Of a DNA stretch of 64,000 bases, positions 1 to 64,000 are shown piece after piece. Location of the stretch: the IMG/VR virus record IMGVR_UViG_3300043451_000039, positions 64,001 through 128,000 of that record. One strand, written 5' to 3'. Both the position numbers and the translations under genes were made by a program. This DNA is from a virus (Duplodnaviria > Heunggongvirae > Uroviricota > Caudoviricetes). Position 1 is the first letter of the stretch. The number at the start of each line of letters is the position of its first letter. The notes below the pieces were generated by a model. The model saw only the letters and a program-made list of their open reading frames with translations. It made no database searches and was not told the DNA's origin.

Positions 1-405
1 AATACCTTGAACGCTATCAACATTTAAATATCTAAATGATGGACGCTTAGTAAGATATGAATTATCCAGTAAGTAATAACATTCTGTTGAAGCAAGAGTT
101 TTTGCTGCAGTAGATTGAGGGTCTAGTAAAGCCCAGAAACACTGAGAAGAATGTCTGTGATGTCCTTGAATAGAAGATAGAGGCACAGTTACATCTCTGA
201 GTGTCTGACCACCCTTTTTAATAACATACTTAAATGAATTTGATGTTGTTGTGATTTCTACTTGGAATGTTGCTGGAACAATCTCAGGATCTAATGTTTC
301 TGTTTCATAGATCTCTTCTGCAGATAATGCAGCAATTGCTTCTGCTTTCAAGACTCCAGTAAAAAATGTAGAGTCTTTTTTAATTAAAATATTAGCGCTG
401 TTCAT
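1..405 (-). CDS. Hypothetical protein, partial (runs off window edge), downstream of tail fibre
   Basis: Not in ORF track; I read ATG at 405 and an open frame (MNSANILIKKDSTFF...) to position 1 with no stop. Confidence 0.7.
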   Translation of the reverse strand, partial: MNSANILIKKDSTFFTGVLKAEAIAALSAEEIYETETLDPEIVPATFQVEITTTSNSFKYVIKKGGQTLRDVTVPLSSIQGHHRHSSQCFWALLDPQSTAAKTLASTECYYLLDNSYLTKRPSFRYLNVDSVQGI

Positions 406-413
406 TTCGTTCC

Positions 414-1526
414 TTAACAGTTGCAGTTACAGTTGTTGTTTGTAATATAAACGCCATTACCAGATCTATATAGACGAGATCCTGGATAGCCAGGTGATGT
501 ATTAACGCAAGCACCAGCGTTATCGAACCAACCACCGTAGTTACCTAAGTTGTTACCGTATTGTGATAAGAAGTATGGCCAGCCACCACCAGCGTTCGAT
601 GCATAAGCAGCAGAACCACCAATGTTAGTAACGATAACTGCACCAGTAGTACCCTGAACAGAAGTAACAGGAACAGAAACAATAACTGCGCCAGTGTTAC
701 CTTGAACTGAAGAAACATAAGAGGTAACAGAGATAGTTGGGTCACCAGCAGCGCCATCGCCGTTAGAAATAGTAATACCAGTACCAGCAGTCAGAGTACG
801 TAGAGCAGCGGTATTTGCAGCAGTCTTAACATAAACACCAGCAGTTCCAGACAAACCACCGATAGCAGATAAGTCACCGTCATATGGTTGTACATCAGTA
901 CCGATAACTAAACCTAATGTAGAACGAGCAGTACCAGCATCAGCGTCATCTAAAAGAGTTCTAGCGTAAGCTGAAAGTGTAGTAGTTGTGGCAGTACCAG
1001 AACCAGTAAAGTATGGAAGAGCATTAGCAGCAGAAGTAACACCTGCCAAAGCAGCAAGTTCAGCATCATATGCTTGGACGTCAGTACCAATGGCTAGACC
1101 AAGAGCAGTACGAGCACCAGCAGCAGTAGAAGAACCAGTACCACCATCAGCGATAGCCAAGTCAGTAATACCAGTAATTGAACCACCAGTAATAGTTACG
1201 TTACTAGAACTTAATGCACCAGAGAAAGTAGTAGCAGTAATTGTATTAGCAGCGAAGTTACCAGAAGAATCACGGGCAACAATAGTACTACCAGTATTTG
1301 TAGTTGCTGAGTTTAAACCATCTAGTAAGTCAGCGTCTAGACCAGAACCGCTACCATCAACGGTAATAAGTTTGGACAGAACGTCGGCTGCAGTGTAAGA
1401 AGCAGCTGTCTGGCCAGTCTGGAGAGCAGTGCTAATGTTTGCGAAGTTATTATCAACTTCTGCGTTTGTAAGAGGACTACCCTTAGTCGATCTTAGCGTA
1501 ATACTTGGTGCTGAAATGTTAGCCAT
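414..1526 (-). CDS. Tail fibre / virion fibre protein
   Basis: N-terminal '[14 protein letters not shown]', '[14 protein letters not shown]' and '[22 protein letters not shown]' motifs typical of phage fibres; ends NNNCNCNC. Confidence 0.8.
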
Positions 1527-1546
1527 TTAAAGTTCCTTAGTCAGTC

Positions 1547-1774
1547 TTATTTAGTGGATACGAGCTGCTGTAGAAGCATTTTTATATCCTGTAACTCATT
1601 CTTTATGTTATTTATGTCTTCTGTATGTTGAGAAATTTCGGCTTCTCTAGCCTCTGCTTTACGTCTAGTTGCGAGATATATCTCATACTCAGTCCTATTA
1701 TTATTTAGGATTGCGCCAGTAGTCGTATCTCGCACCAGTCCAGCATGTCCTTCTACTTTCAAAAATTTATCCAT
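1547..1774 (-). CDS. Conserved small T4-like phage protein (coiled-coil C-terminus)
   Basis: 'KVEGHAGLVRD..TGAILN' start; translationally coupled to the upstream giant gene. Confidence 0.6.
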   Translation of the reverse strand: MDKFLKVEGHAGLVRDTTTGAILNNNRTEYEIYLATRRKAEAREAEISQHTEDINNIKNELQDIKMLLQQLVSTK

Positions 1775-4700
1775 TATGGGCAGGCAATAAGTCTAAAATC
1801 TTTAATAACTGGACTTGCAGCACTATTAGTAGAAGTCATAACAATCTTCACTTGAATCGTATCGAATGCAGGCAAACCAGATAGAGAATAGATAACATCG
1901 CTAACAGATTGATCACCATTGTCAACTTTAGTAACAACACCATCGGCTGTCATCAGAGTATATTTAGTTGTATTTAGCTGAGTGCTTTCACCAGTACAAG
2001 TCTTATAATAAACAGCAATATCAGACTCAGAAGGGATATTTGCAGAAAGCATTACTCTTAGGTAAGTAGAAGCGTTCGCAAACTTAACTGGAGAAGTTAC
2101 ATACTTACTAGTTGAAGAACTACCAACTGGTGCGATTTCATCTGCAAACAAGATACGGTGAGTAACTGTAGTACCAGAAGTAGAAGTCTCGCCAGTGAAA
2201 GTGGTATTCAAAGTAAGAGTAGCTGTAGTGCCATCATCGCGGAAACCAGTAATTAGGAATGTTCCGTTATTGGCAGTAGTAGTTGCGCCAGAGATGGTCA
2301 CATATTTACCAATACCAAGACCAGCCATGGCAGTTCTTACACCAGAAGCAGTAGAAGTTATTGTTCCACCAGAAACGAATGTAAATGTACCAGTAGCATG
2401 AGTAAACGAAGTAACATTATCCAATGCAGCGACGTTTGTATTTGACTCAGTAGGTTTATTCAATCTATTACCGATAGCAATTAGAGAGGCTCTAGTAGTA
2501 TCGATAACAGGAGACACTGAATCATTATTAGTAGTCATCTGAGCAGAGAATGTTATTGACTTAGCGCCAGCAAGAGAAACGCTCTCATTAGTCTCGGAAC
2601 AAATCATTCTTGGTGTATAGAATACATTATTCTGTTTAACCAGTGCTGGAGAGAAACCAGAATCAATAACATATGGTGTTTGACCACCATCAACTGATTT
2701 ACCAGAAGTTGTCTTGATAGAGAAAGCAGTAGCAGTATCAGAGAATGTTTGCATCTGGATAGATGGGTTGATAATGCTGTACTGTACGTTTCTGCTTGCC
2801 TTAACTGAATCACCACCAGTATATCCGCTAGATGTAGCAGCAGTAGTTGTTACGATTGTGTAAGAATCAGAGTCTACATTACCGATGATATGAGTAGTAT
2901 AAATCTCAGTAGCAGGGATACCATTAACAGGGGCTACATATTGGAATGCTGCGCCAGTTACGGCAACACCAGAGTTAGAAGCCAATGTTAGAGAAGTGTT
3001 ACTTGCAATAGCTGAAACAGAACCAATCAATACATCTTGAGAATTATAGAGGCTTGAGCCAACTGCCAACTCAGTAGTAAACGAAGTACCAACACCAGTA
3101 ACTGTAGTGCTTGAAGTAGAAGCAGTAATTGTACCAGTTCCTGCGTCATTCGAAGTAACCGCAGAAATATCTACAGTAGAACCAGAAGGCATACCATGGT
3201 CATAGTGCCATACACGAACAGTTGTAGAACTAGAAGCAGTTTCAAACGGATCGTTCTCTAGAGTATCATATGGTAGAACATCATTAACGAACTCAATATC
3301 AGCAACAGCGTTAGTGTCAAACACAGCACGATGTAGAGTAAACTTGATATCAGCGTTATCGTCTGGAGTCCAAGTAGATGCGTTCTGAGATTTAAACATC
3401 ACACCAGCGTATGGTTGAACAGAGATTGTTCTTCCAGAACCTGGGATCTGATCGCCCATATAAGAGATCCAAACATTATAGTTGTTTGAGTCTGATTGTA
3501 GAACGAAACAGTATTCAGTATTATCTTGAACGTAAACTGGACTATCAAAAGTAAATCGAGTTGGAGTGTCGTAACTATGTTTCTGAGTACCATCAGGCAT
3601 AGTAACAAAGTTTGCTGACAATAGAACATCCTGAGCACGCTTAGTCACAACGCTGAATGGTAGAATAGTTTTTCCTGGAGTACCATTAACCATCTCACGG
3701 ATTTGTAATGTTACTGGGATTATAGTATCCTTAGTTCCAAAGAATACATCAATACCTGTTAGGAAAGCGCCACCCTTCTGCTGGATCAAGAATGATTGAG
3801 CCAATGGGTCATACCAACCAGTATCAGAAGTAACACGGTAAGATGTGCTATACAGGGTTGGGCTATCTTCAGCTAATTGTTCCTGAACTAACTGACCATT
3901 ACGAACAGCATTAACTGTTGCTTGTTTTGTAGTTAAAGTGCCAGTCGCTTCATAATTTGTAATACCACGAGAAGTATAGTTTCCATTGTAAGTATCTACG
4001 TCAACAAGTTTAAGTTCACGAGTACCAGTGCGGAAACGAACTGATTCAGTTTGTGGGATATTGAACAAGAATTCTAAATCACCATTTGCTGCAGTAACTA
4101 ATGTAGTTGGGGTTGTTGTAGAAACTACAACACCTTGAGCGCTGCTAATAGAACCAGAGATAGTATCACCATCAGTAAATGTGCCTTTAATATTAACAAT
4201 GCTTAGACAATGAGCATCATTTTCATCAAGGTAACGATTAACGACAACAGCAGAAGCAGTTCCTGCTCCGTTTGTAATAACATCACCGATATTTAAACAA
4301 ACTTGAGAATCGCCATTAATGCGTCGTTTAAGTTCAGAAGCCTGACCACCAGAGTTACTAGTATAGTCAAATGTTCCTGACGATGGTGTGTAAATGATTT
4401 TAGTAGCTGGAGTGCAGTAGCTGCTAATGTCTACACCATCAAAATATGGATAGAAACGAGTAGATGGTTTTAGTTTATGAGACTGAACCAAAATATTTCT
4501 AGAACGGATATATGGGATAACTGTAGTTGAAACAACACGGTCATCAACCTTCTGATAGTCAACTTTCTCGACAAGTTTCGTACCGATACCAGTACGATGT
4601 TGAGTATATGGTGTTGCATATACATCGGCTGTTAACTCACGACGTGCGCCACCACCACTACCTGCGCTTATTTGTCTTGTTGCGCTACCAGATAGGCTTA

Positions 4701-7700
4701 TGCTGCCTGTTTTTTCTGGTGAACCAACCCAGTTTGTTTCCCAAGCATTCCACACTGGAGTAAATGATCCAGCTTTTTTGGCCAGTGTTAAAATTGTATT
4801 GTAATCGCCCTCAACATTAATTACCATATCTTTCAATTGCGTTGTTTCAAACCAATCATCAGTCGGGGGATTAATTTTAACATCACCCAAGAATGTGAAA
4901 ATAGCAAATGGGTTAATGTTTTCTAGACGAGAAGCATATGTCTGAGTAATAATTGGAGTAGTTGTGTAAGGCAATGTAATGATATCACCAGTCAACTGAT
5001 ATTCTGCTGCAGCGCGAGCAGCATCATTTGAATATTTTTCCAATAGGTTTACATTGTGCATAGTATAGTGAGGGTGTAACTCACTATTAATGCTGTCAAT
5101 AGAGCACATGTAATCTGGAGAACTAGAGTAACCAAGTTTTGAACCAGAGAAGTTATCAACAACGAAACCATTCTTCATTCTATCCATTCCAGTAGAATCT
5201 GAAATTCTTAATGAAGCAGTTTCTTGCTCTAACATAGAAAGAGCAGTATAGTATTCAATATTGTTGATACGGTTTTCTAACTTACCAATATCACGCATTG
5301 TGTAGCGTCTGTTGTCAACTTTAGTCGCTGCAACACTTGTTGTGCTAGAACTGAATGTATATGCCTCTAGATCTAAGTTATATAGAATCATACCAACAGC
5401 TGGATCAGAAGGATATCCTGGATCTAACGATGGAACCCCAGTAATATCAAAGATTAGACCATTATAATCCAGAGCAATCTTATCTTTTCTTGGTAGGTAG
5501 TAGTTATAATCAGCAACAACTGATTCACCACGCTTAGGTACGCCAGAAATAATACCGCCAGTAGAGATAAAGTTCTTAGAAGAACCAGCCGACTTATTCG
5601 CAACACGTGGACGGAAGTCAATAGAATCTCTTAGTTTAGCAGGGATCTGTTTGTAATCAATACCGCTGTAAGAGTTAACATCAAAGTAATCGCCAGCGCC
5701 ATGTTCAAAATATTGATATGTTACTTTGATTGGATTAGAAGGCGCAGCATATGATGGCTTCAATGTTAATGAACCCCAGTCATAGTGAGTTTCTCTTTGG
5801 CCGTTATCAAATTCGAAACGATCAGTAATATCAACAGTGTATTGACCACTTGTTGGTGTGCTGCCAAAAGAAACACCTGGAGCCATAGTTACGCTTACGA
5901 TTTTGTATACGTCAGCTTTGTCTAGGTAAATCACATTAGCCTGAGCAGCAGTTGCTGTCAAGAATGTTTCTGAAGTATTTGTAAGAGTTTTAGTTTTCTC
6001 GAAACCAGAACCATTACGGATAACTGCAGCGATAACACTAATAGAGTGGCCAGACTGACCAGAAGGAACAGTAATACTTACAGTAGAACCAGAAACGCTA
6101 ATTGCAGTTGGAGTAAAGATTGTTCCACCAGTACCAGAATCATTATCAACGCAGATATAGTTATCAGTTTCAGCAGCAGAGGCGAATGTTCCAGAAGTGC
6201 TTAGTGTTAAAGCAGTTGCTGTGGCGGTTTGAGTAAATTTCTGATAGCTGTAGAATGTAGTATTGTTAGTTCCGCTTGTGCCAGCAGTACGCATTGAGCG
6301 GATTGCTTTGTATGGTAGAGGGAACAATAAACTTGCTTTTTCTGGCTCTAGAATTTGAGTGGTACATAAAGCGATAGTGCCACCAGTAATGCTAATTGCA
6401 GAATCAATAGTAATTGAAACTTGACTTGCAATAGCAGTAACTCTACGATAAGAACCAGCAGAACCACCAATAAGGATTAAATCATTAACTGCTAAATCAG
6501 TCAAGAATGATGTTCCAACGCCAGTAAGGGTTGTGCTATTATTTGCGCTAACAGAACCAATTAATGGTTTAACATCAGGATGAATATCTGCTGTAAAGTC
6601 TAAGTTTACATCAGAGTGTGGGTTATATACAATAGACTTAACATCACTGTTGAAATCATATCCATTATTCATTTGAACATCAAACAAACCTAGTTTGTAA
6701 ACTGATGTTGAGCCGAATGGAAGAGTGTCATGCCACTCCATATAACGAACACGAGCCGTACCAACAGTAGTTCCCACAGCAGAACCACGATTTGACGAAC
6801 CAGTAATATAGTTCTTCAATGTAACAGTTTCTAGTGTATCGATTGGAGGGAGGTTATTTACATTGGAAACGAGAACATAGTTACCAACAGTAGTATCAAT
6901 AACAGAAGCAGTTGCTTGAACAAAATCACGTGCCTTGTCAACTGGGATAAATGTAACAGTTGGTTTCTCAATTTCGTAACCACGAACATAACCCTTACCA
7001 GATTCGATACCAACAGCAAGTTGGGACTCATTACCATCTAGATAGATACCACGATTATACGCTGGAGCAGCATCAAATTGCCAGTTAACACCAGTAGCGC
7101 CTGGACCGTCATATGCTGAACTAGAAGAATGAGTTGGAGGAGTTGTAACAGAAGTTGCTGAATTTAAAGCAACATATGTGTTACCATTGTAAGAAACGAT
7201 ATCGCCGATTAAATACGCAGTGTTCGATGTCCACTCACCACGATTATTGTTGCGATGTTCACGAATATCAATACCGAAACCTCTAACAACATAATCACCA
7301 GATTCGTCATATGTGCGACGAGCCATCTCATCGCCAATTAATGAGTATTGAGTTTTATCAACAATAGTTTTGATAGAACCATTTGTAACACGAATCAATT
7401 CAACAAAGTTAGCGTCTGATGTAGAATCAACAGCAAGTTTTGTTAATGTTAAATCGATATAGTAACGATGTGCGCCTGGAGCAGCATAGTTGTAAGAGTT
7501 TTGAGCGTTATCTAATAATGTCTCATCTTGTTCTGGAGTAACAATTTCCTCAGAAACAGACAAACCAATACGGTATGTTGGAGTAGTAGTATACTTGTCA
7601 AGAACGATAGTTTGAGAATCAACTAAGCAGAAATGACCATTGATGTAGTAAACACCAGTGTTAATTGTAGCGATAGAACCTTTACCAACTGGAGTTCCAG

Positions 7701-8190
7701 TTGCAGCAATTTGCACTGAGTAAACGCTATCATCAGTAACAAGAACTTCGTTGGCTTCAAATACTTTTGAAGTTGTATCAGAGCCAGCTTGTTGATAGTT
7801 TAAGTATAGAGTAGTTGGGTCGCTAGATTCAGCGCTTTGAGTTAAAATAACAGTTGCTTTAACACCAGTAGTTTGACCAATAAGTGTCTTACCATTTAGA
7901 GCAGACAAGAATGTTTCAACAGCAACACCATTATATAATGATTGTAGTTTTACGTAATCAGCGCCACCTCCAGGTTGGGTAGCAGTTTGAATCGATGCTT
8001 GTCCAGGGATAACCATTGCGCCTTGTTTAAATACAGCATCACCATGGCGTTTAATTTGATTCTGCAGAATACTCTGCATTTGTGTAAGTTCGCGAGCCTG
8101 AACAGCAAAAGATGGACGATACAAAATACGATAAAACTTTTTAGTTTCATCATAATCATCATTATACGGTTCGGTATTGAAATCTAGCAT
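1774..8190 (-). CDS. Large virion structural protein, DUF4815-like (baseplate/fibre associated)
   Basis: N-terminus 'FNTEPYNDDYDETKKFYRILYRPSFAVQARELTQMQSILQNQI'; 2138 aa, Ser/Thr/Gly-rich beta-type repeats. Confidence 0.8.
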   Translation of the reverse strand: MLDFNTEPYNDDYDETKKFYRILYRPSFAVQARELTQMQSILQNQIKRHGDAVFKQGAMVIPGQASIQTATQPGGGADYVKLQSLYNGVAVETFLSALNGKTLIGQTTGVKATVILTQSAESSDPTTLYLNYQQAGSDTTSKVFEANEVLVTDDSVYSVQIAATGTPVGKGSIATINTGVYYINGHFCLVDSQTIVLDKYTTTPTYRIGLSVSEEIVTPEQDETLLDNAQNSYNYAAPGAHRYYIDLTLTKLAVDSTSDANFVELIRVTNGSIKTIVDKTQYSLIGDEMARRTYDESGDYVVRGFGIDIREHRNNNRGEWTSNTAYLIGDIVSYNGNTYVALNSATSVTTPPTHSSSSAYDGPGATGVNWQFDAAPAYNRGIYLDGNESQLAVGIESGKGYVRGYEIEKPTVTFIPVDKARDFVQATASVIDTTVGNYVLVSNVNNLPPIDTLETVTLKNYITGSSNRGSAVGTTVGTARVRYMEWHDTLPFGSTSVYKLGLFDVQMNNGYDFNSDVKSIVYNPHSDVNLDFTADIHPDVKPLIGSVSANNSTTLTGVGTSFLTDLAVNDLILIGGSAGSYRRVTAIASQVSITIDSAISITGGTIALCTTQILEPEKASLLFPLPYKAIRSMRTAGTSGTNNTTFYSYQKFTQTATATALTLSTSGTFASAAETDNYICVDNDSGTGGTIFTPTAISVSGSTVSITVPSGQSGHSISVIAAVIRNGSGFEKTKTLTNTSETFLTATAAQANVIYLDKADVYKIVSVTMAPGVSFGSTPTSGQYTVDITDRFEFDNGQRETHYDWGSLTLKPSYAAPSNPIKVTYQYFEHGAGDYFDVNSYSGIDYKQIPAKLRDSIDFRPRVANKSAGSSKNFISTGGIISGVPKRGESVVADYNYYLPRKDKIALDYNGLIFDITGVPSLDPGYPSDPAVGMILYNLDLEAYTFSSSTTSVAATKVDNRRYTMRDIGKLENRINNIEYYTALSMLEQETASLRISDSTGMDRMKNGFVVDNFSGSKLGYSSSPDYMCSIDSINSELHPHYTMHNVNLLEKYSNDAARAAAEYQLTGDIITLPYTTTPIITQTYASRLENINPFAIFTFLGDVKINPPTDDWFETTQLKDMVINVEGDYNTILTLAKKAGSFTPVWNAWETNWVGSPEKTGSISLSGSATRQISAGSGGGARRELTADVYATPYTQHRTGIGTKLVEKVDYQKVDDRVVSTTVIPYIRSRNILVQSHKLKPSTRFYPYFDGVDISSYCTPATKIIYTPSSGTFDYTSNSGGQASELKRRINGDSQVCLNIGDVITNGAGTASAVVVNRYLDENDAHCLSIVNIKGTFTDGDTISGSISSAQGVVVSTTTPTTLVTAANGDLEFLFNIPQTESVRFRTGTRELKLVDVDTYNGNYTSRGITNYEATGTLTTKQATVNAVRNGQLVQEQLAEDSPTLYSTSYRVTSDTGWYDPLAQSFLIQQKGGAFLTGIDVFFGTKDTIIPVTLQIREMVNGTPGKTILPFSVVTKRAQDVLLSANFVTMPDGTQKHSYDTPTRFTFDSPVYVQDNTEYCFVLQSDSNNYNVWISYMGDQIPGSGRTISVQPYAGVMFKSQNASTWTPDDNADIKFTLHRAVFDTNAVADIEFVNDVLPYDTLENDPFETASSSTTVRVWHYDHGMPSGSTVDISAVTSNDAGTGTITASTSSTTVTGVGTSFTTELAVGSSLYNSQDVLIGSVSAIASNTSLTLASNSGVAVTGAAFQYVAPVNGIPATEIYTTHIIGNVDSDSYTIVTTTAATSSGYTGGDSVKASRNVQYSIINPSIQMQTFSDTATAFSIKTTSGKSVDGGQTPYVIDSGFSPALVKQNNVFYTPRMICSETNESVSLAGAKSITFSAQMTTNNDSVSPVIDTTRASLIAIGNRLNKPTESNTNVAALDNVTSFTHATGTFTFVSGGTITSTASGVRTAMAGLGIGKYVTISGATTTANNGTFLITGFRDDGTTATLTLNTTFTGETSTSGTTVTHRILFADEIAPVGSSSTSKYVTSPVKFANASTYLRVMLSANIPSESDIAVYYKTCTGESTQLNTTKYTLMTADGVVTKVDNGDQSVSDVIYSLSGLPAFDTIQVKIVMTSTNSAASPVIKDFRLIACP

Positions 8191-8221
8191 TCTTTTACTC
8201 TTTAAGTTATTTTGTTATTTA

Positions 8222-11038
8222 TTAGAAGTGTATAACAGTTCTTAATGTCACATTCTGATCGCCTGTTGGTGTAAAGGCTTCTTTGTTATCAATAAACAGC
8301 ATATGTCCAGAATATTTATCTGCTGTTGGAGGTGTTACGCCAGAAGCAGAGAAAGTATTTCCTGCAGCATTTAAGAATACATCACCAACAACAGGAACAT
8401 GGTTATCAAGAGATTGCACCAGAGCACCAGTAGATGTTAAAGAAACAATACGGAATTTTGGACCAGTAGATGAACCCAATGTTAAATTCATGTCTGGAGT
8501 AAAATTAGTAATATCAATGAAAGCAGTAATCACAAAACATGCAGAAGCAAGTGAACTTGCTAGGTTACCATACTCTCCATATTTTCTTGGATTCTTAATA
8601 ATACCCAATTGACGATAGTCGTTATTTACTTGAAATCCTTGGTTAGCATCTTTAGATACGTTCGTATAGAACATCAATGTTTTAGTAAACATACCAGTAA
8701 TAGGATCTTTACCGTGACCACCATATGGTGCGCGAACGCCACGTGCTTTTGCGCCATAGCCATTGCTATTATCAAAAGAAACCTCGCACCAGCGATATCC
8801 TAAACCATAGTTAGTAACTTCAATCTTCTTAATTGCACCACCCTGAACATGAGCGATACCAGCAGCGCCAGTTCCATCACCTTTAACAGTAATTTCAAAA
8901 TCTGAACCATAGCCATATCCGCCAGAGATGACAGGATAAGCCATGATACGACCATCTGGTGTTAGTAATTCAGTATTAGCCTGCAATGTATTAATATCAC
9001 CTGGAGATAAATCTGCGCTCAAGTAACATTGATCACCGTCACCAGAAACTGATAAGTTAGCATATGTATAACCAATACCACCATCATCAATCTGAACAGA
9101 AATAACTTGACCATCTTCAATCACAGGGATTAGTTTGGCTTCAGATTTTACACCAACGAAATATGCTGCAGCGCCATCACCAGCAGAAACTGGAGTGATA
9201 GTGGCTGTTGGTAATGAAGAATAACCAGATCCATACTTTAGAACAGCAGTACCAGTTGCAGTAACACCAGCATATTTTAAAGTAGCAGTTCCATTGGTAG
9301 CAGTTTGTAATGTAGGAGTTCCAAGAGTTGCACCAGTACCACCACCACCAACAATAGTTGCAGTAGGTGGGTAAATATAACCAGTACCACCAGAAGAAAC
9401 TGTGATAGCAGTAATAACACCAGAAGTAATAACTGCAGTTGCTACAGCATTATTACCACCTGGAGCATCAGGAGCTGTTACATGTATCGATAAGGTTCCA
9501 GCTGAATATCCAGAACCACCATTTGTTACAGGAATTGTATAAACTGAACCTGTAATAGTTGGAGCAGTGGAAGCATGAGTAGTCCCAGCAGCAGTTACTG
9601 TATACAATCTATTAGAATAATAGATTTGATCGCCAACTGCAACTGCAGTTGCAGCAGTCCATGGAGTACCGAATGTAACATCTGGGGCTACAGTAAAGTT
9701 TTTACCAGAGTCTGAAATATGAACTCTAGAAACTGAAGTTCCATTCATAACAGGCTGACCAACGAAGTTTGTTCCATCGCCATCTAAAATAACATCTGGG
9801 GCTGATGTATAACCAAGACCTCCATTGGTCATTGTAATTTCGTAGATACTACCATTTAAAGTATAACCAGTAACTTCACCATCTTCAATAATTAGATCAC
9901 CAGTTGCTCTAGTGCCAATATACTCAAGCGCAGCAGTGCCGTTAGCAACAATACCTTCTTTGTGGTTTGGACCTGGAGAAGCAAGAGTGCCAGAAACTGT
10001 TGCTTTGTAAATATTGTTATCGTATTCAACAGTTTGACCAAGCAAAATACCAATACCATCTTGCCACGGGTTGGCTCCATTAAATGGAGGAGCAACAGTA
10101 AGAGTTGCACCAGAAGTATACCCAGTTCCACCATCACTAATAGTAAGTGATGTTAATAACAATGGATCAGATGTTCTGTAACCATCACCAGTAACTGAAA
10201 TGTTTGCGAAAGTAAAATTCTCTCCAGCGTTATCGATTTTAACATTAAGAATCTCGCCACCAGAATAGAACTGTGAACGGATAGAGTTAACGACAGGCAT
10301 ATACACGTCAGTCAAGAATTTATTACGCAACGCAATAGGAATACTATACAAGTATTTCCACATATATCCGTCTGGCATAATAACTGGGTCTACAACAGTA
10401 CCAATAGGTTTGTATGTAGAAACAGCATTATTGTTATTGTCTAGACATTTGTATACGTTGAAGTCATCTGTTAAAACATAACAGTTTGTATCTTCAAGAC
10501 GTTGTGCTCCAGATGGAGCAATAGTAACTACTGCTTCAGCAACAGCGTTTGCGCCACCACCACCAGAAATAGTTACTGTTGGGATAGAAGTATATCCAGT
10601 GCCACGTGATGTTAAATTGATTTCAGTAATAACACCATCAGTTAGAACTGCAGTAGCAGCAGCGCCTGTGCCGCCACCACCAGTAATAGTAATTGCTGGA
10701 TTTGATGAATAACCATATCCACCAGAAATTAGGTTAATACCCTGAACTTCTTTACTATATTGGTCATCATACATATCCCAAACCTGATCAGTCACCCAGT
10801 CTCTACGTGGGATAACATAAGCGACGTCAGTCGAGTTAATTTCTTTTAGAGTAATAATCTCATTGCGAGTCTGCAGTTCATAATCAAAACTGTCAATTGG
10901 AAGAGGAGGGTTTGCCTCATCATTCCAACGAAGTGTTTTACCTAAAAAGTAGTAGTATCGCGCACTACGATTTTGGATTTCATTAAATACTGCATCCGCA
11001 ATAGAATTATCTAATTGGGATTTTAGTAATGATGCCAT
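8222..11038 (-). CDS. Baseplate wedge subunit gp8-like, expanded with internal repeats
   Basis: 'YYYFLGK...VIPRRDW...WDMYDD', 'YKCLDNN', 'DGYMWKYLY' and C-terminal 'KYSGHMLFIDN' motifs. Confidence 0.8.
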   Translation of the reverse strand: MASLLKSQLDNSIADAVFNEIQNRSARYYYFLGKTLRWNDEANPPLPIDSFDYELQTRNEIITLKEINSTDVAYVIPRRDWVTDQVWDMYDDQYSKEVQGINLISGGYGYSSNPAITITGGGGTGAAATAVLTDGVITEINLTSRGTGYTSIPTVTISGGGGANAVAEAVVTIAPSGAQRLEDTNCYVLTDDFNVYKCLDNNNNAVSTYKPIGTVVDPVIMPDGYMWKYLYSIPIALRNKFLTDVYMPVVNSIRSQFYSGGEILNVKIDNAGENFTFANISVTGDGYRTSDPLLLTSLTISDGGTGYTSGATLTVAPPFNGANPWQDGIGILLGQTVEYDNNIYKATVSGTLASPGPNHKEGIVANGTAALEYIGTRATGDLIIEDGEVTGYTLNGSIYEITMTNGGLGYTSAPDVILDGDGTNFVGQPVMNGTSVSRVHISDSGKNFTVAPDVTFGTPWTAATAVAVGDQIYYSNRLYTVTAAGTTHASTAPTITGSVYTIPVTNGGSGYSAGTLSIHVTAPDAPGGNNAVATAVITSGVITAITVSSGGTGYIYPPTATIVGGGGTGATLGTPTLQTATNGTATLKYAGVTATGTAVLKYGSGYSSLPTATITPVSAGDGAAAYFVGVKSEAKLIPVIEDGQVISVQIDDGGIGYTYANLSVSGDGDQCYLSADLSPGDINTLQANTELLTPDGRIMAYPVISGGYGYGSDFEITVKGDGTGAAGIAHVQGGAIKKIEVTNYGLGYRWCEVSFDNSNGYGAKARGVRAPYGGHGKDPITGMFTKTLMFYTNVSKDANQGFQVNNDYRQLGIIKNPRKYGEYGNLASSLASACFVITAFIDITNFTPDMNLTLGSSTGPKFRIVSLTSTGALVQSLDNHVPVVGDVFLNAAGNTFSASGVTPPTADKYSGHMLFIDNKEAFTPTGDQNVTLRTVIHF

Positions 11039-11050
11039 TTATTTTTCCGA

Positions 11051-11494
11051 TTAGCTGATTGTAACAACCCAAGTAATAGCGATAGAGTCGCCAGCTGCTT
11101 TATTAACAACAGGGAATGTTGTTCTGCAAAGCATAGTACCACCAGTTGAAGAGTTTAGAACAGCAGCTTCAGTGATTGCGCCAGTACCAGTACCTGCTGG
11201 GAATGTAGCAGTGTAAGTAATAGCATTAGCAGAGTTTGAAGAAGAAGCAAGAGATACACGACCAGCTTCTGTCCCTAAAGATGTATCAGCAGCAGTTGGA
11301 GTACCAGTAGCAGTACCAATAGCCATATGTGACATGATGCTGGCAGAAGTACCAACAGCACGTGATGCTAGGTATGTTTTACCAGCAGAAACAACTAAAT
11401 TTTTTGCTTGGCGGATTTCTTTAACCTTACCAGCTTGGTCGCGAACAACGATCTCTAGTTCGCCTTTCATTTTTAATGTGTCTTCGAAATTCAT
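11051..11494 (-). CDS. Virion structural protein (tail/baseplate associated)
   Basis: 'NLVVSAGK.YLASR...MAIGT...EAAVLNSSTGGTMLCR' motif; located between gp7 and gp8. Confidence 0.55.
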   Translation of the reverse strand: MNFEDTLKMKGELEIVVRDQAGKVKEIRQAKNLVVSAGKTYLASRAVGTSASIMSHMAIGTATGTPTAADTSLGTEAGRVSLASSSNSANAITYTATFPAGTGTGAITEAAVLNSSTGGTMLCRTTFPVVNKAAGDSIAITWVVTIS

Positions 11495-11506
11495 AATTTC
11501 TCCTTA

Positions 11507-13204
11507 TTATCCTGTAAACGTAGAAGGTTCACCAACATATGAGCCACCGTCATTTAAGAACCAGCCAGCTTCAACATATGGGTTTAAAAGTATAATTCCG
11601 CCAGAATCTGTAGGAGATTCACTATCGGCGAGTGGTTTTGCCATTGAAATATATGGTACTGTTCTATTTAGTAGTGTACCAGAAGTGTCAACTGGAATTG
11701 CTAAATCATTATCAAGAGTAACTCCATCATTACCATAATGATCATATTCCTCTGAATTGATAATCTTTTCAATATCTTTAATCTCAAGACCAGCAATAGA
11801 TGTTGCTTCATCATTTGCTGTAATAGAAAGAATCTTAATTAGAGACTCTAATGATGTTGTAATTCTTAATTCATTACGTAAATCGTATTCACCAAAGATT
11901 GCCATACCAGCAGGGTGAATCAAGTTTTTAACAATTGTCTTGTAAGTGTCTAATGCTTGGTCAATCTTAATAACATATGAGAATGCTTGATAGTAACGAC
12001 TGTCTTGAATAAAGATTGCGTCATCTAAGAAGCCATCGTTATTAACATAGTAACCTGGATATTTCGCAAGAGGTCCAAGTGAAACTTTAATAATCGCTGG
12101 ATCAGTAGTTGTTACTTGAGAGTCAACAGAACTAATACCGAACTCACGAACAGTTAAACCTGCATACGTACCATCAATTGCATTTGAACCAGATGGGTCA
12201 ATGTTGTAGTCAGCAGTGTTAATAGAGCCAGATTCTTGGAATCCAGACATACCTTCAGATATGCTTAACTGAACTGCTTTGTTTGCTGGAGCAAGGAAAC
12301 TATCAACACGCTGAATAATTGTTCCAGTTTGTGATGATAAGTCCTGCCCTTTCTGAGAGGTAATTGTTGTTGTAAAGTCAGTACTATATCCAGTACCATA
12401 CTTAATAAACTGCCCTTGTTTAATACCACCATCACCATCAACAGCAGCAACTTTCATAATGGTACCATAACCATTAAAGTTGATAATGTTATAAAGGTCA
12501 CCGACCTTAAAACCAGTTCCTGGTTTTTCAATAACAAGGTTAGATGTTGTTGGTAGAATTACGCCATTGAATACTAGATTATTGTTGCTATCAAGATATC
12601 GTAATGTATCACCAACAGAGATCGTTCCAAAGAAACGACGATCTAAAATAAATTCATAAACATCATCAGAAATACGAATCGCTCTGTCTACTTCAACCTC
12701 AACATATTGACGACGATCAACAAGAACACGGATAACCTTAGTAGTTGTAACAACATCAACTAATTTACCAACGATAGCCTGCGGGTTACCAACAAGAATT
12801 TTTACGAATACTGAAACGTCTTGGTTCCATTTACCATCAGAAGCACGAAGCATCTGTTTAGCTGGGTAATCAATTTCAATTTCTTTGTTGAACAGAATTC
12901 TAAACAGTAATCTGAAAGATGACTCGCTACCTTTAGCGAGATACATATCTTTGATATGTGTTAGCAAGAATCTTTCATCAACAGTTGAATATGGTAACTT
13001 CTCAGCAAGATCGTGTTTAAAATATGTAATAAACGAGTCAAGAGTTGTGTCAATATCCCTTAGAGTTACTAAGTCTTTCTGGGTTGTTTCTAAAAACTCA
13101 TAGTATGCTTTTAGAAAGTCAACAAAAGTTTGATAGTCCTCTCTAACAAACTCAGGTAACTGAGCTGGGACTATCGAAGATATTTTAGGTCTTGTGAGTG
13201 CCAT
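11507..13204 (-). CDS. Baseplate wedge initiator gp7-like
   Basis: 'LPEFVREDYQTFVDFLKAYYEFLE', 'KGSESSFRLLFRILF', 'IQDSRYYQAFSYVIK...HPAG' motifs; follows gp6. Confidence 0.75.
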   Translation of the reverse strand: MALTRPKISSIVPAQLPEFVREDYQTFVDFLKAYYEFLETTQKDLVTLRDIDTTLDSFITYFKHDLAEKLPYSTVDERFLLTHIKDMYLAKGSESSFRLLFRILFNKEIEIDYPAKQMLRASDGKWNQDVSVFVKILVGNPQAIVGKLVDVVTTTKVIRVLVDRRQYVEVEVDRAIRISDDVYEFILDRRFFGTISVGDTLRYLDSNNNLVFNGVILPTTSNLVIEKPGTGFKVGDLYNIINFNGYGTIMKVAAVDGDGGIKQGQFIKYGTGYSTDFTTTITSQKGQDLSSQTGTIIQRVDSFLAPANKAVQLSISEGMSGFQESGSINTADYNIDPSGSNAIDGTYAGLTVREFGISSVDSQVTTTDPAIIKVSLGPLAKYPGYYVNNDGFLDDAIFIQDSRYYQAFSYVIKIDQALDTYKTIVKNLIHPAGMAIFGEYDLRNELRITTSLESLIKILSITANDEATSIAGLEIKDIEKIINSEEYDHYGNDGVTLDNDLAIPVDTSGTLLNRTVPYISMAKPLADSESPTDSGGIILLNPYVEAGWFLNDGGSYVGEPSTFTG

Positions 13205-15039
13205 TATGAACGACTAGAAGTAAATTTGTAATTGTATCCACCACGTAGATCACCAGTGGCTGTTGGGTCAGGTAACGCTGTAACTCTTAAATGGTCAGTT
13301 GCAATATGAGCAATTTGTGTCAAGGCAGAAACTACGTCATTAGATAATGGACGAATTGAAATTTCTAAGTCAATATCAGCTAGTGCTGTAACATGCAAGT
13401 TCTTAATATCAATTAAACCCTTTGTATAATCAATTGTTCCAATTTGAGGGTTAACAATAATCTTAATACCATTGGCTCCATAACGATACAAACGAACATA
13501 GGCTACGCCATCGTCATCCAAATAGTGAAGTTGATCACTACCAGCGATATAGAAACCAGTGCTTCTAAATGATTCTTCTGGTTGACCAGAACTCCAAATA
13601 GGGTTAATCATATTTAGAATGTATTGCGCAGAGGTATTATAACGAACATTCAATGCTCTGCGTAATAAAATTGTTGTAATATTATTAACAATTGCTGGAT
13701 CTGATTCATCAATCAAGCGACTCAATTTAGAATAGCGGAATACACCATCAAATCTATCGAGTTCATTTACGCCATAAGCAGTAATTGTATTTGTAACTAG
13801 AGAAGCGATTTGAGAAGCAGACTTAGTTGTTGCTTGTTCATTATAATAAACAGTTGTTGTAACCGCAATGTTAATAAATTCTGGATCAACGATAGTAGGA
13901 ATAACAGAAACAACATTTCGCTGCTCAAGAATAGTTGATATCAACTGAGTCTTTTGAGTGGTTGTTAATTTGTCAGCGTCCTTTGGTTTAATGCAAAGAT
14001 AAACCTTACCATATACTGGAGGATTATTATCTTCACCACCCCAAGCTGTTACTGAAGCAGCATCAGAGAATAGAGAATATACAATTGCTTTATAATCGTC
14101 TGGAGTTACTGCTCGGTTCTGAGCAGCGTACATATGTGGAGCATTGTATCGAATACTATCAATATCTTCTGGACCTGCGCCATTAATTGCTGGTGAAATA
14201 GTAGTGACTGATACTTGAGCACCACTTGTTAAGTCCTGGCCACTATATGTGAATTGACGAGCACCATTTGGCTCATCAGTGTTACAAACCATGTATTCAA
14301 TATGAACGATATTACCATTATCAAGAGCCATACCGATATTGCCATCACCGAAAGTGAGTTCATATAAACCATCATCAATCTCTTTTACCCAATATAACTT
14401 ACTTGTTGAATCAGCAGTTACTAATGTTTCTGCTTTAGTAAATGTAGTATAAACTGAGGAACTTGAATTTTCTTGTACACGAACAGTCAGGGTATTCAGA
14501 TCAATATTTGCGTTAGGAATAATATATCGTGTATTTGAACCAACATTATAATTGTATACTAATGGTGTGCCTTCAACAATCTTAATATTTGAGAAGATAT
14601 ATGTTCCATTAGAAGAAGCAACTGTATTAGAACCTCTTGTGTAGAAACTATAATTCTTACCATTAATTGTTGTATTGAATTGGCTTAGATTAGGAAGCAC
14701 CAATGTATTTGCGCCATTTTGTGGAGTGGTAACAATTACAGTAACTTCAGCCTCTGAACAAGTAGCGGATCTTGGCGTATAACCAAGCATTTTTGAAATT
14801 GAAACTACACTATTACGCTTTCTTGCGGAATCAAGGAACATTTCATTGATAGCAAGGTTATTGTACAAAGCATTGTAGTGAGTATTATATGCTAGAACAT
14901 CCAAAAGAACGGACATAGCAGAACCTTCAAAATCGTAATCTTGAAATTCTTCTTGTCCGCTTAAAAATGTCTTTAGGTTTGTTTTGATGTCATCAAAATC
15001 TAAAGATGTTACATTAATTTTTTTATTTGTAGTAGCCAT
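13204..15039 (-). CDS. Baseplate wedge subunit gp6
   Basis: 'LDFDDIKTNLKTFL...DYDFEGS.MSVLLDVLAYNTHYNA', 'AQNRAVT.DDY', 'WGGEDN.PP.YGKV'. Confidence 0.92.
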   Translation of the reverse strand: MATTNKKINVTSLDFDDIKTNLKTFLSGQEEFQDYDFEGSAMSVLLDVLAYNTHYNALYNNLAINEMFLDSARKRNSVVSISKMLGYTPRSATCSEAEVTVIVTTPQNGANTLVLPNLSQFNTTINGKNYSFYTRGSNTVASSNGTYIFSNIKIVEGTPLVYNYNVGSNTRYIIPNANIDLNTLTVRVQENSSSSVYTTFTKAETLVTADSTSKLYWVKEIDDGLYELTFGDGNIGMALDNGNIVHIEYMVCNTDEPNGARQFTYSGQDLTSGAQVSVTTISPAINGAGPEDIDSIRYNAPHMYAAQNRAVTPDDYKAIVYSLFSDAASVTAWGGEDNNPPVYGKVYLCIKPKDADKLTTTQKTQLISTILEQRNVVSVIPTIVDPEFINIAVTTTVYYNEQATTKSASQIASLVTNTITAYGVNELDRFDGVFRYSKLSRLIDESDPAIVNNITTILLRRALNVRYNTSAQYILNMINPIWSSGQPEESFRSTGFYIAGSDQLHYLDDDGVAYVRLYRYGANGIKIIVNPQIGTIDYTKGLIDIKNLHVTALADIDLEISIRPLSNDVVSALTQIAHIATDHLRVTALPDPTATGDLRGGYNYKFTSSRS

Positions 15040-15432
15040 TTATCGTGTTCTCTGTAGCGTTAAATCTAGCGTTATTGGAGCAGTAGTATTCAAAATGGTA
15101 AATTCAATAGAAACATCTATTGAATACTCATCAGGGTTTGTCATTACAACAATATCAATAAGATTTACTCTTGGCTCGAAAGTATTAATAACGTCTTGGA
15201 TTGTTCTTCTTAGCATTGCTCCAAGCATAGGAGTTGCTGGTTCAAATAGAAGTTTCTTAATTGGGCTACCAATTTCGCTGTGAAATGGGCGCTCATAGTT
15301 ATTTGTTAAGATAAGGTTTTTCAACGAATTTTTAACAGCATCTTCATCATATCTGCGACTGAGGTCTTTCGTCACTGGATGTTTCGTGAAATTAAAATCC
15401 AAATCTGAGAAAATTCTAGTATTTTTTGCCAT
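15040..15432 (-). CDS. Baseplate wedge / sheath initiator gp25
   Basis: 'DEDAVKNSLKNLILTNNYERPF...FEPRV'. Confidence 0.9.
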   Translation of the reverse strand: MAKNTRIFSDLDFNFTKHPVTKDLSRRYDEDAVKNSLKNLILTNNYERPFHSEIGSPIKKLLFEPATPMLGAMLRRTIQDVINTFEPRVNLIDIVVMTNPDEYSIDVSIEFTILNTTAPITLDLTLQRTR

Positions 15433-15445
15433 ATTCTTATTTAGG

Positions 15446-15745
15446 TTATTCTACTGAGGTCTTTGCATTTCCTTGAGCAACAGCATCTCCGTCTGCTACT
15501 GGGTCATCAACTCTAGCTGCTGATTTGCCTTCAAAATAGGTTTTAGAAGCGCCAGAAGTAATTTCTCTTTGAGAAGTTTGATGGGTCTGTCGACCAACAG
15601 TATGTGCCTCAAACTGATCACCAACTGTTCCTATTAATTTACCACCAACATAACTTTTAGAGCATTGTACTTTTGTAGTAAGAGCAGTAGCTGGTCCACC
15701 ATCCTGCCCCTTACTCAATGCGCCTTTATATGTTAATGCTGGCAT
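15446..15745 (-). CDS. PAAR-like spike tip protein (gp5.4-like)
   Basis: 99 aa right after gp5; 'GKSAARVDD' PAAR-like motif. Confidence 0.75.
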   Translation of the reverse strand: MPALTYKGALSKGQDGGPATALTTKVQCSKSYVGGKLIGTVGDQFEAHTVGRQTHQTSQREITSGASKTYFEGKSAARVDDPVADGDAVAQGNAKTSVE

Positions 15746-18700
15746 TATTTCTTCTCTGGAGGTGGAGCGCCATCACTTAATAATACAAATCCTGATGGCA
15801 TTCCCTTAGCGTCACGCTTATAAACTTTGTCGTTTACCATAGTAAACGCCATTTTTCTATTTCCCGTAGCCTTATATCCAGTATGAATCCACACTGATGT
15901 TGGGGCACGATATTCTAGAATAATTTGGTCGTAAGTAATTACTTTTTCTAGTTTCTGAACAAGTTCGTATGTCTTATTATAACGATCTGGGCCAAGCAAG
16001 GCTACGTCAAAACAGTGCCCCTTACAGTGATCAGAAGTTGGGCTCTCAGTTTTAACAACACCCCTCAGACGATATCCTGAACTAATTGTCCATTGTTTGT
16101 TATACCCACCAATACCACCTGGAAGGAATTCAAGGTATGGTTCTAAAATGTTCTGAGCAGAAGTAGCCAAGTTACAAACAATTTCTTGAACCTTGTATAA
16201 TCTCTCTTTGCCATTAGCAGTGTCAACGAGAAGCTGATCAATTAATTTATGTGGACCAGTTAGACCACCAGAAACTAACATACCAAGAGTAAAGTTCTTA
16301 GACATTCTATAATCATTAGTGAAGTTAGTTGTATTGTAAATTACTTGACAATCAACTGGAATCTTGGTGTTGCTACCACCAGAAGGATCTGGTGCAGCTT
16401 CAGAGGCTACTGCTGGCGCTGCGCCAACAACACCAGCGGATTGCGCTTGATCATTACTAAACTTTCTACCTTCTGGAGTGTTGTAATCTTCTGGGGTTTC
16501 AGCAGAAGCAAGTTCTTCAGTTTGACGCTCAGGTGGTTGTAATTGCGGTACTGTTGGGTTAACTGGCTTACCTGCAGCTGGAGGTGTAAGTTCAACATCA
16601 GTAGCACCATCTGCTCCATTACCAAATTGACCTTCATTATAATCTGCCTGTAATGTGCCACCAGCAAGGATGTTCATATCTGCTGATGATTCAATATTTA
16701 CAGTTTCAGCTTTCTCGCTGATATTTGCTGCTTGTAGAGAAAAGTCACCACCTGCTTTAATAAGAACGTCGCCACCTGCTGCCATGTAAATATCATTGGC
16801 AACACCAATATCTAAATTATTACCAACTTGAATTGTTGCATTCTGTTCAACTTGAATATTAGCATCAGTTCTTGCATAGATATTCACATTACCATCAGCT
16901 GTAATGTTACAATCACCAGCAATGCTTATGAAACCATTGCGTTCCATAATAATATAATTTTCACCAACGATATAGTTTACTTGAGTTCCATTTGGATCGA
17001 TCTCACTATATGTTCCTGCTCTATGGTAAGTGTGGATACGCTCTTGTCCTGGGGTATCATCAAACTCTTGGATATGACCAGACTCAGTTTCCATTACTTT
17101 GTTGAATGGGTATTTAGCGCCATATGCTGGGATTTGTTGATCCCATGAACCAAAACCATTAGCAAGGGGGACACCAATTTTTCTATTAGCATCTTTCTTA
17201 CTAACAATAGTTCCATCAATAATACCACGAGCCAATCGGTTCGTGTCCACCTCATTGATATAATCTTTCAATGGGTATTTGTTATTTGGGTCACGGAAAC
17301 CAGTATTATCTGTTCCATGCTTTACTGATTCAGCCGATGGTCCAGGTGTAGATGGTGAACCTTCAACTGGAGGAGAAGGTGGTGGAGAACCAGCATCTTT
17401 ATCAACAGAACCTGTTGCCTGAGTTCCATAGAAATATTCGTAGTATGATAATTTACGAGCAGCAATATCTGGTGAGTTTACACCAACAGATTTCTTTGCT
17501 GCGTAAAAATAACCAGGATGATCAGAAGGGTTTGTCCCTTTTGGAACACGATCTTTAATGTATAATGCAGCAACCATTGCTGATACATTAATATCCTTAT
17601 CTAACGAATCTGGATCATTTAAAATGTCAATGTTTAATCCAGCTGCTTTGGCTAAATCATTGTAACGCTTATAGTTACCACGACCAGTCAACTGAATAAA
17701 ACCACGACCATAATATTTACCACCATCATCGTCAGTAAGGTTACCAAGGAAACCTTTACCACGCTTAGTTGGACCGTAAATTACTTTGAAGAAATCTTCT
17801 CGAGTTAAACCTTTCTTCTGAGCATCTGAGTATTTGTCAGCTTCTTCATCAGTCAAGAAAGAGAAAATTTGTTTAATTCTACCCTTTGAGTAGTTAAACG
17901 ATTCGTTCTGCGGGATCCAACCAGACTCACCACCAGCAATACCAAGTAAAGCACATTTCTGCTCTTTAGTGGTCAGACCAACTTTATCGCACGCAGCAAT
18001 AAGAGCCTTAATACCATCAGACGCTTTACCAGCATTTGATGATGACTTTGGTGGCGGAACTGTTGGTATAGATGTATTTGTTGAAGTTGGCGCAGGGGCT
18101 GCTGGGGTAGTAGAAGTGGCTGCTGGAGTAGCTGCTTGTACTGGTGTTCCGTCAGAAAGTGTAACTGGATTACCAGAACTATCTCTTAGAACAGTTGACG
18201 CTTTACTAGAGTTTACTGCATCTAAGTTTGTTGGAGCATCTTTGAAGGTGATAATATTTTCACCATAACCAGTAACTGTTTCACTGATTGTGATTTTATC
18301 TTGGCCATCAATAGAAACAATGTAGCAATTTGATGTTAAACCAAAACCAACAACCTTCATGTTGGCTTTTAGACCAGTTGTTAGGTTTCTTCTACCTGTC
18401 TCTTCATCAACGAATGTTAATTGTTTACCAGTAACTGGTCCAGGGATAGTTCTAAGAACAATATCCTTCGCAGCGTATTCACCAATCTCAGTTGCGCTGT
18501 CGTCATCACTAATAGCTGGAGGCACTTGCGGGATACCACCAACAGTACCCAACATAATTGGTTGTTGCTGATCCACGTCAGCAAACATAATAATAACAGT
18601 AGTACCTTCAACTGGGCCAAGTGGAGTATAACCAATACCATTCATAGCAGCAGAAGTCACTGACTGCATAGGTGTAGCCCATGGTAAATCGTTAGTTGGT

Positions 18701-18801
18701 AATTGAACTTTATCGTGAGTGTGTAAACCTACGATACGAACTTGGCAACGACCAAGTTGCATTGGATCTGAGCGATTCTCAACAACACCTGTATAAAACA
18801 T
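15745..18801 (-). CDS. Baseplate hub/spike gp5 with internal GH19 (lysozyme-like) domain and C-terminal M15-type peptidase domain
   Basis: OB-fold start 'FYTGVVENRSDPMQLGRCQVRIVGLH'; 'YYGRGFIQLTGRGNY'; 'ETESGHIQEFDDTPG.ERI' gp5 repeats; 'SSGYR...SDHCKGHCFD...VWIH'. Confidence 0.88.
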   Translation of the reverse strand: MFYTGVVENRSDPMQLGRCQVRIVGLHTHDKVQLPTNDLPWATPMQSVTSAAMNGIGYTPLGPVEGTTVIIMFADVDQQQPIMLGTVGGIPQVPPAISDDDSATEIGEYAAKDIVLRTIPGPVTGKQLTFVDEETGRRNLTTGLKANMKVVGFGLTSNCYIVSIDGQDKITISETVTGYGENIITFKDAPTNLDAVNSSKASTVLRDSSGNPVTLSDGTPVQAATPAATSTTPAAPAPTSTNTSIPTVPPPKSSSNAGKASDGIKALIAACDKVGLTTKEQKCALLGIAGGESGWIPQNESFNYSKGRIKQIFSFLTDEEADKYSDAQKKGLTREDFFKVIYGPTKRGKGFLGNLTDDDGGKYYGRGFIQLTGRGNYKRYNDLAKAAGLNIDILNDPDSLDKDINVSAMVAALYIKDRVPKGTNPSDHPGYFYAAKKSVGVNSPDIAARKLSYYEYFYGTQATGSVDKDAGSPPPSPPVEGSPSTPGPSAESVKHGTDNTGFRDPNNKYPLKDYINEVDTNRLARGIIDGTIVSKKDANRKIGVPLANGFGSWDQQIPAYGAKYPFNKVMETESGHIQEFDDTPGQERIHTYHRAGTYSEIDPNGTQVNYIVGENYIIMERNGFISIAGDCNITADGNVNIYARTDANIQVEQNATIQVGNNLDIGVANDIYMAAGGDVLIKAGGDFSLQAANISEKAETVNIESSADMNILAGGTLQADYNEGQFGNGADGATDVELTPPAAGKPVNPTVPQLQPPERQTEELASAETPEDYNTPEGRKFSNDQAQSAGVVGAAPAVASEAAPDPSGGSNTKIPVDCQVIYNTTNFTNDYRMSKNFTLGMLVSGGLTGPHKLIDQLLVDTANGKERLYKVQEIVCNLATSAQNILEPYLEFLPGGIGGYNKQWTISSGYRLRGVVKTESPTSDHCKGHCFDVALLGPDRYNKTYELVQKLEKVITYDQIILEYRAPTSVWIHTGYKATGNRKMAFTMVNDKVYKRDAKGMPSGFVLLSDGAPPPEKK

Positions 18802-20087
18802 TATTTCTTCCCGTCAATATTCATTTGTAGTGAGTCTTTAATAAGTTCCATGCTACATTCATGGCGCTCACGTGTAATGTAGTGGTTGATTGCTCCGATT
18901 AAATAAAACCCAGAGAACATCTTGTCAACCAATTCTTCATCATTATCTTTTTTACTTGCTGGCTCAATTTTGTTTAAAGTCACAGAAACCTTCTGACCAA
19001 CAGTATAATCACAGCGACCTGGAACTACAATTTCAATTTTATTGGCTTCAGCCAGTTTCATTAATGAAATGCGTTCTTGTAAATTTCTGTAATTTGTAGA
19101 ATCACCAAACCCACTCAAGTTACCATTATTTCTAGGATAATTTATAAGCAATGAATTAGATCTAAAAATAACATTATCGCCAGTCAAAGGGTTTTTATTC
19201 AAATGATTGTAACTAGCAAAATTATCTTTAACACTGTAATTCTTTACATTGTAAATCTTCTTATTTAAGTCATATGATGTCATCTTAGAAGAAAACATAC
19301 CACTACGAATCCTATCAATGTAGTCATAACCAACAGGGATATTGATAGTATTAATACGTCTATAATCTTCCTTTACATTCTTAGCATCATCACCATTTGG
19401 TAAAGGTGTTCTTGTGTAGTTATCATATGTGAATTCTTGATAATTACCATTAGCGTAAAGAGATTCTAATGAAACAAAATAGAAACCATATCTATTTTCA
19501 AAGAAAACATAACTTGGAGATTTATTTCTATTTACTGCACGCTCAGTAATGAAATTAATACACTTTATTGGAGACCAGAAATTTGAAATAAATTTAACAG
19601 CCTTTGAAGTTGGTTCAGCAAATACTTCTTTCTTAGACTGAAGACCATTGAAGTTATCCTTTACAATAGTCTTAACTAATTCGTCTGGATTACCTGTGAA
19701 AACTTTACTTACCTTCTTGTTTAAATCAACAATTGCTTCCATTGAAATAAAATGTAATTGATAAACTACATTTTTATCACCAACAAGTTCTCTATCTGTT
19801 AGTTTGTAAACATAGAAAGAACCTTTTATGTTTCCATCTTTAAGGGTTGGTGTACTAATCTCAATTTCAACCATCTCTTCACCAACGAATGGGAATATGT
19901 TAACTAAATCAAATGATTCTTTTAAAATTAAAGAACCTGTTATAAATGGAGAAAATAAATCTTCATAAATTGAGATGGCAATAACCTGTGCGGCAATATC
20001 TTGAGATACACCGCCACTTGTTGTAATTTTACATTTATCAATGCTGACATCGCCAGCAAATCGTAAAACTTGATCCGCTGCTTGCAT
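18801..20087 (-). CDS. Baseplate hub protein (gp27-like)
   Basis: 'ISIYEDLFSPFITGSL', 'FFENRYGFYFVSLESL', 'VPG...TVGQ...SGFYLI.AINH'; between gp53 and gp5. Confidence 0.65.
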   Translation of the reverse strand: MQAADQVLRFAGDVSIDKCKITTSGGVSQDIAAQVIAISIYEDLFSPFITGSLILKESFDLVNIFPFVGEEMVEIEISTPTLKDGNIKGSFYVYKLTDRELVGDKNVVYQLHFISMEAIVDLNKKVSKVFTGNPDELVKTIVKDNFNGLQSKKEVFAEPTSKAVKFISNFWSPIKCINFITERAVNRNKSPSYVFFENRYGFYFVSLESLYANGNYQEFTYDNYTRTPLPNGDDAKNVKEDYRRINTINIPVGYDYIDRIRSGMFSSKMTSYDLNKKIYNVKNYSVKDNFASYNHLNKNPLTGDNVIFRSNSLLINYPRNNGNLSGFGDSTNYRNLQERISLMKLAEANKIEIVVPGRCDYTVGQKVSVTLNKIEPASKKDNDEELVDKMFSGFYLIGAINHYITRERHECSMELIKDSLQMNIDGKK

Positions 20088-20854
20088 TATAATTCGTCTT
20101 TATAGTTTTTAAGAATTGTTGAGATTAAATTCTTTGAGATAATTTTAATTCTACGCTTATCCTCATTCTTTGCTTCTTCATACTGTCTGTTAGTAATAGG
20201 GGTTGCTGAAGGATATGTTGACATTACTACATTACCAGAAGCATCTTCGTAATGATGAACTGAATCAGCCTCACTACCATATTTGTCAGTAATGAACTGT
20301 TCAAGCATTGGATATGTTAATGGAAAGTCATTTAGATAATCATATCGCTCATTGACGAGCATAATAACCCAATGATACTCAGCATTACCATAAATCTTCT
20401 CAGCAATAATTTCTGGAGTCTCACCATCAATAATATCATAGTAATCATATACTGTAACATTGGCAAGAACATCTCTACGGAATCTGATATTACGAGTAAT
20501 ATCAGTCATCAAGATTGCTTTGGTTGATGTTTTCTGAGAAGTATATGGTGATGAAATTGTAATCAGTGGTGTTGTATCATATCCATAACCTGTAGTGGTA
20601 ACAACAATATCTGATATAGATCCAGATTCAATAATAGCATAACCAGTGGCTGCTGCAGTATTACCTTGAAAACCAGTGTCAGGAGCTGAGAATGTAACAG
20701 TAGCATTAACATACCCAGAACCTGGATTATCAATAACAACACCAGTAACAGCACCACCACTAACATACGCAGTGGCAGTTGCTTGTGTTCCAGAACCTAC
20801 AGTTTTAGTAATATCGAAGTCATATAAAAACTTCGGGAATTTTTTAAAATACAT
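20087..20854 (-). CDS. Baseplate wedge protein gp53 with an inserted repeat module
   Basis: 'MYFKKFP', 'DGETPEIIAEKIYGNAEYHWVIMLVN', 'NEDKRRIKI'. Confidence 0.88.
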   Translation of the reverse strand: MYFKKFPKFLYDFDITKTVGSGTQATATAYVSGGAVTGVVIDNPGSGYVNATVTFSAPDTGFQGNTAAATGYAIIESGSISDIVVTTTGYGYDTTPLITISSPYTSQKTSTKAILMTDITRNIRFRRDVLANVTVYDYYDIIDGETPEIIAEKIYGNAEYHWVIMLVNERYDYLNDFPLTYPMLEQFITDKYGSEADSVHHYEDASGNVVMSTYPSATPITNRQYEEAKNEDKRRIKIISKNLISTILKNYKDEL

Positions 20855-21963
20855 TATAGGTAGTCCTTGATTTTGTCTTTTGTCAACAGAGCCAATTCAC
20901 GGAAATTTAATGTAATATCAATTTGAGTTGGCATACCATCATCAAATGTATTAAACATACCATTTGGTGTATAGTTAACGCTCATATCTGTTAATACGCA
21001 AGAAGTGTGTCGGTGGATATTAAGGTTTTCTTTACCACCAGTATAATAGAAAATATCAAACTCAGAAGGGTAGATGTAAACGAAATTGTTGTCATCTTTA
21101 AACTCTGGGTGCATATGATATTTGAATTGTCCAATAATGTTCATAACATTTCTGGATTCATCTGAATTTCTTGGGAAGAACTTATAGTCGTAACTGAATG
21201 TTCTAAAGTGAACACCCTTAAATACTTGTTCTTTCTTTGGGTTTGCTGCCAGACCAGTTGCTGCCGAGTTAGCTGCGCCATTTGGACCTTTAGAGAGCGC
21301 AAGATTGGTTAGGATAGCAGCGCCAGTACCAGTCACATCACTATTTTTACCACCAGATTGTAAGGCTTTCATAACCTCACCACCTACGGCACCAGCCATA
21401 GCAATCATACCAGTATCTTCTTCGCTCCATTCTACGCCATAATTGATAGATAAATTATTAGGCATATGTAAGGCGATAGCAGTCTTTAATCGTTTCTGCG
21501 ATCTTGATGCGTCAGGAGATTGCGAACCAAGCATTAATCCAGTAGCAGTACCAACAGCAGCGCCAGTAGCAGCACCAGTCGCTGCGCCTTTCATATTACC
21601 AGTCAATAGACCACCACCAATAGCACCTTCAATTGCGCCTGCGCCAGCATTAGCAGCAGTAAGTTGTTTACTAGTTAATCCCATAGCGATTAGATCACCA
21701 CGATCCCTTGGAGTTAAATCTTGAACAGTCTCGGCGCCATCGCGTTTTAATAGTTTAGAATCAGTAGCCACATTAATGTAGAAAATAGCATAGTGTCCAC
21801 CATATGTACCCTCATCAGACATAAGGTCAATTGGATAACTATATTGCTGAACATCATATTTACCAGAATCATATGGTGATGCTTCACCTCGAGGTGTATA
21901 TAGATTAGGTTTCTTAGCTGTAGAAGCTGGTGGAGCTGATGTTGCTGGAGTTGTATCTGCCAT
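20854..21963 (-). CDS. Baseplate tail-tube cap gp48
   Basis: 'IALHMP', 'ANPKKEQVFKGVHFRTFSYDYKFFPRN', 'CVLTDMSVNYTPNG...LNFREL'. Confidence 0.88.
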   Translation of the reverse strand: MADTTPATSAPPASTAKKPNLYTPRGEASPYDSGKYDVQQYSYPIDLMSDEGTYGGHYAIFYINVATDSKLLKRDGAETVQDLTPRDRGDLIAMGLTSKQLTAANAGAGAIEGAIGGGLLTGNMKGAATGAATGAAVGTATGLMLGSQSPDASRSQKRLKTAIALHMPNNLSINYGVEWSEEDTGMIAMAGAVGGEVMKALQSGGKNSDVTGTGAAILTNLALSKGPNGAANSAATGLAANPKKEQVFKGVHFRTFSYDYKFFPRNSDESRNVMNIIGQFKYHMHPEFKDDNNFVYIYPSEFDIFYYTGGKENLNIHRHTSCVLTDMSVNYTPNGMFNTFDDGMPTQIDITLNFRELALLTKDKIKDYL

Positions 21964-22010
21964 TTAATTTCTCTAAATAGTGGGTTATTGGCTATTCTAA
22001 TTACTTATTT

Positions 22011-22448
22011 ATGTTCCATAAAAGATTGTTTAAACCCTTATATCCAGAAAAATACTCTGGGGATCCTACGAACATCATCATGCGTTCTAGTTGGGAAACA
22101 CGCTTTGCGTCATGGTGTGATAAAAACCCAAGCATTATCAAGTGGCAGTCAGAAGAAACTGTAGTTCCATATCGTTGTCCAACTGATAATAAGATACATC
22201 GTTATTTCGTAGATTTCCAGATACAAGTTTTACAAAAAGATGGTAAATTAAAGAGGTATTTGGTTGAGGTAAAACCAGCTAAACAATGCGAACCACCTGT
22301 ATATCCTGGACGTCAAACAAAGAAATACATCACGGAATCTATGACTTATATCAAGAACCAAGCCAAATGGAAGGCTGCCACTGAATATTGTAAGGACAGG
22401 GGTTGGGAATTCAAGATTATAACTGAGAAAGAACTTGGATTGGTTTGA
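22011..22448 (+). CDS. Head completion nuclease gp4
   Basis: 'YSGDPTNIIMRSSWE...WQSEE...HRYFVDF...EVKP.KQ...NQAKWKAA'. Confidence 0.92.
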   Translation: MFHKRLFKPLYPEKYSGDPTNIIMRSSWETRFASWCDKNPSIIKWQSEETVVPYRCPTDNKIHRYFVDFQIQVLQKDGKLKRYLVEVKPAKQCEPPVYPGRQTKKYITESMTYIKNQAKWKAATEYCKDRGWEFKIITEKELGLV

Positions 22449-22462
22449 CCTAAATAACCAAT

Positions 22463-23065
22463 ATGGCTAAAGAAAAAACCTTAAAAGACGTTTTCGAACA
22501 AAATAAATACGATCTTCTAACTTCGGTGAAGAGATCTAAGAGTTGGTTCGATGGGCAAGTCGCTTTATTGGCGAATAAAAACATCACACCTCAGAAAGTC
22601 TTAAAGGGTAATGTTTCTCAGCTTACAACTACTATAACTCCAGGCAAGTTATACATGTATGCGTATGATCCAAAACTAAAGGACGAACTACCATACTACG
22701 ATAGATTTCCTCTAGTATTCCCATTCAGAAAAACCCAAGATGGCTTTATCGGTTTGAATATGCACTATCTACCATATGATTTGCGTATTAAATTATTAGA
22801 TTCGCTGTTGATGTTTAAGAATAACAGTCGTTGGGATGAAACAACAAAACTCAAATACAGCTGGGCAATGATTGATGGTGTTTCTAGATATGCAGCAGCG
22901 AAACCTTGTGTAAAACAATACCTTTCCAGCCATGTTAGAAGCCAATTTAGAAATGTGGTTTCTGAAGATTGGGCTACTGCTATGTTATTGCCTGTAGAAA
23001 GATTTGTTGGCGCTTCTAAGCAACAAGTCTGGAACGAATCAAGAAAAATTATAAGAAGAGCATAA
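22463..23065 (+). CDS. DNA end protector gp2
   Basis: 'PGKLYMYAYDPKLKDELPYYDRFPLVFP...GLNMHYLP'. Confidence 0.9.
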   Translation: MAKEKTLKDVFEQNKYDLLTSVKRSKSWFDGQVALLANKNITPQKVLKGNVSQLTTTITPGKLYMYAYDPKLKDELPYYDRFPLVFPFRKTQDGFIGLNMHYLPYDLRIKLLDSLLMFKNNSRWDETTKLKYSWAMIDGVSRYAAAKPCVKQYLSSHVRSQFRNVVSEDWATAMLLPVERFVGASKQQVWNESRKIIRRA

Positions 23066-23817
23066 TGGCAAAACTAAACGAATTTGTTTCAAAAATAAAG
23101 AACGATGGATTGGCTAGAACCAACCGATATGTTGTTGGTATTTTTGCGCCTGTTAATAGTCCTATCATGAATCTCGGAGAACGAGGTTGGATGCGTGACG
23201 CTTTACTTATGTGCGATCAAGTTCAAATCCCAGGAACAAACTTTAATACTGCGGACACAAGAACTTTTGGTGAAATTAGAAAAGCGCCATATGAGCGCCT
23301 CTATGAAGATATTAATATGTCATTCTATGTTGATACTAGTATGACAGTAAAACTTATGTTTGACAACTGGATGACGTATATTCAAAATCCAGGTAGTCGT
23401 AATTTTAATTACTATGATGACTATACTGCTGACATCGTTATTGAAGTCCAGGATTTAAAGAATCAGTCTAGATATGGTATTAAACTATTTGAAGCATACC
23501 CAAAAAGCATTGGAGCAATCCAAATGGATTATGCGGGTAAAGATGTTATGAAAATGTCAGTAAACTTTGCCTACAAATATTATGCGATTGGTGCTCAAGA
23601 GGTAGTTAATACTGATGCGGCAGATGGTGGATTTTCACCATATAATTTTATGGGTGATAGCCCAAGTACATATAATCCAATATTTGGAAAACCAATTAGC
23701 GTACCACAAGTTAAGAATGACCCATTGAATAACTTCGTCAATAGATTGAAGAACTTTGCTATCGGTGCAGTTGGTGCTAAAGTAGTTTCAAAATTACCTG
23801 GAATTTTAAGGAGATAA
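23065..23817 (+). CDS. Tail tube initiator / tube-fold protein (gp54/gp19-like)
   Basis: 'GLARTNRY', 'CDQVQIPG', 'LFEAYPKSIGAIQMDY...VNFAYKY'. Confidence 0.75.
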   Translation: MAKLNEFVSKIKNDGLARTNRYVVGIFAPVNSPIMNLGERGWMRDALLMCDQVQIPGTNFNTADTRTFGEIRKAPYERLYEDINMSFYVDTSMTVKLMFDNWMTYIQNPGSRNFNYYDDYTADIVIEVQDLKNQSRYGIKLFEAYPKSIGAIQMDYAGKDVMKMSVNFAYKYYAIGAQEVVNTDAADGGFSPYNFMGDSPSTYNPIFGKPISVPQVKNDPLNNFVNRLKNFAIGAVGAKVVSKLPGILRR

Positions 23818-23819
23818 AA

Positions 23820-24284
23820 ATGGCAGATGAAGTAAAAGAAGTTAAAAAAGATGAAGACTGGATGCAAAAGAAATGGCGTCCAGCTATGGGTTGGATGTAC
23901 ATGGGTATTTGTACACTTGATATGGGTATCTTCCCAATTCTATGGTCAATTCTCCAAGCATCATTAGGGCAACCAGTTACTCAGTGGCAACCTCTAACAC
24001 TACAAGGCGCAGGTTTGTTCCACGTAGCAATGGGTGCCGTTCTTGGTATTGCCGCATTTGGTAGAACTCAAGAGAAACTAGCAGGAGCATCATCTAATGC
24101 ACAACCAGCAGCTTTGCCAGCAACATCTAGCGTACCTGCGCCAGCAGGATTCCCAGCACCAACATTTGGTACCGCAGCCCAAACACCAATGGTTAAACCA
24201 ACACCAATGGCAGCAGCATCATTCGGTGGTGGCTTCGGCTTAGATCCTTCTGATCCACAAACAAGAAATACTCGTAACGACTAA
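23820..24284 (+). CDS. Holin, 3TM (GTA-type)
   Basis: 'WMQKKWRPAMGWMY', hydrophobic segments, 'AVLGIAAFGRTQEK'. Confidence 0.72.
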   Translation: MADEVKEVKKDEDWMQKKWRPAMGWMYMGICTLDMGIFPILWSILQASLGQPVTQWQPLTLQGAGLFHVAMGAVLGIAAFGRTQEKLAGASSNAQPAALPATSSVPAPAGFPAPTFGTAAQTPMVKPTPMAAASFGGGFGLDPSDPQTRNTRND

Positions 24285-24289
24285 TAAAT

Positions 24290-24712
24290 ATGAAAATTGA
24301 TGATTCTTTATCAGAGGTGTTTGGGGTTATGCCTCAAACATCTCAGCCTATAACTGAAGTGATTGATAATACTACTGGTGAAATTATAACAACGCCAGAA
24401 GGTAAAATTGAAAACGATTATGATCACGCAAGGGATAACCTACGTGAACTTTTGGTCACTGGTCAGAATGCGTTAAACCACGCATTAGAAGTAGCAAAAC
24501 AATCTGAACACCCACGTGCTTTTGAAGTTGTGGGTAATCTTATGAAACAACTTGCTGATGTAAACCAACAATTAATGGATATACACCAGCAGAAACAGAA
24601 ACTTGACGGCACGTCTGGTAAAGGTGATAAAGTTACAAATAATAATGCTATCTTTGTAGGTAGCACAGCTGAATTGAGTAAAATGATTAAGAATATGTCT
24701 AAAGGAGAATAA
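24290..24712 (+). CDS. Terminase small subunit gp16-like
   Basis: 'DYDHARDNL.ELL...EHPRAFEVVGNLMK...NNNAIFVGST.EL.K'. Confidence 0.8.
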   Translation: MKIDDSLSEVFGVMPQTSQPITEVIDNTTGEIITTPEGKIENDYDHARDNLRELLVTGQNALNHALEVAKQSEHPRAFEVVGNLMKQLADVNQQLMDIHQQKQKLDGTSGKGDKVTNNNAIFVGSTAELSKMIKNMSKGE

Positions 24713-24715
24713 ATT

Positions 24716-25438
24716 ATGGCATTACCAGTATTAAGTACCCCTACGTATAACCTAGTTATACCATCATCACAAAAGAGTGTTAAGTATCGCCCATTCTTAG
24801 TTAAAGAAGAAAAGGCAATTTTGATTGCCCAACAAAGCGAAGATCTTACTGTTATGGTTGACACTTTGAAGGATGTTATCAGTTCTTGTATTATTGATAA
24901 AGTTGATCCTGATTCTCTTGCCACATTTGACCTTGAATATATCTTTACTCAGATTAGAGCAAAGTCAGTTGGTGAGATTATTGAATTATTATTCCCATGC
25001 GATAATGACCATGGTGAACAGAATGACAAAGCAAAGGTTAAGATTTCAATTGACTTAACTAAACTAAAAGTAGATATCCCAGAAGGGCACACAAATAAGA
25101 TTGATTTATTTGGTGATGTTGGTGTTATTATGAAATACCCAACTATTGAGATTATGTCTAAATTAGAGAAGACTGATGTAGATGATTTAGATAACATCTT
25201 TGATATTATCGCTGAGTGTATTGATATTATCTATGAAGGCGATAAACTACATTATGCCAAAGAACAAAAGAAAGAAGAATTGGTTCAGTTTTTAGATAAT
25301 TTAAATTCTAGCCAATTTGTTAAAATCCAGCAGTTTTTCGCAAGCATGCCACGCATAACAAAAGACGTTGAGTATGATTGCCCAATTTGTGGCTTACACC
25401 ATAAGAAGACTTTGGAGGGAATGCAAAGTTTTTTTTAA
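24716..25438 (+). CDS. Baseplate hub assembly protein gp26
   Basis: 'LPVLSTPTYNL.IPS...YRPFLVKEEK.ILIA', 'FDLEYIF.QIRAKSVGE', ends GMQSFF*. Confidence 0.9.
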   Translation: MALPVLSTPTYNLVIPSSQKSVKYRPFLVKEEKAILIAQQSEDLTVMVDTLKDVISSCIIDKVDPDSLATFDLEYIFTQIRAKSVGEIIELLFPCDNDHGEQNDKAKVKISIDLTKLKVDIPEGHTNKIDLFGDVGVIMKYPTIEIMSKLEKTDVDDLDNIFDIIAECIDIIYEGDKLHYAKEQKKEELVQFLDNLNSSQFVKIQQFFASMPRITKDVEYDCPICGLHHKKTLEGMQSFF

Positions 25439-25623
25439 TCAATCTCTGCCATGAAAGTTTGGCGAATTACTATAAAATGAACTTCGCCTTAATGCAGTAC
25501 CACAAATACTCTCTAGCAGAGATTGAAAATATGATACCCTTTGAGAGAGAAGTTTACGTTGCTATGTTGATACAATATCTAGAAGAAGAAAAACAAAGAA
25601 TAGAATCTAACAAGAGATCGTAA
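25429..25623 (+). CDS. Baseplate hub assembly catalyst gp51 (open -1 frame from 25429; first ATG at 25477)
   Basis: Not in ORF track; I read FFLINLCHESLANYYKMNFALMQYHKYSLAEIENMIPFEREVYVAMLIQYLEEEKQRIESNKRS*. Confidence 0.85.
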   Translation, partial: FFLINLCHESLANYYKMNFALMQYHKYSLAEIENMIPFEREVYVAMLIQYLEEEKQRIESNKRS

Positions 25624-25624
25624 A

Positions 25625-27313
25625 ATGCCAAAACGAACAAGTAACAGCTCAGTCAACTCTAGCATTAGACAACAGACTAAATCCCAAGATGAAGGTTTTA
25701 GTCAGTTGCTAGTTGCTCAACAACAGGCAGTTGAGCAACTCGGTTCCATTCGTCAATTAATGGAATTGTCTAAAGAAAAAGAACGCCAAGAGAGAACAGC
25801 TGTTTCTGGTGAGTCATCTAGCAAAGCACAAAGTGAAATTGTTGAAACATTAAAACAACAGTTACGTGGTAGCAGAAGATATTGGAAATTACAAGAAGAC
25901 TTCCAAAAAGAATGGGACAAAGAAGCCAAAGATATTGCTGAGATGGCAAAGGGCATGAAAACCTTTAAAACCATGGGCGAAAAATGGGCTGATAAGAAAG
26001 AAGGTCTCAAGGAAAAGTTTGGAGTAGCAAATGGTGGTCTTAAGAAGACTGTTCTTGGTGCCCTTAATGTTGGTGGTATCTTTAATAAAACTCTTGAGAA
26101 AGATAAGTTTATTGCTCAACAGAAAGCGCTTGGCGCTGCGCCTATGGCTGGTGAGTCTGGTAAAGATTTTAAGAAACGTCTAAGCGCTGATTTTGAAGGT
26201 GCTCAAAAAGCAGCAAAAGAAACAAAGAAAACAGAAGCTGCTATTGCTAAGCATAAAGAAGTTGCTGGTATAGATGATGAAGAACATCTAAAACGAGTAA
26301 GTCCTGAATTTGCTAAACTAGTAGAGAAGCGACAATCAAACTCTGACGAATACGCAAAATATCAACGTGCTACTGATACTAAGAGTCCTACTCCAGTGAC
26401 TCGTTTAGATTCTGCCAAAGGTATGAATATGTTTGGTGGTAAAACACCAGCACCAGAAGCATCGTCAACTGAAACTGCTGCTGAACATGCTCAGGATGCT
26501 GAAGTGGCATCTGAATCAAAGAAGGTAAGCGAAGAAAGCAACCACCTACTTAAGATTATTGCTGACAATACTGGTGGGGCAAACAAAGCAAAGGATGCTA
26601 AACCAAAAGAAGAAAAGAAACCAGAAGGTGGTGGTCTATTAGATTCTATCTTTAGTATGCTCACTTCTGGTTTAATGAACGCATTTAAAGCACTACTAAA
26701 TCCAGGAGCAATCCTAAAAGCACTTGGTCGAGTATTTGCTATTGGTATGATTGTTGGCGCTTTGTTTGAAGGTATTATGGACGGCTTCGATGAATTTATG
26801 AAGACAGGTGATATTGGTAAAGCACTTATCGCTGGTCTTGCTGGTATTATAGACTTCTTAACATTCGGTTTATTTGACAAAGAAAAGATTAAAGAAGTTA
26901 TTGGCGACTTCAGTAAATGGATCGGTGATCATTTAATTAAACCATTCACTGATTTTATTGGTGGTATTAAGGATAGTTTCTTGTCATTGATTGAGAATAT
27001 TGGTTTACCAAAGATGGGATTCACTATCCCAGTAATCAATAAAGAAGTTTCTATTGGTCCATTCTATCCATTCAAGAAAGATGCTAAGTCTCAGGCAGCA
27101 CCTGAACCTGCGGCACAACCTCAAAGTGGTAATGTTGTTGATCAAAAATCAGCAAACAATGAAGGCGCTAAACAAGAGAAACCAGTTGAGAATAAAACTG
27201 CTGTTGTTAATGCCCCTGTTACGACTAATAATTCAACTACTCAAATTATTAAGTCTCCGATTCGAAATCAAGAATCTTCTTCAAATAGGTATCTCAATAG
27301 TAGATACGCATAA
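25625..27313 (+). CDS. Tape measure / hub protein gp29-like
   Basis: 562 aa, mostly helical and charged, with a hydrophobic glycine-rich stretch; follows gp26-gp51. Confidence 0.6.
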   Translation: MPKRTSNSSVNSSIRQQTKSQDEGFSQLLVAQQQAVEQLGSIRQLMELSKEKERQERTAVSGESSSKAQSEIVETLKQQLRGSRRYWKLQEDFQKEWDKEAKDIAEMAKGMKTFKTMGEKWADKKEGLKEKFGVANGGLKKTVLGALNVGGIFNKTLEKDKFIAQQKALGAAPMAGESGKDFKKRLSADFEGAQKAAKETKKTEAAIAKHKEVAGIDDEEHLKRVSPEFAKLVEKRQSNSDEYAKYQRATDTKSPTPVTRLDSAKGMNMFGGKTPAPEASSTETAAEHAQDAEVASESKKVSEESNHLLKIIADNTGGANKAKDAKPKEEKKPEGGGLLDSIFSMLTSGLMNAFKALLNPGAILKALGRVFAIGMIVGALFEGIMDGFDEFMKTGDIGKALIAGLAGIIDFLTFGLFDKEKIKEVIGDFSKWIGDHLIKPFTDFIGGIKDSFLSLIENIGLPKMGFTIPVINKEVSIGPFYPFKKDAKSQAAPEPAAQPQSGNVVDQKSANNEGAKQEKPVENKTAVVNAPVTTNNSTTQIIKSPIRNQESSSNRYLNSRYA

Positions 27314-27314
27314 A

Positions 27315-27337
27315 AAAGGGAGCGCAAGGCTCCCTTT
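27315..27337. terminator. Bidirectional intrinsic terminator between convergent gp29 and gp32
   Basis: AAAGGGAGC-GCAAG-GCTCCCTTT 9-bp hairpin flanked by A and T runs. Confidence 0.85.
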
Positions 27338-27356
27338 AAACATTTACAGTTTTAGA

Positions 27357-28268
27357 TTACTCTTCTTGAGCGATCTTCTGGAAATAAGACATTACATCTT
27401 CATCGTCGTCATTGTCAATAGACTTGCTAGTTGGCGCTGGCTTAGATGCGATCTTTGGCGCAGAAGCAACTGGCATATCTTCTTCAGACATTTGAGCAGC
27501 TGACTTAGGTGCATATGAATCACCAGAAAGAACTTGATCAAGTTTCTTCTTCAACTCATCGTAAGACTTAAAGTTTTTACGATCGACAAACTCAGACAAC
27601 TTGTGTTGAGCATTAACAATCTTTACCAACTCTTCATCTTCAGCTGCAGCTGGGCATGGGTCAGAGAATACTGACTCATCGTAATTGGCGTAACCATCTT
27701 TCTTGCGCATACGCAATTTGAAGTTAGCACCTTCCCAAAGGTCAAATACGTTCACTGGTGTTTCATCTTCGAAAGTTGGACGTGCTTTGTCCATAATCTT
27801 ATCAAAGATTTTCTTGCCGAACTTGAACAATTTAACTTGTCCTTCATTCTCAGGGTGCTTTGGATCAGACACAATGAGTACGTTGGCAATGAAACTCAAC
27901 TTACGTTTTTGTTTGCGGGCAATCTCTTTGTTTGCTTCAGAACCTGAGTTCCAAAGTTGGGTGTTCAATTCACCGACTGGATCATTTTCACCAAGAGTTG
28001 TTAAGGAGTTTTCGATATACCACTTGCCAGTTGGACCCTGGAAGCCATGACTGAAGATACGAACCCATGGGAGTTCATCGCCTTCAACACGTGGGAGGAA
28101 TCGAATAGTAGCTGTTCCGTTACCAGCCTTGTCGCCCTCAAGACGCCAGAATCGGTCATCATCATATGACTTCTTCTCGCCTGACTGGGGATTAGAGATT
28201 TTATCAAATTCTCCAGCGATTTTGCTGAAGTCTTGATTGCGCATTTTACGGAGTGTTTGAATATCCAT
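27357..28268 (-). CDS. ssDNA-binding protein gp32
   Basis: 'DDDRFWR...GNGTATIRFLP...PWV.IFSHGFQGPTGKWYIENSLTT', acidic C-tail. Confidence 0.95.
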   Translation of the reverse strand: MDIQTLRKMRNQDFSKIAGEFDKISNPQSGEKKSYDDDRFWRLEGDKAGNGTATIRFLPRVEGDELPWVRIFSHGFQGPTGKWYIENSLTTLGENDPVGELNTQLWNSGSEANKEIARKQKRKLSFIANVLIVSDPKHPENEGQVKLFKFGKKIFDKIMDKARPTFEDETPVNVFDLWEGANFKLRMRKKDGYANYDESVFSDPCPAAAEDEELVKIVNAQHKLSEFVDRKNFKSYDELKKKLDQVLSGDSYAPKSAAQMSEEDMPVASAPKIASKPAPTSKSIDNDDDEDVMSYFQKIAQEE

Positions 28269-28294
28269 CGTATTTTCCTTTGTATAAAAATATA

Positions 28295-28528
28295 TTACTT
28301 TGTATTAGTATTATGTTGTATTGAAACTTCATCATATAAATCAACCTCGTCATCGAACGAATCATCGTTCAAATCAAAGTCATCATAATCTTCATCAACA
28401 TAACTATTTAGCGTTTTCATACCACCAGTTTTTTTGCCATTGGCATGTTTACTGTGTTTTCCAGCACGCCCACTAGAAACCTCGTCATCAAATCGTTTAC
28501 CACCCGATTTGTTATATGTGCGACCCAT
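28295..28528 (-). CDS. Hypothetical protein (basic N-terminus, acidic C-terminus)
   Basis: ORF track; operonic position between gp59 and gp32. Confidence 0.6.
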   Translation of the reverse strand: MGRTYNKSGGKRFDDEVSSGRAGKHSKHANGKKTGGMKTLNSYVDEDYDDFDLNDDSFDDEVDLYDEVSIQHNTNTK

Positions 28529-28529
28529 T

Positions 28530-29138
28530 TTAATCTAACTCTTCTACAAAATGTTTAAAGATCTGTCCAAGTTTAATTTTATCGTATTTAACGAATCCAG
28601 TCAACTTTTTTATTCGCAATAATTCATTATTCCAAATGTGTTGGACAGTTGGGTTATCAAGCCAATGTTCAACTATGTGATCAATATCATTTACAATCAC
28701 AAGAGTTTCGATTGAGATTTTACCCCCAAGAAACAACTTCAAAGCAGCAGGGTATTCATTGAAATTGAAATCAAAGATACTAGAAGTTGGTAATTTATTT
28801 ATCTCAACATGAGTTAGTAATGTTGCTAAATCATCAATAAAAATCTTTGTGATACTTTGTTTTCTTCGGTTCCATTCAAGCAAATTAGAATCGGCTTCTT
28901 GACCTTCATAAATTGCTGCTTCGTTACCATACGCAAAGTTTGCCACAAAGAACTGGATAATATCTCTATCCGTGTTATACTTGCGAGCAAGTTTCTCAAA
29001 AATGTATCTATCATTCCTAGCATTAAACGCTTCACGTGAACCTCTAACATTTCCTCGGTTTTCGAAGACGTTAAATTTTTCAGTTGTGAAATGTAATTTT
29101 AATGCGAGGTAATAGCGATATGCCTTAAATCCGTCCAC
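28530..29138 (-). CDS. Helicase loader gp59
   Basis: 'DGFKAYRYYLALKLHFT...RNDRYIFEKLARK'. Confidence 0.85.
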   Translation of the reverse strand: MDGFKAYRYYLALKLHFTTEKFNVFENRGNVRGSREAFNARNDRYIFEKLARKYNTDRDIIQFFVANFAYGNEAAIYEGQEADSNLLEWNRRKQSITKIFIDDLATLLTHVEINKLPTSSIFDFNFNEYPAALKLFLGGKISIETLVIVNDIDHIVEHWLDNPTVQHIWNNELLRIKKLTGFVKYDKIKLGQIFKHFVEELD

Positions 29139-29319
29139 TTCTTGCTTTCCTACAGGCTTCTCTCATCTCAGTCGTAAAGTCTGGTGAAATTTCTGCGAGA
29201 GAACAATCAATTACCACAACCCCATGTCGTGGTTGACTCATGAGAAAATAGATCCCTGCTGATGCCCAAATGATGGCAAAAATACCAACAGCGATTTGTG
29301 ATTTATACTTATTAAACAT
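29125..29319 (-). CDS. Small membrane-anchored hypothetical protein
   Basis: N-terminal transmembrane segment; 'DC...C' pair. Confidence 0.55.
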   Translation of the reverse strand: MFNKYKSQIAVGIFAIIWASAGIYFLMSQPRHGVVVIDCSLAEISPDFTTEMREACRKARSGRI

Positions 29320-29527
29320 CTAATTTGGCTCGTTTGGGTAAATAGTTCTCATCTTGAAAATTTACTTCAAGTTTATCCTTGAGAGACTTATTAACTAATT
29401 TTGCGATATCCTCTGGCTCAATAAAATTTTCTTTACAATATTGAAGAACTGCGTCCATATAGGTTATCTTTTTATCTCGAACAATCTGCTCAATATGCAT
29501 TGAGAAGTCATTTGATGATTTAAACAT
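29312..29527 (-). CDS. Late transcription coactivator gp33
   Basis: 'FSMHIEQIVRDKKITYMDAVLQYC..NFIEPEDIAKLVNKSLKDKL'; probable ATG at 29527. Confidence 0.85.
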   Translation of the reverse strand: MFKSSNDFSMHIEQIVRDKKITYMDAVLQYCKENFIEPEDIAKLVNKSLKDKLEVNFQDENYLPKRAKLDV

Positions 29528-29732
29528 TTTTCTTGATCCAATATTCACAGTTACGAATTTCCTGACATAATTTACTATAACGCTCTGATTCCTTTTTGTA
29601 GAGTTTCCAAATTGGCGTATTCGGTTTATCAGGATCCATTTGTTTTTCAAACTTATCTAGATACATCGTAAAAAATTTATCTAGTTTCATTTTTTCAATA
29701 GAGAGTTGTTGGTGTTTTGCTTTGTAATCCAT
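29520..29732 (-). CDS. Hypothetical protein
   Basis: First gene after the sigma70 promoter at 29739-29767. Confidence 0.6.
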   Translation of the reverse strand: MDYKAKHQQLSIEKMKLDKFFTMYLDKFEKQMDPDKPNTPIWKLYKKESERYSKLCQEIRNCEYWIKKNV

Positions 29733-29738
29733 AATATA

Positions 29739-29767
29739 ATTATACCCTGTTTCAGTTTAAAAGTCAA
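29739..29767 (-). promoter_or_regulatory. Sigma70-type early promoter
   Basis: TTGACT-N17-TATAAT. Confidence 0.85.
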
Positions 29768-29768
29768 A

Positions 29769-30005
29769 TCATTTAGAACGAATGTGATTGAGAATTTCTT
29801 TTGCGTCACGATATCCTGAGGCTTCTACCGCTTCTTCAAAATAATCGTTTGCAATTTCCATCATCGCTTCTTTATTTTTTTGAAGATATGCAAGACCTTG
29901 CGGAGTTAGTTCAGCAAATTCCTGATCAACTGAACCATCAGCATAAACATGTTCCCAATTACCATCTGGTCTGAGACGAATCTTCATTAGAACCTTCTTG
30001 TTCAT
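29769..30005 (-). CDS. Hypothetical protein
   Basis: ORF track; coupled to upstream ORF. Confidence 0.55.
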   Translation of the reverse strand: MNKKVLMKIRLRPDGNWEHVYADGSVDQEFAELTPQGLAYLQKNKEAMMEIANDYFEEAVEASGYRDAKEILNHIRSK

Positions 30006-30355
30006 TAACTTCTCCTCATGGTTGCAATATCTTTTGCTTCATCATCAGAGAATATTGGCACCGCATTCGACTTATGCATTGTGCCAATACCCTTGACTTT
30101 GGTACCAGTGTAAACTGGGTTATCTTTTTTGGTGCATGGACCAGCTGTGAAAGGAAGACTCGGAATCTTAGGTGTCTCACGACAAGCAGGTTTTCCAAGC
30201 GAGTATACATCACTGAGTTGTTGTGGTTTTTGTTTCACAACAGTCTTTGTGGCATACTTCTTTAAGAGAAGTTCCCAAGATTTATCCAACTCCCGTTGTT
30301 TAGCCGTAGGCTTGCGTTTCTTGGACTTCCCGAGTGAGGTAAAAATCATTTGCAT
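30005..30355 (-). CDS. Conserved hypothetical phage protein
   Basis: C-terminal 'YTGTKVKGIGTMHKSNAVPIF' motif. Confidence 0.65.
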   Translation of the reverse strand: MQMIFTSLGKSKKRKPTAKQRELDKSWELLLKKYATKTVVKQKPQQLSDVYSLGKPACRETPKIPSLPFTAGPCTKKDNPVYTGTKVKGIGTMHKSNAVPIFSDDEAKDIATMRRS

Positions 30356-30388
30356 AATATAGTCATCAAATCGTTGTTCACAGTATAT

Positions 30389-30454
30389 ATTATACTCTAG
30401 ATCGAAATGAAAGTAAAGGGATATTTTGTAATCCCCTCAAGTTTTTAGGGTTAT
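30389..30454 (-). promoter_or_regulatory. Early promoter with upstream palindromic element
   Basis: TTTACT(30417-30412)-N17-TATAAT(30394-30389), preceded by a block near-identical to 51931-51974. Confidence 0.8.
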
Positions 30455-30660
30455 TTTGACTTCGTAGCGTAGATTGCACACATGGTAGAATCAGCCTTAT
30501 AAGCGCATCGGACTGCAACAGGGTCAATTCCCTTTACAATTGCAGACTCGATATTCCTCTCCATTGATTTTAGAGCCGAATAATCATTAAAACCAATTGT
30601 TCCAATCAAAGTAACAGTTGCAAGTAGAACTGATATAATAAACACTTTATCATTAGTCAT
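30451..30660 (-). CDS. Small membrane-anchored hypothetical protein
   Basis: N-terminal transmembrane segment; probable start MTNDKV. Confidence 0.55.
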   Translation of the reverse strand: MTNDKVFIISVLLATVTLIGTIGFNDYSALKSMERNIESAIVKGIDPVAVRCAYKADSTMCAIYATKSK

Positions 30661-30689
30661 TTGTAATTCCTTCAATTGTTTTATAGTTT

Positions 30690-30893
30690 CTACCATGTTC
30701 CATCATCCAAAACTGCTCGAACAGATAATGGACCAACTGAGATAAAAACCGAATGCATCTTTGGATCCATTTCATCTGGATTATGTAGATCAAAAGAAAA
30801 TCTCCAGTGATAAGGGTTTGCTGCAAAATTTACCCAAACACCAGAGTATTTACAATAATTAAGAAAGTTCTTTAACATCATCGCACATCCCAA
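30690..30893 (-). CDS. Hypothetical protein
   Basis: ORF track; ends in TAG. Confidence 0.5.
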   Translation of the reverse strand: MGCAMMLKNFLNYCKYSGVWVNFAANPYHWRFSFDLHNPDEMDPKMHSVFISVGPLSVRAVLDDGTW

Positions 30894-31416
30894 GTTTCTT
30901 TGCCTCGTTTGCGCTTAACCAAATATCTTGAGGTGGCAAAAGAACCTCTCGAATTTTTGCTTCAGAAAGACCAGTACATTTTTTATAATGTTGAATCATT
31001 TTCTTTGTGGTTAAGTCGAACTCTTTAACTGTTGCGAAAAGTTCATGTTCTTTACCAAATGCACCCCATGAGTATTGATGACTCAGAATAGAAGTATTTG
31101 GTGTAAGGATACGATGCCCTTTAGCGCCAGCAATAAAAATCATAAGACCAGCAGAAGCGACCTGACCAAGACCAATTGTTCGAATTGGAATAGCAGAACC
31201 CTTCATTGTGTCAATCAAAGCAAAAGCAGCGTTTAAATCACCACCTGGAGAAGTGATCAATAGATTAAGTAATTCTGGACGCTCTTCGGCAAAGTTTGCT
31301 TCAAAAATCCATTCAACAGCAGTTTTTACGCTAGTTAGGGTAATCTCTTCCATCAGAAGAAGAAAAGAGTGTTTTGACTGTTCTTCCTTGAGTTGCAGAT
31401 TCATTTTTGTCATCAT
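30859..31416 (-). CDS. clpP: ClpP-family serine protease subunit
   Basis: 'ITSPGG', 'GQVASAG' (Ser), 'ILSHQ' (His), 'QDIWLSANEAKKLG' (Asp). Confidence 0.88.
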   Translation of the reverse strand: MMTKMNLQLKEEQSKHSFLLLMEEITLTSVKTAVEWIFEANFAEERPELLNLLITSPGGDLNAAFALIDTMKGSAIPIRTIGLGQVASAGLMIFIAGAKGHRILTPNTSILSHQYSWGAFGKEHELFATVKEFDLTTKKMIQHYKKCTGLSEAKIREVLLPPQDIWLSANEAKKLGMCDDVKELS

Positions 31417-31942
31417 TGTATTTACCACTTTCTTTATAAAATATATGTCTACCAATTACGGTAGTTTTCTCGAGTTTCCATCTTGGATTTACATAATCTG
31501 CGTGATAGTATAACGCACCTTTTGTTATATCTTTCAAATTTTCATAATTTGCATAGACATAAACTGCCACTTCTCTTGCTTCTTGGTATGCATCTTTCTT
31601 TCTTGGATTTGATACATTTTGACAAAACCAAGAGAACTGACAAACAATTCTTTCAGCGATAGTTGTTTTCTGCTTAACAACTCCACATATATCTTTTGGG
31701 AATCTAGGATCCTGAGTCCTATTAAGTGTAACAAGCGCTACTGCTTCTTTGCCTTCTCTGGGTTCATATCCAGCTTCATGATAGACATTATCTGCTAAGC
31801 AGTCAATTTGTTTTTGGGTTTCTTTTGTTAATTGATTATAACCAATATCAAGTATCACGCTTTCAGAAAAAGCATTTTTTGTTAATAGTATTACACATGT
31901 TGCCAATAATATAAGGGGTATGTATATACGATATTTACGCAT
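31331..31942 (-). CDS. SleB-like cell wall hydrolase (Hydrolase_2)
   Basis: 'CLADNVYHEA..EP..G..AVA.VTLNR....FPKDICGVVKQ...QFSW...GALYYHADYV.P.W...IGRHIFY'. Confidence 0.88.
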   Translation of the reverse strand: MRKYRIYIPLILLATCVILLTKNAFSESVILDIGYNQLTKETQKQIDCLADNVYHEAGYEPREGKEAVALVTLNRTQDPRFPKDICGVVKQKTTIAERIVCQFSWFCQNVSNPRKKDAYQEAREVAVYVYANYENLKDITKGALYYHADYVNPRWKLEKTTVIGRHIFYKESGKYNDDKNESATQGRTVKTLFSSSDGRDYPN

Positions 31943-31956
31943 AGATCTCCTTTGGT

Positions 31957-31986
31957 TAAAAAGCAGAGGATGTGTTAATCCCCTGC
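31957..31986 (-). terminator. Intrinsic terminator
   Basis: Minus strand GCAGGGGAT-TAACAC-ATCCTCTGC-TTTTT. Confidence 0.7.
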
Positions 31987-31997
31987 CCTAATCCCTA

Positions 31998-32273
31998 TCA
32001 GGTGGACTTTTTGCTATTAGTCTTTGTGTCTAGTGGGATATTTGAAACAAAACCATTAAGGGTTTGAGCCTTGGCAATGATTTCTGTTTCGGATGGGTAT
32101 GAAGGGAAACCTGGATGTTCAGGCATCGCTCCACCATTGAGTTTAGCAACTTCTAACTGTGCGTGCCAGTTATTGCTAATTACTTCACGCTTACCATAAT
32201 ATTCATCATTAAGCATGTCTTTCGCCATTTTTAATAGTTCAAGGCGAATCTCGAACGGGGTCATGTTACTCAT
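31998..32273 (-). CDS. Conserved hypothetical phage protein
   Basis: 'TPFEIRLELLKMAKDML...YPSETEIIAKAQTLNGFVS'; late-type CTAAATA at 32347-32353. Confidence 0.65.
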   Translation of the reverse strand: MSNMTPFEIRLELLKMAKDMLNDEYYGKREVISNNWHAQLEVAKLNGGAMPEHPGFPSYPSETEIIAKAQTLNGFVSNIPLDTKTNSKKST

Positions 32274-32359
32274 GTTATACTCCTCGTGTGTTTATGAGTT
32301 GTGTGTAATGAAGGTTTTATTGGGATCCTTCAACCCACTGTATAATTATTTAGGAAGAG

Positions 32360-32551
32360 TTATTTCTTCGCTTCAGCTTCTTTATGCTCAATCTTCTTCT
32401 TTGGAGTTGGCTTTGCTGATTTTGGAGGTGGAGGGCAGTTACCCTTCTTGTCCTTAGTTACGCAATTAGTTTCTTCTTTCTTGGCAGGTTCAACACCAGC
32501 AAAAGTAGCAGAAGTGAATGCTAATGCGATTAATACTAATAAATGTTTCAT
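32360..32551 (-). CDS. Small exported protein
   Basis: Signal peptide MKHLLVLIALAFTSATFA; Cys pair; Lys/Pro-rich tail. Confidence 0.6.
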   Translation of the reverse strand: MKHLLVLIALAFTSATFAGVEPAKKEETNCVTKDKKGNCPPPPKSAKPTPKKKIEHKEAEAKK

Positions 32552-32579
32552 ACAATTTCCTTTGGGTTAGTTTAAATAC

Positions 32580-32843
32580 TTAGTCAACCACTGCGACAAT
32601 GAATTCTTCTTTAATCATAATTCTCTGGGCATCACCAATTTTAACGACTTGCCCCTTGTTCCATTCCAAATAGATTACGTCACCAACTTTAACATCAGTG
32701 ACTTCAGAACCTATTGCTAAAACAGTTCCAGTTTTAGAATCACGATTGGATGTAGTACCATCCAGAATAATACCTGACGCAGTTGTTTGATCAACTTTGT
32801 TTTCAGCTACTAAAACCATTTTACGCAGTGGTTTGACTTCCAT
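32580..32843 (-). CDS. groES: Co-chaperonin GroES (cpn10)
   Basis: 'VKPL...VLV...TTASGIIL...GTVLAIG...VKVGD.I'. Confidence 0.88.
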   Translation of the reverse strand: MEVKPLRKMVLVAENKVDQTTASGIILDGTTSNRDSKTGTVLAIGSEVTDVKVGDVIYLEWNKGQVVKIGDAQRIMIKEEFIVAVVD

Positions 32844-32845
32844 AA

Positions 32846-33412
32846 TTAAAATGCCCTTGTATAAGCGATAGTTGTTTGTTTGTTAGCACCATCACCACTT
32901 TGAACATCATATCCAAGTTTAATTGAATCTTGTTTAGTGATTGCGTAACCTACGCTGTAACGCATAGTTTGGCTAGTATCAGCATTTACATTTGAATCAT
33001 AAGCAGTGCGGTAGCGATATGCTACACGAGCACTAAAGTCACCAAGTTTAGCATTGATACCTGGCTCTACAGAGTAGTAACCGAAATCAGGCGAACCAGA
33101 CTTTTGCTTAATACCAGTAGCAACACGAACATCACCACGGAAAATGTCAGTAACATTATACCCTGGAGTTACACCAATTTCATAACGATTAGTAACAGAA
33201 CGTGAAATATCAGCAGTTTCAGTATTGATACCTGCATCAACATCGACATTGGTAAATGCGCGAGTCTTAACAGACATGTTCAATACGTGACTTTGAACTG
33301 ATGGAGTTGCATCAGTATCTTTAACACCATATGTCAAAGTTGCTGATGATTGTGCGTTTGCTAACGCAGAGAATGCTACTAGTGATGCAGCAGCGATAAG
33401 TTTTAATTTCAT
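32846..33412 (-). CDS. Outer-membrane beta-barrel protein
   Basis: Sec signal peptide, alternating amphipathic strands, C-terminal '...IAYTRAF'. Confidence 0.7.
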   Translation of the reverse strand: MKLKLIAAASLVAFSALANAQSSATLTYGVKDTDATPSVQSHVLNMSVKTRAFTNVDVDAGINTETADISRSVTNRYEIGVTPGYNVTDIFRGDVRVATGIKQKSGSPDFGYYSVEPGINAKLGDFSARVAYRYRTAYDSNVNADTSQTMRYSVGYAITKQDSIKLGYDVQSGDGANKQTTIAYTRAF

Positions 33413-33480
33413 TTAGTTATCCTAAAATTAATAAAGGTTAAAAGGTATGGCTGGCACACAATGTGGCTGGCATAATAAAT

Positions 33481-33790
33481 TGGTTGGTTATTCTGTTACG
33501 AGGAAACCAACCGAAACCCTAGTCAGCGTTTAGGCTGCCAATGCGTAGACAGAGTCGTTTGCATTTACTTAGTTTGCTTGATTTACGGTCATCGCCTACC
33601 GTGTTGCCGTCTCTACTATCTACCCCTGTCGAAACCATGGCACCCCCATCATAAATGCAGAAGTTCGTCAAGGGAACCTGTCTCGAATATGCTCGCTAGT
33701 TGCGATCTGAAGCCAACATATCGTCTATCTGCACTTATGGTGGAGGTGGTGGGAGTCGAACCCACGTCCAGAAGTCCTTCGCTTTGAAGG
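33481..33790 (-). ncRNA. ssrA: Circularly permuted (two-piece) tmRNA: acceptor piece ~33790-33738, intervening segment 33737-33648, coding piece 33647-~33481
   Basis: 3' part GGACGTGGGTTCGACTCCCACCACCTCCACCA precedes 5' part GGGGGTGCCATGGTTTCGAC; the two form a 7-bp acceptor stem with G3.U70; tag GCA AAC GAC TCT GTC TAC GCA TTG GCA GCC TAA = ANDSVYALAA* at 33562-33530. Confidence 0.93.
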
Positions 33791-33811
33791 GATTACAACA
33801 ATATTCTATAT

Positions 33812-33840
33812 ATTATACTTTAAGTATTATTGAAAGTCAA
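33812..33840 (-). promoter_or_regulatory. Sigma70 promoter of tmRNA
   Basis: TTGACT-N17-TATAAT directly upstream of the acceptor piece. Confidence 0.88.
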
Positions 33841-34319
33841 ATTAATCTCATAACCAAAACATATCTATTTGCATCAACTTTAGTAACTTCATGAGGGAAT
33901 TCGCTACCAGCTGGCGCAACAACCATAGTTCCTACTGTTGGTTTTATATCTATGCCTTGTTTTGGGTAAACTAAATGTCCACCATTAAAATTATCATTTA
34001 AGAATATGATAACAGAATGTGTCCATTCAGTAATCTTAACTATTTCTCCATTAGAAACGATAGAATTGTCGCAATGAATTTCATTGCCAGTTCCAGGTGG
34101 GTAAAATACTAGTGGAGCATTAACTACATTCCATTTATATTTTTCAGCAAGACGCTTAACAATACCATGTTCAAGCATTCTTCTGCGTTCTAAATTATTG
34201 TAATCACCATAATTGAAAGCAGGGTCTTCAGCAACAGTATTATCAATATTAGCGTCATGTATCAATTGTATACATTCAGCTTGTGATAACTCATTTGGGA
34301 CAATTATAATTTGTTCCAT
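33837..34319 (-). CDS. 2OG-Fe(II) oxygenase (prolyl-hydroxylase-like)
   Basis: HCD...FNGG.L.YP...PHEV...RY. Confidence 0.85.
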   Translation of the reverse strand: MEQIIIVPNELSQAECIQLIHDANIDNTVAEDPAFNYGDYNNLERRRMLEHGIVKRLAEKYKWNVVNAPLVFYPPGTGNEIHCDNSIVSNGEIVKITEWTHSVIIFLNDNFNGGHLVYPKQGIDIKPTVGTMVVAPAGSEFPHEVTKVDANRYVLVMRLI

Positions 34320-34973
34320 TTAAATACCTTTTAGATTTTTGTAATCTAATCTTAATTTACGAAACCCACCGATCCAGTTGTCTCTTTTCTCAATGAACCA
34401 ACGAGGGTCATCATTTTCAACTGCCATAATAATAACAAGTCTACCAATAGGAATCCCTGTTCGTTCTTCAAATGCTACTGCGTAAGCAGCAGTCTGCATA
34501 AAATAGTTGTAGATATCATCTCTATCTTTTGGTTTAGATGATGTCTTAAAATCTATAACAGATAGTTTACCTTGGAACTCTCCGATACAATCAACTGTTC
34601 CTGCGACTTGTAAAAAGTCAGACCATAATGGCGTTTCCAAACAGTGGATATTATCGACTTGATCAAGTAAGGGTTTGATTGAGTTGAACATTTCAAGGTC
34701 GAACATGTCGGCTTCAAATATGTTTCCTCGTAAATAGTCTTCACAGTATTGGTGAATCCTTGTTCCTCTTGCTGATGCTTTACCAGAGATTCGGTTCGCT
34801 TCTTCTTCACCAACCCTCTTTCTCCACGCAGCAATTCCTTGCGCTGTGTGGAGTCCTGTAACTGTTGTAACGGAGGGATAGGCTTTACCTGAAGGTGTTT
34901 TGTATACTCTTGACCCATTTGGGGCAGTATCACGCTCAAGTTTGGGAAAATCATGATATATAAAGTTTTTCAT
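34320..34973 (-). CDS. PD-(D/E)XK exonuclease (Cas4/MGME1-like)
   Basis: 'YPSVTTV...RGTRIH...E...AGTVDC...IDFKTS...QTAAY'. Confidence 0.85.
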   Translation of the reverse strand: MKNFIYHDFPKLERDTAPNGSRVYKTPSGKAYPSVTTVTGLHTAQGIAAWRKRVGEEEANRISGKASARGTRIHQYCEDYLRGNIFEADMFDLEMFNSIKPLLDQVDNIHCLETPLWSDFLQVAGTVDCIGEFQGKLSVIDFKTSSKPKDRDDIYNYFMQTAAYAVAFEERTGIPIGRLVIIMAVENDDPRWFIEKRDNWIGGFRKLRLDYKNLKGI

Positions 34974-35597
34974 TTATCCTACTAGTAAGTGCATACACTC
35001 ATTATAATGTTTAATACGATCTTCAAGACCAATGTATCCACCATTGATTTTGCGAGTCATTGTTTTGATATCACCGATATCCGCTTCATGGTTTAACTTG
35101 TTTTTATTCCAGAACCAAATTGCTGACATCAAAGCAAAGTCACGATCTGCTGTAACCCAATCTGGATTCTCAACAACATTCTCCCAGTCTTCGAACATTT
35201 CTTTGGCAAATGCTGTATAGTTCGCACGACCAGTCAACTGAATTGGTCCACGTCCACGGAAACGATATCCGTCTCCTGATTCTGGGCCACCATTACCCAT
35301 GCGATTAGCATAGATCTTGTTCGCAATCATTTCTGGGTGGCGAGCATAAGGTTGAGCAGATTCAATTGTGGGGAAATACTTCTTGAAAATGCTATTCAAA
35401 CCTTGCGCTGAATAATTTAAATTTTCTTCAAATACTGTCCAACCACCAGATTCATGACCACATTGAGCAAGAAAGGCTGCTACACGCTCTGGTGTATTAA
35501 TATCATAAGTTGGGAATACATCACACATTGACTGAGCCCAAGAAGCTGGATCTTGCGCTCTAGGAAATAGGTGGTGGAATTGTTCGGCTGTTATCAT
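34974..35597 (-). CDS. GH19 endolysin
   Basis: 'AAFLAQCGHESGG..ENLNYSA...YANRMGN...DGYRFRGRGPIQLTGRANY...INGG.IGLEDR'. Confidence 0.92.
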   Translation of the reverse strand: MITAEQFHHLFPRAQDPASWAQSMCDVFPTYDINTPERVAAFLAQCGHESGGWTVFEENLNYSAQGLNSIFKKYFPTIESAQPYARHPEMIANKIYANRMGNGGPESGDGYRFRGRGPIQLTGRANYTAFAKEMFEDWENVVENPDWVTADRDFALMSAIWFWNKNKLNHEADIGDIKTMTRKINGGYIGLEDRIKHYNECMHLLVG

Positions 35598-36364
35598 TTT
35601 TTTCTATCCTCGTAATCTTCGTACTTTAATTTAGCCAAGATATAATCCTTGACTAATGATGATCGAACAATATCATCTACGGTAAACTCAATACGAGTAA
35701 ATGCCTTCATATGTTGGGCAATATCAAAAAACTTCAAAATACCAGTGACATCGTTCTTTCGTTTATTTAGGTCGGTTTGACGATAATCTCCGCACCAGAT
35801 AATCTTTGACATATGACCAACACGAGTCATAACAGTGTCAATTTCTTCATAGGTAAGGTTCTGCATTTCGTCAACGATAATAATAGCATTATCAAAAGAC
35901 ATACCACGAATGAACGATGTAGAAATGAAACTTACATATCCCTGTTCTTCTAAACGATCCCAAGCATCTTTGCGTTCAAAAAGTTGATGACAAATCTGAC
36001 GATATGGTTGTTCGTAGATATCCATCTTTTCACCAACATCTCCTGGAAGGTGACCAATCTCACGAGACTGAACTGCTGAACGAACTACAATAATTTTGTT
36101 AAAGGGGTTTGATTTATCTAATACTTCTTCAATTGCTTTGTAGAGAGCAATAAATGTTTTACCAGTGCCAGCGACGCCATGTAATGCTATAAAATAATCA
36201 CCTTGTTTATATGCGTCGTAAAATAATTTTTGATTATCTGTTAAAGGTTGAAATGTTTTTAAATTGTCTAGTCGTAATTTTAATTGGTTACTAGCGACTG
36301 GTTTTGACTCACGTTCTTCATTATGATTATCTGCTACTTTTTTTGCGACTGGTGTGCGAGCCAT
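35594..36364 (-). CDS. phoH: PhoH-family ATPase
   Basis: 'GVAGTGKTF', 'GHLPG', 'FIRGMSFDNAIIIVDEMQN', 'GDYRQTDL'. Confidence 0.92.
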   Translation of the reverse strand: MARTPVAKKVADNHNEERESKPVASNQLKLRLDNLKTFQPLTDNQKLFYDAYKQGDYFIALHGVAGTGKTFIALYKAIEEVLDKSNPFNKIIVVRSAVQSREIGHLPGDVGEKMDIYEQPYRQICHQLFERKDAWDRLEEQGYVSFISTSFIRGMSFDNAIIIVDEMQNLTYEEIDTVMTRVGHMSKIIWCGDYRQTDLNKRKNDVTGILKFFDIAQHMKAFTRIEFTVDDIVRSSLVKDYILAKLKYEDYEDRKK

Positions 36365-36376
36365 TAATTTTCCTTT

Positions 36377-36571
36377 TTATTGTTCGAACTTCTTAATCTT
36401 TCTGGATGTTTCTGCCATTTCATCTTTAAGTTTTAGTTTCTTCTTTTTAAGAGATTCAACTTTCAAGTCATCAGTATGATGTTCGTACAATTGTGATATT
36501 TGTTTATCTAATTCATCATGTTTCTCTTTAAGGGATTCGTAGTGATGAACTAATTTTTCTCTAGTAATCAT
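36377..36571 (-). CDS. DUF465/YdcH-like small helical protein
   Basis: 'L.EKHDELDKQI...LKKKKLKLKDEM'. Confidence 0.65.
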   Translation of the reverse strand: MITREKLVHHYESLKEKHDELDKQISQLYEHHTDDLKVESLKKKKLKLKDEMAETSRKIKKFEQ

Positions 36572-36579
36572 GTATCTCC

Positions 36580-36828
36580 TTAGAGTTGAGATGAAGTCTT
36601 ATTTAATTCGCTGCCTGGAGATCGTTCGTGAATTTTTTGTAGCACCTCCTTAAATCCAGAATCAAATTTTCTGGTTGATGTCATCTTAGTGGGGTCACCA
36701 AACGCCACTGCTTGAATTACTGTTTCTAGTTGGGGATTCTCGGCTCTGAATGAGTCAAGTTCTGAGATCTTCATTATCTTTTCAAACTGTTCGCCAGTTT
36801 CTTTATTACGAAATACATAGGTAGGCAT
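36580..36828 (-). CDS. FmdB-like small protein (no Cys)
   Basis: 'MPTYVFRNKETGEQFE...GFKEVLQKIH..SPGS'. Confidence 0.65.
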   Translation of the reverse strand: MPTYVFRNKETGEQFEKIMKISELDSFRAENPQLETVIQAVAFGDPTKMTSTRKFDSGFKEVLQKIHERSPGSELNKTSSQL

Positions 36829-36830
36829 AA

Positions 36831-37436
36831 TTATCCATTTACATTAAATGCTACAGTAATTCTATTACCGTCACTATTACTTAGGGGAACTTCGTGCGCA
36901 AGCCAAGATGGCCATAATAAAATCATACCTTTTTTAACAGGAACCACAAATTCTGGCAATAAAGTGTAAGGTGTAGTCCTATTAAATATGGGCTCATAAT
37001 ATACATAATCATAATATGGTCTAGGATCTTTGAATATTAATGGTGGACTATCATCACAAGCATCAAGATAAAAACATCCAGAAAGCAAAGAACTTGGATG
37101 CGCATGTAAGTTATGCGTAGAATCTTTTCCTATTTTATTGAACAAATAAAATATGTTTGACCCCAAATCATTGTATCTATTCGCATCTACATTGTTATCA
37201 TTAAGGTACTGATATGAAATTCCTCTGATATAGTCTCCCAAGATTTTCATTCTTGGGTCATTCATTATCATAGCACCAACATCTTTATTTTTGTATGTGG
37301 AAATATGATTTTTAAATTTTGTTAAAACTGTTCCATGTTTTTCTAAATACTCATTCGCAATTGGAAGAATTTTATCAGCCAATTCTAATTGTATATCACT
37401 AAAAACGCAAGTGGGAAATATATGTGTATAAGCCAT
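36831..37436 (-). CDS. 2OG-Fe(II) oxygenase-like (TIGR02466-type)
   Basis: HAH..SLLSGCFY...WPSWLAHEV...RITVAFN; canonical TATAAATA at 37442-37449 upstream of MAYTHIF. Confidence 0.8.
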   Translation of the reverse strand: MAYTHIFPTCVFSDIQLELADKILPIANEYLEKHGTVLTKFKNHISTYKNKDVGAMIMNDPRMKILGDYIRGISYQYLNDNNVDANRYNDLGSNIFYLFNKIGKDSTHNLHAHPSSLLSGCFYLDACDDSPPLIFKDPRPYYDYVYYEPIFNRTTPYTLLPEFVVPVKKGMILLWPSWLAHEVPLSNSDGNRITVAFNVNG

Positions 37437-37444
37437 ATTTCTAT

Positions 37445-37981
37445 TTATACAACCCAATGCGGTGTTTCTCGGTTTTTCCAAGAAAACATTCTCTGTTTGT
37501 CTCCAAGATAATAATTCTTATATGATTGAATAGAATTACCTGCTACTTTATATTCATCAGGCATGGCTGGAGTAGGCTCAGTAAATTGCTCGTCCATATT
37601 AATATTCTTTGGTGGTCGAGCCAGAGTTGTTAGAAGTCTGGACGTGGCATGCTGTTTTCCATATCGGTAGGTGTATTCTTCGAGCAATTCGCAGAACAAG
37701 GTAAAGAGCCATCGATAGTTTTGTTCACCTCGTCGCGCCCAAACAGCACTAGGATGATTGATATGAGTAGCGCTGTAAAGAACAGAATCACGGTTGTCAG
37801 GTAGAGTCCACGATTTTTTTCTTCGTCCAGTTCCAGTAAGAACCACAGACTCAGTGCCATCAAGTACTCGATGTGCTGTAGAAAGAAGTTGAGCATATTC
37901 TAAAATCATTTTAACACAGTGCTTATCGACATGCATCTGTGCGCAGGTTTTTGGGTTTTTGTCGAGATAGAAAATATTCAT
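37445..37981 (-). CDS. Pyrimidine-dimer DNA glycosylase (DenV-like)
   Basis: 'MNIFYLD...HVDKHCVKMILEYAQLLST...THINHPS.VW'. Confidence 0.75.
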   Translation of the reverse strand: MNIFYLDKNPKTCAQMHVDKHCVKMILEYAQLLSTAHRVLDGTESVVLTGTGRRKKSWTLPDNRDSVLYSATHINHPSAVWARRGEQNYRWLFTLFCELLEEYTYRYGKQHATSRLLTTLARPPKNINMDEQFTEPTPAMPDEYKVAGNSIQSYKNYYLGDKQRMFSWKNRETPHWVV

Positions 37982-38256
37982 GGTAAAATTGCGCTTCCAA
38001 ATTCGTCAAGTTTAATTCGAGGAACATCATGCCAAAACATTTTTACAATACCAGTTCCATATTCATCGTGTTCTGAAATTTGCATTTGAAGTTTAACAGT
38101 TTGAATTTTACCTTCACCATCAACAACTTCAGCAACACGAAATTCATATGATAATGGTTTAACAAATTGAATAGGAATTGCAGGTGGTGACGATGGTGTT
38201 GGGGGTGTCACATATAATTGTTTGGTAGTCAATACACTCATTTTATCATTTTCCAA
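37978..38256 (-). CDS. Hypothetical protein
   Basis: ORF track; overlaps neighbours in operon fashion. Confidence 0.5.
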   Translation of the reverse strand: MENDKMSVLTTKQLYVTPPTPSSPPAIPIQFVKPLSYEFRVAEVVDGEGKIQTVKLQMQISEHDEYGTGIVKMFWHDVPRIKLDEFGSAILP

Positions 38257-38711
38257 AAATTAAAAGCCATAGAAATACGCTCACCACTACCAGCATTTGG
38301 TAACACACGATGAGACAAATCATCAGGAAACAAAACTAAAAGTCCTTCGGTTGGGATAACAAATCCCTCACCTTCACCATCTTGATACTCAAACGCTCCA
38401 GCATTTTCTGGTATTTGAATATAAAGACATCCACACATCTTATGGTCTTCACCACCATAATGATCATGCCAGAAATTATAATCATCACCTTCATTGATAT
38501 TGAACCAATAGGTTACTTCACCTTCATAATTCGCTTCTCGTTTAACTGCGTCAACAACTTCTTCAGCCCACGCATAAGATTTACGATTACAACGATCGCT
38601 TTGCCAACCACCAACATTAGTTCGCTGAACAAAATCGACAACGCCACGCAATGAAAGAACATTGGTGGCGAAGTTTTCAGGTAAATTAATATGCTTTAAG
38701 ACAACACTCAT
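38238..38711 (-). CDS. 2OG-Fe(II) oxygenase-like (TIGR02466-type)
   Basis: WHDH...LFPDDLSHRV...RISMAFN. Confidence 0.78.
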   Translation of the reverse strand: MSVVLKHINLPENFATNVLSLRGVVDFVQRTNVGGWQSDRCNRKSYAWAEEVVDAVKREANYEGEVTYWFNINEGDDYNFWHDHYGGEDHKMCGCLYIQIPENAGAFEYQDGEGEGFVIPTEGLLVLFPDDLSHRVLPNAGSGERISMAFNFWKMIK

Positions 38712-39019
38712 AGCATTCGAATTAAACCAATCGTATCAATAGAAGTTAACAAAATGTAGTTAGCCAACATGCCAAAAGATTTCCGAGTCCAAGCAGCCCA
38801 AGCATACATGGCGCAGCCAGTAATCCAAACAGGATAAAGAGCGAGAAGCGGAGGGTTGGGGACTGTGCTCGCCATAGTAATACTACATCCAATGCTAACA
38901 GCCCAAGCAAGCAACTCAACAATAAAGCGAACTCTGTGAGACTTAAAATCATCTTTGATCCATTGTAAAGTAGGTGCGAAAATATCAAGCATAATTGCCT
39001 CGGAGTGCTTCAAGAGCAC
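38708..39019 (-). CDS. Small membrane protein
   Basis: Three hydrophobic segments. Confidence 0.6.
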   Translation of the reverse strand: MLLKHSEAIMLDIFAPTLQWIKDDFKSHRVRFIVELLAWAVSIGCSITMASTVPNPPLLALYPVWITGCAMYAWAAWTRKSFGMLANYILLTSIDTIGLIRML

Positions 39020-39491
39020 GCAACTGTAAAATTGTTGAATCTAAGATACGAACAGTCTCAGATGCGTGACTATGGAGGATACCATGACCACCCTTAGCAA
39101 CAAATGGACCGATACATCCACTAGAATCATCAATCAAAATAGAATGTGGGGTTGCGAAATTCGCTTTTTCTTCTTTGTTGCGTGTGAAGTTTGGTTTGTA
39201 AGGGATATTTTTAGCATTCAACCACTTAATCTTCTGACGCTTGGCTTCTTCACCCTGCGCAGGTTCATGAGTTCCCATTGAAGTAAGAATTTCAACCTTA
39301 ACACCATGTAAACGAGAGACGTGATTCAGCAATTCTTGTGTGTCTGGCATAAAATCAAGGTCTTCAAAGATTTTATAGTCCATAACAGCAGAACGAAACT
39401 TCTTTCGGTCCTCTTTGTAAGGGTCAATTTTGGTGTAAGCCTTGTTGAAGTCAGCTAACACGCCATCCATGTCTAAGTAAAGTGTAATCAT
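38985..39491 (-). CDS. HAD-family 5'(3')-deoxyribonucleotidase
   Basis: 'LDMDGVLADF', 'ILTS', 'K..W', 'ILIDD'. Confidence 0.85.
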   Translation of the reverse strand: MITLYLDMDGVLADFNKAYTKIDPYKEDRKKFRSAVMDYKIFEDLDFMPDTQELLNHVSRLHGVKVEILTSMGTHEPAQGEEAKRQKIKWLNAKNIPYKPNFTRNKEEKANFATPHSILIDDSSGCIGPFVAKGGHGILHSHASETVRILDSTILQLRALEALRGNYA

Positions 39492-39497
39492 ACTAAT

Positions 39498-39526
39498 ATT
39501 ATACCTGAAATTTTAGTAAAAGTCAA
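39498..39526 (-). promoter_or_regulatory. Sigma70-type promoter
   Basis: TTGACT-N17-TATAAT. Confidence 0.85.
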
Positions 39527-39527
39527 G

Positions 39528-39902
39528 TCATTTCACGAATTTTGCAAAATTAGGTGGCTGCCAGCCCTCTGGTTTGAGGATTTTTCCATCTTCGCGACGC
39601 AAAACGACGCCAGTAGCCTTGTCAATCTTGGATAAATTCGATTTTGCACCTTCATCCCACGCTCTTTCACAGTCCCAACCACGAGATTTCATGTATCCGA
39701 TGATAACCCACATCATATCGAAACATGCATCGAGCTGTTCAGTGTCATCTCCAGCTGCAAGAGCATCTCGAAACTCATTATATTCTTCAATAATCAGATT
39801 TTGATACAATCTGGACAAATCATTTTGCCCTGTCGGTGTATTTGCATGATGCTGCCCACACGCAGCAAGAAAAACTTCAACGTCTGTAAAGGTTTTGCTC
39901 AT
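39528..39902 (-). CDS. MazG/PRA-PH-like nucleotide pyrophosphohydrolase
   Basis: 'LIIEEYNEF...DACFDMMWV...SNLSK...REDGKILKPEGW.PPN'. Confidence 0.85.
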   Translation of the reverse strand: MSKTFTDVEVFLAACGQHHANTPTGQNDLSRLYQNLIIEEYNEFRDALAAGDDTEQLDACFDMMWVIIGYMKSRGWDCERAWDEGAKSNLSKIDKATGVVLRREDGKILKPEGWQPPNFAKFVK

Positions 39903-40129
39903 TTGTTTCTTTCTGTATCAAAATAAAATTCGGAATGTTGAACATCATCTACTAGTTCTTCTTCAACATAGTCAAGTGTTCCTGTTGGGAGATAACCTGC
40001 GCCACGAAGGAACAAATCAATATTCTCAAGAACATCACCAAGATAGTCATAATCAAACTCATGGGTGATTTTTGTTAGGGGTGCGCCGAACATGTCTTTA
40101 TGTTCAGCAATCAATGTAAATTTAGGCAT
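39899..40129 (-). CDS. Hypothetical protein
   Basis: 'ITHEF....L.DVLENI..FLRGAGY' phage motif. Confidence 0.6.
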   Translation of the reverse strand: MPKFTLIAEHKDMFGAPLTKITHEFDYDYLGDVLENIDLFLRGAGYLPTGTLDYVEEELVDDVQHSEFYFDTERNK

Positions 40130-40295
40130 TATCAGTTTCCTTCTTAGTTAATGACCACGATCCGTTACCTTCATCTTTCCAAATTAATGTATCACCAAAA
40201 TCCCACCCAACTTGCGAAAGCATGTCAGGTGAGAATGGCATAATCAATTCGCCTGTCTCTGGATCTTCTACCAGAGTTACTGTCCAACTTGTCAT
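40122..40295 (-). CDS. AbrB/MazE-like small protein (57 aa)
   Basis: Not in ORF track; MTSWTVTLVEDPETGELIMPFSPDMLSQVGWDFGDTLIW...*. Confidence 0.65.
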   Translation of the reverse strand: MTSWTVTLVEDPETGELIMPFSPDMLSQVGWDFGDTLIWKDEGNGSWSLTKKETDNA

Positions 40296-41215
40296 ATCTC
40301 AACTACTTTCAATTTAAAGTTATCGGCAAGTTCTTCATATCCAATATAACCACGAGGGTTACAAACAACACGACAATCACCAACCATATAATCAAACAAC
40401 TCATGCGTATGACCATGAGTCCACAATTTGATTCCTGGACGATCCAAGATAAACTCAGACAGGTCGCTATGATAACCCCCATTCATAACTTGATCATCCT
40501 TATAACGAGGGTGGCAAGATTTATGAGAAGGTGTGTGGTGACCAACAACTACCATCTGTTTCCATGGTGGCATATCTTCGTAGATAGTTTTGATGTAACC
40601 AAGCATTTTCTTATGTTCCTCAACTGCATCTTCTGGAGAGAACCGAGCAGTACGAGTATGAAACTCTACCCTAGTTCTTCCATTGATATCAGAAGCCAAC
40701 CATTCTTCGTCAGTCATACCTACTGGTTTATCAACTGGCACAAAAGTCTTAAATGATACTTGACGATTGCTATTATCAACACATCGGAAGTCATTCATCA
40801 TACGTGACATAGAATGTAGAGTGATAGGATCTTCCTTGTTCATATCAGTCCACAAAGTACCACCAACAAATACAACATCATCCAATTCAAAGATCTCACG
40901 ATCAAGGATATGTAAGTTAGTCAGATATCCAAGACGTTTCTTTAGATCTGTAATGGTATATTTAAAGTCTCCATGATAATGTTCATGATTCCCTGCCACA
41001 TATATTACATGAGGAAACCGAGCAGAACATTCTTGGAAGAATTTGTGATACCTAGATGACTTACCAAAGTCAATGATGCCGTATGGATCATGCTCCATTA
41101 AATCACGTGCTACACAAATGTCACCAGAGAGGATGAGAACATCAATCCCCTCATCGTTAAAAAGTTCAAGTGGTCCAAACTCTAGATGGACGTCACTGCA
41201 GATTGCGATTTTCAT
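40292..41215 (-). CDS. Calcineurin-like metallophosphoesterase
   Basis: 'SDVHLE', 'LSGDI', 'AGNHEHY', 'VVGHHTP', 'THGHTH'. Confidence 0.9.
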   Translation of the reverse strand: MKIAICSDVHLEFGPLELFNDEGIDVLILSGDICVARDLMEHDPYGIIDFGKSSRYHKFFQECSARFPHVIYVAGNHEHYHGDFKYTITDLKKRLGYLTNLHILDREIFELDDVVFVGGTLWTDMNKEDPITLHSMSRMMNDFRCVDNSNRQVSFKTFVPVDKPVGMTDEEWLASDINGRTRVEFHTRTARFSPEDAVEEHKKMLGYIKTIYEDMPPWKQMVVVGHHTPSHKSCHPRYKDDQVMNGGYHSDLSEFILDRPGIKLWTHGHTHELFDYMVGDCRVVCNPRGYIGYEELADNFKLKVVEI

Positions 41216-41838
41216 TATAAACCTTTGATTGTATTTACTTGTTTATCTTCGTTGTCTTTTATGCGCAAAAGATGTAACCACCCAGTGGCTATCCATTTTT
41301 GTTTTGTTAGGGATACTTGACTTCTATGCGTAAATGTCCAGTCAGCTGGCCACATCAAAGTCAAACCCTTTTCTGCTTTAATTGTAATGTTCTGATGTAA
41401 GAACTCAGTTCCACCATCGTCAACATCATTCAAGTATGTCATGAATACTAAATGCCTAGCAACTGATGGATAGTCAGCGGATTGGCGCTCATCGTGCCAA
41501 GTTTTAAAACCACCACCAACATCATAGTATTGAACATTAAACCCTTCTACTGGATAAACACCAGTACATAAGGCTCTATCGTATTTTTGAACATAAAGTT
41601 TGGCGCAGTCTTTTACAATGTTACCATACTTTAATTTTTCAAATGATTGTGGGTGGAAATGTAAATCTTTAGACTGTTTAATATTTGTATCAACATAACC
41701 ATAACTACCAACAAACCCATCAACTACATCTTTCTGATGATCATTGAATATTTGAATCAACTTATCACAGGCTGAAGTATCATCTAGATACCAACCCATC
41801 ATAAAATTATTCAGTTTGTTGATTTCGTGTTCTCTCAT
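41215..41838 (-). CDS. 2OG-Fe(II) oxygenase
   Basis: WHDE...MTYLNDV.DGGTEF...WPADWTFTHR...KWIATGW. Confidence 0.88.
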   Translation of the reverse strand: MREHEINKLNNFMMGWYLDDTSACDKLIQIFNDHQKDVVDGFVGSYGYVDTNIKQSKDLHFHPQSFEKLKYGNIVKDCAKLYVQKYDRALCTGVYPVEGFNVQYYDVGGGFKTWHDERQSADYPSVARHLVFMTYLNDVDDGGTEFLHQNITIKAEKGLTLMWPADWTFTHRSQVSLTKQKWIATGWLHLLRIKDNEDKQVNTIKGL

Positions 41839-41964
41839 TTTGCTCTTTGTAATATTTGTACATTCTCACGCAATTAGCGAATTGTCTTGGTTCATGTTCA
41901 AAATTTGGGAGAGAACCATAATGCTCTAGAAGTTCCTCATAGAACTTAATTGCTTCTTCGTCTG

Positions 41965-42156
41965 TCATTTTTTGTAAGGGTTATTCGGGTCACGAGGTGT
42001 AACCAACATACAATAGCGACCTACATAAAATTTACATGGGTTGCCTACAAAGTTGTTTGTTGCCGAATTATCGATAACAACATCTTTCATTTCAATCGGC
42101 TGATACACAGTGGTACAGCCACCCAACAACAGAGTCAGAAGCAATAGTTTTTTCAT
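41965..42156 (-). CDS. Small lipoprotein
   Basis: Lipobox 'LLLGGC'; first gene after the promoter at 42163-42191. Confidence 0.6.
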   Translation of the reverse strand: MKKLLLLTLLLGGCTTVYQPIEMKDVVIDNSATNNFVGNPCKFYVGRYCMLVTPRDPNNPYKK

Positions 42157-42162
42157 AATATA

Positions 42163-42191
42163 ATTATACCCTACATCCGAATAAAAGTCAA
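42163..42191 (-). promoter_or_regulatory. Sigma70-type promoter
   Basis: TTGACT-N17-TATAAT. Confidence 0.85.
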
Positions 42192-42460
42192 GCGAATTGT
42201 TGCTTTACATCCGAGACCCATATTTGCATAAGTTCTTGCAATTCGGACGCTTCGTCTGGAGAGCAATCATACTTCATTTGCAATAAACGAATGATGAATT
42301 CTGGCGCATTCGAGAACAGAGTTTTAACCTGTTCAAATGACCAGTCGATACATTTGTCTAAAGAATACCATGCAGAAAGAATCTGCGTCTCAATAGTAGT
42401 TCCTGATGATGCGTTCCAAAACACATACCAGCTACTAGTGCTCCATCTACTATAACTCAT
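42188..42460 (-). CDS. Hypothetical protein
   Basis: 'MSYSRWS.S.WY' start. Confidence 0.55.
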   Translation of the reverse strand: MSYSRWSTSSWYVFWNASSGTTIETQILSAWYSLDKCIDWSFEQVKTLFSNAPEFIIRLLQMKYDCSPDEASELQELMQIWVSDVKQQFA

Positions 42461-42982
42461 TTAATAAACCCATGTTACAAAACTATACCTTGTTCCTTCG
42501 GTGACTTCTGTTACTTTATGAGGATACAAAAATGTTGATGGAAACAATAAGACATCCCCTTGTTTCAATTCAATCTTTGTATCTTCAAACATTATGAAGT
42601 CACCACCTTTATAATCATCATTTAATACACCAACAAATGAAATAGTAGGAATACCATCATCTGGGTGTCGTTTGATCAAATCATTATGAAGTGCCATTTG
42701 CTTGCCAGTTCCATACTTGTTTAATCGTATTGGACCCCAAGCTGAACCAACATTACCATATTTCTGATTGTATAGAAATAAACCCCTCTCAACTATCGGG
42801 TTAAACATTTCCATGACATCAGTGAATAGAACATCAAGTTCCTTGGACTTATCCTTACTCTCACCACCATACCAAAAATGCTGTTGCCAATTAGGATCGT
42901 TCTCTAACTTAGCGATAGCATCCTGACATAACTGCTTCGGTATGATATTTTGAATAAAGATAAAATCAGCCAGCTGCATCAT
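42461..42982 (-). CDS. 2OG-Fe(II) oxygenase (prolyl-hydroxylase-like)
   Basis: HND...LNDDYKGGDF...FPSTFLYPHKV..V..GTRYSFVTW. Confidence 0.9.
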   Translation of the reverse strand: MMQLADFIFIQNIIPKQLCQDAIAKLENDPNWQQHFWYGGESKDKSKELDVLFTDVMEMFNPIVERGLFLYNQKYGNVGSAWGPIRLNKYGTGKQMALHNDLIKRHPDDGIPTISFVGVLNDDYKGGDFIMFEDTKIELKQGDVLLFPSTFLYPHKVTEVTEGTRYSFVTWVY

Positions 42983-42984
42983 TC

Positions 42985-43293
42985 TTAATTTGTTTCTTCT
43001 GTGCTGCTCTTTCGGATTTCCAGAAAATACGCTTCCAGTCCTTTAAGTGCTTCCACCACTGTGGGCTCCGAGTCAAATTTCCCTGTTTCACGTTCGCCAT
43101 ATAATTCTCCACCGTATGCTTCTAAAATAGTATTGATACAATATATGTATTCGCGATTTTTAGGCAGGTCTTCAGGATGAAGCCATGTTCCATTAATTAC
43201 ATGATTATCAATCTCGTTCTGAAGATAATCACGCCATTCGGTTAGATCCAAACGAGTGATGCGTTGCGCTGTTTCAATATCGATACCAATCAT
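42985..43293 (-). CDS. Hypothetical protein
   Basis: ORF track. Confidence 0.55.
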   Translation of the reverse strand: MIGIDIETAQRITRLDLTEWRDYLQNEIDNHVINGTWLHPEDLPKNREYIYCINTILEAYGGELYGERETGKFDSEPTVVEALKGLEAYFLEIRKSSTEETN

Positions 43294-43437
43294 GATAATT
43301 CCCTAGTCATTTGCCATTGCCAATGAGCATACAGTTCAAGGTATGCTCGCTTTACTTCATCGGGTAATTCCGTACCCTTTTGTAATTCTGCTTCTATTGC
43401 TCGCCCCAAAGCACGAGCCAATCGTAATTCTTCCAAA

Positions 43438-43863
43438 TCATACATAATGCGCTCTCCATGTTGTTGTATAATGATCTTTCAAATATTGCCTTTGAAACAC
43501 TCTAAACTTTGCTCCACCATATCTCACTGCTTCCTCTATCTTAGAGGCACGCATAATCCAATAACAATTATCAAGGGTCATCTCGGGAAAAGCAGTTTCA
43601 TCTACCTCAAATTCTTCGTGTAGATTAGAATTAAACTCATTCTGAGTTATTGGATTATGAACCTTAAATGGACCAGCCATCAAATGAAACTTATCCTGAA
43701 GTAACATCTCTAACCGCAATTCTTCCACAGAGAAGCCATAAACCTTTTGCTCGGTCGTGGTCTTAAGAAACGCATTTGCCGTGAGTGTAGGCTCTACCTT
43801 GGCAATATGGTCAACAATCATCTTAATCATTTGTCGTAATAATCGTCTGTCTTTTGATGCCAA
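43438..43863 (-). CDS. Hypothetical protein
   Basis: ORF track. Confidence 0.55.
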   Translation of the reverse strand: MASKDRRLLRQMIKMIVDHIAKVEPTLTANAFLKTTTEQKVYGFSVEELRLEMLLQDKFHLMAGPFKVHNPITQNEFNSNLHEEFEVDETAFPEMTLDNCYWIMRASKIEEAVRYGGAKFRVFQRQYLKDHYTTTWRAHYV

Positions 43864-44006
43864 GAATCCTGAGGATTACCCTCGCCTTTGTATTCATAAT
43901 TCATATCCGCCCACTGATCATCCGTGAAGGTATGCGATCCATCACATTTACCTGTGGGACTACGACCACACCAACACGCTGCCATCTCTTCTGCGCTAAT
44001 ACTCAT
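43827..44006 (-). CDS. CDGSH iron-sulfur domain protein
   Basis: 'CWCGRSPTGKCDGSH'. Confidence 0.8.
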   Translation of the reverse strand: MSISAEEMAACWCGRSPTGKCDGSHTFTDDQWADMNYEYKGEGNPQDSWHQKTDDYYDK

Positions 44007-44203
44007 TCTACTCTCCATACGGCTTTGCCGCCAGTTGGTTCAAAATCTTCAAAGGGTAAACGAATATATTGTTGTCCCTCTACTCCTGCGGACTGCACAT
44101 ACCCTTGAATACCCCAATTCTTTACTTCAGTCACTACAACCATAGTTCCCCCGAATACTTCTTTACTGGGGTCGACCTGTACAATATCACCAATCTCAAT
44201 CAT
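44003..44203 (-). CDS. Hypothetical (SH3/KOW-like fold)
   Basis: 'IEIGDIVQV...VVVTEVK.WGIQG'. Confidence 0.5.
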   Translation of the reverse strand: MIEIGDIVQVDPSKEVFGGTMVVVTEVKNWGIQGYVQSAGVEGQQYIRLPFEDFEPTGGKAVWRVE

Positions 44204-44444
44204 AACTCTTTAACCTTTTAATACTCTTACTGGGAACAAGGACGATCCATCTATATGATTTATCTACCTCTACTGGGAGGTCCAGATGGCATAATACCAT
44301 AGATGGATCGTCATAATCTTCACGAACAACCATACCCATCACTGGAACCTTACCAACCTTACCAGAGATACGATCGCCATATACCCATTTGGCCTTCGGC
44401 TTATCCTTATCACGATTCTCAAAATAATCTTTAACGCTTGCCAT
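44196..44444 (-). CDS. Hypothetical protein
   Basis: ORF track; coupled. Confidence 0.5.
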   Translation of the reverse strand: MASVKDYFENRDKDKPKAKWVYGDRISGKVGKVPVMGMVVREDYDDPSMVLCHLDLPVEVDKSYRWIVLVPSKSIKRLKSYD

Positions 44445-44983
44445 TATTGAACCACGCTCTTTGCGACCACTAGGTCTTTACCCTTTGCCCAAACACAGGC
44501 ATCCACAATTACACCGCCAGATACCGTACCTTCACAAAGGATATGATACAGGCTCTGAACAGTAATTTCAAACTCTACTCCTCGGGGATCGAGGACTTTA
44601 AACAACTTGTTACCACGATAACGATTCACGGTATCAATCAACTTAAATCCCGTCATTGGAATATTCTCCCACACTCGGGGAGCATACTCAGGCGCAATCG
44701 GTCTATCATAGGGAATACTAATATACTTCTGCGTAATAGTATCATACTTCCAATCAGAACCCTTCTCCCACCACTCACCATTATTATCATAGAGCCCATG
44801 ATAAGCCCAAGAATGCTGAGTGTGTTTACGCTTGGCATCCGTAGCCTTGTTTGGCTCATGAGGATGAAGGAAACCAAAGTTATGATCAATCTCATTCTTA
44901 ATGGTCCAATTCCCAGGCACAGGATACTCTGTTTCTATTCTATTCTGGGAAACGACATAAATCTCAGCTGGGATCTTTTTCAT
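44444..44983 (-). CDS. Hypothetical protein
   Basis: 'GFKLI...RYRGNKLFKVLDPRGVEFEIT..L..IL'. Confidence 0.55.
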   Translation of the reverse strand: MKKIPAEIYVVSQNRIETEYPVPGNWTIKNEIDHNFGFLHPHEPNKATDAKRKHTQHSWAYHGLYDNNGEWWEKGSDWKYDTITQKYISIPYDRPIAPEYAPRVWENIPMTGFKLIDTVNRYRGNKLFKVLDPRGVEFEITVQSLYHILCEGTVSGGVIVDACVWAKGKDLVVAKSVVQ

Positions 44984-45291
44984 TCTTCAACTCCATAAAT
45001 TGCTCGAAGTTTCTTGTTCTGAGCCTTCAAACCACGATTCTCATAATCAAGCCAACCAGCCTTCTTCTGCAACTCTTTAAACTGTTTTGCAAAGTCTCTG
45101 TCTGCTGGGGTAACGTCCTCGACTGGACCAATAATAAACCTACCGCTCTCCCAATCAAAACCAGTCATGGCATTCTTAACACCAACCATCGGAATCGCTC
45201 CAGCAGTGGCATACGGTAAAGCAACAGCAATCATTACCTCATCAGTATCCTTGGCATACTGGAGAGCAATTTTTAAATCTTCTACTTTCAT
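44980..45291 (-). CDS. Hypothetical protein
   Basis: ORF track; ATGA overlap. Confidence 0.55.
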   Translation of the reverse strand: MKVEDLKIALQYAKDTDEVMIAVALPYATAGAIPMVGVKNAMTGFDWESGRFIIGPVEDVTPADRDFAKQFKELQKKAGWLDYENRGLKAQNKKLRAIYGVEE

Positions 45292-45859
45292 GATGCTCTC
45301 CCTAGAATACCAAAGATTGTTCCTGTACTAATCAGAAGCATCGCTGAGATATACCTAAGAAAAGGAACATCATGAAGCAACGCTCCCGCAGCCATGAACA
45401 TCAACAAACCAAGCCACCAAAGATAATTCATATTATACCACCAATAAAAACAAAAAGAAAGCCAAAAACGGATGCCCAGTAAATACTAGACATAACGCCA
45501 CGATACAACCAAAGAACGCTCTATCATCCATAGTCAAGTCACAATCTGATTAATGATGTCAATAATTACTCGAATATCCTCAGGATCTAAGTTCATCCTA
45601 GAAGCAATCTCAAAGACCTCACAGCGACGCTCCAGGAATTCTCTTACCTGAAGAATAAGTTCGCGTGAATACGATTTTAACATGATAGTCCTACAAAGGT
45701 TTTAGGCAAAAATTTTTCGGCGGGATTTTTTTCGAGCAACTGAAATTCGGGTTATACAGGTTTTTGGGGACTCGGTAAACATGATGGGGGCGATACATAG
45801 CCCCTATGGATCGGACGACCACCTCTTTCAAATATAGATTTCAAAATACCCCTACCCCC

Positions 45860-46075
45860 TTATAGGACACTCAGCTGGACATCGTATTCGTGCCTCTTCA
45901 TCTTACCATCATACAGAGCAATCGTACGACCAATTCCTACATCTTTGCCCATACAATCTAGAGCAAAAAACAACGCAGTATTCTGTAGGGAATTGTCTCC
46001 TACTGTACGCTTCTTGATGGCAGTGGTAGTAGTATAGAATGATACACCATTAACAATAGCACGAATCTTGGCCAT
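45860..46075 (-). CDS. Early hypothetical protein
   Basis: Last gene of the unit driven by the promoter at 46493-46521. Confidence 0.55.
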   Translation of the reverse strand: MAKIRAIVNGVSFYTTTTAIKKRTVGDNSLQNTALFFALDCMGKDVGIGRTIALYDGKMKRHEYDVQLSVL

Positions 46076-46242
46076 TACTTGATACCTTTCATAGCGTTAA
46101 CACCAGAAGCCATAATGCCAAGACCCACAATACTAAGAGGCAAAAGCGTAGTATAGAGGATAGTATCGGTAGAATTATCCATACCACCAACACAGCCATA
46201 AACAAGTAGAAAACCAACGATAGCACGTATAGAACCCTTCAT
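46075..46242 (-). CDS. Small early membrane protein (55 aa)
   Basis: Two hydrophobic segments; start MKGSIR. Confidence 0.55.
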   Translation of the reverse strand: MKGSIRAIVGFLLVYGCVGGMDNSTDTILYTTLLPLSIVGLGIMASGVNAMKGIK

Positions 46243-46255
46243 AGAGATGACCCCC

Positions 46256-46462
46256 TTATACAAAGTCAAAAGATGATTCGTCACCAGCACGTGACAGGAT
46301 GATACCGCAGCGGAGTTCTTTGAGAAGGGCTGTTTCCAGACGAACCGCATCAGCAACAGAACAAGCCACGAACAAAGAACCATTCACAAACTCAGCGGAA
46401 TACTCAGCCACATCGGAAAACACTTCGCGAACCGTATTCAAAACCTTCTTTTCGAAACCCAT
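46256..46462 (-). CDS. Early hypothetical protein
   Basis: First gene after the strong promoter. Confidence 0.6.
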   Translation of the reverse strand: MGFEKKVLNTVREVFSDVAEYSAEFVNGSLFVACSVADAVRLETALLKELRCGIILSRAGDESSFDFV

Positions 46463-46492
46463 TTTTAAGTCCTTTTCTAATCAACTGTAGTA

Positions 46493-46556
46493 ATTATACA
46501 GCTACACTAGGTAAAAGTAAAGGGATTTCTGATTAACCCTACAGAATAGTAGGGAA
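46493..46556 (-). promoter_or_regulatory. Early promoter with upstream CCCTAC-N6-GTAGGG palindrome
   Basis: TTTACT(46521-46516)-N17-TATAAT(46498-46493); palindrome 46537-46554. Confidence 0.82.
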
Positions 46557-46706
46557 TACGCTACGATCTCAATTCGTAAACCAAAGTAAACATCACTAGA
46601 TCAAACCCGACATGGTTATTATACGGGGTATACGGCTGCAAGGCAAGTAAATTTGATCAGTTCTTGCAAGGGTTGAATTATCTTTTTCAAGATAATTGTG
46701 GATAAT

Positions 46707-47027
46707 TTACACTTCGGTCCATAGGTCACCATCAGCGATAAACTGGTCCAAACCCATGGGTGATTCTATCTGTGGTGGGATGGGGATATCAGGAAGAATC
46801 TTGGCGATCTGCGCTTGTTTATACTCAGGATCATCGATGATCTTTTTCTTAATGGCATTTGATACCTTGGCCTTATAGGTAGGCGTAAAGACACGAGAGT
46901 TGCCGCATGCTCTACAGCAATACTTACCTTGCTTGGCGAATGGCTTAGAGCACGTGGGGCATATCTTGGTGGGATATTTTCGTTGGCGTTTTTCTGGCAT
47001 CGTTCTGTGTAAAGATGAGGGTATCAA
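46707..47027 (-). CDS. Zinc-ribbon protein (CPTC...CCRAC)
   Basis: Cys motifs; TATAAATA at 47038-47045 upstream. Confidence 0.55.
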   Translation of the reverse strand: MIPSSLHRTMPEKRQRKYPTKICPTCSKPFAKQGKYCCRACGNSRVFTPTYKAKVSNAIKKKIIDDPEYKQAQIAKILPDIPIPPQIESPMGLDQFIADGDLWTEV

Positions 47028-47158
47028 TCGTAAGTCATATTTATAGCCACTGCGATGATACCGATTCGATTCTCTCTGCAGCCATTAGTAGTAGCATACG
47101 TAGAGCGATATTATTCTCATGCTCGGCAGCTGTTCTTAGCGTATTAATCAATTCAATA

Positions 47159-47461
47159 TCAGACATTGTTCAACCCTATTCTAGAGTAACCACTACTCGG
47201 TTTATTAGTACTATCAGGATGCGTTGGCCATCCTCTTGGATCCACTGTCTCTCCAGTTAATTCATAGCGAAAGTCTGGATCATACACCATATAACCACAC
47301 GTCTTATAGGATATACGAACTGGATTATAGACGAATATCACTCCACGCTGCATACAGAAGGAGATACCTTTATCCGTATAGACATCACCATTGACTGTTC
47401 CCAGGTATTTTACTACCTTTCCTTGGCTCATCTGCCTTATTGCTTCATGATAATCCATCAT
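47159..47461 (-). CDS. Hypothetical protein
   Basis: ORF track. Confidence 0.5.
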   Translation of the reverse strand: MMDYHEAIRQMSQGKVVKYLGTVNGDVYTDKGISFCMQRGVIFVYNPVRISYKTCGYMVYDPDFRYELTGETVDPRGWPTHPDSTNKPSSGYSRIGLNNV

Positions 47462-47596
47462 TATTGTTCCATCTTACTAAAGTCAGGATCCCTGCTGTAC
47501 CCAATATTAAAATTACCAAGTTTCCACCAAATATAGCAGCCACCATAATCACAGGTTTGTACTATAAATCCAAGAAACTTAAAATGTGTAGTCCAT

Positions 47597-47869
47597 TCAA
47601 TCATTCTTTACTCCCAATAATTCTTTGATTAAGGTCTTTTTATCTTCCGTGCTCATACCAACTCCGAAATGATTTACAATTTCATTTACGATGGCATCTT
47701 CATCGGGGGCAAACCTACATTGTCTGACAATATCACAACATTCCTGAACAATCAACTCGGCGAACTTTTGAAACTTTGGATCAAAATTACCATATCGGAA
47801 TTCATCACCATTAGTTTTTTTAATTAGCAAGTCAGCCTGCACAGCAAGTTCTTTGATTCGTTCGTTCAT
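47597..47869 (-). CDS. Hypothetical phage protein
   Basis: 'MNERIKELA..A...KFAELIVQEC' motif common in phage ORFans. Confidence 0.6.
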   Translation of the reverse strand: MNERIKELAVQADLLIKKTNGDEFRYGNFDPKFQKFAELIVQECCDIVRQCRFAPDEDAIVNEIVNHFGVGMSTEDKKTLIKELLGVKND

Positions 47870-48054
47870 TCTGGTAACCTTATCTTATCCTGTAGTTTCT
47901 TTACCTCAGGAGTAGATTCGTAACAGAGACAGAACTTGAATTCAAAGCAATGCTCATCTATGGGTAGATAATCAAATTCTAGGCAATAATGCTTATACTT
48001 ACCAGTGAGTGGCTTACCGTAGAGTTGAATGGCGTCTTGGTCTAGATCGGTCAT
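47866..48054 (-). CDS. Hypothetical protein
   Basis: ORF track; coupled. Confidence 0.5.
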   Translation of the reverse strand: MTDLDQDAIQLYGKPLTGKYKHYCLEFDYLPIDEHCFEFKFCLCYESTPEVKKLQDKIRLPE

Positions 48055-48266
48055 GGCTTATTCCCGAATTCGTCTGTTTCTTGTGCCCAGTGAATAGTAA
48101 TCCAGTCCTCAATACAGCGATCTTCTGTTACCTCATCTCCGTGTCCTGATTGGAACATTTTACGATTCCAGCTTGTCCAATAGAACTTTAGGATTTGTTT
48201 TCTATTCCATGTCTCCTGGACGTGTTGCCCGAATTCTCCAGGGAATACGATTGTGTAATATTTCAT
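48051..48266 (-). CDS. Hypothetical protein
   Basis: 'CIEDWITIHWA' motif. Confidence 0.55.
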   Translation of the reverse strand: MKYYTIVFPGEFGQHVQETWNRKQILKFYWTSWNRKMFQSGHGDEVTEDRCIEDWITIHWAQETDEFGNKP

Positions 48267-48679
48267 GTGCTTGTCTTCATTAGTGATTTAAGTACTTCGT
48301 TGTCGATCTCTTTGGCGAATATTTCTGCTGCATCAATAAGGGATTGAGTATAGGTCATACCAGAAATAGATGGTTTCTTGGGAGTGGGACGAACCGATGG
48401 ACGAATCTCATCATATGCTTTCTTTAGAGCAGGAATCTTTCCTTGGCTATGAATCTGTGCAAGAAAGAGGATTTCTTCTATATCTGGGATTTCCTTCCAA
48501 CCAGAGAGAAGAATGCCATGCTCAACATTACAACCACGCAGATGCTCAGGACGAGTAACAACGATGGCATCAGTTCGGTTGGGATATTCATGATTGAATA
48601 GATCATCGGTGCTGCGTCGGTTGTCGACCCAGTGATGACCTTGCAACTGACTCTTGGCTATCACATAGAACTTATTCAT
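48263..48679 (-). CDS. Hypothetical protein
   Basis: ORF track 48263-48790; more likely start MNKFYV. Confidence 0.45.
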   Translation of the reverse strand: MNKFYVIAKSQLQGHHWVDNRRSTDDLFNHEYPNRTDAIVVTRPEHLRGCNVEHGILLSGWKEIPDIEEILFLAQIHSQGKIPALKKAYDEIRPSVRPTPKKPSISGMTYTQSLIDAAEIFAKEIDNEVLKSLMKTST

Positions 48680-48866
48680 CCAGATATCTCCTACGATAAC
48701 ACCATTCACCCCAACTGAAGTGTTCCTCAACAATATAATAATCAAACCAGACCATTGTTCGGAGTGGTTCATTATTGGTGCCATGATCAAAGAACATAGG
48801 GAAGAATGCGAACTTCTTACGAGTGCGCACTGTCCCTGATGTTGGCATTTGCTTAGTAATCTTCAT
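48672..48866 (-). CDS. Hypothetical protein
   Basis: ORF track. Confidence 0.5.
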   Translation of the reverse strand: MKITKQMPTSGTVRTRKKFAFFPMFFDHGTNNEPLRTMVWFDYYIVEEHFSWGEWCYRRRYLDE

Positions 48867-49266
48867 ATTGCTCCAATGCTTTGATTAGATCGGATAGAGC
48901 CTTCTTATCAAACGTAAAGTAAATGCCACGATCGAAAAGATCATCGTAGTTATGTAGACGCAGTTTAATCAGTTGGTCATCATTGATCACAGTAAGATAT
49001 GGTTTACCAGTTGGTCCATTAATTGTAGTGGATGGAATGACTCGGTAATCTTTATCATCATCGCCTTGTTGGTCGGCACCAGCAATGATGTTCTTAAGTT
49101 TTGCCAGTCGTTCTTTCTTGCTGGTCCAGAAGGTATATGAGTCATCCTCACCGAAGTCGTCTTCCTTCTTGGCATGATGTTCGCAATACGGATGATCACC
49201 AGCAAATTGAGTATGACGGATCCAGGTGGCTGGTTGTCCGCATACTAGACATACTTCTTGTGTCAT
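48853..49266 (-). CDS. Hypothetical protein with N-terminal CxxC...CxxH zinc finger
   Basis: 'CLVCGQPA...YCEHHA'. Confidence 0.55.
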   Translation of the reverse strand: MTQEVCLVCGQPATWIRHTQFAGDHPYCEHHAKKEDDFGEDDSYTFWTSKKERLAKLKNIIAGADQQGDDDKDYRVIPSTTINGPTGKPYLTVINDDQLIKLRLHNYDDLFDRGIYFTFDKKALSDLIKALEQYEDY

Positions 49267-49399
49267 TTTGTGCTACCATTATAGAGTTGGGCTTCCAGCT
49301 GGCGAATGCGTTCATTGGCTTGAGCCAGTTGTTGTTCCAATACCTTCATGGCTTCTACCATGTCCAGGAATGCCTTAGTTTGTAGTTCGTTAAGTGTTT

Positions 49400-49756
49400 T
49401 CATTTTGTCTCCAGAGCCTTAAACATTAATTGCCACTTCTCGGCTGGCGTAACAGTACCAATGGCCATTTCTTTCAAGACATCTTCGTAACCAAGAGGAT
49501 AACGGAAAAAGATATCAGCGTAAGTGCAGTCAAAGTCATCATCAACATCGTAGTCATACAATGGATGATCTTCAACCCATTCAGGGAAATAATCTTCTCG
49601 GTTACCACCACCACAACGAGTGTGGACAACGATATGAGTCTCAGTAACATAGACGTCACGGAAACGACCAAAGTCATCTCGTTCAGCGTCTAGCAACTTC
49701 AATAGGAAACCAGCATGGTCATTTTGACCAAACAACATGTTATATAATCCACTCAT
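49400..49756 (-). CDS. Hypothetical protein
   Basis: 'MSGLYNMLFG...GRFRD...TRCGGGNREDY...DDDFDCTYA'. Confidence 0.6.
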   Translation of the reverse strand: MSGLYNMLFGQNDHAGFLLKLLDAERDDFGRFRDVYVTETHIVVHTRCGGGNREDYFPEWVEDHPLYDYDVDDDFDCTYADIFFRYPLGYEDVLKEMAIGTVTPAEKWQLMFKALETK

Positions 49757-49766
49757 AATTATCTCC

Positions 49767-50231
49767 TTACCAGCTGGACTGGTAGTAAAAATCACATTTC
49801 TTAAGAGCCTCATCATTAAGGATCTTTTTCAGACGATCAGCAGTGTGCTTGATATCCTGCATATACCATTCGTCATATTCGGTTGAGCCAAAGAAGAAAC
49901 CAGACGCAGTAGGCAAATTCTCTCTTGCTTTCTTAGGGTCAGCGATAATCGCTTCGCACAGTTCCATCAGTTCCTGAAGTTTATCACGAGGGATAAAGGT
50001 TTCTTGGCACTCATCAACGCCATCCTGGCAATTATCAACGAACCACTGATGGATTGCGTTTGCTTTACGCCAGTAGGCAATACGGAAAGTTACCTCTTGC
50101 GCACCATAATCACCATCTTCTTCGCCAACGAGACCAAAGATATCGTTGATGGCATTAATCTTGCCAGTGTCCTCAGCGTCAAAATACTTAGACAAATATT
50201 TCTTAGCCGACAAGTACATATCTAAACCCAT
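49767..50231 (-). CDS. Conserved hypothetical phage protein
   Basis: 'MGLDMYL...YWRKANAIHQWFV...LPT.SGFFFGSTEYDEWY...YYQSSW'. Confidence 0.7.
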   Translation of the reverse strand: MGLDMYLSAKKYLSKYFDAEDTGKINAINDIFGLVGEEDGDYGAQEVTFRIAYWRKANAIHQWFVDNCQDGVDECQETFIPRDKLQELMELCEAIIADPKKARENLPTASGFFFGSTEYDEWYMQDIKHTADRLKKILNDEALKKCDFYYQSSW

Positions 50232-50232
50232 G

Positions 50233-50436
50233 TTACTCTCCTTCGTAAGTTTCAGAATCACCAAACATTTCGTCATACGAAACGATATCCTCAACGCCAT
50301 CTTCGGCTTCAATTGATTCAATCACATCGTAGACCATCTCAAGAGGGCACTTGAGCAAACCAGCAATAGAAACTGGCTTCAAACCCTCATCATACATTTC
50401 ACGGATCGATAGATCCAACTCTGACATCATACTCAT
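50233..50436 (-). CDS. Small acidic hypothetical protein
   Basis: Probable start MSMMSEL. Confidence 0.5.
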   Translation of the reverse strand: MSMMSELDLSIREMYDEGLKPVSIAGLLKCPLEMVYDVIESIEAEDGVEDIVSYDEMFGDSETYEGE

Positions 50437-50437
50437 A

Positions 50438-50779
50438 TCACCACTCTTTCTTAGAACCTGATTCTTCATTGTAATCGTAACCAGCATGGTACGCTTCAAA
50501 CTCTTCTGGAAACACTGCGTCAATTCTTGGACCAGAAAAACCACCTACACCACCACGATGCGGATCGCGAGGGCGACCATAGTAGGAATCAGCCGAACCA
50601 CGATCAAAGAACGAACCATGTTGCTTGTCGTATTCTTCAATCTTATCTTCGTATTCTTGTTGCTCACGATCAACCAACTCATTGAACGCACGAGCAAAGT
50701 TTTCAATAGAACCGAAGTTCTCGATCACCAGTTGGCTAACACTGCGAACAACTTCATCTTGTGTCATAATTTTACTCAT
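50438..50779 (-). CDS. Hypothetical protein
   Basis: 'HGSFFDRGSADSYYGR..DPH...Y.AGY..NE....KKEW'. Confidence 0.6.
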   Translation of the reverse strand: MSKIMTQDEVVRSVSQLVIENFGSIENFARAFNELVDREQQEYEDKIEEYDKQHGSFFDRGSADSYYGRPRDPHRGGVGGFSGPRIDAVFPEEFEAYHAGYDYNEESGSKKEW

Positions 50780-50780
50780 T

Positions 50781-50972
50781 TCAAACCCTTTCAATACGAG
50801 CACGCCAGAAATAGTCAGGGGTGCCACCTTCTTCCCAATGTTTTGCGTATTTCTCTGCTTCTTCTATGGTAGTGAAATACTTTGTATCATTGTCATCAGT
50901 TCTTTGTCCCCAACCACGCTCATACTCAGTAACAGTAACTTTGTAGACACCATTCAACTTGACTTCAGCCAT
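50781..50972 (-). CDS. Hypothetical protein
   Basis: SD AGGAGG before MAEVKL. Confidence 0.6.
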   Translation of the reverse strand: MAEVKLNGVYKVTVTEYERGWGQRTDDNDTKYFTTIEEAEKYAKHWEEGGTPDYFWRARIERV

Positions 50973-50983
50973 AGAACCTCCTA

Positions 50984-51880
50984 TTAAGCAGTCAACATAT
51001 AAGTTGCGAGGTCTTTCCAATCTTTATTGGAAGCACGAACCTTGGCAACAGCGATCAAAGTGCGGAGAGAGATTTCCTTCACGTCGTCTTTGATAGCACG
51101 AATCAGAGCGAGAGCATCGGCTTTGACATCAGCATCGTACTCAGGCAAGAACTCATCAGATTTCGCGATGTATTCCATACGGTCAATCTTCTGGTTGGTA
51201 GTCATAGACAAGTCAATCATCATAGAACGACTACGGATCGCTTGGTCGATTTTATCTTGGCTCATGTTAGAGATGAAGATAACACGACCTTCGAAGTTGA
51301 ATGACTTAGGCAGATCGTCGTCACGCATATCTGCGTTCCAGGTAATGATACGCTTACCGTAGGAATCCAACGCACCCTTGAGCAAGTTCAAAGCAACTGG
51401 ATCTTTGAGAACAGCATCGCAGTCATCGAACACAATGATAGACTTATTGTTTTCGAACAGGGTACGATACAAACCTTTGGCAGTAGAGTAACCTTTGACG
51501 AAAGTAAAGCATTTACGAGTATTGATCACAGAACCAACTTGGAAGTCAGCGAGGTCAGAGATATCTTTGTAGCCATTGGCTTCGAGGGTTTTGGTAACAG
51601 TGTAAGTCTTACCGAGACCACCTTCACCAGTGATCACTGCAGAGGGCTGAACGCCAGCAGCAACCATGTTAACCAATTTCTCAACGAAACCGAAACGAGT
51701 GTTGATATCGAAACGCTCAGATTTCTCTTCGAATGCTTTCTGGGCTTCAACGATGGTACCAGACATCTCAGCGAGACGAGCCTTAACAGCAGATTCGTAC
51801 TTAGAACGAACAACAACTTTACCATCAACAGAACCGACAAACTTACCAGAAGCAGAGTCAAAGGAGATCAGAGTTTTCAT
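50984..51880 (-). CDS. P-loop/AAA ATPase
   Basis: Walker A 'GEGGLGKT', Walker B 'IIVFDDCD', 'VIFISN', 'AIRSRS'. Confidence 0.8.
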   Translation of the reverse strand: MKTLISFDSASGKFVGSVDGKVVVRSKYESAVKARLAEMSGTIVEAQKAFEEKSERFDINTRFGFVEKLVNMVAAGVQPSAVITGEGGLGKTYTVTKTLEANGYKDISDLADFQVGSVINTRKCFTFVKGYSTAKGLYRTLFENNKSIIVFDDCDAVLKDPVALNLLKGALDSYGKRIITWNADMRDDDLPKSFNFEGRVIFISNMSQDKIDQAIRSRSMMIDLSMTTNQKIDRMEYIAKSDEFLPEYDADVKADALALIRAIKDDVKEISLRTLIAVAKVRASNKDWKDLATYMLTA

Positions 51881-51909
51881 ATTATCACTTTCAATCAATT
51901 TATGCATAT

Positions 51910-52113
51910 AGTTTACATCAGAATCAGATTAAAGTAAAGGGATTTTTGTAATCCCCTCACTTTTGTAGGGTTATCCTTACTTCAGATCCTTTTCAACTTT
52001 CATACAGATATTATACATCAGGGGTAGATGAAAGTAAAGCGATTTTTGACTGTGAAAAAAGCCTTCTAAATCAATAACTTACGAGTGTGAAAAACCCTAC
52101 AATACGTAGGGTT
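51910..52113 (-). promoter_or_regulatory. Tandem early promoters, each with an upstream palindromic element
   Basis: TTTACT-N17-TAAACT (51938-51910) and TTTACT-N17-TATAAT (52038-52010); AACCCTAC-N5-GTAGGGTT at 52093-52113. Confidence 0.8.
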
Positions 52114-52332
52114 ATCTGTTTTAGGGGTATAGGGGTGTTTACTTTGGTTTACGAATTCTGTTTCTGTATTCTCTCGAATTCCTCATCCTCAGCCCTAGCA
52201 TCATCAACATCCTTTGGATCGGGCTTCTCTTTTGTCCAATCCATGGCGTCGGCTTCGGAGTCGAAGAAGGGACTTACCATTTGTCCATGTTCGTTCTTCC
52301 AGAAGTAGGTATACGTAGGCATACCAATGTCT

Positions 52333-52599
52333 CTATACTTGATCAGTTCCAGTTTCATTTTGCAAGCAGTCCTCAGTGGAAAGGATATCCTGATGTTCTT
52401 GTTTATCAGTACCTGTGTTGTTTTCCATTCGTGCTTTTGTCTCTGCTGCAAGACGAGCAAAGAACTCAGCATTTTCTTTCTGTTTCTGGAGCCTTCGTTC
52501 TTCTGCTCCATTACCAAATATTCGAGTCATGTTATCTGCGAACTCTTCCTTTGATACAGTAAATGGTCTTGGCTTATCGCCTTTGCCTCCGTCACTCAT
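52333..52599 (-). CDS. Conserved hypothetical phage protein
   Basis: 'MSDGGKGDKPRP..VS.EEF..N..RIFG'. Confidence 0.6.
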   Translation of the reverse strand: MSDGGKGDKPRPFTVSKEEFADNMTRIFGNGAEERRLQKQKENAEFFARLAAETKARMENNTGTDKQEHQDILSTEDCLQNETGTDQV

Positions 52600-52886
52600 C
52601 CGTATGTCCTTAAAAGTTTTACTTGATTGTCTGGTGCTACATAAGCACGAGCAACGATTGTTGTATTGCCAGTGATGTAGTCTTTTGCTTGGTTAATCTC
52701 TACAAGTTTGTCATTGATCATTTGTTGAGCAATGGCAGCAGTCAATTTTAATCTCATGGCTTCACGAGCATCTTCATCACTCATGTGATGCATCATAACC
52801 TCTTCACTCACTACGATTTTGGCTCCAATCATTTTGCCACCAATGGCATAACTCTTTACATCAATGTCGATATCATCGCGCATCAT
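52596..52886 (-). CDS. Hypothetical protein
   Basis: ORF track; coupled to Acb1-like gene. Confidence 0.55.
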   Translation of the reverse strand: MMRDDIDIDVKSYAIGGKMIGAKIVVSEEVMMHHMSDEDAREAMRLKLTAAIAQQMINDKLVEINQAKDYITGNTTIVARAYVAPDNQVKLLRTYG

Positions 52887-53386
52887 TTGTTCTCTGGAGT
52901 AAACAATGGATCTAGTGGTGCCACATTCAGCTTATCAAAAACCAACTGGAACTGCGGTACTGGAAGAGTAGCAGGATCGATATCCTGACTCATGTCATAT
53001 GCCAATGTACAATGCGCTTTGTATTCAGCATAGTCGCTTGTTGCGCCTTCTTTCGACAACTGAGCATTTAGTTTAGTTGCGTAAGGACAAACCAAACGCA
53101 TCACCAAACACTTACCATCATTCTTTGTAGGGAATACTTCATAGCCAGTTACCATTGCTTCAACAGGCAATGTAGAGTTCATATGAAGATAGTTCTCAGC
53201 TGATGGCACTGGAGTGCGTGAATAGATTACCGTGATGTGGTATGTTTTTGGATCAACTCGTTCAGTCAATCCAAGATTCATCTCAACAAAGTTATCTAAC
53301 AACTTACGAGATTCTTCGCTCATCTCCAACGAAACATAGGTTCCATCTTTATGTTTAGCGTATTGTGTCAGTGACATGAGTGTCAT
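52883..53386 (-). CDS. acb1: 2H phosphodiesterase, T4 57B/Acb1-like (anti-CBASS candidate)
   Basis: 'GTYVS...', 'HITVIYSR.PVP', 'GATSDY.EY.AHCTLAY': two HxT motifs in the T4 57B layout. Confidence 0.75.
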   Translation of the reverse strand: MTLMSLTQYAKHKDGTYVSLEMSEESRKLLDNFVEMNLGLTERVDPKTYHITVIYSRTPVPSAENYLHMNSTLPVEAMVTGYEVFPTKNDGKCLVMRLVCPYATKLNAQLSKEGATSDYAEYKAHCTLAYDMSQDIDPATLPVPQFQLVFDKLNVAPLDPLFTPENK

Positions 53387-53511
53387 TTTTTAAACCATTT
53401 CTTTACTACTTGTAACAAATTATAGAAACGCATTTGATGCTGCGTTCTGTTTGGGCAATATCTGCCTTGTTGGCATAGGTTATCACAACAGTATCTATCT
53501 TTCATAATAAA

Positions 53512-53540
53512 ATTATACCTTAATAATTAATGCAAAGCAA
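53512..53540 (-). promoter_or_regulatory. Sigma70-type promoter
   Basis: TTGCTT-N17-TATAAT. Confidence 0.7.
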
Positions 53541-53541
53541 A

Positions 53542-53742
53542 TTATCCGCCACGTCCTGCAGCACGCTTTACTGGTTTGTTAACAATGTTGTTAACTGCGC
53601 CTTTGACAAGTTTTGTCGCCTCAGACTTACTCATACCTTTTGATTGCAATGTTTTCTTCGCCTTCTTCTTTGCACGCTTCAATAATCTATCAGCATGCCA
53701 TTTCTCAGCAAATGCACTTGGTTGTTTCTTTTCTTCAGTCAT
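53542..53742 (-). CDS. Small basic hypothetical protein
   Basis: Lys-rich, ends 'KRAAGRGG'. Confidence 0.55.
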   Translation of the reverse strand: MTEEKKQPSAFAEKWHADRLLKRAKKKAKKTLQSKGMSKSEATKLVKGAVNNIVNKPVKRAAGRGG

Positions 53743-53743
53743 A

Positions 53744-54313
53744 TCATTTCTCCTGTAAAATACTCATCATTGAGTCGCTAAAATTTTCATATGCCATATT
53801 CCATGAGACTATGGTTTTTCTGTGCTCATTAACCTTTGGCGCTTTATGTATAAGGTAACTTGGGAAGATTAGGATATCTCCTTCCTTTACATCGGCTTCC
53901 ATTACTTCATGCGTCATTGGACATAACAACTGAGTCTTTGGGGAACCTTCTGGGAATTCCAAATAGTAAACACCAGTAAATGTATTTCCATGATGATGCC
54001 AGCCATGATAGTTCTTAACATTATATTGCTGGAACCACATATCAGTGATCAAAGGATCTTTGAACCCATACTCATTGCCAATAATCTGTAATTGATTAAC
54101 TATCACAGGCGCAAGGATCTTTATCCAATCTCTGGAAAAATCGCTACTGCGTTCCCAATCTAGTCCATCCAATGATATCGATATCTGAGATGAGTTCTCT
54201 GGTTGTATTGATTGGTTGTTTGATTCGATAATCTTTGATAGAACTATATCGCGCAGAGAACTATGCTCTGGTAGAACATCTATTGTGTAGAATGATTTTA
54301 AATTATATCTCAT
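53744..54313 (-). CDS. 2OG-Fe(II) oxygenase-like (TIGR02466-type)
   Basis: WHHH...FTGVYY...IFPSYLIHKA...RKTIVSWN. Confidence 0.8.
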   Translation of the reverse strand: MRYNLKSFYTIDVLPEHSSLRDIVLSKIIESNNQSIQPENSSQISISLDGLDWERSSDFSRDWIKILAPVIVNQLQIIGNEYGFKDPLITDMWFQQYNVKNYHGWHHHGNTFTGVYYLEFPEGSPKTQLLCPMTHEVMEADVKEGDILIFPSYLIHKAPKVNEHRKTIVSWNMAYENFSDSMMSILQEK

Positions 54314-55962
54314 TTACTCACCAACAAATTCTTTTCTGGTAAGTATAGATAGTTCAACTCAGACTTGGCCAGCGTTTTAATCGCATCATCAATAGTTTCA
54401 ACCATAGGGTCGCCACCAAGATTGAAACTTGTGTTGAACAGAATTGGTACACCAGTTCTTGAATTAAACTCAGAGATTAGATTATAGTAGTGTTCATTCT
54501 GTTCTCTAGTAACAGTTTGAATACGGCATGTGCCATCAACATGGGTAATGGAAGGTATAATCTCTTTCTTATCTTCAAGAACATCAACTGCATACATCAT
54601 GAATGGAGACTCATCAATACCACGCATATCAAAGTATTCATGAACAAATTCTTTCATGATAGTGCCAGCGAATGGGCGATACCATTCTCTATGTTTTACT
54701 CCATTGACAATATCTTTACCATTTTTAACACGTGGGTCGAATAAGATAGAACGATTACCAAGAGCACGTGGACCAGCCTCAGATCTACCTTGATACATCG
54801 CTACAATATTACCATCAATAATTAAATCAATAACATCTTTGTATGTTGCTTCTTTGACGCTGAATGATTCTGGTAGTTTATCTAAGCCATCATATGTTGG
54901 TATTGGTCCAAGGTAATAGTTCTTTTGCGCTGCTGGTTTCTTTCCAGTAATTTGCGCATACGCCAGTTTGGCAGCGCCTACTGAAAGACCACCATCATAT
55001 GCAGGTGGATCAACAAATAACTTTGTTCCTTCAGGTAGGTGTTTGAGGTATTCATAATTTGCTACGCAATTTAAACCATAACCACCAGAGACAACTACAT
55101 TTTTACAACCACTAAGTTCAATCGCCTTTAGAATGTATTCTGTTGCTTTCTGCTCGGTAGCCCTTTGAATTGCCCAACATAAGTTAGCATCATTGTATAG
55201 GTGTTTATTCAAAAGAGCAGGGCATGTCCAGCTACCTTCATCTTCCTCATACGCAAAGAATAGGTTTCTATTTGGGATTTGTTCTCCATCAATTTCTACA
55301 TAGACTGGCGGTATAGAACTATCTTCCTTCCCATATGAAGATAATCCCATTGCTTTACCACACTCAAGCGCAGAATGCCCTAATGATTTTGATAAAGAAT
55401 TATACAACATACCAATTCCTGGATAGCTGACGAACTTAAGAATTCCATCTTGGCTATATGATGTTCTATGATTATGTGGATTGGATGCTACTTTACTTAA
55501 TACTCCAATATCTGCTACGCCAGAGAATTTATAGATACTCTGAATTTCACCACCGTAAGAATTTTCTGATAATCTTAAAGGGCTTCCAGAACCATCCATA
55601 ATAACAACTACAGCTTCATCAAAGCCAGAGTTATAGAATGCGCCAGCAGCATGGTAAGTATGATGTAAAACATTACCATCATAGTTTACAACTTGCTTTG
55701 GTGATGCAATCAATCCTAGTTTTCTAGCATGAGCAATATATGGATTATTACCTATGTCAACTTTCATTTCATAGGGCACAGCAAAATAGTCAAGTTTATC
55801 AGTAAACTCTTTTATTTTAGAAATACCAAGAAACGGCATCTCATCATACTTTCTTCTTGATAGTCGTTCTTCTTCAATAAGAAATACTATCTCACCATTC
55901 TTAAGTAAGCATGTTGATGAATTGTGACCAGTAGTTATACCAGCAATCCAAATATCATTCAT
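54310..55962 (-). CDS. Carbamoyltransferase (NodU/CmcH/TobZ family)
   Basis: 'GHNSS..LL.NG..V..IEEERLSR.K', 'HH.YHA..AFY.SGF', 'SGGYGLNCVAN', 'GRSEAGPRALGNRSIL', 'HVDGTCRIQTV', 'NTSFN'. Confidence 0.93.
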   Translation of the reverse strand: MNDIWIAGITTGHNSSTCLLKNGEIVFLIEEERLSRRKYDEMPFLGISKIKEFTDKLDYFAVPYEMKVDIGNNPYIAHARKLGLIASPKQVVNYDGNVLHHTYHAAGAFYNSGFDEAVVVIMDGSGSPLRLSENSYGGEIQSIYKFSGVADIGVLSKVASNPHNHRTSYSQDGILKFVSYPGIGMLYNSLSKSLGHSALECGKAMGLSSYGKEDSSIPPVYVEIDGEQIPNRNLFFAYEEDEGSWTCPALLNKHLYNDANLCWAIQRATEQKATEYILKAIELSGCKNVVVSGGYGLNCVANYEYLKHLPEGTKLFVDPPAYDGGLSVGAAKLAYAQITGKKPAAQKNYYLGPIPTYDGLDKLPESFSVKEATYKDVIDLIIDGNIVAMYQGRSEAGPRALGNRSILFDPRVKNGKDIVNGVKHREWYRPFAGTIMKEFVHEYFDMRGIDESPFMMYAVDVLEDKKEIIPSITHVDGTCRIQTVTREQNEHYYNLISEFNSRTGVPILFNTSFNLGGDPMVETIDDAIKTLAKSELNYLYLPEKNLLVSK

Positions 55963-56558
55963 TTTTTCTTCCCACCAAAAACAAAATTAATAACTGTTCT
56001 GGATTCATTTGCTATTGGATTAGAGGACGCATGGAATCTTTTTGACTCGAACAAAACGATTCTACCTTTCTTTGGAGCAACTCTTTGAGCGATAGTAAGT
56101 TTTTCTGGCAAAGGTGAATTCTTATCATAGAACTCATTAAATAAAACAGTTTCACCATCAGAATCAGAAACATAATATACCATTGTAAATGTATTATTAC
56201 CTTCAGTATCATCTGGATGAGGGATATTATAATACCCAGAATACTTTTCATCAATTCTTAACATCTTGTTGAATTTGATTCTAAGATACTGATGAACTTC
56301 AACAGGTATCATTTGTTCAATTTCTAACAACATAGGTTTCATAAAAATAAAATATTCATTAAATTTTAAATGAATTGGAGCCTCTGTGTGAACAAGTGGG
56401 CATGTTAGATGTCCAACATCAATAATCTTGTCATCTTTCCAGTCATCAAAATTTAATACAGTTTTATTGTTCCAGAAATACTGAATATAAAATTCAGAAT
56501 CTCGTTCAATTTGATCAGCATATGATTTTGGAATAACATCATCAAAAATGTGTATCAT
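55959..56558 (-). CDS. 2OG-Fe(II) oxygenase
   Basis: PHPD...VYYV.DSDGET...PKKGR...FHAS...RTVINF. Confidence 0.85.
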   Translation of the reverse strand: MIHIFDDVIPKSYADQIERDSEFYIQYFWNNKTVLNFDDWKDDKIIDVGHLTCPLVHTEAPIHLKFNEYFIFMKPMLLEIEQMIPVEVHQYLRIKFNKMLRIDEKYSGYYNIPHPDDTEGNNTFTMVYYVSDSDGETVLFNEFYDKNSPLPEKLTIAQRVAPKKGRIVLFESKRFHASSNPIANESRTVINFVFGGKKK

Positions 56559-57256
56559 TATCCTTCTCCTCCACCCATATGTCTAATCATATTTTCATTG
56601 TCTTTATCTTCTAGAACCTTAATCCAATCTTCATACATCCTATGGATGTTAGAAACAATCAATACTCGCTCTTGATACACTGGTTTATGGTAGTCAGTTG
56701 GTTCAATGAAGTGAATCAGATATCCTGGACTCACAACCATCATACCTTCTTCGAGTCGGAGTCGTTTGAATGGACTGAATTGGTTGGTCCAGTTAACACC
56801 ACCACGTGGGTCAATGAATACCATATTACCTGGATTATCATTGTTCAGTTTAATGTAGAATACACCAACACCAAGAGTTGAACCATGTTGATGCGGTGTG
56901 ATTCGATACTCTACATTTGGATGGATGTGACGGAAATAACCCTTAGCAATACGCATAGGTGGTAGTGGCATTTCAGAATGGAGTGTTAATGTCTTTTCAG
57001 CTAATTCCAATTTCTTCTTCTGAACTTCTAACATAGTATCTGGTAGATCAGGCAGATCCCAAACATTAACGCTGTTTTTCTGCGCACGTGGAAGAACATA
57101 CTTGAATACATCTTCCTTCAACTTCTCAATGAAGTCTTGGCTAAATGGACGTGAAACACCGATTGGTGTTGACCACAATTGATGAATATTTTCTTGTTCT
57201 GGGCAGCTGAGTACTGTCTTTTTACCTGAGTCCGTCATTTCCATATTGTTTGACAT
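56558..57256 (-). CDS. 2OG-Fe(II) oxygenase-like (TIGR02466-type)
   Basis: PHQH...GVFYI...FIDPRG...PGYLIHF...RVLIVSN. Confidence 0.75.
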   Translation of the reverse strand: MSNNMEMTDSGKKTVLSCPEQENIHQLWSTPIGVSRPFSQDFIEKLKEDVFKYVLPRAQKNSVNVWDLPDLPDTMLEVQKKKLELAEKTLTLHSEMPLPPMRIAKGYFRHIHPNVEYRITPHQHGSTLGVGVFYIKLNNDNPGNMVFIDPRGGVNWTNQFSPFKRLRLEEGMMVVSPGYLIHFIEPTDYHKPVYQERVLIVSNIHRMYEDWIKVLEDKDNENMIRHMGGGEG

Positions 57257-57993
57257 TATCTTTTCCTAATTCTAAAAACTATACCATAACGCATCTGCTC
57301 TGCCCATGGTGATGTTGGTTTTGTTGTGTGAAGAGTTCTACCATCATAAAGGATAACTCTACCTGCTTTTGGCGCAACAAGCGCAAATGGCTCACCTACA
57401 CCGAAACCTCTTGACTGTCCAAAACCTCTTTGGAACTGTTGATTGTCTCCTGTAGTATCATCATCAGAATAGAAAATATTTTCTGCCATCCAAGTAGGAT
57501 ACCAATCAAGGTTTGCGATGTATAGTAATGTAAAGTGTTTGTCGTTATCTAACTCTATGGTATCTCTATGTATTCCATGAGATCGCTTAATAGTTTCACT
57601 TGGTTGAGCATTGACATAAACTCTGGCAAGACGCATTGGCTTCACAGCCATGCCCTCTGGATCTCCATCAATGATGAATTGATTACCAAGTTTGGAGTTT
57701 ATTTCTTCCCACAGTTCAAGTATAACAGGATGTTCTTGTTGAAGTTCATACTCATCTGCTCCAAAAATACATCTATGCATGTATTGATTATTAACAGAAG
57801 GTAATGTGTCATCAAGATATTCTTTTTTATTGTCTATTGGTCTATAGAAAATTTGATGCCCTGGATCTGGGTATGGGATATCTTTACGAGTTGCGTGGTA
57901 TTCTTGTTTCTGAACATAGTCCCAAACCCTCCATCGAAGGTCATCATTAACTATATCATCGAACGCTTGTACACTATATGTTTTCATAACCAC
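57256..57993 (-). CDS. 2OG-Fe(II) oxygenase
   Basis: IHRD...TLLY...PKAGRVILYDG.TLH...RYGIVF. Confidence 0.82.
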   Translation of the reverse strand: MVMKTYSVQAFDDIVNDDLRWRVWDYVQKQEYHATRKDIPYPDPGHQIFYRPIDNKKEYLDDTLPSVNNQYMHRCIFGADEYELQQEHPVILELWEEINSKLGNQFIIDGDPEGMAVKPMRLARVYVNAQPSETIKRSHGIHRDTIELDNDKHFTLLYIANLDWYPTWMAENIFYSDDDTTGDNQQFQRGFGQSRGFGVGEPFALVAPKAGRVILYDGRTLHTTKPTSPWAEQMRYGIVFRIRKR

Positions 57994-58640
57994 TCAGCAA
58001 AGAAATATTGATTTAGAACTTTTTTATTTTTGTATGTTTGCGCATGGAGAGTGCCACCTTTCCACGATACCATTCTATTATACACGTTCTTAACCTCGCA
58101 AGTCAAATCGAAGTTGTTATCATGTTGCATGCGCATTTCTTTGAATTGTTCAAGTGTGATTTTACCTGCTCTATACAGTTCGCCTGGAATTGTGTATTCA
58201 TCAATACAATGTTTGACTACCTCTTGATCATTCCAGTTTACATGGGGTTTGAATTTATGAATAGAAACAACACCATCTGGATTTGGATTTTTAGTCAGAA
58301 GAATTTGCCCACAAAATGCTAATCTATATTCTTCAACAGTAGCCCTACATACATCAGGGTTCTTTCCATCCATATGAATTGTTGATGTATTAAAAATATC
58401 ATCAGTATCATTATAGAAGTGTTCCATGAAGAAGATATTCATCTTAACTGCTCGTGGGTCTACTCCATGGATATTACATAATCCATTCTTAACTTGGGTG
58501 AATAGGTTTGAATCTAGTTGCTGTAAATCAATGCTTCTTGCGCCAGTTCCACAACCAACGATTGGAAAATCATTTACAAGTTTCAGTATGACTTCTGGAT
58601 CATCATAGAAATTATCAAGAACCTTGATATCTGTTATCAT
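57984..58640 (-). CDS. 2OG-Fe(II) oxygenase-like (DUF6445-like)
   Basis: 'VLDNFYDDP', IHMD, 'NVYNRMV.WKGGTLHA'. Confidence 0.72.
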   Translation of the reverse strand: MITDIKVLDNFYDDPEVILKLVNDFPIVGCGTGARSIDLQQLDSNLFTQVKNGLCNIHGVDPRAVKMNIFFMEHFYNDTDDIFNTSTIHMDGKNPDVCRATVEEYRLAFCGQILLTKNPNPDGVVSIHKFKPHVNWNDQEVVKHCIDEYTIPGELYRAGKITLEQFKEMRMQHDNNFDLTCEVKNVYNRMVSWKGGTLHAQTYKNKKVLNQYFFAEWL

Positions 58641-58993
58641 AGTTTATCAATCTTTAATTTAGTTTCTCTCTGTTCGTATTTATACCGATTAAACCATTCC
58701 TTATGTATCTTAATAGAGAAATCTACTTTGTTATTTTTAATGTATTGGTAAAGATCTTTGTATAAAGATGACAACAGATTCAATTCATTCATGTCCCTAT
58801 ACAAGTCATCAACAATGTCATCTTCAATATCTTTAGTCCATATCAAAGATGCTTTCTTACCTTCTATACTGAGAACAACCGATAGATTGTAAATTACTTT
58901 GTTGTCAACTCGAATTGAATCAACACCAATTGAAATTACATCATTTGGAGAAACCTTTGATGCTATGTGTTCTATATTAAGTTCGTGTGCCAT
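58637..58993 (-). CDS. Hypothetical protein within the oxygenase operon
   Basis: ORF track; overlapping starts/stops. Confidence 0.55.
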   Translation of the reverse strand: MAHELNIEHIASKVSPNDVISIGVDSIRVDNKVIYNLSVVLSIEGKKASLIWTKDIEDDIVDDLYRDMNELNLLSSLYKDLYQYIKNNKVDFSIKIHKEWFNRYKYEQRETKLKIDKL

Positions 58994-59573
58994 TTACAAA
59001 AATATTATAGTTGATAACGCATCTGATGTCATTGGATGGTTTACTACCGCAATGGTAGATATCACCATCAAATATGATCATTCTACCTTTTTTAGGATTG
59101 ACTCGTAATCTCTCAGTTAGATTACCATTCATTACATCAGATGTGGGTGTAGTAGTTGATCGTTCATTAAAAATTATTGTGTCGCCATCTGAATCATTAA
59201 CATAGTATAGACAAACTTTGTATGGTCGATCCATATGCGAATCAACATGAACAGAGCCATACTTTTCTTTAGATGGAACTGGCAATTGTAACTGCGCCCT
59301 CATATTGAACAACGCTTCTATGTTATAGTTCAGTTGTCCGCAGAGGGCGATTAATGGTTCATTGTAAAGATTTATGTTATTGTCTAGAACAGTTTCCTGA
59401 AAGATTAAATGGGTAAACCCCATGATACTTTTCTTTGTTTCCTCAGAAACTTCTGCGTTGTTCTTATACGCTATACTTCTTGATAATATCCATCCAGTAT
59501 CAGCCGATAGAAGGGTTTGTTCTATTCTATCCTGAATATCAACTGGGACAACATCATCAAGAATTTCTATCAT
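58977..59573 (-). CDS. 2OG-Fe(II) oxygenase
   Basis: VHVD...LYYVNDSDGDT...PKKGR..IFDG.IYH...RCVINYN. Confidence 0.85.
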   Translation of the reverse strand: MIEILDDVVPVDIQDRIEQTLLSADTGWILSRSIAYKNNAEVSEETKKSIMGFTHLIFQETVLDNNINLYNEPLIALCGQLNYNIEALFNMRAQLQLPVPSKEKYGSVHVDSHMDRPYKVCLYYVNDSDGDTIIFNERSTTTPTSDVMNGNLTERLRVNPKKGRMIIFDGDIYHCGSKPSNDIRCVINYNIFVNGTRT

Positions 59574-59686
59574 TATCTACCTTGACCACGATATGGTTTG
59601 CGAGTTTTACGACTCTTGTTTAATGTGCTTGTCTTGCTGCCATTCTGACAGGTTTTCTTAACTAATCTTGTATGCTTTGATGCCAC
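59573..59686 (-). CDS. 37-aa basic peptide ending KPYRGQGR
   Basis: Not in ORF track; AAGGAG SD, GTG start, TAATG overlap with next gene; MASKHTRLVKKTCQNGSKTSTLNKSRKTRKPYRGQGR*. Confidence 0.75.
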   Translation of the reverse strand: MASKHTRLVKKTCQNGSKTSTLNKSRKTRKPYRGQGR

Positions 59687-59695
59687 GATATCTCC

Positions 59696-60316
59696 TTAAA
59701 TTGGTATCCAATGGTTCAGATTTTTGTAGTTACCTGACTCCATTAATTTTACTGCTGGAACAATGTCAAAAGCAATAGTAATCCTTGGTCTAGTTTCATC
59801 ATGCCATTCTGATGACCTATGTAAGTCTTCACCACTCTTACTCAACACCAATAAATTATTCTCACTCTTAACTTCTAATTGTAAATCATTCACCTTGTAT
59901 GTAGTAGATGAATCTGGTTCTACATCTAAACAATAAAATCCATGCCATGATTCAAAATCTTTGTCACCATGAGTATGCCAATCAATGAATTGACCTTTCT
60001 GATAGAAGTTTAACCAGCACTGAATATAGTAATCATCATAAGGTTCTTTACCATACTTGTTTAAGTTGCATGAATGGAAAGTCTCTTTGATCACATTATA
60101 CAGTTTGTGTAATCCAGGCGCTGGATACAGTAGAAGGTTATACTTGTTGTATAAAAACTCAGTGACAGTGTATTGACCATCAAAATCAGATTTATCTTCT
60201 TGGAAATTATCCTTGATAAATTGATACATAAAATGCGATGTGGACCTTAACTCTTCCAAGTCAAGATCCACTTTTCGGGTATAGATAAAATTCGAATACA
60301 GATTAATATTGTTCAT
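59696..60316 (-). CDS. 2OG-Fe(II) oxygenase-like
   Basis: WHTH...WHGFYC...DLHRS...RITIAFD; late-type CTAAATA at 60322-60328. Confidence 0.75.
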   Translation of the reverse strand: MNNINLYSNFIYTRKVDLDLEELRSTSHFMYQFIKDNFQEDKSDFDGQYTVTEFLYNKYNLLLYPAPGLHKLYNVIKETFHSCNLNKYGKEPYDDYYIQCWLNFYQKGQFIDWHTHGDKDFESWHGFYCLDVEPDSSTTYKVNDLQLEVKSENNLLVLSKSGEDLHRSSEWHDETRPRITIAFDIVPAVKLMESGNYKNLNHWIPI

Positions 60317-60343
60317 TAATGTATTTAGTCATATCAAAGGTGA

Positions 60344-60591
60344 GGAACACTGTTCAATTCAAGCGAATAGTCGCACAGCAAAATTCAATGTGCAACATTC
60401 AACAAACAGCCCACAAGAGTAAACCCACGTAGCAACAAGCAGCGACTATAACAGTCAAGTATGTGCGTGGAGCAGACTACTATAAGTTTGAGCGTAAAGT
60501 GCAGATTTGGTTTTCAAGACCAAGTCTAATATCGTTGGAGGATATTAGGTTTTGCGAACTAATCCGTCTCTCTTATCGCAATGTCCCTCAA
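60344..60591 (-). ncRNA. Putative structured ncRNA / 3' cis-element of the 191-aa gene
   Basis: Nested inverted repeats (GAGGGACA/TGTTCCTC, ACTGTT/AACAGT, ATAGTCGC/GCGACTAT), hairpin AGACTTGGT-CTTGAAA-ACCAAATCT, 7-nt periodic YTG tract. Confidence 0.6.
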
Positions 60592-60595
60592 AAAC

Positions 60596-61171
60596 TTACA
60601 GAATACCTTCTTCTTGTAACAGAGCCTCATCAGCACCAGTAATGGTGATCAGAGTGTTAACATTCAAACTCAACAGTTTGTCCTGAAGAGCCTGACGTGC
60701 ACGCTTCAACTCTTTTACTCGAGCCTTGGCAACATCAATCTCATTTTGTGTCACAACAGAAGTTTCCACCATGTTGTAACGATCACCGTAAATACGGCTC
60801 TCAGTGTTTGGGGTTGTCTTCAGCTTCTCCACACGAGCGATAACCTCGCTCAGTGGTTTTGCCACAGACTGAACTGCGATTTGGCTATGGATAGCCATCT
60901 CTTGGTCCAACGCTTCCACATTACCCAACAGAGTGTTGATACCAACAGTTGCGTTGGCATTTGCTACGCTGTTGCGGATATTGTAAAGTGCTTTTGTCAA
61001 AGCAACCTTACGCTCATTGGCACGTTGGTATGCGATAGTCGCATCAACGATTGCGTTGCTGATATTTTCAGTGTACTCAGTAACACTGATACTTGCTTCC
61101 AACTTAACTGCAGAGATAGCCTTACGGATCTCAGCTTGGATAGCGTTTGCTTTACGTAGATTAATTTCCAT
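60596..61171 (-). CDS. 191-aa helical/coiled-coil protein of unknown function
   Basis: ATG at 61171; heptad-like helices; has its own promoter. Confidence 0.75.
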   Translation of the reverse strand: MEINLRKANAIQAEIRKAISAVKLEASISVTEYTENISNAIVDATIAYQRANERKVALTKALYNIRNSVANANATVGINTLLGNVEALDQEMAIHSQIAVQSVAKPLSEVIARVEKLKTTPNTESRIYGDRYNMVETSVVTQNEIDVAKARVKELKRARQALQDKLLSLNVNTLITITGADEALLQEEGIL

Positions 61172-61194
61172 ATTCAACCTTTCAATATATTAAT

Positions 61195-61223
61195 ATTATA
61201 ACTCAAAAAATTCTGCAAGGCAA
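61195..61223 (-). promoter_or_regulatory. Sigma70-type promoter of the 191-aa gene
   Basis: TTGCCT-N17-TATAAT. Confidence 0.78.
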
Positions 61224-61227
61224 GTTT

Positions 61228-61701
61228 TTATGCTGCCATGTAAGTTTTGTATCTATCAGCAGCATATGATGCAGCGAATGCCTTTGGCTTTACCATAGGA
61301 ATCACATTACACATACCTTTGATGTAACCAGTCGCTTCGTTGATAACACATGACGAACCATGCATTTCATTTGGGTTAATGTCCAGATGAACTTCAACCT
61401 CGCGATCTTCTAACACATCATGCAACTTTAAATACAAGTCTGCAATCTTATAAACTTCGTTCATTAGACGCATACGTGGTTTGTCTCGTTTCTGATCCCA
61501 GTCACGTTCTCGTTGCACTTCACCAAAAATTTTACAGCCATTGTTACCATTGATATGAACAACAACAACCATAATGTAATCTGCGTACCAATCTTTTCCA
61601 ATTAGGAATCGTTCAGAGTCACCACCGATATAGATCTTAGATTCAGGACTCTGTGCCATGATGAATTCTCTTACTTCATCAATATCAATTTGCTTACGCA
61701 T
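61228..61701 (-). CDS. RNase H-like YkuK (DUF458) family protein
   Basis: 'KIYIGGDS', 'RLMNEV', 'EVHLDIN', 'AASYAAD'. Confidence 0.78.
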   Translation of the reverse strand: MRKQIDIDEVREFIMAQSPESKIYIGGDSERFLIGKDWYADYIMVVVVHINGNNGCKIFGEVQRERDWDQKRDKPRMRLMNEVYKIADLYLKLHDVLEDREVEVHLDINPNEMHGSSCVINEATGYIKGMCNVIPMVKPKAFAASYAADRYKTYMAA

Positions 61702-61732
61702 ATTACACCTCGTTTCACCTCATTAAAAAATA

Positions 61733-61806
61733 TGGAGCGGGATGCGAGAATCGAACTCGCAACTACAACTTGGAAGGATGTCGTTTTACCACTAAACTAA
61801 TCCCGC
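61733..61806 (-). tRNA. tRNA-Gly(TCC)
   Basis: Cloverleaf, loop CTTCCAA, encoded CCA. Confidence 0.92.
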
Positions 61807-61875
61807 ATAAAAATGAAAGTTCCTATACCACCCATCGTCACTTACAACCATTGGACAAATACATGTCATTTGCTC

Positions 61876-61949
61876 TGGCATCCCGATAGGGACTCGAACC
61901 CCAACCAACAGTTTTGGAGACTGCTATGCTGCCATTACACCATCGAGAT
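61876..61949 (-). tRNA. tRNA-Trp(CCA)
   Basis: Loop CTCCAAA, G73, encoded CCA. Confidence 0.9.
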
Positions 61950-61957
61950 ATATTAAA

Positions 61958-62150
61958 TTTGTAAGTTGTTCCGCCACTTTATCAGAACCATTCACCCATC
62001 GGTTATGTGCACAGGGAGGTCGGTACGTTACTTGGTGTAATTGCCCAATGTTACATATTTTTACTGGTATTGCGCCATCCATCGCTTTACACTGTATAGA
62101 TCTTCGAAGAATCCTTATCAGTGTGACTTTCCATTGCTAACACTTACAAA
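61958..62150 (-). ncRNA. Stem-closed ~190-nt structured element A in tRNA array
   Basis: Terminal TTTGTAAGT/ACTTACAAA, internal ACACTG/CAGTGT stem and GNRA-like loops. Confidence 0.6.
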
Positions 62151-62153
62151 ACT

Positions 62154-62229
62154 TGGTGCCCCTTGACAGATTCGAACTGCCGACCTTCGCATTACTAATG
62201 CGCTGCTCTACCAACTGAGCCAAAGGGGC
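62154..62229 (-). tRNA. tRNA-Thr(AGT)
   Basis: GCCCCTT/AAGGGGC A CCA; loop TTAGTAA. Confidence 0.88.
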
Positions 62230-62235
62230 GAAACT

Positions 62236-62310
62236 TGGAGCAGGATATCGGGTTCGAACCGATGACATTCTCGTTGGCAACGAGACATTCTACCACTGAA
62301 TTAATCCTGC
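62236..62310 (-). tRNA. tRNA-Gly(GCC)
   Basis: Loop TTGCCAA, U73, encoded CCA. Confidence 0.92.
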
Positions 62311-62311
62311 A

Positions 62312-62563
62312 TTACTTTTTGTTTTCGTTGAACTTAGGTTCTTCGTAAACTTGTTCTTTATACATTGGATGTGTAGCCCATTCAAAGAACTTCCATCCAA
62401 AACTTTTCCAATACTTATGAATAATGTTATTGATGACAACTGCTGCCCCAACAATAACAATAAACCCGAGAGCAGTCAAAATTGAACCTGCTAAAAATAC
62501 TGCTGCTTGATCCATGTCCATAATAATTTCCTTTATTGGTGGTGATAGTTGGATTCGAGCCAA
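62312..62563 (-). CDS. Small membrane protein within tRNA array (probable start ~62525, MDMDQAA)
   Basis: One transmembrane segment; the track start lies inside a tRNA. Confidence 0.5.
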   Translation of the reverse strand: MARIQLSPPIKEIIMDMDQAAVFLAGSILTALGFIVIVGAAVVINNIIHKYWKSFGWKFFEWATHPMYKEQVYEEPKFNENKK

Positions 62564-62611
62564 CGACCTACTGCGTATGAAGCAGTTGCACTACCGCTGT
62601 GCTATATCACC
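62537..62611 (-). tRNA. tRNA-Met or Ile2 (CAT), elongator-type
   Basis: GGTGATA/TATCACC A CCA; loop TTCATAC; T-loop CTCGAAT. Confidence 0.82.
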
Positions 62612-62726
62612 ATATTGAAGCACTCTCAAATGCAGGCATAGAAGGAGATTGAACTCTGAAACTTTCGCATCTGCAGATACTAGGTTTCTTCTTCCGCTTT
62701 GGCTTATGCCAAGAATACTTCAATAT
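62612..62726 (-). ncRNA. Stem-closed ~115-nt element B in tRNA array
   Basis: 16-bp terminal stem with G.U pairs (ATATTGAAGTATTCTT/GAGAGTGCTTCAATAT), inner GGCATA/TATGCC. Confidence 0.55.
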
Positions 62727-62808
62727 GGTGCCCCAAGAGAGACTCGAACTCTCACGCACTAGGCACTGGCTTCTAAGACCAGCGTGTCTACCATTCCACC
62801 ATCGGGGC
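62726..62808 (-). tRNA. tRNA-Leu(TAG)
   Basis: Loop CTTAGAA, long variable arm, A73. Confidence 0.92.
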
Positions 62809-62812
62809 AATT

Positions 62813-62887
62813 TGGTAGCGGGAGGTGGTAACGCCCCACCCTCGATATGGCTTATGAGACCATTCGGGTCAACTTGACCTTCCCGCA
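62813..62887 (-). tRNA. Atypical tRNA (CAT), initiator-like acceptor stem, degenerate D and T loops
   Basis: U1.U72 mismatch, loop CTCATAA, D-arm GGTC-AAGTT-GACC, T-loop GGCGTTA, encoded CCA. Confidence 0.72.
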
Positions 62888-62894
62888 ACAAACT

Positions 62895-63260
62895 TTACAG
62901 TTTGGACCATTCTTGGATAATCTTTCGATCAATCTTTCTTTGGTCACCAGTACCATACTTTGTCACCATAGCAACAATGCGTGGCACTATGTACAACTGA
63001 AACATACCATCATCTTTACGCTTCTTCTCCACGTAAGTATAAGGTTTACCAGCAAGATATGCTCTTGCTAGTTCAGTCGCACGACTTTCATTTCTAACAT
63101 TCCACTTACGGTGATTGACCAATTCATTTAACTTGTAAATCAATTTTGCGTCAGTACCCTTCGTGTACTTAATTTGTTTCTTCAACTTATTCTCTTCGCA
63201 CTTAATAATAGATGGCTCGAGAGCAAGATGTTTGGCTTTAATTTTTAATTCGATATTCAT
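62895..63260 (-). CDS. Basic hypothetical protein in tRNA array
   Basis: SD AAGGAG; 'LKIKAKHLALE...HRKWNVRNESRAT.LA.AYL.GKPY..VE'. Confidence 0.65.
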   Translation of the reverse strand: MNIELKIKAKHLALEPSIIKCEENKLKKQIKYTKGTDAKLIYKLNELVNHRKWNVRNESRATELARAYLAGKPYTYVEKKRKDDGMFQLYIVPRIVAMVTKYGTGDQRKIDRKIIQEWSKL

Positions 63261-63372
63261 TTAATTCTCCTTGATTGTTTAAAATATTTTTCCATACAAA
63301 CAAGCAGAACTTACGGTGGTCGAATCTAGGCTGAGAATTTCTCCATAGCACTTTCCTTTCATAAAAATTCAT

Positions 63373-63449
63373 TGGTGCGTCAGACAGGAATCGAACCTGC
63401 TACACTCTGTTTTAGAGACAGCCACCCTTACCTTATGGGTTACTGACGC
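63373..63449 (-). tRNA. Amber suppressor tRNA (anticodon CTA)
   Basis: GCGTCAG/CTGACGC A CCA; GCTGT-CTCTAAA-ACAGA; T-arm GCAGG-TTCGATT-CCTGT. Confidence 0.82.
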
Positions 63450-63461
63450 ACTTATTATATA

Positions 63462-63536
63462 TGGCTCCAGAGGCAGGGATCGAACCTACGACCAATTGAT
63501 TAACAGTCAACTGCACTACCGCTGTGCTACTCTGGA
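63462..63536 (-). tRNA. tRNA-Asn(GTT)
   Basis: TCCAGAG/CTCTGGA G CCA; loop CTGTTAA. Confidence 0.92.
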
Positions 63537-63546
63537 ATAACTAAAA

Positions 63547-63623
63547 TTGTGGCAGGTGCGGTATCTGGCTTACGCTTTAGATCGCTCCGCTTGCCCATGC
63601 TCCTTTTACTTTCCTTACCACAA
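63547..63623 (-). ncRNA. Stem-closed ~77-nt element C in tRNA array
   Basis: TTGTGG/CCACAA terminal stem, inner GCGG/CCGC and ATCT/AGAT. Confidence 0.45.
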
Positions 63624-63627
63624 AACT

Positions 63628-63702
63628 TGGCGACCTTGCGGGGAATCGAACCCCGATATCTCACTAGACAGGCGAGTATAATAACCACTATATGACAAGG
63701 CC
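63628..63702 (-). tRNA. tRNA-Asp(GTC)
   Basis: Loop CTGTCTA, G73, encoded CCA. Confidence 0.9.
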
Positions 63703-63707
63703 AAAAT

Positions 63708-63792
63708 TGGTGGAGAAGGTGTGAGTCGAACACACAGTGCCAGAGGCGGCGGATTTACAGTCCACTGGGGTTACCAATTTTCCTACTTCTCC
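63708..63792 (-). tRNA. tRNA-Tyr(GTA)
   Basis: Loop CTGTAAA, long variable arm, A73. Confidence 0.92.
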
Positions 63793-63796
63793 ATGA

Positions 63797-63988
63797 TATT
63801 AGTTTTGTTGTCGTGTTATGAGTAGCCTTCACCGTACTACTGTTTGTTTTTAACGACTCAGCTTATCTCCCAAGCGTCCGAGGGATATTCACTTTCATCA
63901 ACCGATACGTAGTCTAGTGCACCTAACCACGAAGAGCGGATTCACTGTCCAGCGATCACTGGAATTTTCCACAACAACAAAACTAATA
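63797..63988 (-). ncRNA. Stem-closed ~190-nt structured element D in tRNA array
   Basis: Perfect 15-bp inverted repeat TATTAGTTTTGTTGT/ACAACAAAACTAATA enclosing several hairpins. Confidence 0.65.
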
Positions 63989-64000
63989 CCACATTTAATT

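Follow-up and report, generated by a model that had tools for sequence, protein, structure and literature searches.

A hypervariable island of predicted oxygenases and an O-carbamoyltransferase in the genome of a T4-like myovirus

Gene content and layout of the island

In the window analysed, a 64,000-nt stretch of a 174-kb viral genome that is circular in assembly, ten back-to-back minus-strand ORFs occupy positions 53744-60316 and encode seven mutually divergent Fe(II)/2-oxoglutarate (2OG)-type oxygenases, one O-carbamoyltransferase (CT), a 37-aa basic peptide and a small hypothetical protein. The preliminary description of this DNA had proposed this composition and order, and all ten ORFs were confirmed on the minus strand at the stated coordinates. 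The features, in the direction of transcription, are as follows.

60322-60328, minus: CTAAATA, resembling a T4-type late promoter, 5 nt before the g1 ATG
59696-60316, minus: g1, 206 aa, PF13759-type (HxH...H) oxygenase fold (phrog_81, 1.3e-12)
59573-59686, minus: g2, 37-aa basic peptide ending KPYRGQGR; GTG start, AAGGAG ribosome-binding site
58977-59573, minus: g3, 198 aa, P4H-type 2OG oxygenase (HVD...H...R; PF13640, 1.6e-4; phrog_274, 7e-36)
58637-58993, minus: g4, 118-aa hypothetical protein (PF04308, 0.0024; phrog_11311, 5e-5)
57984-58640, minus: g5, 218 aa, divergent oxygenase fold (HMD...H; phrog_1644, 2e-11)
57256-57987 (243 aa) or 57993, minus: g6, divergent P4H-type oxygenase (HRD...H...R; phrog_274, 1.4e-9)
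56558-57256, minus: g7, 232 aa, PF13759-type oxygenase fold (phrog_81, 3.6e-13)
55959-56558, minus: g8, 199 aa, prolyl-hydroxylase-like 2OG oxygenase (PF13640, 3e-8)
54310-55962, minus: g9, 550 aa, TobZ/NodU/NovN-family O-carbamoyltransferase (PF02543 and PF16861)
53744-54313, minus: g10, 189 aa, PF13759/TIGR02466-type oxygenase fold (PF13759, 9e-10; phrog_81, 5e-30; TIGR02466, 1e-6)
53542-53742, minus: d1, 66 aa, Lys-rich, ending AAGRGG; 1 nt after g10, outside the span first described

The junctions from g1 to g10 are overlaps of 1, 4, 10 or 17 nt, the sole exception being a 9-nt gap between g1 and g2, and the g8 stop overlaps the start of the CT gene. For g6, the ATG at 57987 is a likelier start than the GTG at 57993 (245 aa). 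The block had been described as a tightly coupled operon; the coupling is real but unspecific, as 120 of the 209 same-strand gene pairs genome-wide overlap or lie no more than 10 nt apart. Close spacing is thus the norm of this genome and no evidence of a dedicated operon, and the coupled chain runs on past 53744, through d1 to an Acb1 homologue and others.

The oxygenases and the carbamoyltransferase

All seven proposed oxygenases are supported by PHROG matches, profile links and metal motifs. In Pfam, g8 and g10 score above the gathering threshold and g3 slightly under it; PHROG 2OG-oxygenase families match g1, g3, g7, g8 and g10, with phrog_274 common to g3, g6 and g8, and phrog_1644 matching g5. 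Iterated profiles join all seven in one superfamily. The motif HxD...H is found in g3, g5, g6 and g8, which are prolyl-hydroxylase-like, and HxH...H in g1, g7 and g10, which are PF13759-type. To our knowledge, 2OG use has never been shown for PF13759 proteins. The seven are not recent duplicates, as g3 and g8 are the sole pair with mutual detection (phmmer, 7e-15).

The g1 protein carries the motifs WHTHGD and LHRS, is profile-linked to the oxygenase superfamily and has an 88% identical orthologue in sister locus L004. The g5 orthologue in L019 is 47% identical, and 33 of the 35 members of the g5 family are also captured by oxygenase profiles. The nearest Atlas clusters of g6 are viral, some with PF13640, and its orthologues in L011, L019 and L218 are 66-69% identical. 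The best-conserved member of the island is g7, with 105 homologues and invariant H122, H124, H182 and R197; in g8 the invariant residues are H114, D116, H176 and R187. AlphaFold models of g8 (pLDDT 91) and g7 (pLDDT 85) are double-stranded beta-helix folds. The best PDB matches of the g7 model are 3bvc and 2rg4 (both uncharacterised) and SptF-type dioxygenases, and those of the g8 model are PHD2, Pseudomonas P4H, PBCV-1 vCPH, PolD and Tpa1. These matches are generic (TM ~0.5-0.6) and span protein and small-molecule hydroxylases, and therefore do not fix the substrate class.

As first described, g9 belongs to the NodU family of carbamoyltransferases: it carries both CT domains (PF02543, 6e-18; PF16861, 8e-60), matches phrog_1601 at 6e-158, and finds NovN (1e-51), GdmN and TobZ among PDB sequences (range 1e-51 to 1e-41). 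TobZ, NovN, GdmN and NodU O-carbamoylate a hydroxyl group in natural-product and Nod-factor pathways. Aligned with NovN, g9 conserves the metal and carbamoyl-phosphate/ATP motifs HHTYH...MDGSG and GPRALGNRS, although its identity to these enzymes is low and lies mainly in the C-terminal two thirds. An oxygenase gene directly adjoins the CT gene in 21 of 47 non-redundant viral CT loci and lies within two genes of it in 32, PF13759 and PF13640 being the commonest neighbour families. This adjacency is recurrent and well above background in viral contigs, and some real coupling of hydroxylation to carbamoylation is therefore possible.

Variability of the island and identity of the phage

Across L004, L006, L019 and L217 the identity of u2, a gene flanking the island, is 92-95%, whereas island genes are 24-90% identical and are reordered, gained or lost. 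The CT is missing from the islands of L213, L215, L217 and L218-220 and from two complete relatives; several sister islands hold 6-9 oxygenases and no CT, and a tryptophan halogenase and SAM methyltransferases are found in others. The block is a hypervariable accessory island, mosaic at one site, and not a fixed ten-gene pathway. What stands of the proposed uncharacterised modification pathway is a set of uncharacterised modification enzymes under a late-promoter-like motif.

The genome carries T4-like baseplate, gp32 and DNA polymerase genes, and among isolates it is closest to Mosig, Melnitz and HTVC008M (42% identity in the gp6-like protein). By gene content, this uncultured water phage is a T4-like myovirus whose nearest cultured kin are Pelagibacter and Methylophilales myophages. 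No psbA was found in the genome, and the host is thus probably not a cyanobacterium.

One alternative is that the chief effect of the oxygenases is to use up 2-oxoglutarate and O2, or that they serve in the repair of alkylated nucleic acids, with the CT as an unrelated neighbour. Both drawdown of 2OG acting via NtcA and DNA repair have been proposed for cyanophage oxygenases (Sullivan 2010, PMC3037559), the present genome has some 16 oxygenase-like genes at scattered positions rather than in one block, and the CT is dispensable in relatives. However, the NtcA logic need not apply to what is probably not a cyanophage, no AlkB-type enzyme appears among the listed fold matches of g7 and g8, and CT-oxygenase adjacency exceeds background. 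Seven intact families with conserved catalytic residues also suggest distinct substrates, and we consider such a metabolic or regulatory role improbable.

DNA as a candidate target

Packaged DNA had been put forward as a substrate for hydroxylation and then carbamoylation. One version would convert 5hmC to 5-carbamoyloxymethyl-C; in another, bases hydroxymethylated by the TET/JBP enzyme of this genome would be decorated. A phage 5-hydroxymethylcytosine CT acts on 5hmC in DNA and RNA, and its partners are a thymidylate-synthase-type hydroxymethylase, a dCMP deaminase and MazG (MetaGPA; Yang et al. 2021, PMC8670742). That enzyme and g9 are both phage-encoded members of the two-domain TobZ-like family, but its three partners are not near g9 or its relatives: none of the 148 CT neighbours (37 loci) is a thymidylate synthase, a dCMP deaminase or MazG. 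The g9 clade is also distant in the tree. Compared with the CTs of two small phages, one of which (BF494P1) has its CT adjoining dCMP hydroxymethylase genes, g9 is 25-29% identical in the C-terminal half only, and it is parted from them by branches of ~5 substitutions per site; the phylogeny proposed as a check thus does not favour the DNA reading.

The preliminary description had reported neither a hydroxymethylase nor a TET/JBP partner in the window. The first statement extends to the complete genome, which contains no thymidylate-synthase-type (dCMP) hydroxymethylase and no C5-methyltransferase. The second is true of the window, but a TET/JBP gene (90 bits against PF12851) lies ~50 kb from the island, adjoined by an Oxy_5 oxygenase. 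The phage DNA is accordingly likely to be modified. This TET/JBP gene is placed in the replication module, however, accompanied by a P-loop kinase 3 and an amino-acid:DNA transferase of its own, and two complete relatives keep it while lacking any CT. DNA is an unlikely target of the CT and oxygenases on this gene content, and the full hypermodification scheme is very improbable; that the CT optionally decorates 5-hydroxymethyl bases derived from TET/JBP is a remote possibility.

Small proteins of the island

The preliminary description had also suggested a RiPP-like use of the 37-aa peptide; in such a scheme, the enzymes encoded around them would add hydroxyl and carbamoyl groups to g2 or d1. 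Several features speak for it: g2, with its AAGGAG 5 nt upstream of the GTG, has an oxygenase gene on either side and is translationally coupled, most of the sister islands include d1, both proteins are basic with a C-terminal Arg/Gly motif, and g8 resembles protein prolyl hydroxylases. Small ORFs ending KPYRGQGR* occur, however, in at least 119 other IMG/VR contigs (fewer than one expected by chance, by our estimate), where their neighbours are for the most part baseplate, M15 peptidase and MazG genes. Oxygenases make up 12 of the 1411 neighbours of this family and CTs 0 of 1411; an oxygenase gene is directly upstream in 2 of the 119 other loci, and the peptide was found in none of the sister islands. 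The lineage-wide d1 has 161 clusters of homologues, is far better conserved than the island enzymes, and occurs in L226 and L227 with at most one oxygenase gene nearby and no CT. With leader-recognition and protease genes absent as well, we give this scheme very little credence; g2 and d1 look like resident small basic phage proteins rather than dedicated precursors.

The hypothetical protein g4 weakly resembles the product of an upstream PF04308 RNase H-like gene at 61228-61701 (BLASTP 27% identity, E 0.001), and no homologue of it was found in sister islands.

Comparison with known arrays

The island belongs with the tandem dioxygenase arrays known from the T4-like cyanophages Syn9 and S-SSM7. 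The Syn9 genome was reportedly described by Weigele in 2007. In S-SSM7, a CT is accompanied by five or more oxygenase-like genes, a halogenase and heptose genes. The Syn9 array comprises ten tandem dioxygenases of at least five families and two tryptophan halogenases (Iyer, Abhiman, de Souza and Aravind 2010, PMC2938197). Syn9 and the present phage are alike in being T4-like myoviruses that encode, on a single strand, a succession of many mutually unrelated Fe(II)/2OG dioxygenases, and sister islands of the present phage likewise carry a tryptophan halogenase. Unlike the Syn9 array, the present island adds a CT, itself lacks a halogenase and shows no JmjC/MINA-type member, and its phage is without psbA and probably has a non-cyanobacterial host.

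Multiple 2OG oxygenases and CTs are listed for cyanomyoviruses (Sullivan 2010, PMC3037559). In S-SSM7, P-SSM2, S-CAM3 and Sf-FS3, a 'Nol-like' CT 43-45% identical to g9 is flanked by P4H-type and PF13759-type oxygenases. These cyanophage clusters lie between tail-fibre and neck genes, whereas the present island follows the tRNA array, and they carry heptose-nucleotide, epimerase and tail-fibre chaperone-like genes that it lacks. As genes for sugar activation and glycosyl transfer are absent from the island, and the genome encodes no collagen-like protein, glycan and collagen-type protein readings draw on relatives only.

Proposed role and expression timing

The analysis shows which genes the island contains, their folds and catalytic motifs, how the island varies and what surrounds these genes; enzyme activity, expression timing and substrate are inferred. 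The favoured reading (probability roughly 0.6) is a variable island of tailoring enzymes of a T4-like myovirus, acting on a non-nucleic-acid target. The enzymes would work separately instead of forming one linear pathway, each oxygenase having a hydroxylation site of its own. Where present, the CT, presumably dependent on ATP and carbamoyl phosphate, would cap a hydroxyl, native or oxygenase-introduced, with a carbamoyl group. The target would be a molecule made late in infection. As rough odds, there is about an even chance that it is a protein of the phage or the host, or a glycan attached to such a protein; a small metabolite is a distinctly lesser possibility, and DNA or RNA a slight one.

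The late timing is suggested by the placement of CTAAATA, which does head the block as first described. The motif is no more frequent in the window than expected by chance (15 copies vs. 14); genome-wide, 10 of its 41 copies are on the coding strand and precede a start by no more than 40 nt, the top rank among 105 7-mers of the same composition (median 2 of 48). Its placement before starts is not due to chance, and the island genes would on this basis be expressed late. No minus-strand terminator was found between the upstream gene (60596-61177) and g1, so read-through from upstream is equally possible. With the motif so close to the g1 ATG, an mRNA begun there would be nearly leaderless.

Gene content of the oxygenase island

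Ten minus-strand open reading frames (g1–g10) fill positions 53744-60316 exactly as the preliminary description had it, with seven oxygenase-like genes (g1, g3, g5, g6, g7, g8 and g10) and a two-domain carbamoyltransferase (CT; g9). Judged by its genes, the island is a real and intact array of putative tailoring enzymes, and belongs to a type already described that experiment has yet to touch. Genes and neighbours referred to individually by position are:

61228-61701, PF04308 gene
59573-59686, minus strand, 37-aa peptide (g2)
53542-53742, minus strand, 66-aa Lys-rich protein (d1)
52883-53386, minus strand, 167-aa Acb1 homologue

An HxD...H...R pattern is readable in the sequences of g3, g5, g6 and g8. 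Fold evidence covers the g8 and g7 models, with g3, g5 and g6 placed by sequence; fold search was used for g8 and g7 because sequence and profile searches against PDB sequences gave only chance-level matches. The AlphaFold model of g8 (pLDDT 91) is a double-stranded beta-helix, as in the Fe(II)/2-oxoglutarate (2OG) prolyl-4-hydroxylase (P4H)-like superfamily (PF13640), and matches PHD2, Pseudomonas P4H, PBCV-1 vCPH, PolD and Tpa1 (E ~1e-7 and TM 0.5-0.6 for PHD2, the bacterial P4H and vCPH). Residues H114, D116, H176 and R187 of g8 are invariant among 24 homologues and correspond to the HxD/E...H iron triad plus the distal Arg/Lys for the 2OG carboxylate.

The other three oxygenases, g1, g7 and g10, show an HxH...H...R pattern. 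Here g10 lies above the Pfam cut-off for PF13759 (39 bits), g1 and g7 match phrog_81 and are tied to the PF13759-type family by profile iteration, and the g7 model (AlphaFold, pLDDT 85) has its best fold matches in the uncharacterised PF13759-type structures 3bvc and 2rg4, with small-molecule dioxygenases matched too; H122, H124 and H182 of its HxH...H site are invariant. By profile and fold, g1, g7 and g10 are PF13759/TIGR02466 members and putative oxygenases, in a family (‘putative 2OG-Fe(II) oxygenase’) that to our knowledge has no characterised member. Among all seven, g3 and g8 are the only pair detecting each other with phmmer, and iterated profiles built on the fetched loci join the full set. 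Weak, sub-threshold NCBIfam matches, to be read as leads only, were to an FlmC-family oxygenase (g3, g6 and g8) and to TIGR02466 (g10). The fold matches of g7 and g8 are too generic to point to one substrate; among possible P4H substrates, no collagen-like (G-X-Y) protein came to light, and a search for strongly Pro-rich proteins returned two mildly Pro-rich proteins only. The 118-aa hypothetical protein g4 is related, weakly and in shortened form, to the PF04308 gene product.

The carbamoyltransferase combines a Kae1-like N-terminal domain (PF02543, 6e-18) with a YrdC-like C-terminal domain (PF16861, 8e-60), matches phrog_1601 at 6e-158, and has NovN, GdmN and TobZ as its best PDB sequence matches. 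Its HHTYH, MDGSG and GPRALGNRS segments align with NovN, keeping the HxxxH...D metal site and the GPRALGxRS carbamoyl-phosphate/ATP motif. These domains and motifs place g9 in the TobZ/NodU O-carbamoyltransferase family, and at least 349 stretches of IMG/VR encode CT homologues. Of 47 non-redundant CT loci, 21 have an oxygenase as immediate neighbour and 32 have one no more than two genes away. The commonest Pfam families among 148 CT-neighbour proteins are PF13759 (22), PF13640 (11), DUF6445 (9), tail assembly chaperone (9), PfkB (7) and Trp halogenase (6), with cytidylyltransferase and epimerases coming next; thymidylate synthase (PF00303), dCMP deaminase and MazG are each represented by none of the 148. 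No oxygenase stood out as a strict partner of the CT: g8-like genes adjoin the CT in four islands yet also occur in CT-less islands.

A hyperplastic slot between conserved flanks

Megablast of the cluster against GenBank phages gave no match. In the closest relatives (loci L004, L006, L011 and L019, the last identical to L212) an island lies at the same place, after a 92-95% identical PF04308 gene, and its genes are 24-90% identical and differ in order and choice, with L019 keeping the order g3-g5-g6-g7...g8-CT. Further loci (L213, L215, L217 and L218-220) carry 4-9 oxygenase-like genes and d1 without a CT, and tryptophan halogenase and SAM methyltransferases are also found in sister islands. 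The idea of a fixed ten-gene set therefore gives way to one of genes reordered, gained and lost: the island is a hyperplastic accessory slot, whose contents turn over while its flanks stay 92-95% identical.

This reading matches published descriptions of related arrays. In Syn9, ten dioxygenases drawn from at least five families stand in tandem, together with two halogenases (PMC2938197), and multiple 2OG oxygenases as well as carbamoyltransferases are described for cyanomyoviruses (PMC3037559). Like the Syn9 array, the island is a tandem run of dioxygenases from different families carried by a T4-like phage (seven genes, with T4-like core genes present); unlike it, the island itself has no tryptophan halogenase, one being found in sister island L011 and in locus L010. 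S-SSM7 combines a CT and heptose genes with a halogenase and at least five genes of oxygenase type. Descriptions of such runs of unrelated dioxygenases in large aquatic phages go back to 2007-2010, and no substrate is known to have been assigned to any of them. What the present lineage adds is an array occupying a single hyperplastic slot with content turnover between near-identical flanks, and natural CT-plus/CT-minus phage pairs available for comparison.

The source virus, a 174,396-bp record with a 127-bp overlap between its ends and with the window as its bases 64001-128000, is a T4-like myovirus, with genes for baseplate wedge and hub, tail-tube cap and gp32 in the window and for DNA polymerase B, UvsX and a gp41-type helicase elsewhere in the genome. 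Since psbA is absent from the genome and the gp6-like protein is closest, among cultured phages, to those of Pelagibacter phages Mosig and HTVC008M and Methylophilales phage Melnitz (~42% identity), the host is probably a heterotroph; the accessory genes are nonetheless cyanomyovirus-like. Tandem dioxygenase arrays would not be confined to cyanophages. Eight further oxygenase/cupin-like genes lie outside the cluster, giving, with TET/JBP (DNA-base dioxygenase) counted, an unusually large set of about 16 in the genome:

33837-34319, minus strand, oxygenase/cupin-like gene
36831-37481, minus strand, oxygenase/cupin-like gene
38238-38711, minus strand, oxygenase/cupin-like gene
41215-41838, minus strand, oxygenase/cupin-like gene
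42461-42982, minus strand, oxygenase/cupin-like gene
genome 2410-2958, oxygenase/cupin-like gene outside the window
genome 140494-141138, oxygenase/cupin-like gene outside the window
genome 171697-172293, oxygenase/cupin-like gene outside the window

DNA as a candidate substrate

For action of the oxygenases and the CT on DNA there is a precedent: a phage carbamoyltransferase acting on 5-hydroxymethylcytosine (5hmC) is a real, characterised enzyme, in whose study (MetaGPA) differential residues were found at TobZ positions 408, 421 and 423 (PMC8670742). The defining partners of such an enzyme are, however, missing. Unlike the MetaGPA 5hmC system, no thymidylate-synthase-family dCMP hydroxymethylase is found in the genome or among the 148 CT neighbours, and PF00303 and PF00145 are both absent from the complete genome. 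The preliminary description had noted neither a hydroxymethylase nor a TET/JBP partner; the former statement extends to the whole genome, whereas a TET/JBP protein (454 aa, 90 bits) is encoded at 172.3-173.7 kb in the replication module. As the genome is without a thymidylate-synthase-type hydroxymethylase, this protein, acting on DNA, would have to be the source of any hydroxymethyl base. Two complete relatives (G001 and G002) have TET/JBP without any CT.

The CT phylogeny proposed earlier as a check also argues against DNA. Its DNA-modification clade is represented by proxy, by the CT of Bacteroides phage BF494P1, which adjoins dCMP hydroxymethylases, and the CT of Acinetobacter phage HHU4, whose neighbours are unannotated; these stand in the tree in place of the published 5hmC enzyme. 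In the tree g9 belongs to a six-member clade sister to cyanophage CTs, far from the proxy clade, and its identity to the two small-phage outgroup CTs is 25-29% over half of g9, across a very long branch. The proxy CTs have the N-terminal motif LTLGH(N/G)xSA, matching the LTLGHNASA of the published enzyme (PMC8670742), where g9 has ITTGHNSS. Given the missing partners, the distant clade and the relatives that keep TET/JBP without a CT, we consider DNA a very improbable substrate.

A stretch of the genome beyond the window (167549-173657; L086:7549-13657, minus strand) encodes TET/JBP, a PF13759 oxygenase (Oxy_5), a glutamine amidotransferase, a GNAT protein, an amino-acid:DNA transferase (PF18724) and P-loop nucleotide kinase 3 (PF18751). 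Such genes are what one would expect for thymidine hypermodification, and the region is likely a thymidine-hypermodification island, to which the CT, as an optional module, would be unconnected.

Small proteins and transcriptional context

RiPP-like use of g2, also proposed earlier, fares poorly. A degenerate KPYRGQGR-stop pattern occurs in at least 119 viral (IMG/VR) contigs against <1 expected by chance (our own estimate), and the family (loci L088-L206) consists throughout of 40-50-aa basic ORFs, mostly starting MAK, with an invariant C-terminus and no Pfam or PHROG model. Its neighbours include M15 peptidases, gp25- and gp6-like baseplate genes and MazG; oxygenases make up 12 of 1411 neighbouring genes and are directly upstream at two loci only. 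The family thus mostly occurs without oxygenases or a CT, g2 is in no sister island, and a RiPP cluster was rejected, no precursor being co-conserved with tailoring enzymes. The d1 protein, found throughout the lineage, ends in AAGRGG, has 161 homologue clusters with disagreeing source annotations (Xre regulator, L22 and others), and lies inside the variable island in most relatives. From these distributions, neither g2 nor d1 behaves like a dedicated precursor.

The late-promoter lead of the island survives in part. The copy of CTAAATA found 5 nt ahead of the g1 ATG is one of three that stand 5-6 nt before an ATG, the other two being in the structural module:

15438-15444, minus strand, CTAAATA
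22450-22456, plus strand, CTAAATA
60322-60328, minus strand, CTAAATA before g1

Its count in the window equals chance, whereas its placement is non-random: genome-wide, 10 of 41 copies lie ≤40 nt upstream of starts against a median of 2/48, the highest frequency there among same-composition 7-mers. Because of this placement, a putative late-promoter-like element upstream of g1 is credible; if these are late promoters, the genes behind the three sites would have nearly leaderless mRNAs. Tight coupling says little by itself, since 120 of 209 same-strand neighbours in the whole genome overlap or lie within 10 nt. The coupled chain also runs past 53744, through d1 (after 1 nt), a 40-aa ORF, the Acb1 homologue and more; a scan for terminators gave no convincing one on the minus strand within the cluster, and in 52-62 kb Rfam models matched nothing but tRNAs. 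The Acb1 homologue just downstream of the island is related to an anti-CBASS 2H phosphodiesterase (PF23474, 2.4e-22).

Possible targets of the array

Most likely, the enzymes would work separately from one another on a target other than nucleic acid that is produced late in infection, and capping by the CT would be optional. Our first choice of target would be a protein or protein-linked glycan and our second a small metabolite; sequence cannot name the substrate, and the island by itself reveals no new mechanism, though the search narrows towards protein, glycan or metabolite tailoring. A more specific version, which we hold to be unlikely (roughly one chance in seven), is an arms-race toolbox chemically editing protein by hydroxylation and, in CT-bearing variants, O-carbamoylation of the new hydroxyl. 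What is edited could be a component of the virion surface or tail, a target in the host, or the small basic proteins that the island encodes. We know of no precedent for hydroxylation-then-O-carbamoylation as a protein modification; were it true, the rapid reshuffling of enzymes between near-identical phages would reflect selection on decoration pattern.

A 139-aa gene in sister island L006 (L006:8609-9028) has a weak, sub-threshold match to PF04377 (3.7e-4), the Arg-tRNA-protein transferase C-terminal domain; the comparison covered the L006 gene and not its 139-aa counterparts in L214 and L218-220. A true match would be a hint of protein modification that depends on aminoacyl-tRNA, beside a tRNA array.

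S-SSM7 gene SSSM7_124 (L210:12364-12918), annotated denV, has a PF13640 match (5e-9) and is a homologue of g3 and g8, which have a prolyl-hydroxylase fold. In view of this, the ‘DNA endonuclease V / denV’ label on SSSM7_124 and phrog_274 looks wrong.
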